From contig NW_027191465.1 of the NCBI RefSeq assembly GCF_011745625.1, positions 558,001 to 611,102 on the forward strand: a DNA stretch of 53,102 nucleotides, given 5' to 3'. Within the stretch, counting starts at the first letter, position 1. The number at the start of each line of letters is the position of its first letter. This stretch comes from Cladosporium halotolerans (lineage: Eukaryota). Shown here one piece after another: positions 1 through 53,102 of this stretch. Below the pieces are notes generated by a model, which did no database searches, was not told the DNA's origin, and saw nothing but the letters and a program-made list of their open reading frames with translations. A program made the position numbers and the translations under genes.

Positions 1-2494
1 TGAGGACGGTGCGGCCCTCGCCATCAATCTCGACGGAAGCAGCGTCAGGAATAGCCCATACTTGGCCTTGTTCAGTCACATCCGAGAGACCTCGTCGTAG
101 CACCTTACTCCTGCCAGTGAGGAGAAAGCGGTGTACCGGGATGCGCAGCTCGGAACTCGACGTAGCCAGAACCGCATCGTACTTCGCGGCAGAGTCATTC
201 ATGGCCCGCTCGCAGATATCAGCAAGATCCTTCTCCAGATCCTTGCTCTCTAGAATCGCGCGTCTGAGCGTCTGCATCTCATCGGGCTTCCGGTTCCCCT
301 GCCAGAAGCGCGGCCTATCCTCAGCGTTCATCTCCGCTTGCTCCAACCGCAAAGCCAGCGGTCTCAGAGCGAAAAGCGGAAGGTACTGCTTCCACAGCGT
401 TTGGTCCTCCACCACAATCTGCGTCTTCGTAACGTCGCAGTCTCGCCTGACCGCAGCGTAGGCGCCGTGCGCCGAAGCTCGAACAGCCAGCACGCGGGTC
501 AAACCCGGAATGCGAGAGAACTTGTAGTCCTTCGGCTTGTACTCACCCGTGCCAGATGCAGTGGCGTCCTTGATCTTCGCGCGCTTTGTGCGCTTCCAGA
601 CACTACCTTCCTCGGTGGTGAGGAGGATCGAGCCGTCTGCGTCAACACCGACGTCGCGGGCCGCCATATTGCCCGTCTTGAGGGACCAGATACACACAGG
701 CTGGCTGACGGCGCCGCGGATTTTGGTCGGGTTTGTGGTGGATGAGGCCTGGTTGCCACCCCTGTGTGCGACCGAAAGTGTGAAGATCTCACCCCTGCTT
801 GAAAGTGCGCATACAGTATCGCCGCCGGATGTGACTTTGACGATCCTGTTTGGGGCGGTGTCGTAGGTTGTGACAAGAAAGCTCTGCTTCAGGAAATGGT
901 TCGAGAAGCCTTCCAGAGGGAACGATACCTTGGCGTACCCGAAGTTTGCGAAGACGTAGACGTCGTGATTTTCGAGCAGGCAGACTGTGGCCTTGTCGAC
1001 TGCGGAGACACTTGCGATAGGCGACGTGAAGAGAGAGGCTGCCACTTTGCGAGGTGTGACCTGGATTTCCAGTGACCGCGCGTCAGAGTCGACGATGCCG
1101 AGCTGACCTTCGTTCTTGCCAAACGTAAATAGTGATGCGCCGGTAAAAGCGACAGAGTGGATGCGAGACGAAGCGATGCCCGCAATGGATTCTCGCTTCA
1201 ACGGTCCAAATATCTGCTGAGGAACCGTGCTGATTGGGTCTTCGTCGTTCCTGGTCTTTGGTAGACTGTAGCCAAGCTGACCAAACCCGTTGTTGCCCCA
1301 GCTGTATATCTCACCGTCGGTGGAAATAGCAAGTGTGTGATTTTGTCCAAGCGCGACAGTTGCGATCTTCTTTCCGGCCAGAGCACCTCCTTCAACACAA
1401 ACAAAATTGTACCGTGTGCGCTCGTCGCCGACACCCAATCTACCACCTTGTCCGTGCCCGCACATGTAAAGGTTCGACTCTGGGTCTGTGGTGAGCACGG
1501 CCGTGTGTAGCTTAGCCATTAGTACATCCTGGATAATCAACGGCTTGGTCCTGACAATCCAAGGAATCTTCTCAACAGGCGTGCTTTTGGCAAGTCTGAC
1601 TTGAGACTCGTGAGTAGCGTCATGAGCAGACAAAGTCTTGTCTTGCTGCTTGAGGTGCTCGCGGTAAAAGCGTCGCAGAAGATGCTCTGGTCGGCGCAGA
1701 ACGATGCGCTCGGGAAATTGCCTGTCGTCCTCATCGCCAAATCCAAGAGACACATTTCTGTTGCTGCCGAATGTGTACACTTCGTCGCCGTTGACCTGTG
1801 TGTATGCTACGTTGTGATACCTCTTGTATTCATCGTCGTCGTCGGCATCCATTCGACCGTCTTCCTCATCGCTGCCATCAGCTTCTTCGTGAATTTGATC
1901 GCTCGTTTCTGGTCGAAGAGTGCGATCCTTGATTGTGGCGGCGTATAGATCGAATGGGCCATGGCCTTCGCGATCCTTGATCTTGACCAGCCCGACAGTC
2001 TGCTGAACGTGCCCGGTGGTCTGACCAAGAGCGTTTCCAACGTCGCGTTCAAGAATCATCCGAGCTATTGATATATTGCCGAAGTAGAATGCGCGGTGCA
2101 GTGCCGTCCAGTTGTTCTCGTAGTCTTGGACGTACAGATCAATGAGTGGATGCTCGACAAGAGCTGCAGCGAACGCTACTGCGTTCTCGTCTGATGACGA
2201 AGCAGCATGGTGCAGTATCGTCAATCCACTAGCATCTCTAAAGTTGATATCCGCCTTGGTGAATGTAATCCCACTATTGCCTGCGCCAGAGCTCCCGAAT
2301 CCAGACGACTTCCGGGTCTTGGCCAGCATGGTCGGACTCGTACTCAGCCCGCCTGGGCTTCCCACAGAGAAGTTTATGCCATTACCGCCTCCTCTTACGC
2401 CTATCTGCCTGGCGTTGGCAATCGAGGCCTCCAAGAGGTGCCGAAAAGAATCGACATCGTCTTCGTAGTAGGCCTTCCACAGATGGCTGCTCAT
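1..2494 (-). CDS. Ankyrin + RCC1-repeat (probably + BTB) protein, Btb1/IBTK-like; 3' part runs off the window
   Basis: Hand translation from ATG 2494 gives MSSHLWKAYYEDDVDSFRHLL, then ankyrin motifs (GLTILHHAA, NWTALHRAFYFGN) and RCC1 motifs (LYMCGHGQGGRLGVG, VALGQNHTLAISTDGEIYSWGNNGFGQLG). It is absent from the ORF track, probably because no stop falls inside the window. Confidence 0.85.
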   Translation of the reverse strand, partial: MSSHLWKAYYEDDVDSFRHLLEASIANARQIGVRGGGNGINFSVGSPGGLSTSPTMLAKTRKSSGFGSSGAGNSGITFTKADINFRDASGLTILHHAASSSDENAVAFAAALVEHPLIDLYVQDYENNWTALHRAFYFGNISIARMILERDVGNALGQTTGHVQQTVGLVKIKDREGHGPFDLYAATIKDRTLRPETSDQIHEEADGSDEEDGRMDADDDDEYKRYHNVAYTQVNGDEVYTFGSNRNVSLGFGDEDDRQFPERIVLRRPEHLLRRFYREHLKQQDKTLSAHDATHESQVRLAKSTPVEKIPWIVRTKPLIIQDVLMAKLHTAVLTTDPESNLYMCGHGQGGRLGVGDERTRYNFVCVEGGALAGKKIATVALGQNHTLAISTDGEIYSWGNNGFGQLGYSLPKTRNDEDPISTVPQQIFGPLKRESIAGIASSRIHSVAFTGASLFTFGKNEGQLGIVDSDARSLEIQVTPRKVAASLFTSPIASVSAVDKATVCLLENHDVYVFANFGYAKVSFPLEGFSNHFLKQSFLVTTYDTAPNRIVKVTSGGDTVCALSSRGEIFTLSVAHRGGNQASSTTNPTKIRGAVSQPVCIWSLKTGNMAARDVGVDADGSILLTTEEGSVWKRTKRAKIKDATASGTGEYKPKDYKFSRIPGLTRVLAVRASAHGAYAAVRRDCDVTKTQIVVEDQTLWKQYLPLFALRPLALRLEQAEMNAEDRPRFWQGNRKPDEMQTLRRAILESKDLEKDLADICERAMNDSAAKYDAVLATSSSELRIPVHRFLLTGRSKVLRRGLSDVTEQGQVWAIPDAASVEIDGEGRTVL

Positions 2495-3884
2495 AGATCG
2501 TCGCGGGAGGGTCCGATGGACTGGGAGATAGTCTCTGGGAGGCTTGCGCTGGTGCACCTGGCTGTGACCTCGCAGGGCACGGCGTGTTTAAAGGCGCGGG
2601 AGGCGAAGCCGGGAGACGATCTCCGGGAGGATGGAGTGAGGGTGTAAGGGGAATTTTGCGTTCCCTTTGGTGCGCGCAAATACAGCGGAGACTTGATGAG
2701 ATACGGAGTGGGATGCGGGAGTGGTGGTGAAGAGTGTGGTGTGGTGGAGGCGTGAGACGTGATGCGATAATCGATCGGCTTCGCGGTGGCGATGTGGGCG
2801 TCCTTTGTTCGTTGGATCGAGCGTTGCTGTCGGTGCAAGCTGGTGTCGCGGTACCGTGTGAGTTTGTACGGTATAGTAGAGGGTATCGCCGAGGATGCGA
2901 GCAAGAGGCGGAGTTGTTGACGCGTGGCGATCAAGTGGTGGTTCGTGGGCCGGCGGGCGAGGACCCCTCGGTGCGAGCTTGGTGGGATGGCGATGGGCTG
3001 CGCGGTGGTGGTGACGCATCTCCGCAGCCAACCACGCGCCCTCGTGCCGCCGGCTTCACCGTTCGCATCAATGGCTCCGCTCCGCTGCTGCACCGCGTGC
3101 AGCCCACGGCCAATGCCCAATGCCCATGTCGTGCATTAGCACGCTGTGGGGAGACAAGCACCATCCACGCCAATCATCCCGCCAACATCCTGCCATGTGT
3201 CTGGGTTATTCCGCAGTCTAACGTGCCCTCTGCTGCGCATGACATGTTTGTGACCTCCTCAGCTCGCAGAGCCATCACCTCCGTCCGCTACGCCGTCTGT
3301 CCGATCTACGTGAGGCCCTGCACCTACGGTCCTTGAGGACGGTAGTGCCGTTAAGTTAGGAACCAGACTGTTCGCGTATCCCATACATGCAATCTTGACA
3401 GCTTCAACCTATAGCATGGCACCCACAGTGAACGGGCGTCCAAACGTGACCCCGAGGTACAGTGGATATACTGCGTGGAGCTATGGGCTGCAGTACTGAA
3501 AGACAATGAATCGATTTCTTCGAACGAGCTCTAGTCGCTCCACATGCCTCTCCACGGCCAACCGGCACAGCCGATGCCATGGAACTGGAGCGAATTCAGA
3601 GACATTCCAGTGAGCGGGCCAAGGAGCTTCTTGCTAAATGGCAAGCATTCCTACCGTTTGTCAACAATGGACCCGCGTGAATCTGCATGGCACGGCCTGA
3701 GGGTCTGGTTGTCAGGCCATCCAGACCATTTGCCTTGTAACATGAGAGTCATACAGAACCTTTTGACGGCAGAGCGGATACAGCTATTTCACAACCACAA
3801 ACACTCCACGGCCTGAAGATCACTACCAATTCCTGAGCTTTGAGACTGCCAGAGCCACTACGAATACCGGGCGAAAGCCTCAAG

Positions 3885-5391
3885 ATGGCGTCCCGTGCCA
3901 TCCTCTGCCTGCTTCTTGCGACATCGACACAAGCGCACAGAGGCCCGCGGATACCCAGAGATCTTAGAGAAGAGTTCTTTGTTAGCAGACTCGCTGTCAA
4001 CGACCCTTTGCCATTGTCAGGGACGCCCAAGATCACGGAAAATATCATGGAGCTGCAGAGAACGAAAGGGAGCTCTCTGAGCTCAATGTATATCAATGCG
4101 ATAAGAGCCAAGGGTTCCGGCGCGGACCCGTACTACTCACGCATTAAGCAAGTGAGTCGCAGAGTCGATACATAGCATACACAGTGGCTGACTTACAATG
4201 CCACAGTTTGGGACAGTGGAAATGCTTGACATCGCAGGCGGGACCATCTTTCTCGCTCCAATCACTGTGGGTGGCCAGGAATTCAACGTAGTCATCGACA
4301 CAGGCAGCTCCGATCCCTGGCTGGTAATTACAGAATTTGACTGCTTCGATCCGGTTTCAGACATCCAAATCCCAGAAGCAGATTGCTTCTTTGGTCCTCT
4401 GTACGATAAGTTGTCTTCACCCACATACAGCAAACTCGTCGATCGCAGCATGAATCTTTCCTACGCGAGTGGAGAAACACTGAACGGGCTCATGGGCCGC
4501 GAAACCTTCACCATGGCCGACATCACAGTCCCGTCGCAAGAATTCGGTCTCGTCGACTACGCCGCCTGGAACGGCGACGGCGTCTCCTCCGGCCTCGTCG
4601 GCTTCGCCTACCGCACCCTGACCTCCATGTACGTCGGCGAAGTCCCCAAAGACGCCGTCCCCGGCCGCGCCCTCAAGTACAACACGCTCTTCGACAACAT
4701 GTACCGCTCCAACACCACCGACCCCGTCTTCAGCATGGCCCTCACCCGCGACCCCAACTACACCGGCAAGGGCGGGCTGATGTCCCTCGGCGGCATCCCC
4801 AACATCCCCTTCGGCCCAACCTGGATCTCCACCCCCATCATCCCCGTCGGCATCAACCGCACCTCCGGCGAAATCGAATACCAATTCTACACCATCTCCG
4901 TCGACGGCTTCTCCATCTCCGCCGACCCAGGCGCGCAGTTCGCCTCCGCCGCCGACGCCCGCCGCAACCCGCGCAAAACCCCGCTCAAAGGCCCCTTCGA
5001 CCCCTCCGACCCAGACAGCACGCGCGTCAACGCCATCGTCGACTCCGGCACGTCTCTAGTGTACATCGAAGACGAGCTCGCGCTCGAGGTGGCCGAGGCC
5101 TTCCGCCCGCCCGGCTGGAAAGACGAGGCCACGAACCTGTACACGGTGCCGTGCGGCAGCACGCCGCCGACGTTCGGCGTCAGCGTCGAGGGCAAGGTTT
5201 TCAACGTCCACCCGGACGACATGATCCTGCAGGCCGGGCCGGACCTGTGCATCAGCGGCGTGCAGGAGAACCACGATGGGCTGTGGATTCTGGGGGACGT
5301 GTGGATGAAGGCTGTGCTGTGTGTGTTTGATGTGGGGAGCGGGTGGATGAGGTTTGCGGGCAGGCAGTATTATGGGTCGTCGTGGGATTGA
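3885..5391 (+). CDS. Secreted A1 (pepsin-like) aspartic protease; exons 3885-4151 and 4207-5391
   Basis: Signal peptide MASRAILCLLLATSTQA. Phase-0 intron 4152-4206 (GTGAGT...GCTGAC...CAG). Catalytic motifs VVIDTGSSD and AIVDSGTS, flap LSYASG, C-terminal WILGDVW. Confidence 0.92.
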
Positions 5392-5759
5392 TGACTGGGG
5401 AGTCTAGGAGGGGTTTTGATGGAGATGGATGTCTGTAGCGTTTGCAATGAATGCCACTCTAGATCGAGTTCACCAGGAAAGTTGCAGCTTTTGACGAATA
5501 ATGCGTTCCGAATTGCATATCGTTCTTGAACAGTGCCATGCTATTCAAACCTTTTCTATCGCAAGTTCGATCGAGCGTGGCTCGCAGAATTACTTAGAAC
5601 TCGCCATGAAGGCTCGAGGGACCTAAGGCATAAGCTGAACAGGCAGCCCAACTCAGAATGCGACGACGTGATTGGCTCGGATAAGCCCGGCGCTAGCTGC
5701 GGTACCACAAGCACAATACATCTGCCTCGACTTGCCTTGAGGCCTCAAGATCAGGTAAT

Positions 5760-6105
5760 CCATCAAGAATGCAGCGGAATTGACGTATTTTCGAGCTCTT
5801 CATCATCAATATTGATGGCTATCAACCAGCGCTTTGATGGTTTGATGCGCAGTCTCTCCTTTTTCGATGGCGCACGCAGGCGATGCAGGGCTGGTGTGTT
5901 ACGGTCGGATCACATCTGTTGTAGATAAAGGTAAGGCAAACCATCAAGAGAACTGCATAATGAGCGTATTTCTGAGCTCTTCATCATCAACTTGATGGCT
6001 ATCAACCAGCGCTTCGATGGCCTGATGCGCAATCTCTCCTTTTTTGATGGCGCAGGGAAGCGATGCAGGGCTGGTGTCTCACGGTCGGATCACATCTATG
6101 GTAGA
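5760..6105. repeat. Diverged tandem duplication, period about 181 bp, 2 copies
   Basis: The block GTATTT...GAGCTCTTCATCATCAA...GATGGCTATCAACCAGCGCTT...CGATGCAGGGCTGGTGT...ACGGTCGGATCACATCT starts at 5785 and again at 5966. Confidence 0.9.
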
Positions 6106-6768
6106 ACATGGGTTGCAGTTTGAGAACGATCAAAGGTCACGAGTGCGCGATAACATCTCGATCTAAGGAGCGCAAACATTCACACCCTCGATCGAACCAG
6201 AAAACGGATTGTCCATCCTTCAGCCTCACCCCGCGGGTTGTTACCTTCAGGAACATAGTACGCTCACTCGAACAACAGGGCAGCCGCAAGATCAACACAA
6301 AGACATTCAGACAATCCACGCAGCGAATCCAGAGAAATGGAAGAACAGAACGACGAGCATCAAGCGAGAACCTTCAGCAACATCCACGTCTCCGGCAAAG
6401 AACGAGTGGTGCTCGGGAACGTGCGCGAAGAGAAGGCTGGGTCCATTTCGCAAGGCGACCGTAAGAGCATGTCAACTCGGTCAGATCGCGGAACATACTA
6501 ACGAATTGTCATGGGTAGTTTGCAAGCCAGTTACCGACGAACCTGCTACTAAGTGGGAGGAGCATGCTGGCGACGATGCCAAACAGCCTGTGACAGTACA
6601 CTCACGCACTTGAACAAGAGTACTGGAAGACACCGAGCACAAGCCAAGCTTCTACACGGGGGACATCAAAGAGGAGATCAAAGGGGGATGATCGGGAACA
6701 TGGGTCGCGAAGCACAAGACTGCAGGTAGATTTGAGCAATACGGAAAGCCCGAGAGCACAATCTCCTC

Positions 6769-9517
6769 TCACAGATTGTTGTCCTTCTTGAACTTGTCCC
6801 AAGCCTCGTTGAGCGTGCTGAACACGGCTCCGCTGATCATCCTCTGCTCTGTGCTGGCGTCTTGGGGTATCTGCGAAAAGATCCATTAGTCCCAGAGAAC
6901 GCATTCCAACTCCACAATGAAAACTCACCTTATCAGGATGCACCTTGCCGATTGCCTTCATATAGACGATCTTGACCTTATTCGGCATCACCAAATCGCT
7001 CATGCCGACCTTCTTCCACCCGGCGCCCTCCCACAGCACGCCGTCCAGGCTCTGCAGCAGAGCCCGCAGGTTGTCCGCTTTGCCACCCTTCCAAGCCGTC
7101 AAGCGCGCCTCGACGGCATCAGTCAGAGCAAACTTCTCGTCGTCCGCCTTCTCCGCCGCCGCGTTCGCCTCGCGCAGCCGCTTGACGGCCTCCGCAGAAG
7201 TCGCAGAGCTGAGCGCCGGGCGCTGCATGCTGTTGCCCATGCTCTTCGCGGGCGGGGCCTTGCCAGCCGACGGCGCGGCGCTGCGTATGGGCGCAGCCTT
7301 AGGCTTAGGAGCCTGCTTGGGCGCGGCGGTCTTCTCGCAGCGGTCGCGGCCTCGAATCGCAACAGCGCCGCCGACGCCGGCCTGCACGGCCTGCTTCCAG
7401 ACGGCGGCGGCGTCGGCCCACTTCTCCATGTGCTCGAGGGCTTCGGCCTTGCGCATGAGGGCCTTGCCGAAGGACTCGCGCATGTCTTTTGCGCCTTCGC
7501 CGGCGCCGAGGTCGATGGACTCGTTGGCGCCTTGGCTGGGGCCGATGATGGAGAGGGCTTGGTCTGCGTCGGAGACGGCGAGTTTGGGGTCGCCGGTTTT
7601 GATGGCTGTGAGTGCGCGGTTGCAAAGGACGATGATTGCGATGGGGTGGGTGGGAGGGAGCGGCGAGAGGGCAGCGGTGTAGGACTCGTGGGCTGCGGCG
7701 AAGTCTCCTCGTTTGAAAGCTTCGCCTCCACGTTTGCGCTGGTCCGCTGAAGAAGAAAGGGCTGAAGGGGACGTGGGCGGGACAGATCGCGGTGCAGCTT
7801 GAGGACGTGGGCTAGGTGCTGCGCTAGGTCGTGAAGCGGGTTTGGGTGCGGTCGTAGTCGTTGCGGGTTTGGCTGGTGCTGGACCGAAGAGATCAACCTC
7901 TGGTTCAGGCTGAGGCTCAGGCTTCGGTGTTGTCTTCTTCCTCCTGGATGGGCTGACGTAGGCCTGCGCAGATTGGTCCTCAACGTCTTGTCTACTCAAT
8001 TTCGCTGTCGGTCGCTTGTCAAGCGAAGGCTGCTGCTCCATAAACCTTGGCTGTGGTGAGGCACGCTGTTGAGGTTGTTGTGTTGCTTCACGGCTTGGAG
8101 GACCTTGAGATGTCTCTCTGCCAGAAGACCTCGCAGGTCTCTGCGGAAGGACCTCACGCGGCGCATCCAACATAGCAGCCTCATCCGTCGCTTGCTGCGC
8201 TGCCGATGGCGGCGGCTGTCGTCGCTGGCTGTTCGATCGACTCGAGCCACCACTCGGTCCTTCTGTCATCCACTTAGGCTGGTTGGTATTGCGTTCTTGC
8301 TGAAAGTCCGCCATCGTCTTCGCCATCTGTTTCTGGCTAGCTTTCCAGATCGAGTTGGCCGATTTGAAAAGCTTGGTGCCAAACTCCGAAGCCATCTGCG
8401 ATGCGTCTCTGTCGCCTTCAGCAGGTGATCCATTGTCCTGACGCCGAGCCGCCGAGCTCGACCGGCTTTGTTCGCGCATCCAACTGGGCGCCGCTCCATC
8501 CTGATCACCCCGTTGCCGCGAGGCTGGTCCCCGGCTTCCTCCAGAGGGGCTTCGCCGTCTCGGTTGCGATTCGTTTTGGGCCTCTTTCTTGGACTGAGCA
8601 TGTGCTTGCTGCAAGAGCCAGCCTACAGCGTTCTGCACATCTCCGCCAGTCTCGGCCAGAGCCACCTCCGCTGTATCACTAGGGAACCCCATATCGACTA
8701 GCTCCGCGAGCGCTCGATCTTGCGCCTCGTTTCCTCGCGCAGATCTGTTTGATGCCACATTCTCATCCCACTCAGGCGCTGCAGCCACAGACGAAGGCTG
8801 CCTGGCTGGCTTTGGCGCAACAGGTCTTCCCAGATCTCCAAGAATATCGTCCTCGTCCGTCGCCGCCGGCGCAGGCTGCTTGCTCGCGTGTCCATTGCTC
8901 TTCTGAGCGATCTCAGCCAAACCAAAAGGATCGTCGTCGTCGTCGAAAGCTGCTGCGGGAGTAGGCGCGGCCGCAGCGGGTTGGGTCGCTGCGGGAGTGC
9001 TTCTGCCGCTCGCTGCGCCAGACGGTGGAGGAGGATAGTGGCTAGCCTTGTCTACAGGCGCAGATCGATTGAAAGCAGCCAGTATGTCATCCACGTCTTC
9101 TCCGGTGCTCTGCGCAGGAGCCGGGGACGGACTTCGAAGATCCGGTGTTCCCCTCCCACTGCCCAGGTTGTCCCACAATTGCGCCTGCTGGTTCTGCTGC
9201 CTCCTCTTCTCCTCGATCAACTGCTTCTGCCTTTCTTGGATCGAAAGGTTGTTCGCGGCCTTTTGCGAGGGGAGCGAAGTGAGGTTTCCAAAGGCATCGC
9301 CCGCGGGCGTGGTCGGCTTAGAACCTATCTTCGGCGCATTGTTGACCGTGCTGGATGAGCGGCTGAGGTTGAGCGGCGACGCATTACCCGACTGCTGCTG
9401 AGGTTGCGGACTCGCTCGGAATCCGTTGTAGGCTGCAGCGAAGTTGTTGGGTTGTAAGGGCGCGGAAGCTGGCTGTTTGGGTGCGCTTTGCCAGTCTTCG
9501 CCGAGCAGATCGTCCAT
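6769..9517 (-). CDS. SWA2: Auxilin-like clathrin-uncoating factor (UBA + TPR + C-terminal J domain); exons 9517-6929 and 6870-6769
   Basis: UBA (LAELVDMGFP...GGDVQNAVGWLL), TPR (GGEAFKRGDF...LCNRALTAIK) and J-domain HPD (KVHPDK). Intron 6928-6871 (GTGAGT...CTAAT...CAG) restores the C-terminus IPQDASTEQRMISGAVFSTLNEAWDKFKKDNNL*. Confidence 0.9.
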
Positions 9518-11010
9518 TTTTGGTTCGGTCGTCTAGGTGCTAAGCATCGCAAGGAATGTTTGGTAACTTGGAAAGGGATTTCGCTAAAGGTTCGCAAAGC
9601 ACGATGTTGTTTGTCCGTAGGCCTTGACTTGGCGAACGACGCTCGCGTGAGACGTCAAGTGGCAGGTCCACTTGTGGAGCAAACGCTGAGTGCCTAAGGC
9701 AGGGATGGGCGTTCTGGGTCTCCAGCACAGCACAAGAAATACAGTTGCAGAGGTGGGTTTACATGCTTAGGAAGTGTTTCATTATCATTAGTGCGGTCTA
9801 ATCGTCTTCGTGGACGAACCGATCTATCGTATGCCAATGCGCTCGCTCGCAAATGACCTTGGCGAATGTAGACTTGCTCAACTCCCATCGATACCTAGTC
9901 TGTTCCAGCAGACTCATAACTCTCCAACCTTCCATGACCACCTGCTCAATGAAGGACAAGCTTTCTAATCTGTCCCACTCCCAGGCCCCAAACGATTCTG
10001 TAACACAACACACTAGCCTCGCGAAGTCCCGCTTGTTCCAGCAGACTCACTCTCCAATACTCCCATTACCACCTGTTTCAATGAACAAAAACCTCGACAA
10101 CCTTCCCGACAAATCCCGTTCATGATGAAGGCGTTTTTTTGTTTTTTTTTTTGGTCTTGGTTTTGGTTTTATGTTTTTCTGTTCTTCTGCTTCTTTTTTT
10201 CATTATTTTGTGTACTTTTCTTTCGTTTTCAATAAACGCCGCATGCACTCGTATAGTCGTTTCTGCTTCATGGCGGTGACCTTCCCAATCTATCCCAATC
10301 CCAAACCCAAAACGCCTTTGCGCCATACCCAAACAGAAGACCATCAACAGCTCAAACGAATAAGAAAAGAAAAGAAAAGGTCATGATTTTGGTTGTAAAC
10401 ACACGCTGCGTCGACTCGTAAAGTCGTTTCATGCATTCATGACGGCATAAGCGGGACCGCATGTGGAAGCTCAGCCAGCCGAAGTCGGCTGCCATTGGAC
10501 TCTGCCCGCATTTCTTGGAGAGCATGGCAAAACTCTGTTTGCCTATCTTCCGGCGCGGTAAGCGGGTACTTGTGTAGAGCTTGTGGAGCGAGCGCTTGGG
10601 CTTTGTGTTTTTCGTGACTTCGTTTTCGCGTGGTCGTCGTTATCCATTCGCGGAAGTCTTTTTGACTCTTTGGTCGAACAGCAATCGTTGTTGCTGAGAA
10701 GTTCGAGTCGACGGCCGGAGCGATTTGGCGTCGCGGGGTTCACGAGCGTCGGATCGCGGTGGGGGGCCTTGAGGCGCATTTTGCTTTGGCCTCAACGTCG
10801 CTCGGCTGTGTGTTTCGTGCGGTCGTTTCGCGAGATCGGCTTTGATATTTCGTGAGATTCGGAATTTCTGATCGACGGCAATCATTGTTGCTGACGAATT
10901 CGAGCCATCAGCGGCGGTGTTCTTGCCTTGCAGGTGTCACGAAGCCGGATTGCGGTGGGCGCTTTGCTTTTGCCCCAACGTCTCGGCTGCGTCGCGAGAG
11001 CAAACGCCGA

Positions 11011-13536
11011 ATGAGCGGAGAACACAACGCTGGAGGTCCGTCGCACTCGGCGCAATCTTCCATTTCGCAGGTAGACAGCACGGCGAGCACGCTGCTGGCG
11101 AGTCCGAGCACGACGCATTCGGTGTCGTTTGAGAAGGCGCGGGCTGTTGAGGGTTACAAAGCCCGGCAACATGATCAGAGCCTCGCGCAGTCGAAGGACG
11201 ATAACGACTTTGATGCCTTGAGGAGAGAAGGCTCTGAGGACGACGACGAAAATTCCGGGACTCGAGCGGGCTTCAAGGCCCGGCGATACGGCCAGGGCCG
11301 CGAGCAGTCAAGGGACGACGACGATTATGGTCTCGAGGAGAAGGATTCTGGAGACGACGATGATGACGAAGAGGCCGACCGTGTATTTGGTCGCAATGCT
11401 GCCGCGTTGAACGGGAGCACGAAGCTTTCGTCGGAGGAGAAGTCCCAGGCTCGTTTGGGTTTGAAGACCCAGCGACACGGCCAGGGCCGCGAGAAGTCGA
11501 AAGACGGCGATGACGCTTATAGTCTCGAGAAAGAGGGCTTTGAGGACGACGGCGAAGAGGCTGACCGTTTGCTTGGTCGCGATGCTGCCGCGCTGAAGCG
11601 GAGAGCGAAGCTTTCGTCGTCGCTTGAGAATTCCAGAGCTGGCGCGGGCTTCAGAGCCCGGCAGGATGATGAAAGCTTCGGTGAGGCGAAAGATGTTGAT
11701 GATGATGATGTTTATGATTCCAAGAAAGAGGATTCAGAGGACGGCGATGAAGAGGCCGACCATCTGCTGGGTCGCGATGCCGCGGCATTGAATGAACGAC
11801 CTGCGGCTGCGGTTGCGACACATCCCGAGGACGAGCCTGCGGTTGCGCCGGTGGAAAAGAAGGCGAGGCCGATCTCGTGGTCTGAGTTGCCAAAGAAGGG
11901 CCAGTTGGCGATTTTGACGCTCGCTCGGCTGTCTGAGCCGTTGACGCAGCAAGGCTTGCAGAGTTATATGTTTTATCAGCTCAAGTCGTTCACGCTGCCG
12001 AATGGAGAAGCGCCGTCGGACAGCATGGTGGCGAGCCAGGCTGGTATTCTCGCGGCGTCGTTCACCGGTGCGCAGTTCTTGACGGCTTTTATGTGGGGCC
12101 GACTTGCAGACTGGGAAGGCCTTGGGCGCAAGAGAGTCATTTTGATCGGCTTGCTTGGGACCGCTGTCGGAAGTCTTGGGTTTGGCTTCAGCAGGTCTTT
12201 CGCGGCTGCGGTCTTCTGGCGATGTTTGGGTGGTATGCTCAATGGCAACATCGGTGTCATGCGGACCATGATCTCTGAGATCGTGCGCGAGAAAAAGTAC
12301 CAGAGCAGGGCGTTCTTGTTGATGCCAATGTGCTTCAACATTGGTGTTATCATAGGGCCACTGCTGGGTGGTTGGCTGGCCGATCCTGTCGGCAGCTACC
12401 CTCAGACCTTTGGACCGGGTGGGTCAATTGGCGGCAAAGACGGCGTGGGGTGGTTGATGAGGTTCCCGTACGCTTTGCCGAATGTTGTCAACGCATGCTT
12501 TCTTGTTGGAAGCGCGTTGGGTATTTTGTTTGGTCTGGAAGAAACGCTGGAGGCTTTGAGAGACAAGCCGGATTATCCTTTGCGCTTCAGCCGGTGGGTC
12601 TTGAGGGTGTGTACTGGGTCTCGGCAGTCGCATGGGTATGCTGCGTTGGCCGGAGACGTCGTGGCGTGCGAGGCAGGTGATGTGGAGTTGCAGCCTGCTG
12701 CGCGCGACGAGGTTGAGAGACCGAGGGTGCGGCGCCAGCTTCCGTTCCGTCGTATTTGGACTCGCAATGTGGTCTTGACGTTCATTGCTCACGGTATGCT
12801 GGCGATGCATGTGGGGACGTTCAACAACTTGTGGTTTGTCTTCTTGTCGACGCCACGCTTCGATCCATCGGCATCCTCAGGAGAAGATCGAGACAGGCCA
12901 TCGCTCACATTGCCTCCGGGTTACAGGCCGCATGTTCCGTTCACTTTTACCGGTGGACTTGCGTTGCCGCCGCCGAGTATCGGCACGGCACTTGCAATCC
13001 TCGGAGTGATTGGAATAACGATGCAGCTACTGCTGTTCCCGACTGTGAGCTTCAAGCTTGGAACAACACGCTCCTTCCGATGGAGTCTGTTGTTGTTCCC
13101 TGTCTCTTACTTCTTGGCGCCATATCTGGCGATAGTACCCTCATCATCTTCGCCACCAGAGCAGGCGTCAGGCGCGTGGGTTTGGTTGGGTATCACGCTT
13201 GTGCTGACCGTGCAGGTGACTGCTCGCACGTTCGCGTTGCCTTCGACTGCCATTCTAGTGAACAACTGCTGTCCACATCCAAGTGTGCTTGGTAGTGTGC
13301 ATGGTGTGGCGCAGAGTGTCTCGAGCTTGACCAGGACTGTCGGGCCAGTGCTTGCGGGTTGGCTGTATGGCGCTGGCTTGAACAGGGGTGTCATTGGCCT
13401 GGCCTGGTGGTGCATGTGTGTGGTGGCTGTGGTGGGAGCCGTCGCTGGGCGCTTCGTCAGGGAAGGCAGCGGCCACGACATCATGCTGGATGGCGAAGAT
13501 GATGAGGGTCAAGGGGGGAGAGTGGCGAGGAAGTAG
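11011..13536 (+). CDS. Major facilitator superfamily transporter (YCR023C/ZIF-like) with a long acidic repeated N-terminus
   Basis: About 12 hydrophobic segments, MFS motif A (WGRLADWEGLGRKRVIL), RCLGGMLNGNIGVMRTMISE, FNIGVIIGPLLGG. First ATG at 11011. Confidence 0.88.
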   Translation: MSGEHNAGGPSHSAQSSISQVDSTASTLLASPSTTHSVSFEKARAVEGYKARQHDQSLAQSKDDNDFDALRREGSEDDDENSGTRAGFKARRYGQGREQSRDDDDYGLEEKDSGDDDDDEEADRVFGRNAAALNGSTKLSSEEKSQARLGLKTQRHGQGREKSKDGDDAYSLEKEGFEDDGEEADRLLGRDAAALKRRAKLSSSLENSRAGAGFRARQDDESFGEAKDVDDDDVYDSKKEDSEDGDEEADHLLGRDAAALNERPAAAVATHPEDEPAVAPVEKKARPISWSELPKKGQLAILTLARLSEPLTQQGLQSYMFYQLKSFTLPNGEAPSDSMVASQAGILAASFTGAQFLTAFMWGRLADWEGLGRKRVILIGLLGTAVGSLGFGFSRSFAAAVFWRCLGGMLNGNIGVMRTMISEIVREKKYQSRAFLLMPMCFNIGVIIGPLLGGWLADPVGSYPQTFGPGGSIGGKDGVGWLMRFPYALPNVVNACFLVGSALGILFGLEETLEALRDKPDYPLRFSRWVLRVCTGSRQSHGYAALAGDVVACEAGDVELQPAARDEVERPRVRRQLPFRRIWTRNVVLTFIAHGMLAMHVGTFNNLWFVFLSTPRFDPSASSGEDRDRPSLTLPPGYRPHVPFTFTGGLALPPPSIGTALAILGVIGITMQLLLFPTVSFKLGTTRSFRWSLLLFPVSYFLAPYLAIVPSSSSPPEQASGAWVWLGITLVLTVQVTARTFALPSTAILVNNCCPHPSVLGSVHGVAQSVSSLTRTVGPVLAGWLYGAGLNRGVIGLAWWCMCVVAVVGAVAGRFVREGSGHDIMLDGEDDEGQGGRVARK
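11137..11793 (+). repeat. About 4 coding tandem repeats (about 60 aa each, first one partial) in the MFS N-terminus
   Basis: Units resemble S-x-x-x-x-G-F-K-A-R-x-x-G-Q-G-R-E-x-S-K-D-D-D-x-Y-x-L-E-K-E-x-S-E-D-D-x-E-E-A-D-R-L-L-G-R-D-A-A-A-L. Confidence 0.85.
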
Positions 13537-13880
13537 GGCGGGTGATGGACTTATGCAGACACCCGAACATGAATCTCTTGAGCACGAAGCCTCATCTTGG
13601 ACACAAACAGTCCGTCGTGAAGTCCGGTCGACGACATGACTTGACAGCCACCGGGCAAAGCCCATGCTGCAAGCCACGAAGTCTTCCGGTGACGTACTCA
13701 TAGCCGCCGGGCAGAGCCCATGCTATGAGCGTCCTCCAGCGACAGACCGTAAGATGAGTCGGCGATAAGATGCCGTGCTTGTCGTGCTCCAGATTGCATG
13801 TTGCGGTCCCGTCTGCGTCCATGTGAATACTGCACTGTCTCACCCTTGGAAGGGCGACAGTGTCGACAGTATTGCCCTGT

Positions 13881-15538
13881 CTACTTCCTGCCAGAGGAGG
13901 GTGGCCAGCACGGCGAGGGAACGTACCCGGATGGAACCGAGGCTGGCGGTGGGGTCCACTGTGCCTGTTGACCAGGCACAGTGGTCCCCGCGACGATGGA
14001 GCCAGAGGGTGGCTGCATAAACCGAGGGGGAGGAGGCAGAGCGTACTGCTCGGCCCCGTAACCCTCGGTGTTGTCAGCAGTCACCCTGGTGATGGGAGGG
14101 CAGTGCTCCTGGACTTGAGCGGGCCTGCGCGCGGTGGTGGTGCGTCGCGTAGCCCTGGCGCTCAAGTCCATGTCGGGGAGCACAAAAGTCCCCATCACCG
14201 CGAGTGACTGCGTCTGTGCAGCCGGAGCCGGGGTGAGAGGCACCTGAGGAAGTGGTGCACTCTGTCCGGTCTCCTCCTCGCCCTCCAACGACTGCCGCCC
14301 GAACTCCTCTGCCAACTGCGTGGCCAGATCCTCCTCCTCTCCGAACTCCTGCTGCCGCCGTTGCCACACATTCTGGTGCTGGCGCAGATCCTCCTCCCGC
14401 TGCAGCTGCTGTTGTTGCTGCTGCTGCTGCGGCTCCTGCGGCGGTGATTGTTGCAGCTGGAGGAGGGTCTGGTGCTTCTCTGCTTCTTCGGCGAAGCGAG
14501 AGAGCTGCCAGCGACCGTACTGTGGCAGCCCAGCGAGCCACGCGAACTGCCTGGCGTAGCAGCGACCAAGATGGTGCATGCCAGCCAAGTGTTCGAAGTG
14601 GCCGAGCTGGCGGCGGCCGAGTTCTGCCTGCGCGATACCGCTGTCCATGCGGTCGCGCAGGTCTTCTACTTCGGCGAGGACGAGATTGAGGAACTCGTAG
14701 CCGGTGGTCTGCTCGGCGCACAGCCCTTTGACGAAGGCGTGCGCGGCATGCACCAGCTGTTCCACCTCTCTCGCCGTCGCGAGATCCATCTTCCGCAGAT
14801 CCCATGCACCACCGTCGGGGTGTCTCACCCACTCCGACCAGAACCGGAAGCCGAGTCCCAGATTGACGACCAGGAAACGGCGTTGCTGCTCGTACGTGAG
14901 CTCCCGGAGGGCGTCGCGAGGGAAGAGGCGACGCTCATGAGCCAGGAGCCCACGGCTGAACGAGCTGAAGTGTCGTCCAGGAGCAGCAGGTTGTTGGAGG
15001 GAGGGGATTCTTGATCCCAGACGTTGGTGTTGCCGGCGTTGCAGGCAACTGGCCCCTCGAGGGGCGGTTGCGGCGCGGCCGGGGGTTGCGGAAGTGGAGT
15101 GAGCTTCTGGCGCTCACTGTTGCCACTGTCGACACCGTCGACAGTGGTCTTTTGCTGTACACCGAGGTTGAGCCGGAGGCGTCGGCGTGGCCAGTTGGTG
15201 ACAGTGCTACCGGCTGTGCCGGTAGTCTTTGGTGGTGCGGCCGCCCAGTACACCGGCCGGCGGCGGAACTCGTGAGGAGCCTTGACAGGCTTCACTGGCT
15301 CCGCCGCCTGACGAAACCGGTCCTCAGGGCGGCGGCGGGGCGCGGGCGGCGGCGAGGGCGTGGCGGCGCTGGCGGCGCGAGTGCTTGGAGCGCACTCTTC
15401 GATGCGCTCGCCAGGCGCGAAGAAAACAACCCAGGCGAGGCCGCCCGCGAGAAGGGCGAACCACGTCGCGACGAGGATGTCGACGACGTGGGGGACGAGG
15501 CGAGCAACGGACGCGGCGGCGGCGGCGGCGGTCGACAT
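13881..15538 (-). CDS. Orphan protein with an N-terminal TM segment and a polyQ tract; two overlapping frames, junction unresolved
   Basis: ORF 15538-14825 has a TM helix (ILVATWFALLAGGLAWVVFF). A second frame is open from 15113 to 13881 and reads like protein (HERRLFPRDALRELTYEQQRRFLVVNLGLGFRFWSEWVRHPDGG...QQQQQQQQ). Confidence 0.45.
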
Positions 15539-16218
15539 GGCGGCGGCGGCGGCGTGGTGCTTGTGCTGGAGTCGTCGGGGAAGGAAAAGGGGAGAGAAAG
15601 TTGCAAGACGCGGAGCTTTTTGTTGTTGTGTTCGACGGGATGCGGGAGCGGGGCTCCCGGTCGACGGGAGTGAGGTGAGGTTAAACGCAGGTGCGCGCAG
15701 ATGCGCGAGGTGCGCGGCGGGAGGGAGATCCCGGTGGCTGGGGCGACGTGAAGGTACGCGCGCGCGAGCACGCGCGGTAAGATGGACGATAGACGAGCCT
15801 GAGGTAGCAACAGAGTGAATAAAGGGGTGGGCTCGTCGATACCAAAGATGCTACCTCATGTTGCAAATCTAGCATATTCATCAATCCCCCCGAGACAACA
15901 GACTCATATCGGCGCGCTGGCGCGTGACACGGTCGATGGAGACAGATATGTTGCCCGCTTACGCATTGATACTCGAGGATCATCATTGAATGCACCGCGT
16001 TGCGCGGAAGCCTGCTAACTCTGCATGTTAGTGAAGTGTCGTTGATACCACTACCTAGGAGCACATACCTTACGCATCCCATCCATGATGGCATCCTCCA
16101 GTGCATTGAGTCCTCCAGCATATTCGCGTCTGCGTTATATCAGCTCAGCAACGGCATTGCGGGCATGACATCAGCGAATATGCTGCTACCGTTTCTACCA
16201 AAGACATTACCTTCCTTT

Positions 16219-16680
16219 CTACATCTCTGAAGAGGCTCTCTCACAACACTCGACACGAAATCTCATTCTTTCTTCTCGGGCCAGACGCAAACACTTATCT
16301 CTGGCCTCCTGTTTCTGTCTCCAAGCTGTTTCGGCATCCTCTTCAATCCATGCGCGGAGCTGGGCATTGATTGAATTGACTTTCTGGAAAGCTGTCTTTG
16401 CCGCAAGAGGACTCGAATGGGGGGCCGTGTAACGAGAGATGGCCGCTTTGATTATTCGATCCAGCAGCGAAAGAGCGTCTCGGGCCACGAGGTAGAAGAA
16501 GATCGTTACGACGAATGCCTTTGTTCCAGCGATAATCCGGGCCAGATCAAAGAATCGCGCGGCGAGGAGGTAGCCATGGCGCCGAAGAGAACGATTCCAG
16601 GAGTTGTTGAGACTGCGGGCTAGGTAAACGGATAGCCCCGAAAGCATGAGTATCAACCAGAAGCAATCATTGGCAGTCAT
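16219..16680 (-). CDS. Small hypothetical membrane protein
   Basis: 153-aa ATG ORF with two hydrophobic stretches and a coiled-coil-like C-terminus; no recognised family. Confidence 0.3.
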   Translation of the reverse strand: MTANDCFWLILMLSGLSVYLARSLNNSWNRSLRRHGYLLAARFFDLARIIAGTKAFVVTIFFYLVARDALSLLDRIIKAAISRYTAPHSSPLAAKTAFQKVNSINAQLRAWIEEDAETAWRQKQEARDKCLRLAREERMRFRVECCERASSEM

Positions 16681-17641
16681 GGCGGCGGTATATTACTTGG
16701 GGCTGTCTCCCGAGCGCAAGAGTGACTGGACCAGCAAGCTGTGATTTTTTCCCCGGGCGGCACTGGAGGTGAACGATACATGATCAGGAGACTTGCAGTG
16801 AAAGATATGACTGCAGTACAGAGGGCCACGCGTGAGACGACGGTATTCACTGTAAATACTTGACTGCAACATGAGACGTGAAAGACTCGGCTTTCATTCA
16901 CTTGGTTTGATCTATCCTACGATCATGGATAAGCGATATCCTACGACCTTGCACAAGCGATTTCGAGGTGTGAGGAAGTGCATACTGACACGTGGGACTA
17001 TGATGTGAGCATAGCGCTAGGCTACTCAATGGAGCCTACATCCAGCAGTCTGCACATGTGGCATTTGCGCTGAACAACCACCGTCTCGAAGCTTCTGGTG
17101 GTATTCACAAAGAGATGTAGACAGCTGTCCTCGACGCCTGCACGCAATACCAGCGTGAGTCAACCAACCGTGCAGTCACTAGGCATGTGGCAAGCGAATA
17201 GTCGGTCGCATCGCCATATGAAGGAGCAAGTGAGGTCCAGCGCGGTTTCAGGCAGCGCGCGCTAGGGCCCAGTCGGGAATGCTGCTGCTCGCGGACCCTG
17301 AAGCGCCAAGCGCTATGATGCGACGGAAAGCCGAAAGCTGGCCTTTCAGATGCTGCGAATCGCGCGGAAAGGGACAGCTGGTCCATCGCATCGGATCGCG
17401 CTGTCTGGCCTTTTCCTCCTCAAATACTTCAAGCACGAGACTGGCTGCTCTTGCTTGCCCCATCCTTCATCCATCACCACTCTCTTCCCTCTACGTCGTC
17501 GCATACCCCCCTTGACTCCGGGTCGACGACAGCCCTTCCCCTCCATCGGGCCCGCCAGGTGAAGCTAAAAAGCTCAGCGACACTGCTTGGGCGACACCAC
17601 TCCACCTACACACCACACATCACAGGCCAGCCTCCCTCACG

Positions 17642-20600
17642 ATGGCTCGGTACTCCAGAGACCAGCGCCGCCGGTCAGCGCCCTCCACCTCACCGTGGAT
17701 GACCATGTTCTACATCTGTGCCCTCGTTCTGGCGCCCATGCTCTTCATGGGCATGATCCCCTCGGCCAACGCCCAGGAGGATGCTAAGGATACTTCTGTC
17801 ACTGGACCTGGTAAGTCAATGGACATCCCGTGGGCGCTCGCTTGCGCGGAGTCGCCTCAGATCACAATGGATCGCTCCGGGAAGCACGTTTCGCTAACTT
17901 TCCTCAGTCATCGGTATTGATCTCGGAACCACCTACTCTTGCGTTGGTATCATGAAGGGCGGCAAAGTCGAAATCCTCGTCAACGACCAGGGTAACCGTA
18001 TCACTCCTTCCTGGGTTGCCTGGAACGATGAGGAGCGTCTTGTCGGTGATGCGGCGAAGAACCAGTTCGCCGCCAACCCGCACCGCACCATCTTCGACAT
18101 CAAGCGTCTCATTGGCAGGAAGTACAGCGAGAAGGACATTCAGAGAGATATCAAGCACTTCCCCTTCAAGGTTGTCGAGAAGAACGGCCAGCCTCGCGTC
18201 CGCGTCGAGGTTTCTGGGTAAGCATTTGCGGAACTGCGGAGACACGGAACACCTGCTGACATGGTCTCACAGCGCTGAGAAGACCTTCACCCCCGAGGAG
18301 GTTTCTTCCATGATCCTCGGAAAGATGAAGGAGGTCGCCGAGCAGTACCTCGGTGAGAAGGTCGTCAACGCCGTTGTCACCGTCCCCGCCTACTTCAACG
18401 ACGCCCAGCGTGCCGCCACCAAGGACGCTGGTACTATCGCCGGTCTTAATGTCATGCGTGTGGTCAACGAGCCCACCGCCGCCGCCCTCGCCTACGGTCT
18501 CGACAAGACCGACCAGGAACGCCAGATCATCGTCTACGATCTCGGTGGTGGTACCTTCGATGTCTCCATCTTGACTGTCGACCAGGGTGTCTTCGAGGTC
18601 CAGGCCACCGCCGGTGACACTCACCTCGGTGGCGAAGACTTCGACCAGCGCGTTGTTGACTATCTGACCAAGACCTACAACAAGAAACACGACACCGATA
18701 TCACCAAGAACGCGAAGACCATGTCCAAGCTGAAGCGCGAGGTCGAGAAGGCCAAGCGCACTCTGTCCAGCCAGATGAGCACCAAGATCGAGATCGAGGC
18801 CTTCCACGAGGGCAACGACCTGTCCGAGACCCTCACCCGCGCCAAGTTCGAGGAGCTCAACAACGATCTGTTCAAGAAGACCCTCAAGCCGGTTGAGCAG
18901 GTCCTGAAGGACGCCAAGCTGAAGAAGAGCGACATTGATGACATTGTTCTGGTCGGTGGTTCCACTCGTATCCCCAAGGTTCAGGCCATGTTGGAGGAGT
19001 ACTTTGGCAAGAAGGCCTCGAAGGGTATCAACCCCGATGAGGCTGTTGCCTACGGTGCTGCCGTTCAGGGTGGTGTTCTGTCCGGTGAGGAGGAGGCTAA
19101 GGAAATCGTCCTCATGGATGTGAACCCTCTGACCCTTGGTATCGAGACCACTGGCGGCGTCATGACCCACCTCATCAAGCGTGGCACCACCATCCCGACC
19201 AAGAAGAGCCAGATCTTCTCCACCGCCGCCGATAACCAGCCCGTGGTCCTGATCCAGGTCTTTGAGGGTGAGCGCACGATGACTAAGGACAAGGCAAGTA
19301 ATAAATCCCAGAACACTGTACAGTTCAATTGCTAACTTCGTCGCAGTAAGTAATATTTCCCCTTCCCCACCCGTGAAGTTCTTCCCAATGTCAGGGGATC
19401 TTGCCTCGTGCCTCTTCAGGTGAGGTAGTGCAGGCCTGCACTTGCCTACCCCAGGGCGTGGCACCTACCCGGAACGTGGCCTGCACCTGCTCACTCCAGT
19501 ACTATTGCTACTGCCTCGAGTACGCGGGCCCGGATGGGCACAAAACCCGCTCTCTCGCCTCGGTCTTTGCACTCTCCACTCTTCACTCCCCTGGCACTCC
19601 GCCCATTTCACGCCTACCAGGCAATGTCATTGACATGGCATACGACGCTCCCGACATCCAGACGCTCATTCTCCACCTCACCTGGCTCTGTCTCAATGTC
19701 TCCGACTGGATCAACCCTCGCTTCCGTGCGGTTTTTCCTACTTCTGACCATCTGGCTGCTTTGTTCCCTCAGCTCGGCATCACCTTCTGTGAAGGACTTT
19801 TCGACGTCGTCCAAGCTGCTACTGCGCCACGCATCGAGTGGTTCCTGTCTCTCCCCGCCGACATCCCACACCACGTGTGGGGCATCTATGTCCTCGTTCT
19901 TCGTAAAGGCTCCCGCTACAAGCTCTACATCGGCTCTGGCACTGGTATCAAAGATGGCGTGCGGTCCCGCATTCTACAACACGAAGGCCGCAGTGTGGAG
20001 CCTAGTCACGTCAAGCAAGCAAAGGATGATGGTTACAAGCAAGTCCACAGCTCTCTGCTCGCCTGGTGCAACCCGCCCACCGCAGCCCAAGTGCCAGCTT
20101 TCCGCACCGCTATCATTGCAATCGAGGCCGCACTCCACCTCATCTTCTGGCCTATGTATAAGCGCACCACACGATACAGCTTCCCTGATGGTCCTTGGGC
20201 TCGGAAGGAGTACCCGTGGGACGGTCTCTGCCACCACAACCCACTCACCGAAGGCGTCATCAAGGGTGTCGACGACATCGACCTCACGCCCGAGCAACTT
20301 GAGCACATGGCTAGCGTCGCTGCTGAACGGAGACGAGTCGTCAGGAATACTTGGGACCGCAAACAGCGTGCAAGCCCAAGACCTGGGTACATGGCTAAGC
20401 GTCTCGCCGTCTCAAGGAAGTACCAGCCCACAGCTACCGCCAAATACCACCAGGTCATCGCAAGCAAGGCCCACCACTGCCCCCTCTGCAATGTCACGAA
20501 GTCCTGCAAGTCCCAAATGGAACGACACTATCGAACAGAACGTCACATCAACGCCGTCGCCGATGGATGTGGTCCACTTCACTGCGTGCCGTGCAATTAT

Positions 20601-21326
20601 CATGCTAGGGACCGTTCCAACCTCCGCCGCCACTGCACGAGCAACAAACACCAAACGCTGTGCCCGCCGTCGACTTAACATTCACACCACTCACACTCAA
20701 ACCTCGCTCCTTGACATTGGCTTGTACTGATTTGGACGTCGTCCAATTTCAACGTGACCACTTGCTAACAACCTTTTCACAGCAACCTCCTCGGCAAGTT
20801 CGAGCTCTCCGGCATTCCTCCCGCGCCTCGCGGCCAGCCCCAGATCGAGGTGACTTTCGAGCTCGACGCTAACGGCATCCTCCGCGTGAGCGCCGGCGAC
20901 AAGGGCAGCGGCAAGACCGAGTCTATTACCATCACCAACGACAAGGGCCGCCTTAGCGCCGAGGAGATCGAGCGCATGGTCGAAGAGGCGGAGAAGTACG
21001 CGGACGAGGACAAGGCGACGCGCGAGCGCATCGAGTCGCGCAACGGCCTCGAGAACTACGCCTACTCGCTCAAGAACCAGCTCAACGACGACGAAGGCCT
21101 CGGCGGCAAGATCGACGAGGACGACAAGGACACCCTCCTCGAGGCCGTCAAGGAGGCCCAGGACTGGCTCGAGGAGAACGCCGCCACCGCCACCTCTGAG
21201 GACTTCGACGAGCAGAAGCAGAAGCTGAGCGACGTCGCGTACCCCATCACTTCGAAGCTGTACGAGGGCGGCGCCGGTGGCATGCCCGATGACGACGACG
21301 AGCCTTCCGGCCACGACGAGTTGTAA
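17642..21326 (+). CDS. KAR2: ER Hsp70 chaperone BiP, 680 aa; exons 17642-17810, 17908-18217, 18273-19292 and 20783-21326
   Basis: Signal peptide, [42 protein letters not shown], spliced [36 protein letters not shown], and C-terminal HDEL*. Introns at 17811-17907, 18218-18272 and 19293-20782. Confidence 0.97.
19294..19346 (+). other. Internal 53-nt GC-AG intron splitting the donor of the external intron
   Basis: Donor GCAAGT at 19294, branch GCTAAC at 19331-19336, acceptor CAG at 19344-19346. Removing it joins G19293 to TAAGT and gives the canonical donor GTAAGT. Confidence 0.85.
19635..20678 (+). CDS. Intron-encoded GIY-YIG endonuclease with two C-terminal C2H2 (matrin/JAZ-spacing) zinc fingers, 347 aa from the first in-frame ATG
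   Basis: [22 protein letters not shown]...GVRSRILQH...IAIEAAL supplies GIY, YIG, Arg, His and Glu. The two fingers are CPLC-x12-H-x5-H and CVPC-x12-H-x5-H. The frame is open from 19377. Confidence 0.88.
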   Translation: MAYDAPDIQTLILHLTWLCLNVSDWINPRFRAVFPTSDHLAALFPQLGITFCEGLFDVVQAATAPRIEWFLSLPADIPHHVWGIYVLVLRKGSRYKLYIGSGTGIKDGVRSRILQHEGRSVEPSHVKQAKDDGYKQVHSSLLAWCNPPTAAQVPAFRTAIIAIEAALHLIFWPMYKRTTRYSFPDGPWARKEYPWDGLCHHNPLTEGVIKGVDDIDLTPEQLEHMASVAAERRRVVRNTWDRKQRASPRPGYMAKRLAVSRKYQPTATAKYHQVIASKAHHCPLCNVTKSCKSQMERHYRTERHINAVADGCGPLHCVPCNYHARDRSNLRRHCTSNKHQTLCPPST

Positions 21327-23149
21327 GAGGTTCGTCATAGTCGAGGACGCTTTGACGTTGTGGTTTTTTCTTTTTGCTGGCTTGTGGATATACGCGAAAT
21401 CAAAGAATTGAAGAAAGTACACCATGTTCCTGGCCCTTTTTTTTTTTCTTAAGAGAAAGGAGTTGCCTTGTTTGCTATAGATTCTACTACACGAATACCT
21501 TGATCTTGTATCGTTCTCCACAGTTTCCTATCTTTTGATCTGCGAACTCGTAGGGCTTGCCAGGTGGTTTGCTGGGGCTACCTTGCAAGGGCTTGATGCC
21601 AGAACGAGCACCTCGCGAGTGCTCCATCTTCCTGGCCCCTGTTCACACGAAGCTGGCGGCCAGGCGTGACGAGAAAGCTCTCGCCAAGTGCACAAACTTG
21701 CTGCCAAGTCACAGCGGCAAGAGACCGCAAACTCGACTTCTGTGGCTCACGGGCAATGCTTCGAACCTCGCCAGGGCATATCGTCAGTACGTGCTATGAA
21801 GATGAAATAACAAGAGGTCGTCATCATGTCACCTGCACGTAAATGCTCACTCCGCCACGAACTCTCGATCGGGCGGTCGAACGAAGGAGGTCTGATCTAG
21901 TTTAATCTGATCTTATCGGAAGCCAAGTGCCCGAGGGCCCGAGGCATGGATACACCAAGCGGCGAGGCTATCCTAGGTACACGCTGTACTGTAAGGACAC
22001 CACGTGGCGGACACCGCGGTGGCGTCTTGGAGCCGAAGCGAAGCGAAGCAGTCCGTGTGCATGCAGATTGTCAGATTCCCATGCCTCGCCCCATCGCATT
22101 TGCTAGAATTCCCATGTGCACCGTGCTCACTGCACATCAGCACTCTGCCCTAACCCCGAGCAGAGGGAACTGCTTTGGCGGGCGCTGAAGGTTGGAAGAA
22201 GGACTGGAAGATCCGGCGCGCGCGCCCCGCGCCGAATGCCCTTCGCCTGCCATTTCCGCCTACCTTAGGTAAGCTACCTGAGGACTCGCGTCCGGAGTGT
22301 GGTAGACCTGAGCCCCGTCGGAAAAGCGTCCTCCCGCCATCTCAGAGCAAACCCATCCATCCTCCCCACCAGATCCTACACTTGATACACACCCCAGCCT
22401 CATCAGTCCCAATACACCCTCGCGCATCATCCCGCCCAAACGCTCGACTCAAACACGCACAGGCGCGTAACCGCCCGCCTCGCACAGTCCACCATCCACA
22501 TCCCAAGGAGCCGTCTCCGAACCCCCGCCGCGCACCTCCAGAAGAGACCAGAAACCCACCACGCGCAAGCATCCGCGCCCGCCTCCCCGCGGCCCCGATC
22601 CCAGACCCCAGGCACGACCCTCCCATCTCCCTCGAACTGCCCTCCCAGCCCGCAAGCCTCATCGCCCGCTGGCCCTGCGCCCTGCCCTCCTGCCGGGACT
22701 ACGGACAGCTGTGCTACCGGCGGGACGCCATGCACGCTAGAGACTGGATCCGGGCGGCGGGGGTGAGGATGTCGCTGTAGAGCACGTGGGAGAGGGGCAT
22801 TTTCCGAGAGAGATCAGAATGTGCAAGGCGATAGATAGGAGGCACGAGTCTCGCGGCGCTTGGGAGGAAAGAAGTGGGTAGAGATTTCGTAGAAGCAGAG
22901 TAGAGGTTTCATTAGGTCGTGAGGGAGGAAAATGCCAAATCGAGCGTAAAACTACCCCAACAAAGCAAACAAACACCGTGTGTGTGTCAATCTTTCAAAG
23001 GGAAATTCCCTCCTGTCACCAGACCAGCCCAGACGCCCAAAAATGCAATAAACCCTCCCCTGGAATCCTCCCAAACCCAGCAAAACCCAAACGCCTTGCT
23101 CCCGCTTCCAACCATAACGCTGTCACCAACAGAAAGCCACAAAAACAAA

Positions 23150-24922
23150 TCAATACCCATCCAACACCTTAGTCTTCATCCACTCGCTCGTGCCAACCCC
23201 CAAATTCAACCCGTTCGTCGCCCACCACCTCCTGACCCGCATGCCCCTCTCCCCCTCGTCGCCGTCCTCCAGCGCCTCCTCCACGTCGCAAGTCTTGTAC
23301 TCGACCTTCAGCCCGCTGCGCTTCCACCACTCCAAAACCCCGACGTTGCCGTTCTTCGTCGCGCCGACGAGCACCTGGTTGTCGAAGATCATCTTGTCGC
23401 CCTTGGCCTCGTGCCACAGCCGCAGGATCTCCGTGTGCCCGTGCGTGGAGGCCAGCTTGGGCACGGCGTCCTCGTTGCCGAACGCGATGCCGCTGCGCAG
23501 CCACCAGCGGACGACGTCGGCGTGGCCATTCTGCGTCGCGAAAGCGATGGACTTGCCGGGCTTGAGGCGGACTTTGCTGCTGTCGACGCTGGCGCTGCTG
23601 TCGTCGACGGTTGTCGATTGGGCCTTCCACCACTCGAGGACTTGCAGGTGGCCTTGGGAGGAGGCCTGCTCGAGGGCGGCCTCGGTGAATTTGAGCGGCA
23701 GGCCGGAGTGTTGCCACCACTCGAGGACGGCGACGAAGCCCGCGCGCGAGGCGCCGTCGAGGGCCTCGAAGTTGTATTCTTTCGTCAGGAAGGAGGGGGA
23801 GGTGCGCCAGAACTCGAGGATCTCGGTGCGGCCGAAGACGGCGCTGGCGGTGTCCGGGAGGAAGGTGTGGCCGAAGGTGGTCCAGAAGAGGTCGCGGTGG
23901 TTGGCTTCGAGGTGCGCGAGGAGGGAGGTCATGGCGAAGCGCATGATGAGCTTGATGCAGAGTTTCGACAGCCAGCGGGGCACGCTGTGCGTGGCGATGA
24001 AGTGCTCGACGTCTTTGAGGTTGCCGCGGAGGATGGTAAGTTCGAGGGCTTCCATGTAGTTGCGGGGCCCGTGAGGGCTGGTGTGGGATGTCCAGTCGGC
24101 GGGCGGTGGGAGGTTGGTGTAGATGTGGAGGGTCTGCGCGAGCTCCCAGTCGCCGGTGAAGTCGATGATCATGGTCCAGAGTTCGGGAGGGAGGATGTTT
24201 TTGGATGTTTTCGTGTGTTTTGCGAAGGCCTGTCGCTGGCTGGGTGAGACGACAACGTCCTGTCCGATGTTCAGGAGATTAATCTGATTGCAGACGGCGT
24301 CTCGAAGGTCCTCCGCAGCTTCCCATGAGATCACCCGCTTCTCGCTTCCCTCGAACTTCCAGAGCAAAGGCTGCAGCACCTGTATCCAATTCCACTTTCG
24401 GCGGATCTTCGTGAGCTGCTTTTTCGTCATGGGGTTCTCCCACATGAGGGCCGACATGCCCGGGACCATGAGGATCTTCTTGGACACGTTCCAGCTGCGC
24501 AGGATCTCCTGCAGCAGGTTGTCGGTGGCGCCGTTCAGCATCTTGGCCATGTTGTTCGCATCGATGGGCGCCAGGACCAGAAGATCCGCCCACTCGCACA
24601 GTTCAGCCGCCTCTTGCTCAACTTCGACAACGTCCCTCGAACCGCTCTGCCGCCTCACGTTGGCCATGGTGGTGCAACATGATGAGGCGGTGATGAAGTC
24701 TTGACCTCGGTACCCGCTGTCCAGGATTGCACGGACGGAGATGTCAGGCAGAGCGGCCAGTCTGGGCAGAACATCTTCAACAATGCTCGGGTCGGTGCAT
24801 CCGGTGGAGGCAAAGACGACATTGATCTCGCGGCCGGGGCTCGGATGGGAGGTGGCGGAGGCGATGGGTGAGGATTTTCGGCGGGCTTTGCTACCGCCCT
24901 GTTCGTGGCTCGTCGCAGCCAT
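23150..24922 (-). CDS. HFCD/PPC-decarboxylase-like flavoprotein domain fused to ankyrin-like repeats
   Basis: N-terminal WADLLVLAPIDANNMAKMLNGATDNLL...VPGMSALMWENP. C-terminal repeats ALDGASRAGFVAVLEWW, ALEQASSQGHLQVLEWW, SIAFATQNGHADVVRWW and similar. Confidence 0.85.
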   Translation of the reverse strand: MAATSHEQGGSKARRKSSPIASATSHPSPGREINVVFASTGCTDPSIVEDVLPRLAALPDISVRAILDSGYRGQDFITASSCCTTMANVRRQSGSRDVVEVEQEAAELCEWADLLVLAPIDANNMAKMLNGATDNLLQEILRSWNVSKKILMVPGMSALMWENPMTKKQLTKIRRKWNWIQVLQPLLWKFEGSEKRVISWEAAEDLRDAVCNQINLLNIGQDVVVSPSQRQAFAKHTKTSKNILPPELWTMIIDFTGDWELAQTLHIYTNLPPPADWTSHTSPHGPRNYMEALELTILRGNLKDVEHFIATHSVPRWLSKLCIKLIMRFAMTSLLAHLEANHRDLFWTTFGHTFLPDTASAVFGRTEILEFWRTSPSFLTKEYNFEALDGASRAGFVAVLEWWQHSGLPLKFTEAALEQASSQGHLQVLEWWKAQSTTVDDSSASVDSSKVRLKPGKSIAFATQNGHADVVRWWLRSGIAFGNEDAVPKLASTHGHTEILRLWHEAKGDKMIFDNQVLVGATKNGNVGVLEWWKRSGLKVEYKTCDVEEALEDGDEGERGMRVRRWWATNGLNLGVGTSEWMKTKVLDGY

Positions 24923-25127
24923 CGAGGGCGGTTGTGGGTGTGTAGGTGTGGAGTACTGGCTGGTGTAAGTGTTCGAGCGACAAAGGCAGAGCCGCGTCTT
25001 CGCAGAGCCGGCAACGGTCGTAGGCGGGCTGAAGGCTTGTCGCGGCTTTGGTGAAGTGGCGGACTAAGCAGAGATCAGGGTTGGCGGGTCGGGACGCTGC
25101 CGTGAGCCCTGAGGTGGTGAGGTGGCG

Positions 25128-25216
25128 CAGGCGTGCAAGTCCTCAGGCGTCAAAAGTCCTCGGGCGTGGAGGTCCTCAGGTGTGGAGGTCCTCAGACGTG
25201 AAGGTCCTCAGGCATG
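25128..25216. repeat. 16-bp minisatellite, about 5 copies, unit approximately RAGGTCCTCAGGCGTG
   Basis: AAGTCCTCAGGCGTCA / AAAGTCCTCGGGCGTG / GAGGTCCTCAGGTGTG / GAGGTCCTCAGACGTG / AAGGTCCTCAGGCATG. Confidence 0.85.
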
Positions 25217-26819
25217 CTCGAATCTCCACTCGGCGATGCGCACACGCCGTCCGCGCACACGGCGACAGGGCCCAGACCCTGCAGCGGCCACCGACTCCGA
25301 CCGACATGGCCTTTCTACAATCCCATGGCTGCGGCCGCCGCCCCGAGAGCAGTCGGCCACCACCACTGCTGTCGGCGCAGCCTTCCGCCGTGCGCCACAG
25401 CACACGATGCGCGCAGAAGAGGCGGCGGCTTGTGCACAAGCGAATGGAGACGCCCTCGACGCCTCGCGCGCCCCTGGCAGAAGTCTCTGCGCAGCGGCGC
25501 GGCGTAGGTATGAGCGCATGATGACATACTCGCACGCTCAGCGGTGGGCCAGGCGGATGATGATGGCCGGCGGTGCAGTGCGGTGCTGGCGGGCGAGAGC
25601 CGCTCCGGCGCACACAGAGCGCTGAGCCGCATCCACGAGACGGACGCTGCACTGCACCTCAGGCATGGAACCACGACCTCTTGCGGGCAATGCGCTTCCC
25701 TGCCTCGTAGGCGCGCACGCTGGAGGGAGCCCACACTGCCACACCCACACACGTTGCGCCGGCGCAGATCTCGTCCCCGCGCCCACTCCAAACGCGCGGG
25801 CGAGCTTGATGAATCCCCGATCGCTGCCGTTGCCCTTGTTCGCGGTGGAGCAGGCCGCGGCCGCTAGCACGAGCGCGTCGATGAGCAGGGAAGCGGCCGC
25901 AACTCTGCGCTGCTGCGCCTGCGAGGCGTGTGCATGCAATAACATCAGGTATCGCGGGGACGCGCGCAGTGAATATTATTGTTTGTGATATAAGTTACCA
26001 TGCATCATTGTGTGCAGGTGTGCACTCGTACGCCGTGATATGCATACCTTGTGTAAGGTAGACAGCGCCAGCGCCGCCCCGGTGCGCTGGGAACGTCAGG
26101 GCATCAGGGCATCATCCATCAAGCCTGATTCTCGCCCGCGTGGGTTTCGCCCGCGCCACACCCGCCCTCTCTCTCTCTCGTTTTGCCCTCCTGTGCTCTG
26201 CTCTGCCTTCCTGCCCACCCGCCTGGTGCCACCGCACCCGTCGCTCGTCCGCTCGCGCACCCTGGCACACAGTGCGCGCATTGCAGCCTCCGAGCGCGCG
26301 ACCCTTCCGCGAGCCTGCCCGGATCTGCGGCATACATACACCACAAAGCTGTCTCGACGACGACACAACCACCTACGCCAGACCCCACCGCCTGCCGCTC
26401 CCACAAGCCACTCTTGCTCCTGCCTTTGCTTGCTACGCGGCTATCTCGCCGCACCGTGGACCCACATCCCCGGTCTCATCGTCGTTCGGCGCACGCGGTC
26501 ATCGCTTCTGGCCACTTGACACGCCCGTCCAATTCAACTGGCCGCTATACCGGACGACATCCTGCGACCCATACCCGTCCGCCAATGTGAAAGAGAACGG
26601 TCGACTGGGCTGGCGACTACAGGACTATTAGGTCCTTCCCCGTGGGACGCATAATCGGGACCAGACCGCACGCACACCGTACATCCCGCTCGAAGGCGCT
26701 GCGAAGCGCGGCACTCCCAGACCTGGACACACACCGTTCGTCGTAATTGTCGCGAGCGGCACAGCCGGCTTCCACACCTCACTGCACGGCAACACTGGGC
26801 TTGCGCCAGTCGCGCGGCC

Positions 26820-29800
26820 ATGTCCGGGGACCAGAGCAGCTCCAGGCGCGCCAGCGGCACCGGAGGCACCACGAAAGACGAGGGCGGACATGCACTTGCT
26901 ACGACGCTGCTGAAGGAAGGCCCTTCGGCGCCGGGAACAACGTCCCGGCGCATGAGCAAGCCTGGCTTGACCGATGATAGCACACCATCGCAGACCAAAA
27001 TCAACACAGACGCTCAACCCAAATCGCCCACCTTCCCAGCCGACGACGTACTCAGCCCTGCCGAGGCCGACAGAGTCTTCCCCGTCCGCTCTGTCGTTTC
27101 CGTTGGGCCCAACCCAACGCCTGACCCTGGAAGGCATCAGCAGCGCGAAGGATATTTCCCAAGTCCAGCAACAACGAGACGGAGCTCCACAAAGACGACC
27201 GAGCCTTCAAGGCAGAGCACACCCGCGAGTCATGACAGAGACAGGGCCGGCAGCGGCTCGGCCTGGGATCGAGCGCTCCGGCGAAACATTCAGGAGTCCG
27301 CAAAGCCCTCGGAAAAGGACATCAGATCCAAAGCCGGCCCCATGTCGCCGTCGCGGCAGCCGCCTGATGTCCTGGCGGCAATGCTGACGGGGACGGACGG
27401 AGGAGATGCTCGTAGTACGGGCGCCGGTTCGACCGCGCCGAGCGCTGCCAGGACTTCCACGTACGCTGAATCGACGCGCAGCAACCCAGACGACATCGGT
27501 CCCTTGGTGACCGCTCGGTTCAAGCACGTTATCACGGAAGGTGGCCACGCCATCATCACAGGACGCGACGGAGAAACACTGCAGCGGTGCGAAGACGAGC
27601 CCATCCACATACCGGGTGCGGTGCAGTCGTTTGGCGTCTTGCTCGCGCTCGAGGAGCAACAGGACGACAAGTTCGTGGTCAGAGTCGTCAGCGAGAACTC
27701 AAAGAACCTCCTAGGCTACACCCCCAAGCAACTGTTTGCGCTCGACAGCTTCACCGACATCCTGTCCGACGAGCAAGCCGACAATCTGCTGGACCACGTG
27801 GACTTCATTCGAGATGAGGATGCAGACGTCGTCGCAAATGGCCCAGAGGTCTTCACCATCTCCGTGCGCTCGCCCTCCCGGAAGACACACAAGCTGTGGT
27901 GCGCCATGCACATCAACGACCGCCATCCGAACCTCGTCATCTGCGAATTCGAGCTTGAGGACGACCAAGAAAATCCTCTCGTGCCCCCGGGCGAGGCTAC
28001 CCCGGAGCCGGCGGAAGACACGCTCAACAGCGATCCGACGGAGGAGGAGATCGTGGAAAGCACGCAGAATTACAGCAAACCCCTTCGTGTCTTACGGAGC
28101 GCCAGGAAGCGCAAAGGCGAAGCCGCTGCAATGGAGGTCTTCAACATCATGTCGCAGGTTCAGGAGCAATTGGCGGCAGCAAGCAATCTCGAAACTTTCC
28201 TCAAGGTCCTCGTCGGCGTGGTGAAAGAGCTCACGGGCTTTCATCGAGTCATGGTGTACCAGTTCGACCAGGCGTGGAACGGCCGGGTGGTGACCGAGCT
28301 CGTTGACCCGCGAGCCACGAAGGACCTGTACAAAGGCTTGAACTTTCCCGCATCTGACATTCCCAAACAAGCTCGCGATCTCTACAAGGTGAACAAAGTC
28401 CGTATGCTGTACGATCGGGACCATCAGACCGCCCGCCTGGTGTGCCGGACGGTCGAGGACCTTGAAACGCCGCTTGATCTCACACACTCCTATCTCCGCG
28501 CCATGTCACCGATTCACATCAAATACCTCGCAAACATGGCAGTCCGCTCCTCGATGTCCATCTCCATCAACGCGTTCGACGAGCTCTGGGGCCTCATTTC
28601 CTGCCATACCTACGGCTCCAAGGGCATGCGAGTGTCCTTTCCCATCAGAAAAATGTGCCGTCTCGTCGGCGACTCGGCTTCCAGGAACATTGAACGCCTG
28701 TCATACGCGTCGCGTCTCCAGGCGAGAAAGCTCATCAACACGGTCCCGACCAAGGACAACCCGTCGGGATACATCATCGCTTCGTCCGAGGATTTGCTCA
28801 AGCTGTTTACCGCCGACTTTGGCCTGCTATCCATCCGCGACGAGACCAAGATCCTCGGCAAGGTCGAAGAACCACAAGAGCTTCTGGCCATGCACGAATA
28901 CCTACGCATGCGGAGCATCACAAACGTCACGACCACTGTCGACATACGGGACGACTTTCCGGACTTGCAGTACGCTCCTGGATTTAAGGCCATCGCCGGC
29001 ATGCTGCTCGTCCCGCTTTCTTCCAAAGGCCAGGACTTCATCGCGTTTTTCCGGACACCCCAGCTGAGAGAGGTGAAGTGGGCTGGAAACCCGTACGAGA
29101 AGTTCATCAAGGAAGGCACCGAAGGATACCTGGAGCCGAGGAAAAGCTTCAAGACGTGGAGTGAGACTGTCGTTGGGAAAGGCCGGGAATGGACGGAGGA
29201 AGAGATCGAGACCGCCGCCGTCTTGTGCCTCGTCTACGGCAAGTTCATCGAAGTTTGGCGGCAGAAGGAGGCTGCGTTGCAAAACAGCCAACTCACCCGT
29301 CTGCTGCTGGCGAATTCGGCACACGAGGTCAGGACGCCCCTCAATGCCATCATCAACTACCTTGAAATCGCACTCGAGGGAAGTCTGGACAAAGAAACGC
29401 GAGACAATCTCTCCAAGTCGCACTCGGCGTCGAAATCGTTGATTTACGTGATCAACGATCTCCTGGATCTGACCAAGACCGAAGAGGGGGGCGAGCTCGT
29501 CAAAGACGAGGTTTTCGACCTCAGGGACATTTTGCGGGAAGCCACCGAGATGTTCGCCGGGGACGCACGGCGCAAGAACATCACATACGACATCGTTGGC
29601 CACGAAGGACTACCCACCCAAGTGGTCGGTGACGCTCGCCGGGTCAGGCAGGCGATCAGCAACGTCACTGCCAACGCTATCCAGTGCACCAGCGAAGGTG
29701 GCGTTCGTGTGGACATGGCTGTCACCTCGCGCATGGAGGCACACGTGGACATCGAGGTGAGCATATCCGACACAGGCACGGGGATGGACAAGAAGAAACT

Positions 29801-31660
29801 GGACGCCCTGTTCCTCGAGCTCGAGCAGGTGCAGACCGAGGACGACAACCCCATGGAAGGCCTCACCGACTCCAGCAAAGCCCTGGCCAACACCAAAAAG
29901 GCCGAAGGCAATCGCATACTTGGACTCGGACTGGCGGTGGTCTCTCGCATCCTGCGGAACATGAACGGCCAGCTGCGGCTGAAGTCGGAGGAGGGCAAGG
30001 GCTCGCGATTTGTGCTGGTCTTTCCGTTGGACCTGGCAGACGCTGGACCCGAGCAGCGAGCGATCGAGGACAACCCCGCCAGTATCTCCGACGGGTCGAG
30101 AACGCCTTTGGGTCGCGTCCCGTCGCACTCCCCGTCCACGCCGTCCAACAAAGATGAGGAGATGACTTTGGTTGCGCAAAGTAGCCACAAGGCCCGTCCG
30201 TCCAACGCTGAAGGCGGCGCCGCCGTCTCCCGCAAGAACAGTGCCGACAGCCTCGGCAGCAGACGTAGCATGCGCAGCGCCAAGTCCGGCCGAAGCTTCA
30301 ACAGCATAGGCTCCGCCGGCAGCGCGGACAGCCACGCCGATCGCCTGATCAAGGCCATCCAGGAGCCCCACCAAGTGGAAGGGTGGTCCGGGTCAGGGGA
30401 CAATAGCAGACGGAATTCCTTCAAGAACATACCCTCGAGGCCGAAGCTTGACCAACGCCATCCGACTTTCCCCCCTCCCGGCGCGGTCGACAGCGCCGGC
30501 TCGCCGGCGCAAAAGCGGCCCCGAAGCATCGAAACGGCGCCCGTGCCGCCGCACCTCCGCGAGGAAAAGGTCACGAGCCCGGGTTCCGTCGCGGTCGAGG
30601 GCCAAGGCATCCCCGTCAAGTCCATCCGCATGCCGGACGAGCTGGGCTCGCCGGGCCCCGTCGACCGCCCGAGCTCTGCGAAGCGCGTGCTCGGCGACGT
30701 CAAGGACGTCCCCGACAGCACCGACGAGCCGCCCTCCGCCGACCACATGCGCGTGCTGGTCGCCGAGGACGACCCCGTCAACAGCAGGATCATCAAGAAG
30801 CGCCTGGAGAAACTCGGCCACGAGGTCTACCTCACCGTCAACGGCGAGGAGTGCGCCGCCGCCTACGGCGAGAAAACGGGCTTCTTCGACATCGTCCTGA
30901 TGGACATGCAGGTACGTCGTCCCAACTCCCTACACCCCCGATGCCCCGCGGACGCCGCGATCGCTGACCCCAACCCCCGCAGATGCCCATCGTCGACGGC
31001 CTCACCTCCGCCAAAATGATCCGGTCCTTCGAAAAGTCCCACCCGACCCACACGCTCTCCGCGCGCGCCGCGCCCAACGGCCGCGTGCCCATCATCGCCG
31101 TCTCCGCCTCGCTCGTCGAGCGCGAGCAGCCCCTCTACGCCGCCGCCGGCTTCGACGGCTGGATCCTGAAGCCCATCTCCTTCGACCGCCTGCGCCACAT
31201 CATGCTCGGCGCCGTCGACGCATCCGCCCGCACCGACAGCCTCTACAAGCCCGGCAACTGGGAGCGCGGCGGCTGGTTCGACGCCGCGAGCAAGGGTCTC
31301 TTCGCCTCCTCGGATACCCGCCCCAGCGGCCGCATGCCCATGACAGATCCCAGCGAGGGCGCGCAGCGTGCGGCTGCCAGCGACGATCCGTCCGTCAAGG
31401 AGGAGGAGGGCAGCCGGCAGACGCAGGAGCAGGAGAGGCTCGCGGCGGAGCAGGCGGAGGGGAGGGCGGGCGAGGGCGAGGGCGAGCCGCGTAAAGACGA
31501 GGAGCCGCGGCGCGAGGGCGAGGACGACGCGCCGACCGCAGACGACGACAACGACGACCCGGCCACCGCCGCTCCCGCCACCGTCCCGGCTCCCGAGGTC
31601 GAGGAGGCGAGCACCGCCGGCAAGCAGGATCCGCCGCCCGGCGACGGCGCTCCGGCCTGA
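26820..31660 (+). CDS. fphA: Fungal phytochrome (PAS-GAF-PHY-His kinase-response regulator); exons 26820-30911 and 30983-31660
   Basis: Bilin-binding Cys in RCEDEPIHIPG, PASDIP, LRAMSPIH, PRKSF tongue, H-box NSAHEVRTPLN, and receiver VAEDDPVN...LMDMQ|MPIVDG joined across intron 30912-30982 (GTACGT...GCTGAC...CAG). Confidence 0.95.
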
Positions 31661-31721
31661 ACTTGAGGCGGCGGGAAAAGCAGGAGCAGCGCGAGGCCCC
31701 GTCTGCTGACGGGGTTCGGTT

Positions 31722-32209
31722 CGCACGCACGCACGCACGCACGCCGGCGGCCGACTGCGAGGACTGGTCCCCGGAGCAGTTGCCGCGTGGACACGACACG
31801 ACACGACACGACACGGCACGGCACATCTGCCCCTGGCCTCGCGTGCCGTCGGTTCGAGCGAGAAGAGCGCAGGGGCTCTGCGCGGGGCAAGGAGAGTCTG
31901 GAAGCCCACAGCGTTTTTTGCGAAAGGGGGGAATCTTGACCAAGTGCGAGAGAAAGAGGGAAAGGGGAGCAGGGAAGGGGGGCGGCACGCTTCATGCATT
32001 CTATCGGCATCGTGAAAAGGCGTTTTGGCGCGCAGCATTGTCTTTTTTTTTTTTTCTCTTTTTTCGTTTTTTTTGTGTGTTCCGCTGCGGTTCACGGCCG
32101 GCCGCACGGCGCCAGGACGGGCGGGTTGGAATTCTTTGTTTGGGGGGAGGGGTTTTGGAAAAGAGATACCTCTCTCTCTCTCTCCCTTCCCGACTGGGGA
32201 GGTTTCATC

Positions 32210-32242
<33 letters not shown>
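31722..32242. repeat. Cluster of microsatellites: (GCAC)n, (ACACG)n, poly-T, (CT)n and (TTTC)n downstream of phytochrome
   Basis: Visible at about 31722-31744, 31790-31822, 32043-32074, 32170-32184 and 32211-32242. Confidence 0.85.
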
Positions 32243-32243
<1 letters not shown>

Positions 32244-32720
32244 TCTTTTGGAGATTTGGAAAATGGGTTTCGGCGGGGGGGAGCGGGGTTACGAGGATGG
32301 ATCATTCACCGACGTGTCACGATGGAGATGCGATATGGGAGAGGGCGTGGGGACGGAGGATTACCTACGCACGAGCATGAAAGGGATTTCGAAGTTCGTG
32401 GGTTTTTCGTGTCGGTTTCCATTGCCTCGTGTGATGTGCGGATCTGCTCGGGTCGACGGGAGGCAAGCTTTTGTACCTTATTGACAGCTCCGCGCTTGCA
32501 TTGGGTGCGGGTAGTAGGCAGTGAGTGAGGTGACTTGCGGGCGTGACTTGCGCGGGGCTCGAGCGTGGACGTTCAGAGGAGAAGCAAAGCGATCGTTTTT
32601 CGAAGCGTGCAGGCCTGTGGTCTTTCTGTTTAATCGAGAGGAGTACTCTCGATCAATCGCGGTTTTGCGTCGTTGGGGTGTACAAGGCGTGTTTCCTGAG
32701 CGCGGGTTGATTGGAAGGTC

Positions 32721-32737
32721 ACCCTAACCCTAACCCT
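32721..32737 (+). repeat. Short interstitial telomere-like tract, about 3 copies of CCCTAA
   Basis: ACCCTAACCCTAACCCT. Confidence 0.6.
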
Positions 32738-33069
32738 GACAACACCAAGCGATCACGACACCGACATGACTGACCTTGGGATTGCGGAAAAAAGGGTTCC
32801 TGTGGCCAGCTTGTAGTACCCTGGCAGGCTGGGATCGTGTTACATGAAGATGAAATATATCGAATGTTCTAGCAGGGTCTGTGTTGCACGATCGTGGTTC
32901 ACATTGCAACGTCCTTGAGCAATGTACCCGTACGTTGACTTGAGGGCAACGACGGGTGACTTCACGATCATGGCATGTGCTCCAATAGGATTTTGGATCA
33001 CCGATTAAAGAAGGAAGTAAAGTGTTATATAATCCGGACTGGCATCCGGAACATCTATCAAGGACTCCT

Positions 33070-34227
33070 CTAGCCGCGCCTCGCATTTGGGTTGCCAAAC
33101 AAGAGGTGCTCGGCCGTGTTGACGGCATCACGTATGAGATTCCGCAGTCCTAGACTCTTCCGGGGCCCATACTCGCTCGCTTGATTTGAGCTCCCAGAAT
33201 GGAAAACTTCCTGTTTTCTGCGATGGAGACGGTGATTCAGACGCTCTTCGTTGCCCACATCTTGCTCCCTTCCAAGATCTCTGTGCCTCCGGCGCCTGTG
33301 CCTTCGAGGTGGATCCTCGCTCCCGCTCCCCAATCCACTCTCACGTTGTCTGAATTTCACCCTCCTTGCCTCCTGCTCTTGTAGCTCCCTCCTCGCCTCC
33401 TCCACCATGCTCATCTGCACCTCGAAGGCCCTCCCAAGAGCCGCCTCACCTCCGTACTCTCGCCTCTGGATCTCGCCCGCCCGCTCCTCGTCCCCAACAT
33501 CGTCGTTGTCGTTCCACGAGTCATTGTCATCATAAATAGCCCTCTCATCACCCTTCTTCCCGAACCTCGGACAACCGCCCTCCCTCCTCCAATGCCCCTC
33601 GCCATCCCTCACGAAACCCCCACAAACAAAGCAAAAGTGCGCCCGGCAAAGACATCGAATATGATTGCACCCGTCGCTCAGCTCCACCGTCCTCCCGCAC
33701 TTCCCATTCGGACAAAACTGCCAGTCAACGCCCCTCACCAACCCACCAAAAGCCCTCTCCTCCAACTCCGCATTCATGCGCGGATCACACTCGTGCCAAA
33801 TCTCCACCTCCTCCCCCGCCACATCCCCCGTCGAAAAGCTCTCCTCGCAGCGCAAGCAAGTATACCACATGCACTCCGCGCAGCGCACGCAGACCTTGTC
33901 CTCGCGCCCGCGGCCCACGTACGCGCCGCAGGGCGCCGGGCGGCGCGGCGGATCCGTGCGCGCGCAGTAGACGCGTTCCTGGAGGGGGGTCGTGTATTCG
34001 AGGGCTTTGGCGCGGTAGGCGCGCAGGAGGTCGGGGCCGAGGATGTGGGCGTAGCGGGAGGGCGAGAGTGGTTGGTCGGCCCAGCTGGCGGGGAAGGAGG
34101 ACTCGGAGGTCAGGGCGAGGGTGAAGAGGTGGCGGAAGCAGGGGTGGCAGATTGGGTTGCGTTCGATTAGGAGGTGGGGACCTGGGATGGGGTCGGTGCA
34201 GGTTGTGCAGGTTGGGTTGGTGGACAT
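33070..34227 (-). CDS. RBR/IBR-domain E3 ubiquitin ligase-like protein
   Basis: IBR (RVYC...PCGAYV...CAECMWYTCLRC...HEC) and RING2 (CPNGKCGRTVELSDGCNHIRCLCRAHFCFVC). The start could also be 34359. Confidence 0.85.
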   Translation of the reverse strand: MSTNPTCTTCTDPIPGPHLLIERNPICHPCFRHLFTLALTSESSFPASWADQPLSPSRYAHILGPDLLRAYRAKALEYTTPLQERVYCARTDPPRRPAPCGAYVGRGREDKVCVRCAECMWYTCLRCEESFSTGDVAGEEVEIWHECDPRMNAELEERAFGGLVRGVDWQFCPNGKCGRTVELSDGCNHIRCLCRAHFCFVCGGFVRDGEGHWRREGGCPRFGKKGDERAIYDDNDSWNDNDDVGDEERAGEIQRREYGGEAALGRAFEVQMSMVEEARRELQEQEARRVKFRQRESGLGSGSEDPPRRHRRRRHRDLGREQDVGNEERLNHRLHRRKQEVFHSGSSNQASEYGPRKSLGLRNLIRDAVNTAEHLLFGNPNARRG

Positions 34228-34724
34228 GGATTTTTTTGGATGGGGAGCGATGCCGTTGGAAGTTTGGGGCGAGTGAGTCGATTTTCTTGGGAATGATTGG
34301 AGTTGTTTTGGCTGCGATGCTGTGTCGGTTCGAGAGTGTAGAGCTAGGGGATATGCCATTCACTGGAAACGATCAGCTGTCTCGGGACTCGTAGATGAAC
34401 AGAAACCGGTTCTGCGTGTGACGTGCGCAGATGCTCGTGCCATGGGCGTTGTACCCACCCACATGAAGTGCGTTGTCCTCGGGTCTCAGACGCTGGATTT
34501 CCTGACTGTAGTGTGCTGGAATCGATTCACAGATGCGGGTCATGTCGCTGGGAGTGGCGTAGCATAATAAGTATATATTCTTTACACATGTCGTAGCCGG
34601 TTCCTGTTGCGCCTCGCTGTACACACATGCCGCCATATTCAATGCCACTTGTATCATGCACATATCCAACCCATCTTACAATCGGCGAACGGTGGCGTCT
34701 TGCCAACTCGTATTCCGAAGACTC

Positions 34725-35330
34725 CTAGTTTCCGCCAAAGTCGCTCGCCTGCAGGTTCCTTGTCATGCTCGGAAGCTTGACGACCAGCCCGTCCAGTTCC
34801 TTGCTCATGACAACCTGGCAGCCTAGCCTTGAAGTCTCCGTAAGACCAAAAGCCAGATCCAGCATGTCGTTCTCGTCGTCGCTAGGCTCCTCCATCTTGT
34901 CAAACATCTCCTCAGAGGTCACAATAACGTGACAGGTCGAGCAGGCGCATGAGCCGCCGCACGCGCCCTCCATTTCGAGGTCGTTAGCCTGAGCAATGTC
35001 AAGCAGGTTGTCGCCGTCGGCAACTTCGAAAGTCACTTCTGAGCCATCCTTCTCGACGAATGTCACTTTGCGCTCCTCGCCGGGCTTAGGTGGTGTGAGG
35101 TGGCCGTGGTATTTTGCTGAGGATGTGGAGAATGCGCGGGCGGGCGAAGACGAAGGCGAGGGGAAGGCTGAAGGGCGGACCGAGTTCGTGATTGAGCTGG
35201 ACAAGGGACGGTTGTGTTGCGCACGAAGGCTCGATTTCATGTATTGGCCTGTCCGTGATGAGAGGCTTGGGCGGAGAGTGCGGGAGCAGGTGGAAAGGGC
35301 GTTCATTGCGAATCGAGGGGTCTGAGCCAT
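34725..35330 (-). CDS. YAH1: Mitochondrial [2Fe-2S] ferredoxin (adrenodoxin-like)
   Basis: Mitochondrial presequence, EGACGGSCACSTCHV, ENDMLDLAFGLTETSRLGCQ. Confidence 0.95.
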   Translation of the reverse strand: MAQTPRFAMNALSTCSRTLRPSLSSRTGQYMKSSLRAQHNRPLSSSITNSVRPSAFPSPSSSPARAFSTSSAKYHGHLTPPKPGEERKVTFVEKDGSEVTFEVADGDNLLDIAQANDLEMEGACGGSCACSTCHVIVTSEEMFDKMEEPSDDENDMLDLAFGLTETSRLGCQVVMSKELDGLVVKLPSMTRNLQASDFGGN

Positions 35331-35648
35331 TGTGCCGGGATGGTTATCTCAACCTGTGTGGAGTGGGCCTGAGGTATGTCCTGCGTGAGGTGCGACTATG
35401 CGACCGGAATGAATGTATCTGCTGAGTCGTCGGGCCGGGCGTTGCTGACCAGAGAAATGTCCAAGTCGGATGGCGGAGCTTCGGGGGTCTCTTCTCCACA
35501 AAGCTGCAACACGCGAAGCACCAAACCAAGCAAGCAAGCTTCCAAGCCTGCCTACGTCAACATCGACCTACGCGGTCGAATCCAGCTAACAGACCACCTA
35601 CCACCCTCACACCCGGTGCATCTGCGTGTCATTTACGAACACGCCGCT

Positions 35649-37190
35649 ATGGACCGCCACGATCGCTTCCCTATGACGGCCTCACGAGAGCCTAATCCGC
35701 TGCGACCATACTACATCCCACCGTCGATAGGCCCGGCACAAGGGGCCTTACCCAACAACGCGACTGCGCAGACCGCCAACGTATCGAGAGCTTCACGGCC
35801 ATCTCCCTCATATCAGAGCAATGCAAGCGACCTTCTCCCAGACTTGGATCTCGACTTCCGTTCCTCCGCCGGCGAAGCATGGACGAACACCCGGACACTC
35901 CTCGACACGCTCGCTTGGCGATACGCGAGCTGTCTGATGGCCCAGCCCTTCGATGTCGCCAAAACAATCCTTCAAGTCTCCCTGCCACCAAACGTAGCTG
36001 CTGTAGCGACACCAAGGAAGAGGAGGACATCTCCGCGTCAGTCGTCTCGGGAGGGAGGCTCGCGGAGGAGCGACAGAGCCTACGAGTCGTTCAGCGAGAC
36101 AGACGACGATGCTGAGGGAGGCTCTCAGGCGAGTGATGATGATATACCAGATTACTTTTCGTCTACCGCGCCCCGAAGCCGATCTCCCAGAAAGAGACGT
36201 CGGACGCCACCCTCGCTCTCACCATCTCCGGATCCCACGCCCACGCAGTCTCGCAACTCTCGCAGTAGACGCGATAACCCAGATGCGGAATATAAATTAA
36301 TGCTCAAGCGTGGTGAGTCGGTTATGCATGCCATATCCGTACTTTACGATACCTCCGGCGCCGTCGGTTTGTGGCGAGCGACAAACTGCACATTTCTCTA
36401 CTCCATTCTCTTGAGGACGACAGACTCGTTCTTGAGGTCGATGCTGTTGGCGGTATTTGGTCTTCCAGATTTGGGTGGGCCCGAGAACGGGGGCCTGACC
36501 CCTGGCATCACCAGCTCCTCCGGCGCTGGTACGACGGGATTGGACCTGTCAGACTCTCCTTCGCCGATTGCGAGCCTGGTCGTTATCGGACTTGCCAGCT
36601 GCCTCAGTGGCCTCCTGCTGTCACCTCTGGACTTGGTTCGCACCCGCCTCATTGTGACTCCATCGTCGCATGCACCGCGTGGCGTTCTCAGCAACCTGAA
36701 GCGACTGCCTTCATTGCTCATGCCCAGCAAGCTCGGCCTTCCGACTGCTCTCTACCACTCCCTTCCTCAGATGTTCTCCACCTCGATGCCTCAAATCCTT
36801 CGCCGTCAATTCCACATCGCGCCCGAATCTTCGCCTACTCTCTGGTCTTTCGCCTCCTTCGGCACGTCGCTCTGTGAGCTCTTCATCCGCCTACCCTTGG
36901 AAACCCTTGTACGCCGTTGCCAAGTCAACTACATCAGGGAGTATGCCCGCGATGCGCCACTCATCATCGAGCCTGCGCCATACCTTGGTATCGGCGGTAC
37001 CGTCTACAGCATTATGTACTCTGAGGGTGAAACCAAGACAAAGGATGCAAAGGGCATGATTAGAATCCGCAAGGGTCAAGGATCTGCTGGTCTCGTCAGA
37101 GGATGGAGAGTAGGATTCTGGGGCTTGGTTGGCGTGTGGGGTGCTGGGTCGCTGGGCCCTGCGACTGAGAGCCGAAGGGGCGAGTTCTAG
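35649..37190 (+). CDS. UGO1: Mitochondrial fusion protein Ugo1 (carrier-like)
   Basis: PNPLRPYYIPP, carrier-like motifs QPFDVAKTILQV, SPLDLVRTRLI and LPLETLVRRCQ, and GLVRGWRVGFWG. Confidence 0.85.
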   Translation: MDRHDRFPMTASREPNPLRPYYIPPSIGPAQGALPNNATAQTANVSRASRPSPSYQSNASDLLPDLDLDFRSSAGEAWTNTRTLLDTLAWRYASCLMAQPFDVAKTILQVSLPPNVAAVATPRKRRTSPRQSSREGGSRRSDRAYESFSETDDDAEGGSQASDDDIPDYFSSTAPRSRSPRKRRRTPPSLSPSPDPTPTQSRNSRSRRDNPDAEYKLMLKRGESVMHAISVLYDTSGAVGLWRATNCTFLYSILLRTTDSFLRSMLLAVFGLPDLGGPENGGLTPGITSSSGAGTTGLDLSDSPSPIASLVVIGLASCLSGLLLSPLDLVRTRLIVTPSSHAPRGVLSNLKRLPSLLMPSKLGLPTALYHSLPQMFSTSMPQILRRQFHIAPESSPTLWSFASFGTSLCELFIRLPLETLVRRCQVNYIREYARDAPLIIEPAPYLGIGGTVYSIMYSEGETKTKDAKGMIRIRKGQGSAGLVRGWRVGFWGLVGVWGAGSLGPATESRRGEF

Positions 37191-37323
37191 GTCATTGCTA
37201 TGTATGATTGGCTGAGTCGAAGGATCTGTATATACCCAACTCTGTAATTGCTGTAATTCAGCCGGCTGGCCAGGCGATCTTTAAACCAGTCCTGCAAACG
37301 TCCGACTCGCCTAAATGCAGACC

Positions 37324-39222
37324 CTACTTTTTGATACCGACCAACACCATGTTCCTGGGGCTAATTGCGTAGTCAAAGACGGGCTCGACCCACGCTTCTC
37401 CCACTTCTTCCTGCTCTTTGAGCCACAGCCAACGATCAACCACAATCAAACTCTCCACCACGCCCGCCGAGAAAGCCATGAGACTCCACACAATGCTGAG
37501 GTCGTGCTTCCGCGGCGCGAAGTCCCGCTCGTACTGCTCCAGCTCCTCATCGCTCACCCCGGCCATCTTCTCCTTGAACAGCTCCCCTCGCTCCGGGCAC
37601 TGATACAGCTTCGTCAACGCCCCACGCACATACTTCGGAAACGACTCGTAGCACGCCTTCCTCAGCGAGCCGATAATAATCGGCGTCCCGCTCGTGTGCC
37701 CCAGCGGGCTCGACGACCCCGTCGACGCCGTCTGCGGCGGCGGCACGATCTCCTTGTCCAGAAACACCCGCTGCAGCAGCGCGCGGTAGAAGTGCCGCAG
37801 GAAGAAGCCCGAGCTGTCCTTCGCCGTCCAGTTCTGCGGCGCCTGCACGGCCATCATGCGCGCCGTGATGTTCAGCTTGACGCCCGGCGTGCCCTCAGCC
37901 GCGGATTTGGCGCTGTGGTCGTTGCACAGGCGCGCGCTCATGGGGAAACCGTGCGGATCGCCGCGCATGGCTTCTTTCTCGACGCGCGGGTGGGCTGCCG
38001 GGCGGAGGGCGGGCAGCTTGTAGGTCGCGGGCGTGAGGCGCTCGGTGAGCAGGTTGTAGCAGCAGCCTACGAGGCAGATGGCGCGCACGGCGGGGTTGAG
38101 GGTCAGGCTGCGGATGCCGTGGTGCAGGAGGTTCCCGCAGGAGTGGAGGGAGATGACCATGGCGTTTTTCTGGGAGGTCGTGGGCATGGAGAGGTTGGTT
38201 TCTGAGAAGCCTGGGTGGTCTTCAGTTTGGGGTTGGGGGTTTGTGGCGGCGATTTGCCGCTTTGCTTCGGCTGGGTCGACGATTTGGTCCATGACGTTTG
38301 TCAGGTTGCCGTCTTCGATCCAGTGCTCGACGTATTGGATTGTCCCTTTGCCTTCTGCGGATAGCTGGACCTTCGCTTGGGGTTCTTGAGTCGTTGCGCA
38401 TTCTCCATCCTCGCATGCTTGGTTCGTGAGCTCTGTGCTTTCAGAGGGTGGCGTTGATGGTACACTGTCTGTTGCGGGAGTCTCAAGTCCAGCTCTCCAG
38501 GCTTTCTTGTTTCGCATGACACTTGCTTCCTTCTGACGCAAATTGGCCATGATGTCGTACTTGATTGCCCGATCCTGATTGTGACCACGGCTCTCAATCG
38601 CAACAATGCTCCTGTCGTAAGGTGGTGAAGCTAGCGCACGGCCGAGGTAGTTTTGGCCGGAGCCGAAGTCCACAAGATGAGAGATGGGGTGTCCAGTGGC
38701 ATCGGAAATCGACGAGGTAAGTTTGTCAACGTAGGATGCAAAGATGCCCACCTCGTGCACTTTCTTCACGTTCATACCCACAGCCACGCTGCGGGTCAAT
38801 TTTTGGGTTGGCTTCATTGCCCGGTTACGGGCGCATTGTGACGTGAAAGGGACGCGGGTCAGAAAATGTTTTCGCACAGAGCGAATGTAGTCCAGCAACG
38901 AGGTGGGCGGCGTTGTCCCCTTCTGCCATCGCTCATCATTGTCTAATGAGTCTAGATCCTCCCGCATGAGTAGATCCAGGATATCCATAATCTCGTATTC
39001 GCCAAAGAAGTCCCGCCATTCTTGTGGTAAGATCCTGGAGTACAAGTCTGGGGTGCTGGTGAAAAAGTCTAGAATGTGAACGCCGCCACAGAGCGTCTGT
39101 AAAAGCTCGTTTGAGCCAGCAAAGTTGAGCAAAGCGTCAACATATTCGTCAGAGTTCGAAAATTCGTCCGAGTAAGGCAATGGTTTGTCGGGTCCGATAT
39201 GCGTGTTAGGTGGTTCCTCCAT
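37324..39222 (-). CDS. SAM-dependent methyltransferase, METTL25/RRNAD1-like (Methyltransf_32)
   Basis: MNVKKVHEV, LVDFGSGQNYLGRAL, ISLHSCGNL, VGCCYNLL, ESLIVVDRWLWL...PVFDYAISPRN. Confidence 0.85.
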   Translation of the reverse strand: MEEPPNTHIGPDKPLPYSDEFSNSDEYVDALLNFAGSNELLQTLCGGVHILDFFTSTPDLYSRILPQEWRDFFGEYEIMDILDLLMREDLDSLDNDERWQKGTTPPTSLLDYIRSVRKHFLTRVPFTSQCARNRAMKPTQKLTRSVAVGMNVKKVHEVGIFASYVDKLTSSISDATGHPISHLVDFGSGQNYLGRALASPPYDRSIVAIESRGHNQDRAIKYDIMANLRQKEASVMRNKKAWRAGLETPATDSVPSTPPSESTELTNQACEDGECATTQEPQAKVQLSAEGKGTIQYVEHWIEDGNLTNVMDQIVDPAEAKRQIAATNPQPQTEDHPGFSETNLSMPTTSQKNAMVISLHSCGNLLHHGIRSLTLNPAVRAICLVGCCYNLLTERLTPATYKLPALRPAAHPRVEKEAMRGDPHGFPMSARLCNDHSAKSAAEGTPGVKLNITARMMAVQAPQNWTAKDSSGFFLRHFYRALLQRVFLDKEIVPPPQTASTGSSSPLGHTSGTPIIIGSLRKACYESFPKYVRGALTKLYQCPERGELFKEKMAGVSDEELEQYERDFAPRKHDLSIVWSLMAFSAGVVESLIVVDRWLWLKEQEEVGEAWVEPVFDYAISPRNMVLVGIKK

Positions 39223-39743
39223 TTTTGTGTTGCCGGCAGATTGTGTTATAGCAGGCCGTCGACACTTCACTTCACACGCGCTCGAATTATCACGATTCGC
39301 AACCCAATCAGGCATGGACTGAAATCCTTGCCCGTGCAGTGGGACGAGAGACAGGGTTGCGGCGCGCAGCGGGCATCTGCCGGTGATTGGCTCGTGTAGA
39401 GCCGGCGCTAGCTGCGGGCTTCTATTCTGAACTATTATAATTGATTCGAACCTGATCTGCCCTGCCCTGGATTATGATGATCTGGCCTGACTACAGTACC
39501 CCTGAGATATGATTTTGCGGCCGGTAAAATTGCAATCGCCTTGCTCTCGTGTGGTCAATAAATATTGTACTTTTCATACCACTCAACACACGCCGACACG
39601 GTTGGTCAAAACGTCAGGAATTGCGGGCAAAATGCTGTCATCAGCGTTCATGGCTCAAATTCACTAGCTGTGTCAGTCTTGCTGATCCCGGCTGCCCGGG
39701 CACAAAGAATATTTGTGTTGTTGAATGTCACTCCTCACACAAA

Positions 39744-40325
39744 ATGAATCATTTTCTGCCTGCGGAAGCGTGTCGCATTCTTGAACAAGGTGGCGATTAC
39801 AATTTCGACGACTGCAAGATTCTGGCGTACAGATTGGAGGGCGTAGACGAGGACGAGCTTCGACAGACATGCGAGGCAGCTACCGACAGCTATGCTCGCG
39901 AGATTCTGAACTGGCCGAACGGACGACTCGCGAAGCAGGAGATATTTGAGCCCGATACCAAGGCTGCTTTCAAAGACATCGACGCCTGTGTCGACCATTT
40001 CGTTGGCCGTCTGCAAGCGCTGCTCGAATCTCAGCCATCACGCGAATCTCAGCCATCACGCATGTTGCCGATCTACTACCAAGCGTTTGTTGCTGCTTCG
40101 AAGCATGATACACCGGGCCAAATTACACTTGTCGTGTTTCACGAACCGCAGGAGGGACAATGGCGAGCTGATTCAGTTGCATGCCCGGTGAGAGTGGAGC
40201 TGGGATTGACTGTCACTAGTTTGACCATGGCGGATGAGACGGTAGAAGACGTTCTAGTAAAGCATGGAACGCAGAAGCATCCTTGGTTCAGTCAATCGAC
40301 CCGTGAGATTCGAAAAGGAGAATGA
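39744..40325 (+). CDS. Hypothetical protein, about 193 aa
   Basis: ATG ORF with globular-protein composition and an internal 18-nt duplication (ESQPSR twice). Confidence 0.55.
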   Translation: MNHFLPAEACRILEQGGDYNFDDCKILAYRLEGVDEDELRQTCEAATDSYAREILNWPNGRLAKQEIFEPDTKAAFKDIDACVDHFVGRLQALLESQPSRESQPSRMLPIYYQAFVAASKHDTPGQITLVVFHEPQEGQWRADSVACPVRVELGLTVTSLTMADETVEDVLVKHGTQKHPWFSQSTREIRKGE

Positions 40326-41123
40326 GCGAAGGAAAGGTAGGGTGGAAAGAGATGAGTTCGGACAACGGATTAAAATAAACGTGCAAGCGTCAGGCCAGGG
40401 ACTGGTCGCGGCTTGACTTTCAGAGGATGTGAGTTGAACCACATGAACGATAGCAGCGAAGGAGCAAATGAGATCTTACAGCTAGCGAAAATACTTCTAG
40501 AGAGAAGGGCTTGTACTCTTGCAGAGATGAATGACAGCGTGTCCAGATCTTGGTAGATTTTCTGGAAACCCTAGACGAACCGAGGCGTAGCATGGAAAGA
40601 GATTTTGCGGTGTTGGGGAGACAGTGAAGAGCTCCGATGCATGCAACCCGATACACCACACAGAAAGCGGACGCGTATCCAGAAAATGTTAATGTGTTGG
40701 CAGAGCGATGATTCCGATAGTGAGTTTCTGTCCACCTCTTTGTGGAGTTTGGGTTAGAGATTGAGTTGCGGCGCGCAGCGGGGCGAGACCGGCGGAAAGC
40801 CAAAGCATCATAAGCCGGCCAGGGTCACGAAAGGCGCCCAGCACCAAGAGTCGTGTACGCGCAACTCTCCTTAAGGGTACGCGGGACCTGTAAGCTGCCC
40901 CAAAAACATCCCCCCTGTTGCCATCGCTCTTTCACGGCTGCGGCGTTCCCAATTTCTCCCCCGGTCTTTGCCTTTGCTTATCGAGTCTCGTCCCCGACCC
41001 CCCCGCTCGATGCCGGCATAGGACTGCTACTCGCGCGCCGTTAGCCATCGCAGGCGCCCTTGCTGAGGTTGTGGCACAACCATTCCACAATTGCCTTCAC
41101 ATTCGACCTAAGCCGATCGCGAA

Positions 41124-43514
41124 ATGCTTCTGTCACCTTTTACTTCGCCACGCAGGCTGGCCCTGGTGGCCGTACTTGTTTTTCTTGCCGCGATCGCTTA
41201 CCTCTCCTCAACGCCATCATATCGTGGCTACCTACCGCAATACGACATTCCGGGGTTCGCATCAAGCAATGAGGAGGATCAATCGAGCAACGGGCATACG
41301 GAGAAGCCAGCCGGGAATCTGGATATCCCCGTTCACGAGCCCGCCAGAGCCGGATCACACGAGGCAGCAGCACCACCTCCCGAAGCACCCGTGATGGACG
41401 CGGGGGACCATGAAGCTGCGACGCCTGACAGAGAGCCAGTACAAAAGCCATCTCCTGCAGCCGGTAATGCCGCCGCGTACAAGCCGTCGCCCCTGCCACA
41501 CCGACCTTACGCGCAAGTGCAAGCGATGATCCAGCAGCTTATCAGGCCGTGGAGACCAGAGCAACCACAGGGTGGACACTGGCCTCCTTACGAAGAGTAC
41601 ATTGACAAAGATTACAACCCCAACAGGTGGGAGGGCTTCGACTTTGACGTTGACTTCTACGTCCAAAACGGTATCGAGAGCCTGAAGAGTGAGAAGAATG
41701 TGGAGCTGGAGCCGTACCTGCCGTACCCGAATTATGATTCGACAGAGTACAACAAGCATTGGATTGGCGAGCACGTATCTTGCGTGGGACCGCGAGGACG
41801 CCGATTGAATGAGAGCGCAGAGGACATTGTGAAGGCTTTTTCGGCGCTTCCGCACGGATTTCCTGAGGTTGCGATTGGCGACGCGGGCGTGACCGGTGTC
41901 GATACCAGCAAGTGTTTCGACCGATACCATCGCTATGGACCGTACGGACTTGGGCAAGACGACCGTAAGGAGGTCAAGGACTGGCAAGAGCCTTTTTCGA
42001 AGCCGGACTGGAGCACGGTTGGCTGGGGCAGGCTACAGGATGAGTGTGTCGTGGAGAACAAGGAACGATGGGCCCCGAAAGCACGCGTGGCTGTGGATAC
42101 AACTCCCGTGCAAGAAATGCCCAACAAGCCGATCGAGCAGGTGCAGGAGGACACCGATGAAGCGAACAAGCCCCAGTACCACCACAGGACTGCGCTTCTG
42201 ATCCGCACCTGGGAAGGCTACACGTACACTGAAAACGACCTGCAAGCCATCCGCGCGCTTATCACCGAGCTGTCACTGCTCTCTGGCGGCGAGTATCAGG
42301 TCTTCCTGTTTGTGAATATCAAGGACAACAATGCCAACCTGTTTGATGAGAAGGTTCGAAGAGATCTGCTGGCTTCTGTGCCCCGGGAGCTGCAGGATAT
42401 CAGCATTCTGTGGAACGAAGGTATCATGCAATATTGGTACCCTGATGTCACCGATTGGCAGGTTTACTGGCACCAGTTCATGCCTCTGCAGTGGTTTATG
42501 GAAACGCATCCCGAGTTCGACTATGTCTGGAATTGGGAGACCGATGCAAGATATACTGGCAACCACTACCAATTTCTGGAAGCGATGGCCCAGTTCTCTC
42601 GCAACACCCCTCGGAAGTACATGTGGGAGCGCAACCAGCGTTTCTATTTCCCAGACGCTCATGGCACTTACTCACAATGGCTCAACGACACCGATTGGAC
42701 TATTGAGAAAGCCATGGAGGAAGATGGAATGATGCCAGTTTGGGGCCCGCAGCCTTACAACACGACTCTTCAGATCCCGATCGGGCCCAAGCCCCCACAC
42801 TCAATGAAAGACGACGCATTCACATGGGGTGTCGGTGAAGAGGCCGATCTCATCACGCTTCAGCCCATCTGGGATCCTAAACAGACCGAATGGTCGTACC
42901 GCAGCAAGATCTGGAACTTCATCCCAGACGTTCATCCCGTCTTCCACGGCGATGCGGATCCCAACTTTGACCACCCCGATTTCAAGTACCTGAACCGCCG
43001 TGTATACATCAACACGCTCTCCCGCTTTTCCCGTCGCCAGCTTCACGCCATGCACCTCGAGAACCTGGAGGGCCGTGCGATGCAAGCAGAAATGTGGCCC
43101 GCCACAGTGGCCCTGCACCACGGCCTCAAAGCCGTCTACGCCCCGCATCCGATCTGGACTGACCGCAAGTGGCCCGGCTGGTACATGGATGCCATCTTCA
43201 ATGCCGACGGCAATGAGCTAGCCCAGTGGGGCGAGCGCTTTGACAGCGTCTACAACCACGATCGCGAGTACAACTTCCAGGGCTGGAGTTGGTACTATGC
43301 CTCAAAATTCCCGAAGACTCTGTACAGACGCTGGCTAGGCTGGACGGATAAGGACGACACCTCGCCTTTGCGCGAGGTCTCTGGTCCCGAGTTGGAGGAG
43401 ACAGGCGGGCACTACAGCGTCGACGGTCGCCCGGAGTCAGTGGGCGGTAAAGGTCGGATGTGCCTGCCGGGCATGTTGTTGCATCCCGTGAAGAAGGTTG
43501 TGGAGAACGAATAG
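41124..43514 (+). CDS. DUF3405-family type II membrane protein
   Basis: N-terminal TM anchor, IRALITELSLLSGGEYQVF, HQFMPLQWF...HPEFDYVWNWETDARYTG, HHGLKAVYAPHP, MCLPGMLLHPVK. Confidence 0.85.
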   Translation: MLLSPFTSPRRLALVAVLVFLAAIAYLSSTPSYRGYLPQYDIPGFASSNEEDQSSNGHTEKPAGNLDIPVHEPARAGSHEAAAPPPEAPVMDAGDHEAATPDREPVQKPSPAAGNAAAYKPSPLPHRPYAQVQAMIQQLIRPWRPEQPQGGHWPPYEEYIDKDYNPNRWEGFDFDVDFYVQNGIESLKSEKNVELEPYLPYPNYDSTEYNKHWIGEHVSCVGPRGRRLNESAEDIVKAFSALPHGFPEVAIGDAGVTGVDTSKCFDRYHRYGPYGLGQDDRKEVKDWQEPFSKPDWSTVGWGRLQDECVVENKERWAPKARVAVDTTPVQEMPNKPIEQVQEDTDEANKPQYHHRTALLIRTWEGYTYTENDLQAIRALITELSLLSGGEYQVFLFVNIKDNNANLFDEKVRRDLLASVPRELQDISILWNEGIMQYWYPDVTDWQVYWHQFMPLQWFMETHPEFDYVWNWETDARYTGNHYQFLEAMAQFSRNTPRKYMWERNQRFYFPDAHGTYSQWLNDTDWTIEKAMEEDGMMPVWGPQPYNTTLQIPIGPKPPHSMKDDAFTWGVGEEADLITLQPIWDPKQTEWSYRSKIWNFIPDVHPVFHGDADPNFDHPDFKYLNRRVYINTLSRFSRRQLHAMHLENLEGRAMQAEMWPATVALHHGLKAVYAPHPIWTDRKWPGWYMDAIFNADGNELAQWGERFDSVYNHDREYNFQGWSWYYASKFPKTLYRRWLGWTDKDDTSPLREVSGPELEETGGHYSVDGRPESVGGKGRMCLPGMLLHPVKKVVENE

Positions 43515-44185
43515 ATTTAGTACCGGGGTTCGAAAATGACATTTCATCTTGTAAGAGAACGCGCATGACAAGGGGAACAGGGTCGACAGCGTCTGGGTGC
43601 TTGGATACAGCAAAGCATATTGGGCATACATATAGAGGTATCTACTAGCAACGGCGGTGAACAATGATTGTAAATTATATTGTGGAATCTTGTACGCGTC
43701 TCTCATTCAAGCAGTTATTGCGCGCCACCCGGAGATCTACAAGTGACCGGGTTGCACCCGGATAAGCACTTACAAGACACAAGCGAATATAGCTAAGTTC
43801 ACATCGGCGTCTGCACGACACTTCAATTTAGTACGGAGGAATTGCCTCGTAAGGTTCGCATGTGTTTCGAGAACGTGATGCACTGATGCGTGACAAGCCT
43901 GACACCTCCTGTTCGTTCTCGACGCTGCCAGTGGAGCCCAGCTGTGGAGCCGCGACGTTCGGTGATGGCCCGACAGTTTCAAACAGACAAGCTCATCAGG
44001 AGACTCGATGCCCGCAACAAGAATGTCCAGCGGCTTTGAACTGCTTTGCTCGAGCATACTGGAACGTTTTCAACATCAAGCGGTCTCTTTGGGCGCATTC
44101 TGGCCCCGTATGCGTGAAGAGATAATGGCCGATTCACTTCAAGTTTTACCTATTGTCCGGTCAGAGACTCCAGATGCAGCGCTCC

Positions 44186-44426
44186 GGCTAGGCAGTCCCT
44201 CCGCCTGGGCATTGTACGCAAGAATCATCGCTTCTTTTGCGGCTCTAATTCTAGCGGCCGGCTAATGCCTCAAGTGACAAAGCTAATTCGCGGCGGAAGA
44301 ACTTTGACATGTTCATCGTGAAACAGCTAAACCTGGCTTCAGACTGGGGTGGGTCCAACCGCTGTTACGAAGAATTAAGCGACTCCAGAGTCGAAGGTCA
44401 AGAGTTCAAGGCGCAATGCTTATATA
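44186..44426 (+). promoter_or_regulatory. GH62 promoter with XlnR-type GGCTAR sites, a CreA-type SYGGRG site and a TATA element
   Basis: GGCTAG at 44186, GGCTAA at 44260, CTGGGG at 44344 and TATATA at 44421, upstream of a hemicellulase. The motifs are short and could occur by chance. Confidence 0.5.
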
Positions 44427-44495
44427 TGTCAAGGTAGGCTGCCCTGACGAGGGTTTCTTCTGCCCTACACACCACTCCCAGCCCTAGACATCACC

Positions 44496-45482
44496 ATGAG
44501 ATCCCAAGAGACCAAGAAGAACGCGCTGTTGACCGGCGCCGCGCTGCTGGCAGCCACCGCCACCCAGGTCAACGCGCAGTCTTGCGCCCTGCCCTCGACC
44601 TACAAGTGGACTTCGAGCGAGGCTCTCGCCGAGCCCAAGAACGGATGGGCGTCTCTCAAGGATTTCACCACCGCCCCGGTTAATGGCCAGCACCTGGTCT
44701 ACGCCTCCTACAGCGGTGCCGACTCCAACTATGGCTCTATGGCCTTTGGCACCTTCGGTGACTGGTCTGGTATGGGCAGTGCCAGCCAGACTGCCATGAC
44801 CGAGACTGCCGTCGCCCCGACTCTCTTCTACTTCGAGCCCAAGGATACCTGGATCCTTGCTCACCAGTGGGGCCCTACCTCTTTCAGCTACCGCACCTCC
44901 AGCAACCCCTCCGATGCGACCAGCTGGTCTGCTGCCCAGCCGCTGTTCGAGGGCAAGATCCAGTCCGACACCGGTGCCATTGACCAGACCGTCATTGGTG
45001 ACAGCGAGAACATGTACCTGTTCTTCTGCGGTGACAACGGCAAGATCTACCGCTCTAGCATGCCTATTGGCGAGTTCCCCGGTAGCTTCGGAACCGCGTA
45101 CGAGACTATCATGTCGGACACTGCTCAGAAGCTTTTCGAGGCCGTCCAGGTCTACACCCTCGAGGGCCAGAACAAGTACCTCATGATCGTCGAGGCCCAG
45201 GGCTCGAACGGCCGTTACTTCCGCTCTTTCACCGCCGACAGCCTCGACGGCGAGTGGACCGTTCAGGCCGGCGACGAGAGCGCTCCTTTTGCCGGCAAGG
45301 CCAACAGCGGCGCCAGCTGGACCAACGACATCTCCCACGGTGACCTGATCCGCTCTTCCGCCGACCAGACCTTCCCCGTCGACCCTTGCAACCTGCAGCT
45401 GCTCTACCAGGGCCGTGACCCTAACTCCGGCGCTGCCTACGATGCCCTGCCCTACCGCCCTGGTCTCCTCACTCTGTCCTAG
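44496..45482 (+). CDS. Secreted GH62 alpha-L-arabinofuranosidase (AxhA-like)
   Basis: Signal peptide, [64 protein letters not shown]. Confidence 0.95.
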
Positions 45483-46047
45483 ATGAACTGAGTGTGTTGG
45501 CGCTGTTTTGCGAATCTTTTATAAACTAAGGTGTTTCAATTCTAGAAGTGTGTCGCCTGGATCCGAAAAACAGAAGGTCCGTGTTTGGGAGTGGCTGAAG
45601 TGAGGTCTTGACCCAAGACTGGGTCGAGCCAGCCTCTATTGTATTCTTTGTGCTAGCTCACAGTCAATTGAAAATCCCCGTTGGCAGGGTATCCAACCAT
45701 CTTACTGTCCTGCAAGTCTTTTACCACCCGCGCATTCTTTCCTGTCAACTGCCAAGGTACCTTGCGAAAGTTGGACGGATCAAACTCAAACCTGGAGCTT
45801 CGGAGCCTGCTTTGACCTCACGGAACCAATGTCAAAACCAATCAAAGCTTCGTACACGTACATCTGGATGAAATATGGCCTTCTCTTAGTATACATTTGT
45901 TGAACCCCACTGGTGCTTCTTCGCCAATTCCAATTCCGCAACAATAACGCCTGTGTCCCCGGAGGAACTTTTACAGCCGTACACCAAGTACGCTTGCGAA
46001 ATGCCATTTAGACGCCGAAGACGCCGGCGCTGATTGTGACAAGTCTC

Positions 46048-46308
46048 TCAATCTTTCTTGCCCTCGGTCTTATTGTCCTGCTTCTTGTCCTCAGAGTTGT
46101 CGCCCTTGGGCTTCGGAGGAATAGAGACAGCGTTCGGGACGGCGGTGGTGCCACTGCCGCCAGTGCCGTCGAGAAGAAGCATCTGCCCTTTGGCTTCGGT
46201 GACGCCGGCGAGGTTGCTGGTAGTCGGTGGCCAGAACGGCGCCCATGGTTGTTTTTTGCCGTTGCATTTCGGCAGAAGGACTTTGGCGTTGTCTTCCATC
46301 TTGACGAC
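46048..46308 (-). CDS. Possible last exon of a small hypothetical gene
   Basis: A CTGAC...TACAG acceptor at 46309 is followed by the open frame VVKMEDNAKVLL...KKD*. The upstream exon is unresolved. Confidence 0.25.
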   Translation of the reverse strand, partial: VVKMEDNAKVLLPKCNGKKQPWAPFWPPTTSNLAGVTEAKGQMLLLDGTGGSGTTAVPNAVSIPPKPKGDNSEDKKQDNKTEGKKD

Positions 46309-46840
46309 CTGTACAGTGTCAGTGTCTGCAGTGCGCTGCCTCGCAGCGGTATAGACCCACCCTTTACTTCTTGAGAGCCAATGGCGGATATTCCGATGGT
46401 GGCGGCGTGAGATTCAATGGAGTCGCCCGGAAATCGTGTTGCAGGAATGGACCCGTGACCAATGTCGGTAATTTAGCGAAGGAAGCGCCACGCCGCAGTC
46501 GGACGCAACAACAACCAACGGCATGGCCCCTTCTGTCGCCGGTGAGACTTGGCATGTTTTGGCTGAACCGGATCCTGGGAAAGCGCTCCGGCCCCCGGGC
46601 GTCTCTCAGCTGCATCATGCAGCTTTATATTGCGCGGGGAAAGCGAGGCTCGGGCACTGGTGATGCAGCTCTGGCCCGGGAGCCTTACTATGATGTAGTG
46701 CGGTACTTGGAAGGTTGCCTTGCGAAGGCGTCGTCGCATCTTGGGGATTAGCCTGCAGGAAATGTGGTCTTATGAGGGCCGCCCGGGGGGAGTGCTTCCT
46801 CGCTTCGATCTCATCCCTACTCCGCCAAACCTGCAGCACA

Positions 46841-48626
46841 ATGTCGGGTCTTGAGGTTGCTGGCCTGTCTATTGCAATTTTTAGCGTTGCATGCAAAGCG
46901 GTTTCAAACTATCGCGGGCGTCTACGTACCAAGGATGTGGAAGAGCTCGCCAGTTCACTCGATATCCACTCGCTGATTTTCACCAACTCAATCAGGCATT
47001 TGCTCAGTGCCGCACTGCCTGACTCTGAAGTTGAAGCTTTGATCAAAGATTCGAAAGGGCCAGCCTGGAAGGAACAGTCTCTCCGTGAAAGAGTGATTAA
47101 AAACTTGGGAGAAGATGCCGACCGTCTTCTCCAACTGATCGAAACGATCAAAAAGACAATTTCTGCACTGGAGGTGAAGCTATCAAAAATAGAGAAAGAA
47201 GACGACAAGATGTCAAAACGTGCCTCTCGTGTCATCAAATCGTTCTTACACGGAAAGGGCTTAAAGGATCATAACCCCAGCATGACACTGTTGAAGGCGC
47301 GAGTCACCGAGTTCCGTACGCTCGCTCAGGATGCAGTGATTCTCGCCTCGTCTCGAACTCAAACACCACTACCGGAGCCAGAGCTGCCGCCAGATCTATA
47401 CCATGTGCATGACTGTGCAAATAGCTTGTACGATGCGGTCAGGGCTTGTTGGACTTGTGGCTGCCCAGACTCTCACCCGATTCACATGCAATTGGAGATC
47501 TGGTCAATCCCGGCCAGTGGGAACGACGACACTGCTTGCCTCGCATTTGCACTCTTATTCGCAGACAGTGCGGAAAAGGCGGAGGATTGCAACTGGATGA
47601 CCGCTGAGATCGCCATCTCGCAAGCCAGTCCTGGTACCCATCCATCGACACCCGGATCACCAAGCTCTCCGAGTGGAAGCGTCCATCGCCTCCTCCACCC
47701 TCAGACGATGTGAGTCTGCTCCCTCCCTTCCACTTTGATGAATTAGCCCGCTGAGCATTTACAGAAGCAATAGCTCGTCGACAGCGGCGGTGCCTGGTTC
47801 AACCGCCAATCCATATGCCACGCCAAGCAATGATCAAGCAAATCAAGTCGCTGTGATCCATGATCTTTGCACTTTTGTCAGGGGCTATGAGCAAGCAACA
47901 CCGACAATTCCACCCAGAATGCGATCTCGCCAAAGAAGCGGATCAATGACGAGTGCCTGTGGAAGAAGTGTCCGTCTCTTCAGCAAGGCCAGGCCTGGAG
48001 TGACCAAGTCGTCGTTCCGATTATCAGATGTGTATAGCAGGCGCACATTCCTCAGGAAGAAGCATCGAATCCGACTGGCACTGATGCTTGCCTGGAGCGT
48101 GCTCCAAATCTCTTGCACAAGCTGGCTCCCTGGGAAGTGGACCAGAGACAACATACTCCTCGTCATGGATGCCTCACAGGTCCCTATACCGTACATAAGC
48201 CACCGCTTCCAGTCACAGCGCACCTCAACAGTATCGCTTCCGTCTTTGGCGACATCTGGAGGCAATGAATTGATGCAGTACACGGACAACATCTCGATGT
48301 TTGCTCTCGGTGTCTTCTTGCTTGAGCTATGCCACAATCAGTCTATTGAGGATCTTGCAAAAGACGACGAAAAGCAAAGGAATGGCGAGCTCGAACCTCC
48401 TTTTCCACTGGAAACCGCGACACGAGTTTCGGGGTTAGTGGAAGAGGAGCTGGGCGCCAGCTATGCGGCAGCCGTCAAAGCCTGCTTGAGCTTTCCCTCT
48501 GTTGAACTCGATGAAAACGGTAAGCCGAAAAACCACGCTGCATTCGCAAGCCTTGTGATGAGAGAGATCATTAAGCCTCTGAAAAAGACTGCAGCTGCAT
48601 TTGGGTCGGATGCTGGGATGATATGA
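46841..48626 (+). CDS. Hypothetical protein with a fungal MSGLEVAG-type N-terminal helical domain and a conserved C-terminal domain; exons 46841-47709 and 47765-48626
   Basis: MSGLEVAGLSIAIF start. Intron 47710-47764 (GTGAGT...GCTGAG...CAG) joins the two ORFs in frame. C-terminal RLALMLAWSVLQ...W...FALGVFLLELC...YAAAVKACL. Confidence 0.75.
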
Positions 48627-49080
48627 CGAGCTTGCAAGTCGATGGAGTTCATATTTAAAGTTTTACGGTCTATGTATGCAAGTGTATCTTTCACTATTGC
48701 GTAGAGCGCACTGCCATCCTCGTCGTCCTGCCTGCAATTTGCACACAAGATCCCGACATCCTGCCTGGACTGCCTGAGACTCTGTTACTGCTTCTTGTTG
48801 ATCCTTATCTCAACCTGCTTGATGCAAATGAGCTGCTTGATCAGCTAGTAGTAGTCAGGTTAGTCGTTCTTAATAGGTGGCAGGCCCACGAAAGGATCGA
48901 TGATGCCGTGCGGGCGCACATCCGGGTCGCTCGACTCCCTCTTCAAGGTCTTGCAGAGAGTCGTGTGAAGACAAGACTGAGCCATTCCCGAGACCGCGAC
49001 TTCAACTCCTCGATCAAAATAATTGAGCGAATCGAAGTCGACTTTCGAATGTTCAAAAGGCGGAGGATCTGAGCTGCTAG

Positions 49081-50030
49081 TCACTCCTGGCTGTAAACGA
49101 AGGCGACAACCTCAATGCTTTCTCTGGGTAAGCAGTCTTCCGGAGCATCGGGATTCATTATCGCGCAATGAGGGACACCTACCACAGATCTCTCAGTCAG
49201 TATGCGGCTACCCATGTGAGCTAGAAGAGACTGGCTCACCAAACCCATTCGGCTTTGTGTCTGCCTGTCTGAAGATGAGAACTTCGGAATCCTCCTGTCC
49301 GCGAAGGAAGTGCCACTTGTGCTGTGCCCTGTGGTAGACGTGGACGTTTTCCAGAACTTCATGACGATCGACAATGTCCTGGGGCTCAAGGTCTTGTGCT
49401 GCATTGATGGATCGTCTGTCGCACAGAGCCAAGGGGTAGTCGTGCAGCGGTCCGCGAAGGGGCTTCCACATCGTGATGTATTGAGCTCGACCTTTGAGTA
49501 GTTGCTCCGAATCACTCCCGTGCCTGCGAATGATCTGTCTGACCATGTCCTCCGGTGTGGCGTCGATGTGTGCCACAATGTTGGGCTGTCCATGTGAGTA
49601 GGTCTGGCCCGTCGAGAATGGAAATGACCCTTCACGCTTGCGAATCTTGGAACACCTTCAGCACATCTCCTCACCTCGGGTGTACACGGAGCGACCGTAC
49701 CAGGTAGGAAACAAAGTCCACCATGCATCCTGGGAATAGCTTCTTGAGGCAATTTTCCAGCTCCGAAAAATATACTGCCGTTATTTTTTCGTGACTCTCA
49801 TAGTCCTCGTACGCCATCTTTGTGTCGATACGCGACCACGTGAAGCCGTTGCGGTCGAGGCTGTACTCCTTATTCGTTGCCCGCATGTCGAGAACCTTTA
49901 CGTCGTGTTTGATTCGTGTCACGTTGCTGACAGCGATTGGGCCTTCGGGCACGTAGCGCATAGTGTAAGGCTTTTCCACCGCATACTTGGGCAGCGGTTG
50001 CAGGTGATGGATCCCAGTGACTATACTCAT
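49081..50030 (-). CDS. CmcJ/AsaB-like oxidoreductase; exons 50030-49701, 49645-49240 and 49178-49081
   Basis: YSLDRNGF, AHIDAT, ITMWKPLRGPLHDYPLALCD, GVPHCA, PRESIEV. Two introns (49700-49646 and 49239-49179) restore the frame. Confidence 0.85.
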
Positions 50031-50966
50031 GACCGCCGATGATACCGGTGACGACGTTGTACACGAAAAGAGAGTGTGTGTGGGTGGTTGACGCGAAGAC
50101 CATTGGCGGTCGAGTGAGGAAGAAGCGCGTCCCGAAACATGCAAACATCAGACCACATAGAGAAGAGGCGCAGCAGTCGCGTTCCACGCCCAAGGGTCAA
50201 CCAAATTCAGCCGCAATTACCTCACCAGTATGAGCCTTCGAAACTGGGATTGATGGTCAACGGGGAAATTCCATCAACCTCCAGAATACATTTGCCGGCA
50301 TTATGATCTTCTGCGGGCGACGAGTATTGCAATCGCCACCGTGAGTGGTTGAGTCCTTCGTGTGTACATGCAAATGAGATTACACGCTAAAGTGCTGGGT
50401 CACATGAAGGCCAAGACGGCAATGTTCACCGGTGGACGTAAGCCTTGCTGGGTCTTTGATTGGTTGGAGATGACCTTGATAATATATCAGGTATCAATAC
50501 ATCACCGGATCCACGGCGCGGGACGGGTCTTACTGCGTTCCTCAAGCTCCAGCCATTCCCTTGTAGTGAGGAAAGCAACCCTCTCGGAGGCCTCTGAATC
50601 CACTCATACAATTCAGTGGGCTCGAATACTTGTACTGGAAAACCATTATATCATTTAACGAAGCAGATACCGGTGCTGCGTGAGGTCTCACAACAATCAG
50701 TCTCGGAGAACACACGACGTGGTCGTCTTGGTCAACAGCTCGCTTATGGCTGATTTTGAGGCGTTGATAGGCCAAACTGCATGATTGGCCACCAACGGGC
50801 CACCTGCACACACGATGTGTCTTCGTTGTTAGATTGCCTCGCCCCGCACGACTTCGCCTCGCAATAGCCTTCCAAGGTTGCAACGATATTGGCGAACCCC
50901 AGATCTCAACTTCTTTCGGGCGTTGATCTGCGACAAAGCAACACCACATGTTTGGCCTCTGTGAAC

Positions 50967-53076
50967 ATGTCGGTTGCCCAAGCCGAGCGCAAAAACATAG
51001 CTCGGTCTACAAACGACGCACTTGCAGCTTTGTCAGCGCTGGTGGAATCGCATGAGGTCTCTTCACACGATCAGCAGCAGGATTCGAAAGCAGAAAGGTT
51101 CCAAGATGAGATAGATCGGTTACGGATCTGGGCCCACGAACATGATGTGCCGAGCGGTGGATTGGATGAAAAGCTTGCAGATGCATCTGTGCTGCGTGAC
51201 CGTGTGATCTTACTTTTGATTGAGCTCTCTGGAATTACAGACGAAAGCATCCGTTTGGACAGTGATGTCGACAATTTCAGCCGAGCAGCCCTCGGGCGAT
51301 ACAGCCTCAGATCGTCCTCACAGGACAATGATTCCGCTCCCAGCATTGTTTCTGCGAGCATCAGCCTGGACACGAACGTCACTTTACCTGAGTCCTTACC
51401 CGATACGCCGCTCAGGAGGATACATGAGGTTATCTCCTTTCTCTTTGTACTAGGGCCAACGTTACTGGATCCTGCACCTCAAGCTCTCTCAGAAGAAGTT
51501 GCGTGTGTGAATGAGAGTGCCTCTCAATACGATATCAGTCACGTGAGGGCGAGATTTCCGCATGCAAGTGAGAAATTGGTGGAACGGCTGGGCTGTGCGA
51601 ATTGGGAGCTCAGGAAGAGACTGATTACGCTTCGATCGACGCTCGAAGAAAAGTACAATGATGAGCCCCCAGGATTCAAGCCCGCATTGATGGGAACAGT
51701 CGGTCCGCCTAATCGCACATACGCTTCAGATGCCAGCCAAGATTCGGAAAGCGGTCAGTCCGATCTTCGGGAAAACAACAGCGATGACGCTAGGTTTCCA
51801 ACCTCTCGAAGTGCGTTCAGCAGTCTGGAAGATGAGAATACTGGCCAGAAAAGCCAAGTGTTGACTGCTCCTACAACGATCACAATTACGATCAATGATG
51901 ATACGTCGATGCTGGCGAAAGAAACCCCGATGGGCCTTCCGCCGGCTGAAGGACAATATGAGACAGTGGTGCCCCAATACGGAATACCACTGCCGCCATC
52001 CCCAAACGCGGACTTCACTGGTGTTGAGTTTGTCTGCCCGTTCTGTGCTCGCAAAATCTCAGGCATGCGGACTCGCCTGGAGTGGAAGTAGGTTGGGCAT
52101 TTCGCGATCACACGCCCATTGCTGATTCCTGTGTAGGAAACACATCCTGAATGATCTGAAGCCATACTTGTGTACCTGTGATGATTGCACAATAGCATCA
52201 AAGACCTATGGGAGTAAATGGTCGTGGTGGCGACATGAGAATGATAGTCACCGCACCCAACGCTCCTGGGTCTGCAACCCATGCGAACGAGAAGGGTACA
52301 ACTCTGTCTTCGAGACACAAGATCTGTTTGCGACGCACCTCGCCGATCATCATCCTGTCAAGTTGACATCAATGCAGGTGACGAACATAAGCAGAATGTG
52401 CCGGAAGGACATAGGGAGACGGCACCCCAATCGCAGGTGTCCTTTGTGTCGGGATTTCATCGCCAAGTCTCCTCATGAGAGCACCAAGGCACGTGAGCGC
52501 GCAGCGAGGAAACATATTTCAGAACACTTGGAGCAACTCGCGTTCTTCGTGGCGTCGTCTGCTGGCCATGCGCTCGTAGAACAGGACGCCTCGGTCTTCC
52601 AAGATGATTCAGACTCGGAAGTCGATCATCAGATCGACCTGAAGTCAATTGTGTCAAGGGACACACATTGGTCGAAGAAAGAATTCCAATCTGCAAATGT
52701 CGAAGCATTTATAGCTGACCAAGAGAGCGTTATGGGCGATGCACCAGCAGCAGCAATACAGGATGCAGAAAAACCCAAAGCCCTCACACACGAAGATGCG
52801 CCGGATCAAACAACCGGAACGCCACAGTTTCCGATCATTGTCCAGCTGCCTCAACCTAATGAACACTTCTACTCCAGATCGAACTTACTTCGGGACGTCG
52901 ACCAGATCTTGAACTCGCCTGGGCGCATCTGTATTCTCCATGGCGTCGGTGGCGTGGGAAAGACGCTCGCCGCCGTCCACTACAGTCACAACCACAAGGC
53001 GAACAGAGAGTACACCGACAGTCCATTATGTTCATTATGTTCATTACGTCATGTCATGTTCATCATTCCGACATGA
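50967..53076 (+). CDS. C2H2 zinc-finger + NB-ARC-like P-loop protein (NLR-like), apparently truncated or continuing past the window; exons 50967-52087 and 52137 onward
   Basis: FVCPFC...EWK|KHILNDLKPYLCTCDDC across intron 52088-52136, further fingers WVCNPC and CPLC...KHISEHLEQLA, then HFYSRSNLL...ILHGVGGVGKTLAAVHY (Walker A). Confidence 0.75.
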
Positions 53077-53102
53077 TATGAACATGGATGTCTGGGAATG
53101 AA

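Follow-up and report, generated by a model that had tools for sequence, protein, structure and literature searches.

The window, a 53,102-nt stretch of the Cladosporium halotolerans genome, carries a gene for BiP, an essential chaperone; its product is an Hsp70 ending in HDEL, and all of its exons are open. The gene is interrupted by a 1,490-nt insert (19293-20782) between GACAA and CAACC, whereas its other two introns, with borders set by RNA contigs, measure 97 nt and 55 nt. The exon 5' of the insert (18272..19292; RNA contig borders 18216/18272 and 19292/20783) ends in the codons ACT AAG GAC AA (T K D N-), and the frame resumes at 20783 with C AAC CTC CTC GGC AAG TTC, the beginning of the final exon, which is also covered by RNA contigs and runs to the stop after HDEL (20783..21326). 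Both exons match the Pfam HSP70 profile, at positions 105-445 5' of the insert (E 9e-166) and 448-599 3' of it. Frame, Pfam coverage and coordinates agree with the initial annotation, which placed the split inside codon AA|C of TKDN|NLLGKF.

All features of the insert lie on the + strand. Its first base (19293..19293) reads as the G of a large external intron's donor, parted from its T by a putative nested 53-nt GC-AG intron (19294..19346) with donor GCAAGT, branch TGCTAAC at 19330-19336 and acceptor CAG. The remainder of the external donor (TAAGTAAT..) then opens a 288-nt non-coding leader (19347..19634), which has little sequence similarity to the 272-nt leader found at the like place in a related locus, L001. 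The leader is followed by an intact ORF of 347 aa (19635..20678; stop TAA 20676-20678), which starts at the same Met, at 19635, as its homologues. The 3' end of the insert (20764..20782) carries the spliceosomal signals first annotated there, namely branch GCTAAC (20764-20769), a pyrimidine run and acceptor CAG (20780-20782).

Pfam and repeat checks likewise bore out the absence of a reverse transcriptase, a transposase, terminal inverted repeats and a target-site duplication, and the window holds no second copy of the insert. The one internal inverted repeat, of 12 nt, has its 5' arm (CCAATGTCAGGG) at 19385..19396 and its 3' arm (CCTTGACATTGG) at 20709..20720, 62 nt 5' of the 3' splice site; it is not above the level of shuffled sequence. 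Arms lie inside both intron ends, about 40-60 nt from the borders, in the window and in L001, where the same core is similarly spaced from the splice sites, and the single mismatch in each could form a G.U pair in RNA. A cmscan search of 19000-21100 at E<=10 returned three chance-level rows, none of them an intron family, and hence no group I or other Rfam match.

Excision of the insert and its proposed nested donor

RNA contigs show an exact, in-frame joint of 19292 to 20783, the junction that the initial annotation had implied, and both control introns are joined in them as well. These data are assembled contigs, in which X7 bears the label 'RNA?' by guess and the exact joint carries the flag 'between: not known'. 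The BiP exons are joined in contigs of four runs; the exact window joint occurs in X7 (depth 459) and X18, and a joined form with a synonymous GAT codon in all four. Contigs of X7 identical to the window intron have a depth of ~3-11, against ~450-2,100 for the flanking exons, so that intron RNA amounts to ~0.5-1% of exon depth. The joined form could in principle derive from a relative's intron-less allele.

Taken at face value, the outer borders are GG..AG, and 19292/20783 is the sole in-frame junction. The GG, rather than GT, at the start of the insert is explained only by the nested 53-nt intron. From its sequence, the insert reads as a [D1,2] stwintron, with the 53-nt intron sitting inside the large intron's G|TAAGT donor. 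The internal intron lies between G1 and T2 of the donor, and its removal would recreate a canonical donor (sequence 19293-19352 and comparison with L001). U2-type signals are present under the nested reading only, as GCAAGT..TGCTAAC..CAG for the internal intron and G^TAAGT..GCTAAC..CAG for the external one. The nested intron is absent from L001, which has an uninterrupted GTAAGT donor at the same exon position as the window insert (GACAA|GTAAGT..CAG|CAACC). The 5' end of the nested intron repeats that of the external intron (19296-19309 versus 19348-19361, 86%). Neither the GG start nor its nested-intron explanation appeared in the initial annotation.

Removal probably proceeds in two nested steps: the final junction was observed, and we infer the order. 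The 53-nt GC-AG intron (19294-19346) would leave first, G19293 would join TAAGT into a canonical donor, and the large intron would then be cut at the CAG ending at 20782. No 19293 to 19347 joint, which would mark the intermediate without the internal intron, is listed among the assembled RNA contigs. In the accessible parts of earlier reports (PMC12403724, PMC9024468, PMC5639578), [D1,2] stwintrons hold an internal U2-type intron between G1 and T2 of the external donor and are removed by two consecutive splicing reactions. The stwintrons described in those parts are short and non-coding, whereas the external intron here spans 1.4 kb and contains an ORF; moreover, the donor of the window's internal intron is GC, and this intron resembles a partly duplicated 5' end of the external one.

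A GIY-YIG-like protein with C2H2 fingers

The ORF encodes, in order, an N-terminal helical region, a GIY-YIG-like nuclease domain, a long helical linker and two C2H2 fingers, and shares 98% identity with the ORF portion of P0001 (hypothetical protein WHR41_05357, Cladosporium halotolerans). In the GIY-YIG superfamily, whose fold is a three-stranded sheet flanked by helices, the GIY and YIG motifs lie ~10-13 residues apart on neighbouring strands; a conserved Arg follows YIG, with a Glu and an Asn further on, and the roles of these three residues are known from I-TevI. The putative catalytic domain (aa 81-202; 19875..20240), identified by conserved columns, a predicted model and a structural match, contains G83-I84-Y85, Y98-I99-G100, R112, E164 and N202. 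Across a 23-sequence alignment, Y85, Y98, G100, R112 and E164 are invariant and N202 nearly so, and the same GIY-YIG columns are kept in the second clade of the family (alignment A4). R112, E164 and N202 would be equivalent to the catalytic residues of I-TevI.

The predicted model (pLDDT 86.6) has the element order strand-strand-helix-helix-strand-helix, with GIY and YIG on two adjacent strands (82-91 and 94-102). Its top structural match among 48,161 chains was the I-TevI catalytic domain (1ln0_A; model residues 81-202, 88/92 residues, rmsd 2.2), with a Z of 7.3 that derives from a predicted model and falls in the 'middling' range by the tool's own note. Other GIY-YIG enzymes, namely T4 EndoII, PD-T4-3, UvrC, R.Eco29kI and HIGLE, ranked in the top 14 of these 48,161 chains. 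About half of the best 50 BFVD rows were named GIY-YIG, homing or intron-associated endonucleases, all of them weak matches (best E 2.5e-3), and the nearest non-self Atlas clusters consisted of proteins combining GIY-YIG with zf-met/JAZ. Pfam returned no PF01541 match for the window ORF at E<=0.1, only weak C2H2 fingers, and matched GIY-YIG weakly (E 0.064) in one of 23 family members. PDB profile searches retrieved no known GIY-YIG protein, giving fingers only or nothing relevant, and Foldseek against PDB gave nothing at E<=1e-3. The initial annotation of an intact, same-strand GIY-YIG ORF therefore holds for intactness and strand (+), while the GIY-YIG assignment is based on motifs and predicted fold and not on a match at the Pfam threshold.

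The two C2H2 zinc fingers (aa 280-304 and 315-340; 20472..20654) are of the zf-met / JAZ / U1-like type. Residues C282, C285, H298 and H304 are invariant in the 23 sequences, zf-C2H2_jaz was found in 22 of 23 family members and zf-met in 21 of 23, and the finger profile matches CTCF and other PDB fingers. As modeled, the protein would combine an I-TevI-like GIY-YIG nuclease domain, a long linker and a finger module, and would presumably act as a nuclease.

Relatives of the ORF and their insertion sites

Relatives of the ORF form a large Pezizomycotina family, with 550 cluster representatives at E<=1e-30. Those with readable context, a small part of the 550 in which the cases taken from fused gene models are biased to same-strand, Pfam-known hosts, sit in introns of strongly conserved genes and in sense orientation; they occupy recurrent sites and are not parts of known transposons, in keeping with what the initial annotation had foreseen. 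The TKDN|NLLGKF site is occupied in the window BiP, in the Elsinoe australis BiP model P0021, in L001 (cytosolic type) and in the Hortaea werneckii Hsp70 P0029. The KKD| site of Hsp70 is occupied in L003, P0028 and P0080, and the PTIKK| site in L004 and Diaporthe eres ssb1 (P0155). Outside Hsp70, the site MVN|(Y)NPET is common to CPA2 (P0188) and URA2 (P0189, P0191), and further hosts are aconitase (L008), CPA2 (P0187) and clathrin heavy chain (P0190). Four sites or genes were each found in at least two independent sources. Among eight metagenome loci, the host gene was identifiable in five (four Hsp70 and one aconitase), and its strand was in each case that of the ORF; the other three showed no host gene, and in L006 ~1.4 kb upstream held no Pfam-recognisable exon. 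In public models, either the host gene is split or the ORF is joined to exons of Hsp70, CPA2, URA2 or clathrin (P0001, P0021, P0029, P0080, P0155, P0180, P0187-P0191); in P0001, BiP is split and the ORF is fused to its last exon.

The four TKDN|NLLGKF-site ORFs fall into one clade, supported at 100% (25 of 78 rows), in which BiP and cytosolic hosts are interspersed. The exon DNA of the window and L001 is identical over 8 nt 5' and 25 nt 3' of the junction, and the two ORFs share 63% identity. P0080 and P0028 are occupied at KKD| and uninterrupted at TKDN|NLLGKF, and P0029 shows the reverse. In the BiP gene L007, on a 214-kb contig, an 835-nt intron lies 5 nt further upstream; its GT..AG borders are intact, and its ORF survives as a remnant from which the GIY-YIG part is missing. 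At the exact position and phase (AAG AAR G|..|AC) where L003 carries its 1.9-kb ORF-bearing intron, the intron of L004 measures 50 nt and contains no ORF, an arrangement equally compatible with invasion of a pre-existing intron by an ORF. Variant RNA contigs share 19417-19625 (X7) or 19374-19625 (X14) with the window and then diverge; the X7 variant, with ~64 other letters in place of the ORF before 20777, may be an ORF-less version.

A candidate spliceosomal homing intron

We consider it likely that the insert is a spliceosomal homing intron residing in a nuclear gene of a cellular organism. The selfish element relying on the host spliceosome that was initially proposed gains support from the spliced contigs, the lack of a ribozyme match and the homologues in introns at recurrent sites. 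Here, an endonuclease ORF sits in an intron of a conserved gene, at the same site across taxa and with sporadic occupancy among Hsp70 models; endonuclease relatives at recurrent sites of conserved genes suggest, from sequence comparison, a selfish homing intron. The insert would be transcribed within the BiP pre-mRNA and excised by the host spliceosome, so that BiP stays intact. The protein would recognise the uninterrupted exon (..AAGGACAA^CAACCTCCTCGGCAAGTTCGAGCTC..) and cut nearby, and repair from an intron-bearing copy would place intron and ORF into the cut site; insertion would split the recognition site and thereby protect it. Since the target stretch is almost identical among Hsp70 paralogues, the element has presumably also moved between BiP and cytosolic Hsp70. 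Across Pezizomycotina, sister lineages of the protein family hold further fixed positions, in Hsp70s, aconitase, CPA2/URA2 and clathrin heavy chain, and after fixation the ORF may decay, leaving an ordinary-looking intron.

Among the points against a homing intron, two fingers alone specify few base pairs, and the ORF would have to be translated from ~340 nt inside a spliceosomal intron, behind an in-frame stop (19333-19335), and from RNA at only ~0.5-1% of exon depth in X7. It is also conceivable, if unlikely, that the introns are old, ordinary host introns that a separate mobile endonuclease ORF invaded or landed beside, in which case the ORF moves and no new introns arise. Such a history would account for the 50-nt ORF-less intron of L004 at the position and phase occupied in L003, for the short ordinary-looking intron abutting the large one in both the window and L004, and for the possible ORF-less variant contigs in X7 and X14, but ORF-less forms are equally expected from ORF loss after fixation. 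Furthermore, the intron borders in BiP (window) and cytosolic Hsp70 (L001) are the same to the base, and because these paralogues are far older than an ORF identity of 63% implies, inheritance of an old intron is hard to uphold. We regard as improbable a transposon-type 'introner' with its own splice signals, loose target preference and the GIY-YIG protein as transposase. The size of the family (550 representatives at E<=1e-30), the three of eight loci without a conserved host gene and the short inverted repeat within either end of the introns in the window and in L001 would suit it; however, this repeat lies about 40-60 nt inside the borders and has G.U-compatible mismatches, and the insert is single-copy in the window, with no terminal inverted repeats or target-site duplication. 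Reuse of the same nucleotide position across taxa and paralogues, with Hsp70 as four of five identifiable hosts, is also unlike loose targeting.

That the ORF encodes a protein serving the host or the intron, such as a splicing helper or domesticated nuclease under ordinary selection and no longer mobile, seems decidedly improbable. Its zf-met / JAZ / U1-like fingers belong to double-stranded-RNA binders according to the Pfam description, several spliceosomal finger proteins were among the weak structural matches, and the ORF is intact with all conserved columns kept. Yet splicing at these sites dispenses with it, as L007 has lost the catalytic part and kept intact GT..AG borders and the short intron of L004, at an occupied position, has no ORF; moreover, the nuclease motifs are conserved throughout the family, which indicates selection for cutting. 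The non-canonical GG start and the P0001 model, with its split BiP and fused last exon, could also be read as signs of a disrupted pseudogene or an assembly artefact, a reading with hardly any probability given exons open to HDEL, an exact in-frame junction in RNA contigs, window-identical intron contigs from the same run at ~1% of exon depth and the same architecture in independent contigs.

A spliceosomal homing intron would resemble I-TevI, encoded in the td group I intron of phage T4 and targeting a conserved stretch of an essential gene, in its intron-borne GIY-YIG domain, long linker, small DNA-binding module and conserved essential-gene site. It differs in relying on the host spliceosome rather than a self-splicing intron and in its DNA-binding module, and Pfam and PDB profiles detected no sequence-level similarity. 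Nuclear homing endonucleases include the intein endonuclease VDE/PI-SceI in yeast VMA1. Others are His-Cys box endonucleases of nuclear rDNA group I introns, as covered in the accessible part of PMC9548176. Both share with the fungal family a conserved essential-gene site and removal at the RNA or protein level; unlike it, they use ribozyme or protein self-splicing and other nuclease families, and neither lies in a spliceosomal intron of a protein gene. Introner-like elements were reportedly described by van der Burgt in 2012. Introners are mobile sequences that end as spliceosomal introns and can create new positions, according to the portion consulted of PMC9860276. As presented there, they are multi-copy, mostly non-autonomous and spread over many unrelated genes, whereas here one protein-coding element lies at each specific conserved site.

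The closest parallel to our reading, the 'shintrons', are mirusvirus spliceosomal introns encoding HNH/GIY-YIG endonucleases (Nat Microbiol, Nov 2025, PMC12768974). The accessible text of that report describes a strong preference for particular conserved genes, proposes homing from genomics alone and notes an apparent lack of equivalents in eukaryote genomes. The arrangement is therefore not undescribed, as the initial annotation had supposed, but the accessible text reports it from mirusviruses only (PMC12768974). The fungal introns share the spliceosomal borders, nested endonuclease gene and target-gene preference described there. Shintrons, in that account, reside in viral genomes of marine protists, while the hosts here are nuclear housekeeping genes of filamentous ascomycetes (BiP, Hsp70, aconitase, CPA2/URA2 and clathrin), one on a 214-kb contig and others in named fungal records. 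Further differences from shintrons as presented there are the C2H2 fingers on the endonuclease, the site common to paralogues and the nested donor of the window copy. These observations suggest a selfish homing intron of a kind hitherto reported, in the accessible text (PMC12768974), from certain giant-type viruses only.

The chances seem to us evenly balanced that filamentous ascomycetes harbor spliceosomal homing introns as a large family that is still active, which would be without precedent in cellular genomes. In that case, I-TevI-like GIY-YIG/zinc-finger endonucleases would carry entire introns into fixed sites of essential nuclear genes (Hsp70s, aconitase, CPSases, clathrin), and the introns would jump between paralogues and remain as ordinary short introns once the ORF has decayed. 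To our knowledge, homing endonucleases have been thought to depend on self-splicing introns or inteins. If true, the fungal nuclear family would bring homing into ordinary cellular Pol II genes and would represent a natural nuclear gene drive coupled to sequence-specific spliceosomal intron gain. It would also supply natural, compact, finger-guided GIY-YIG nucleases with defined targets and explain the recurrent mis-annotation of essential genes as fused or split public models. Finally, it would offer a concrete way for spliceosomal introns to be gained at particular conserved positions and to become common to paralogues.

Splicing and structure of the BiP insert

The BiP/Kar2-type Hsp70 gene occupies 17.5-21.3 kb of the window, with Pfam HSP70 on both sides of the insert (upstream E 9e-166, profile positions 105-445; downstream E 2e-42, profile positions 448-599) and a protein C-terminus of HDEL. 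Its frame halts at 19292 (..ACT AAG GAC AA) and restarts at 20783 (C AAC CTC CTC GGC AAG TTC), and therefore the 1,490-nt insert splits the Asn codon of TKDN^NLLGKF (carets mark junctions), as the initial annotation had described. Two further BiP introns, at 17810-17906 (97 nt) and 18217-18271 (55 nt), were placed by RNA contig joints. The initial annotation had named a group I intron match as evidence against a spliceosomal insert; no Rfam family matched 19000-21100, even at E<=10, and thus no group I or group II ribozyme was detected in this interval. The window contains no further copy of the insert or of the ORF protein.

We compared Logan contigs of four sequencing runs with 17400-21500; X15 and X18 are RNA by record, and X7 and X14 were labeled "RNA?" by guess. 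Joints across both control BiP introns occur in X7, X14, and X15, showing that X7 and X14 contain RNA-derived sequence. Contigs joining both exons across the insert were present in all four runs. The proposed joint from 19292 to 20783 was recovered in its exact window form ("skips 1490", ends GG..AG) in X7 (depth 459) and X18 (depth 3.3), in assembled contigs rather than reads and with the exact joint flagged "between: not known". A joined form with synonymous GAT for GAC occurred in all four runs, including a 2,287-nt X15 contig that is a full spliced BiP mRNA from a close relative; an exon-joined contig could in principle derive from an intron-less relative. Window-identical intron contigs in X7 have a depth of ~3-11 against ~450-2,100 on the flanking exons, which is the pattern of a spliced intron, and we conclude that the insert is spliced exactly. 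Other contigs of X7 and X14 follow the window intron (19374-19625 region) to 19625 and then switch to other letters. These lead through ~64 divergent letters to 20777-20806 in X7, and X14 has an additional joint from 19403 to 20777. Such contigs may represent a shorter, ORF-less allele of the insert, from either this strain or one co-occurring with it.

The insert begins GGCAAGT and has outer borders GG..AG, with no alternative border pair yielding the observed in-frame junction. A [D1,2] stwintron is the natural reading of its sequence: a 53-nt internal intron directly after G19293, with donor GCAAGT, TGCTAAC at 19330-19336, and a CAG ending at 19346, is directly followed by TAAGTAAT. Excising it makes G^TAAGT, a perfect donor for the external intron, which ends GCTAAC..CAG at 20782. 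Splicing would accordingly involve two nested steps; introns nested in this way have been described as a class in filamentous fungi (PMC12403724, PMC9024468, PMC5639578). Two observations support the stwintron reading. At the identical exon position, the Hsp70 metagenome locus L001 has an uninterrupted donor, GACAA^GTAAGT, and the start of the internal intron (14 nt) repeats that of the external one (19296-19309 vs 19348-19361, 86%), which suggests a local duplication. The initial observation of an ORF-bearing intron is confirmed, amended to a GG start with a nested intron and to a GIY-YIG call made by fold and motif only. In another Hsp70 locus, L004, a 49-nt intron (GTCAGT..CAG; region 770-826) lies just before the ORF-bearing intron, with two exon bases (AG) before the donor GTTAGT. 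A short intron therefore abuts the 5' end of the long one at two unrelated sites, in the window and in L004.

The window and L001 introns also share an inverted repeat of 12-14 nt (19385-19396 and 20709-20720 in the window; ~136-149 and 1421-1434 in L001) with the common core ATGTCA(A/G)GG. It lies ~40-55 nt past the external donor, with its end 60-62 nt short of the acceptor, and the single mismatch of each repeat would be a G.U pair in RNA. This repeat could form a stem drawing the long intron's splice sites together. When pairing of the first and last 150 nt was compared with 100 shuffles (duplexfold), L001 alone reached significance (z -4.1, 0/100), unlike the window (z -0.7), L003, L004, and L007; folded as single strands, the intron ends did not outperform shuffles. 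The L004 leader (~930-1210) contains two long direct repeats of ~120-130 nt (..GGAAGGACCTCGATATC..CCATTGGGGGTTTCCA..).

The encoded protein and its relatives

The intact ORF runs from 19635 to a stop at 20676-20678 (347 aa), and its homologues start at the same Met. It sits ~340 nt into the intron, downstream of an in-frame stop at 19333-19335, and the 288-nt leader before it has no recognised feature. Intron RNA in X7 amounts to ~0.5-1% of exon depth. GC3 is 0.66 in the ORF (19635-20675) against 0.82 in BiP, with overall GC of 0.58 vs 0.59; by its codon usage, the ORF resembles a weakly expressed gene rather than its host.

The proposed GIY-YIG identity holds at the level of predicted fold and motifs, whereas Pfam sees only C2H2-type fingers, weakly, in the window ORF. 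Across 23 family members, zf-C2H2_jaz matches 22 and zf-met 21, and PF01541 (GIY-YIG) matches one (E 0.064). Their alignment has invariant W82, Y85 (GIY), Y98 and G100 (YIG), R112, and E164, with N202 nearly so, and finger ligands at C282, C285, H298, and H304. An AlphaFold2 model built on this alignment (mean pLDDT 86.6) shows a strand at 82-91, a strand at 94-102, two helices, a strand at 135-145, and a long helix. Among 48,161 PDB representatives, its top structural match is the catalytic domain of the homing endonuclease I-TevI (1ln0_A vs model residues 81-202: Z 7.3, rmsd 2.2 over 88/92 residues), and the top 14 also include T4 EndoII, PD-T4-3, UvrC, R.Eco29kI, and HIGLE, all GIY-YIG enzymes. 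A Foldseek search of the PDB had no match at E<=1e-3, with UvrC GIY-YIG domains listed only at ranks 37-50. Matches in BFVD were weak (best E 2.5e-3), about half of the top 50 being named GIY-YIG, homing, or intron-associated endonucleases. Sequence and profile searches of the PDB returned zinc fingers only, and the catalytic region alone gave one chance match. Family members differ in how many C2H2 fingers follow the nuclease domain, ranging from two to four or more separate stretches, as would be expected of a modular, retargetable DNA-binding part.

With a word-indexed search, 27 relatives were found, close to the ORF in length and 36-98% identical to it. One exhaustive profile search of 1.84 billion representatives gave 550 at E<=1e-30, 1,407 at E<=1e-10, and 6,718 at E<=1e-3, the last inflated by zinc fingers. 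Named members span Dothideomycetes (Cladosporium, Elsinoe, Hortaea, Aureobasidium, Parastagonospora, Meristemomyces), Sordariomycetes (Diaporthe, Monosporascus), Leotiomycetes (Pseudogymnoascus, Lachnellula, Venustampulla), and Eurotiomycetes (Blastomyces). A contig scan of the prokaryote collection gave three pattern matches, none of them a relative. In the Atlas, the ORF falls in an Ascomycota cluster of 150 members (score 0.98) that is automatically named "carbamoyl-phosphate synthase cpa2 family", in agreement with the fused gene models. The next clusters (0.81-0.88) hold GIY-YIG + zf-met/JAZ proteins of Nucleocytoviricota and phages, a lead to where the family may have originated. A domain scan of the 53 representatives of at least 411 aa among the best 150 found HSP70 in two and extra C2H2 fingers in most others. 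One 1,515-aa JGI protein, P0099, has 10 separate stretches that match the family profile and may consist of several tandem copies or fragments.

The closest database protein, P0001 (hypothetical protein, Cladosporium halotolerans), shares 98% identity with the ORF and is a chimeric model, with most of the ORF fused to the last BiP exon. Automatic annotation likewise mishandles ORF-bearing introns in P0021, P0029, P0080, P0155, P0180, and P0187-P0191, either splitting the host gene or reading the ORF through in frame, fused to Hsp70, CPA2, URA2, or clathrin exons. This yields chimeric "heat shock" and "carbamoyl-phosphate synthase" proteins and misleading cluster names.

Host genes and insertion sites

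Gene models fusing the ORF to host exons provided genomic context, as did eight metagenome loci (8 confirmed of 591 pattern matches). The TKDN^NLLGKF site of Hsp70 is occupied in the window BiP, in an Elsinoe australis "glucose-regulated" model (P0021), in the cytosolic-type Hsp70 of L001 (borders GACAA^GTAAGT..CAG^CAACC), and in Hortaea werneckii Hsp70 (P0029). The BiP gene of L007, on a 214-kb contig, carries an intron of 835 nt placed 5 nt upstream of this site (ACCAAG^GTATGT..CACAG^GACAAC) with an ORF remnant whose entire GIY-YIG part is missing and whose finger is broken. Two other Hsp70 sites are occupied: KKD^ in L003 (GT..AG, 1.9 kb), P0028, and Aureobasidium pullulans P0080, and PTIKK^ in L004 and Diaporthe eres ssb1 (P0155). 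A divergent Hsp70 of Aureobasidium melanogenum (P0180) has a junction that is not placeable.

Beyond Hsp70, a single carbamoyl-phosphate synthase site, ..MVN^(Y)NPET.., is occupied in CPA2 of Monosporascus (P0188) and in URA2 of Meristemomyces (P0189) and Blastomyces (P0191). The ORF is also carried by CPA2 of Lachnellula (P0187), the clathrin heavy chain of Venustampulla (P0190), and aconitase in L008, where its stop lies ~90 nt before a CTAAC..CAG acceptor followed by an aconitase exon. Five metagenome loci have an identifiable host, and in each the ORF lies on the host sense strand. For L002, L005, and L006, none of 22 translated flank segments matched Pfam at E<=0.01; L006 is frameshifted, with ~1.4 kb of unrecognisable sequence upstream. 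Compared across these genes, conserved hosts are recurrently occupied at specific sites.

Homing or a mobile ORF in older introns

The initial annotation had proposed a spliceosomal homing intron, and this interpretation survives the tests run and gains strong comparative support. Identical nucleotide positions are occupied in paralogues, namely BiP and cytosolic Hsp70, and CPA2 and URA2. Both pairs split long before these fungi. A maximum-likelihood tree (78 rows) comprised the window, the loci, the members of P0002-P0028 and P0030-P0069 passing a filter of at least 200 profile positions, and P0029, P0080, L007, and L008, which were added back as partial rows of known context; P0001 was omitted as a window duplicate. 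All four ORFs of the TKDN^NLLGKF site fall in one 25-row clade (100% SH-aLRT). Within it, the window ORF, from BiP, groups with those of L001 and P0029, both from cytosolic Hsp70 (subclade support 92), and the Elsinoe BiP ORF lies outside this subclade, so that hosts are interspersed in one ORF clade. Identities to the window ORF agree with the tree (69% P0029, 63% L001, 53% P0021). The tree label "S1" was premature for P0180 and P0158: the host part of P0180 is a divergent Hsp70 with a junction that is not placeable, and both rows lie outside the clade of 100% support. Window and L001 exon DNA agree fully over the last 8 nt ahead of the junction and the first 25 nt past it, so that a single enzyme could recognise both genes and repair could pass between them. 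Occupancy is patchy: TKDN^NLLGKF is uninterrupted and KKD^ occupied in P0080 and P0028, and P0029 is the opposite.

The main alternative is that only the ORF is mobile, using older introns. L004 carries a 50-nt ORF-less intron at the exact position and phase of the ORF-bearing KKD^ intron of L003. Along with the L007 remnant and the diverging X7 and X14 contigs, it is one of the candidate decay states that count among the signs of mobility; it could equally be a pre-existing intron that the ORF invaded. Set beside the paralogue positions and the interspersed hosts, we consider this alternative unlikely. These comparisons are signs of mobility, with no homing event among them, and the insert is probably a spliceosomal homing intron. 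As such, its protein would recognise and cleave the uninterrupted exon junction, and repair would copy intron and ORF, in transient diploidy or ectopically between paralogues. Occupied sites would be protected because insertion splits the recognition sequence, and the ORF would decay after fixation.

The initial annotation knew of no description of this arrangement. That stands for fungal and other cellular nuclear genes, where full-text literature searches (subscription-only papers being outside their scope) returned no report of endonuclease ORFs in spliceosomal introns, but not for mirusviruses. The closest precedent (PMC12768974, Nov 2025) describes mirusvirus "shintrons", with 334 HNH, GIY-YIG, VSR-like, and PD-(D/E)XK genes within spliceosomal introns. 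The modeled enzyme resembles the modular GIY-YIG type of I-TevI, whereas its intron is not self-splicing. The insert would work like a shintron but its host is not a virus, and it additionally has a stwintron donor. It is a cellular variant of a type of element that had previously been proposed for mirusviruses alone.

Follow-up and report, generated by a model that had tools for sequence, protein, structure and literature searches.

The window, a 53,102-nucleotide stretch of Cladosporium halotolerans DNA that was analysed as a whole, carries on its forward strand a gene for BiP, the Hsp70 of the endoplasmic reticulum, in which a 1490-nt intron (19293-20782) separates an upstream exon (18274-19292) from the last exon (20783-21326). 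The upstream exon aligns with positions 105-445 of the Pfam HSP70 profile (E = 9e-166) and is identical at 340/340 residues to the public C. halotolerans BiP model P0180, including the AAG read-through codon. The last exon covers profile positions 448-599 (E = 2e-42) and closes with HDEL and a TAA stop (21324-21326). Profile position 445 is the Asp codon at 19288-19290 and position 448 is the second residue of the next exon, so that exactly one split codon is required between them, free of gaps. This is an Asn codon, whose first two bases are the AA that ends the upstream exon (...GACAA) and whose third is C20783. Both the sequence and the HSP70 profile thus agree with the initial annotation, which had held that the BiP frame demands an exon end at A19292 and that the bases after it, 19293-19294, are GG.

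Directly after G19293 on the same strand lies a complete 53-nt U2-type GC-AG intron (19294-19346), with donor GCAAGT at 19294-19299, branch sequence GCTAAC at 19331-19336 and acceptor CAG at 19344-19346. Removing these 53 nt joins G19293 to TAAGT (19347-19351) and rebuilds a perfect GTAAGT donor, of which G19293 would be the first base. The external intron that this donor would serve amounts to 1437 nt (G19293 plus 19347-20782, forward strand) and runs from TAAGT through a CT-rich leader and an open reading frame to its own branch sequence, GCTAAC at 20764-20769, and a CAG acceptor at 20780-20782. The locus therefore shows three features of a [D1,2] spliceosomal twin intron, or stwintron: an exon end that precedes a G without a usable donor, a complete internal U2 intron right after that G, and a rebuilt six-base donor. 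When both strands of the window were searched with a degenerate pattern for such a 5′ module, one site was found, with two overlapping parses that share their end at TAAGT. Among 200 first-order Markov shuffles, 8% contained at least one match, and the average was 0.085 matches per shuffle. RNA folding of the internal intron is unremarkable (z 0.37, or 0.33 when flanks are included), and the region 19200-20900 returned 0 Rfam matches at E<=1 on either strand for a group I or group II self-splicing intron, canonical spliceosomal signals being present. The structure assigned in the initial annotation, a [D1,2] stwintron whose internal intron is of the GC-AG type, is borne out by the splice signals, the frame and the mRNA-contig junction described below. 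We put the probability that BiP contains a genuine stwintron, with its 5′ module at 19293-19351, at about 0.82.

Evidence on splicing came from assembled contigs of four runs, as opposed to reads, and such contigs drop rare forms. The final junction, 19292 to 20783, for which the initial annotation had proposed a check, was found in contigs of RNA runs: it occurs in X7 (one contig, depth 459) and X15 (one contig, depth 4.8), and the same joint with a C>T variant at 19290 occurs in X7, X15 and X16. X15 is an RNA run, and X7 is our guess at one; X7 has two junction haplotypes, so its spliced and intron-bearing contigs may come from different genomes. Its junction contig of the window's own haplotype has 0 differences on the 5′ side, and X7 also holds intron sequence from 19417 to 20806 with 0 differences from the window. 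The joints listed from the contigs of the four runs, rare forms having been dropped, include neither the 19293/19347 intermediate, nor a one-G missplice, nor the product of the 19345/20783 decoy. The gene model P0180 ends in ...TKDK, as the intermediate of a first splicing step would. A further X7 joint, 19625 to 20777 (depth 10.9, 30 letters on its short side), has no explanation.

These data allow us to propose a route by which the intron is removed. In the first step, the U2 spliceosome, working by intron definition, would excise the GC-AG intron 19294-19346, probably immediately upon its transcription, and G19293 together with TAAGT would then form the donor GTAAGT. In the second step, whose product is the junction found in the contigs, the 1437-nt external intron would leave through its GCTAAC branch and CAG acceptor to give the in-frame 19292/20783 joint. 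The other outcomes foreseen in the initial annotation hold on the sequence. Stopping after the first step reads AAG and then TAA; splicing from the GC donor straight to 20782 causes a frameshift, as a single G is left behind; and if the overlapping GTAAGT at 19346 serves as donor, the TAA at 19333-19335 is retained in frame. Because every other pairing of sites yields a premature stop, ordered two-step splicing would by this logic be obligatory, as had been claimed, and is the sole canonical route to the observed in-frame junction.

The external intron belongs with a set of introns that carry related reading frames. Two loci, L001 and L002, have homologous ORF-bearing introns at the identical BiP position, with the plain donors GTAAGT and GTGAGT, respectively. 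Compared with these, the window has 52-53 extra bases precisely at the donor, and the rebuilt GTAAGT is colinear with their donors. The loci compared are among the metagenome matches listed, and closer ones, such as P0002 (80% identical), lie outside the set. The nearest relative, P0175, shares 317/340 exon residues with the window (BiP 93%), and its read-through tail tracks the internal intron in two frames, with DKASN in frame 0 followed by 12 residues in frame +1. In this peptide an Ala codon implies a GC donor, A-N the branch, and A-V-S the CAG/TAAGT boundary, with an indel between. Read from the peptide rather than from DNA, P0175 probably has an orthologous split donor, in which the signals of the internal intron are kept and its middle is not. 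The question whether homologous elements keep the split donor thus has a divided answer: it is yes for the nearest relative, as judged from peptide, and no for more distant ones, where a split donor occurs in 0/8 readable element-bearing introns (BiP, PEPCK, aconitase and SF3b1). All eight are ORF-bearing, 835-1506 nt long and begin with plain GT donors, in host genes confirmed by Pfam. Among the sequences compared, none outside the window's lineage and its nearest relative has the split donor. No intron similar to the 53-nt one was found elsewhere in the window or in 14 loci, and a search of genome contigs and viral contigs for further related loci found none. We conclude that the BiP stwintron is lineage-specific and secondary.

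This distribution bears on the functional role that the initial annotation had suggested, in which the split donor would act as a gate, holding back the removal of the 1.4 kb intron or making it conditional, helping such an intron to be recognised in a genome of short introns, or letting an intermediate persist from which the nuclease could be expressed. Recursive, or ratchet-point, splicing of long animal introns uses juxtaposed acceptor and donor sites for stepwise removal, with the donor regenerated after the first step, and the BiP arrangement is formally like it, a point in favour of a gate. It differs in that the regenerated GT of a recursive site lies wholly downstream of the AG, whereas the G of the BiP donor comes from upstream, and in that the first step removes just 53 nt, so that the long intron is not subdivided. 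A gate would fit with the obligatory order of splicing and with the retention of the structure in the nearest relative, but an indispensable BiP predicts that retention equally well, and the 0/8 split donors among homologous introns of similar length, in intact conserved genes, leave these roles unsupported. Moreover, the intermediate ends BiP at a TAA 286 nt upstream of the ATG of the intron-borne reading frame, with other ATGs between, and translation from it would need reinitiation past a long ORF. For expression and recognition, other routes are offered by a motif block conserved upstream and by the inverted repeats near the intron ends. We therefore regard a gating function as improbable and see no sign of a regulatory role for the 53-nt intron.

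The genuineness of the splicing can also be questioned from the side of the gene. Were the window's BiP copy non-functional, the spliced contigs could derive from an intron-free paralog or allele and stwintron splicing would be dispensable; the two junction haplotypes of X7 allow for this, as do X15 and X16, which have no intron cover and whose junctions are compatible with intron-free alleles. We think this very unlikely, since both exons are intact as far as HDEL and 100% identical to the annotated BiP, and since the X7 junction contig of the window's haplotype matches it on the 5′ side. An 11,280-nt contig from X2, another DNA run under another organism label, also argues against it: it spans 19194-21327 without a gap and differs from the window by 6 substitutions, all exonic and all at the third position of codons in the frame for which the 19292/20783 junction is required, while the intron is identical.

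We give little credence to removal of 19293-20782 in one step from a non-canonical GG donor, with the 53-nt module a coincidence, even though it would give the same final product as the contigs show and would leave no intermediate, none being listed from contigs that drop rare forms. U2 donors are not known to have G at +2. A full GTAAGT-rebuilding module, with the chance expectation per window given above, stands here exactly at the frame-required base, and its signals, though not its middle, are kept in a relative. That one G too many was introduced at 19293-19294 by sequencing or assembly, leaving a simple GC-AG or GT-AG intron, is scarcely credible, barring a systematic error common to both assemblies, and has nothing beyond the oddity of GG in its favour: the independent X2 contig shows the same GG, the ...TKDK end of P0180 fits this DNA, and although with one G fewer the GC donor would reach 20782 in frame, the DKAS... 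of the relative again needs AAG and then GC.

The reading frame within the external intron (19635-20678, forward strand, stop TAA at 20676-20678) encodes a 347-aa protein with a GIY-YIG-like nuclease domain (about residues 81-202) and two C-terminal C2H2 zinc fingers, the latter matching CTCF (E = 1e-10). Its AF2 model (pLDDT 85.8) is closest in structure to the catalytic domain of I-TevI (Z 7.3, rmsd 2.2, 88/92 residues), followed by T4 EndoII (4.7) and UvrC (4.4), and the modelled alpha/beta fold places the protein in the GIY-YIG nuclease superfamily. Foldseek against the PDB gave no match at E<=0.001, with a UvrC GIY-YIG domain at rank 27, and Pfam returned no family at E<=0.01. Across 22 sequences there is no variation at Y85, Y98, G100, R112 and E164 and almost none at H116 and N202; we presume that the conserved Tyr, Tyr-x-Gly, Arg, Glu and Asn residues have the predicted catalytic roles. 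Homologs numbered 27, and clusters at E<=1e-30 numbered 537. A transcript start of its own for this reading frame was considered from the X7 contig cover (none over 19294-19416, depth 5-11 over 19417-20806) and set aside, as a hole in contig cover is no evidence.

In its predicted catalytic-domain fold and its modular zinc-finger DNA-binding tail the protein resembles I-TevI, the GIY-YIG homing endonuclease of a phage T4 group I intron, and like intron-encoded GIY-YIG homing endonucleases it is found in introns at conserved sites of conserved genes, namely BiP, other Hsp70 positions, PEPCK, aconitase and SF3b1. Candidate signs of homing are the occupation of the same BiP site in distant fungi, the presence in several conserved host genes, and exon differences that cluster beside an otherwise identical intron. 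The BiP site, TMTK-DNN, has several neighbouring intron positions across fungi. Unlike I-TevI, this putative nuclease and candidate homing endonuclease is carried by a spliceosomal intron of a nuclear gene, in which GT/GC-AG and CTAAC signals are present. A limited literature search for a nuclear spliceosomal intron with a GIY-YIG gene returned, by title and abstract, only organellar, Penelope or introner papers.

Near its ends the external intron carries an inverted repeat, with a 12-nt 5′ arm at 19385-19396 that is 92% complementary to a 3′ arm at 20709-20720 (both given on the forward strand). Arms occur at the same relative place in L001 (12/12) and L002 (17 nt, 88%). We evaluated pairing of the intron ends with duplexfold, using 130 nt from each end and 100 mononucleotide shuffles. 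The observed pairing energy was reached by 0/100 shuffles in each of L001, L002 and L005, by 5/100 in L008, 20/100 in L011, 27/100 in L014 and 50/100 in L004, and by 8/100 in the window, where it is not significant. A zipper stem that joins the intron ends is thus a lead, not a result.

The comparison with homologous introns allows us to hypothesise how the split donor arose. The external intron would be the older unit; it belongs to a family of spliceosomal introns that bear an ORF and open with a plain GT donor, after which comes a CT-rich leader. The 53-nt intron would have entered between the G and T of that donor later, in the lineage that led to the window and its nearest relative. It would then have persisted because BiP must keep its frame. 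As to its source, the first 16 bases and the branch context of the internal intron resemble those of its host: the two introns are identical at 8/10 positions from +7 to +16, whereas 0 of the 513 other donor-like hexamers in the window exceed 6/10. This similarity, over short stretches, suggests a local partial duplication or a self-derived insertion. It is conceivable, if doubtful, that the 53-nt intron is a miniature, ORF-less derivative of the host intron's ends that got back into the parent donor, either through reverse splicing or because nuclease-triggered repair placed it there as a by-product. If true, a spliceosomal intron would have been caught giving rise to a new intron out of its own sequence, and at a site repeatedly struck by nuclear GIY-YIG 'homing-like' introns.

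Stwintrons of the [D1,2] class are described in Hypoxylaceae and Xylariaceae by Fekete, Flipphi, Karaffa and co-workers (PMC12403724, PMC9024468, PMC8469720). This literature describes their two-step splicing, a missplicing that leaves one G, their origin from an insertion into the donor of a pre-existing intron, and the rare use of G1C2 as internal donor (PMC12403724, PMC5639578). The BiP stwintron is like these in that G1 of the external donor is separated from the second base by an internal U2 intron, which calls for two consecutive canonical splicings, in that missplicing from the internal donor to the external acceptor would leave one G and a frameshift, and in that an insertion into an existing intron's donor can produce such an arrangement. 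Its 5′-G1C2 internal donor is a rarity shared with sister stwintrons of Xylaria longipes, as excerpted from PMC12403724; unlike those multi-copy, sequence-similar stwintrons, it is single in the window. It also differs from sister stwintrons in having no near-terminal 10-nt complementary pair that links the internal intron to the 3′ end: between 19293-19346 and the last 60 nt there is no NTIRE-10-like inverted pair of at least 9 nt, only the 6-nt GCAAGT/ACTTGC. The initial annotation had described known [D1,2] stwintrons as short and non-coding, which agrees with the accessible text of one species' survey, where they span 114-313 nt and the motif models capped spacings (PMC9024468). In contrast, the stwintron described here is 1490 nt long, encodes a 347-aa GIY-YIG/zinc-finger protein and resides in BiP of Cladosporium, a Dothideomycete. 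Relative to those papers, the novelty lies in the size, 1490 nt where the largest in that survey has 313 nt, and in the coding content of the external intron, a GIY-YIG plus zinc-finger protein. Published motif searches, as far as those texts describe them, would miss it because they cap spacings.

With this finding, the stwintron class comes to include an external intron of 1.5 kb that codes for a protein and lies in an essential gene. It also matters for annotation, where the split donor and the intron-borne reading frame break BiP into two wrong public models, one with the ...TKDK end and the other a chimera of the nuclease ORF and the BiP tail. For intron evolution its value lies mostly in its context, a large family of spliceosomal introns with a GIY-YIG/zinc-finger gene, and the BiP stwintron indicates that such an ORF-bearing element can itself become a target of further intron gain.

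The window DNA is fungal and nuclear and carries the gene for the ER Hsp70 BiP at 17898-21326, with a C-terminal HDEL. The exon at 18274-19292 matches the Pfam HSP70 profile to position 445 and the exon from 20783 picks the profile up again at 448, at its second residue; BiP therefore requires a codon split between AA and C and the junction 19292/20783. The intervening 1490 bases open with GG. After G19293, the segment 19294-19346 reads GCAAGT, 31 bases, GCTAAC (19331-19336), 7 bases and CAG (19344-19346), with TAAGT directly 3' of the CAG, and without this segment G19293 adjoins TAAGT. The initial annotation had proposed a [D1,2] stwintron here, in which a GC-AG internal intron lies between the first and second bases of the external intron's donor, and sequence, frame and relatives support this structural interpretation. 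As it had stated, the intermediate after step 1 reads AAG-TAA, use of the overlapping GTAAGT at 19346 retains an in-frame TAA at 19333, and joining the GC donor to the acceptor at 20782 keeps a single G and shifts the frame; by logic, the order of splicing is obligatory. When a degenerate pattern of the [D1,2] 5' module was searched on both strands of the 53 kb, this site alone was found, compared with 0.085 matches per window in 200 Markov shuffles, and the match falls on the one base where the BiP frame needs such a module. Positions 19293-20782 are thus a genuine [D1,2] stwintron.

An assembly error behind the GG, an extra G at 19293-19294 that the initial annotation had raised against its own reading, is excluded because an independent 11,280-nt contig, assembled from a DNA run labelled as a different organism (X2), spans 19194-21327 gap-free, with the same bases and an identical intron. 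Its six substitutions relative to the window are all exonic (19269, 19278, 19284, 19290, 20840 and 21095) and, worked out by position, each sits at the third base of a BiP codon, so both exons are under purifying selection in the frame that needs 19292/20783. Four of the six differences (in 3 kb) between these two intron-bearing genomes are synonymous and crowded into 22 exon bases (19269-19290) flanking the 5' end of the intron. The 1490-nt intron shows no difference, nor do ~860 nt of the exon upstream (18405-19268), and more distant runs have the alternative four-base haplotype. This cluster looks like a short conversion tract beside the insertion site.

The RNA evidence consists of assembled contigs. 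The predicted final junction 19292/20783 is present in one contig of X7 (depth 459), a run whose RNA nature is a guess and which holds two haplotypes, where it skips 1490 bases bounded by GG and AG, and in one contig of the metatranscriptome X15 (depth 4.8); the same joint occurs with a C>T variant at 19290 in X7, X15 and a further run, X16. X7 also contains the intron (19417-20806, 0 differences, depth 5-11). These contigs show the mature product, and we infer that it is reached in two steps; no intermediate joint was seen among the contig joints, nor are contigs expected to show one. One 303-nt X7 contig (depth 10.9) covers 19417-19625 and links 19625 to 20777 with ~64 undefined letters between; it may represent a derivative without the ORF, an alternative transcript or a chimera of the assembly.

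In two published accounts, more than 1500 [D1,2] stwintrons are counted in Hypoxylaceae, and two-step splicing with its "splinter" intermediate, the one-G missplice and the rare G1C2 internal donor are all described (PMC9024468; PMC12403724). In the Hypoxylon CO27-5 survey, whose search models cap spacings, stwintrons reach at most 313 nt (PMC9024468), compared with 1490 nt here. The window stwintron is new in how large it is, in having an external intron that codes for protein, and in its host gene and lineage.

Protein matches were sought with the 40 C-terminal residues obtained when the exon is read through into the intron. The FEGER..TK anchor is found in 113 of the 120 matches listed; past it, 103 run on as DNN.LGKF (spliced or intron-less) and 10 stop at the site. 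A public C. halotolerans BiP model (P0180) is identical to the window's exon at 340/340 residues and ends ...TKDK, an end reached on the window DNA once 19294-19346 is removed; plain read-through would add 13 residues (14 including the final Cys). The nearest relative, P0175, is identical at 317/340 residues, and its tail follows window frame 0 (DKASN) and then frame +1, with a length difference of ~2 nt between. Its Ala codon past Lys requires GC as the first two bases of the intron, A-N is compatible with GCTAAC, and A-V-S with CAG followed by TAAGT. Judged from this peptide, P0175 appears to retain all three signals of the internal intron (donor, branch and acceptor), with a middle that is frame-shifted, as introns evolve. 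More distant BiPs (83-87% identical) that end at the site read DK-stop, DKSV or DKCV, as expected of plain GT donors; one ends DNVS (P0213), placing the intron one base downstream, and two, ending VSST or VNSS, have a short in-frame intron past TK.

Intron positions in the BiP stretch TMTK-DNN vary among fungi, lying past TK (L011, P0252, P0263), in DN after the second base of the N codon (window, L001, L002) or one base further (P0213), and in P0252 the insert is bordered by a duplicated TMTK, resembling a target-site duplication. The stretch may be an intron hot spot, and its positions are possibly an instance of the published one-nucleotide intron shift. Public annotation breaks the window's BiP into two models, a 500-aa "BiP" ending ...TKDK (P0180) and a 472-aa "hypothetical protein" in which the nuclease ORF runs on into the C-terminus of BiP (P0001); a "glucose-regulated" model of Elsinoe australis is a like chimera.

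The intron ORF (19635-20678, 347 aa) returned 27 homologs in a first search, two of them chimeric public gene models that attach it to the C-terminal portion of BiP: the C. halotolerans model P0001, whose ORF part is the same as the window's in alignment (BLASTP 98% over 86% of the query), and the E. australis model (53%). A metagenome scan gave at least 14 loci, and in three of the 14 listed (L001, L002 and L011) the ORF is flanked on both sides by parts of BiP exons. The introns of L001 and L002 occupy the window's exact BiP position with plain donors (GTAAGT and GTGAGT), and in alignment with them the window has 52-53 additional bases precisely at the donor; in L011 the copy is degraded, sits 5 nt further upstream and has the donor GTATGT. 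All eight distinct introns with a readable 5' end among the loci listed (L003, L010, L012 and L013 being unreadable there) open with a GT donor and continue into a CT-rich leader, an arrangement found in the window's external intron past TAAGT as well, and none of the eight has a split donor. As to whether homologous elements keep the split donor, then, these eight do not, and P0175, from its peptide, does. The readable introns measure 835-1506 nt, and a split donor is therefore dispensable for splicing introns of this kind.

With relatives lacking the split donor, the roles that the initial annotation gave it, as a gate, in recognition of a long intron or in nuclease expression, are unsupported. 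The intermediate ends BiP 286 nt upstream of the ORF's ATG, with further ATGs between, and would for these reasons be a poor messenger for the ORF. Two other features could fill these roles. A repeated CGCACCTGC-like motif block upstream of the ORF (window 19420-19500; L001 205-255; L002 165-215; L011 2745-2760) is a candidate intronic promoter or protein-binding site. A near-terminal inverted repeat, with arms some 40 nt past the donor and some 60 nt short of the acceptor, occupies an equivalent place in the window (19385-19396/20709-20720, 12 nt, 92%), L001 (138-149/1425-1436, 12/12) and L002 (144-160/1272-1288, 17 nt, 88%, different sequence). It could be an RNA stem shortening the long intron or the terminal repeats of a mobile unit; as a lead, pairing in RNA would put donor and branch ~90 nt apart. 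Pairing energy of the intron ends was significant in L001, L002 and L005 and not in the window.

The core ATGTCA.GG of the inverted repeat is common to the window and L001; the L002 pair differs but is complementary. A near-palindromic GACGTCGTC-type motif is present twice in both the window and L001 (window 19800-19814 and 20732-20746; L001 524-540 and 1411-1427): one copy is part of the ORF and codes for the conserved GLFDVVQ, and the other lies in 3' non-coding sequence, adjoining the 3' repeat arm. Similar GGACGTCGTC repeats are found in the 5' leader of L005. Elsewhere in the window, a repeat finder marked diverged tandem direct repeats at 5747-6105 and 11128-11814 (~180-190 nt spacing; units of 63-114 nt and 78-80 nt, 63-89% identity), probably repeats within coding sequence.

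We propose that the external intron, which belongs to the family of ORF-bearing introns, came first and that the 53-nt intron was inserted later between the G and T of its donor, in the lineage that the window shares with P0175. Later insertion into an extant donor is a route to stwintrons described in PMC5639578 and PMC12403724. From +7 to +16 the internal and external introns are identical at 8/10 positions, and no other donor-like hexamer of the window (513 compared) scores above 6/10; the branch contexts of the internal and host introns (CAATTGCTAAC and CACTTGCTAAC) agree at 10/11. No further sequence similar to the internal intron was found in the window or the 14 loci. Local duplication or self-derived insertion is its most likely source. 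In PEPCK (L004 236-300, L005 17-1595) the ORF-bearing intron occupies either of two positions 15-16 nt apart, divided by an EMKK micro-exon, with a 52-55 nt intron at the other; a short intron beside a long one is thus seen again in a second host gene.

An AlphaFold model of the ORF (22 sequences, pLDDT 85.8) has as its best structural match the catalytic GIY-YIG domain of I-TevI (Z 7.3, rmsd 2.2, 88/92 residues, spanning model residues 81-202); the next unrelated match scores 4.9, and T4 EndoII and the UvrC GIY-YIG domain follow. Foldseek alone gave no significant match to the model, Pfam none to the ORF, and no Rfam family was found in the intron. Two C2H2 fingers lie at the C-terminus, and Y85, Y98, G100, R112 and E164 are invariant in 22 sequences compared. 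The ORF's family is large, at 537 clusters with E<=1e-30. All members with readable flanks lie in spliceosomal introns of conserved housekeeping genes: BiP (window, L001, L002, L011, and the C. halotolerans and Elsinoe models), other Hsp70 positions (P0074 and P0161; 2/30 long members are Hsp70 fusions of this kind), PEPCK (L004, L005), aconitase at two positions (L006/L007/L013 and L014) and SF3b1 (L008/L009). A literature search by titles and abstracts turned up no account of nuclear spliceosomal introns that carry a GIY-YIG gene. This ORF-bearing family appears to be the equivalent, among spliceosomal introns of the nucleus, of homing-endonuclease introns.
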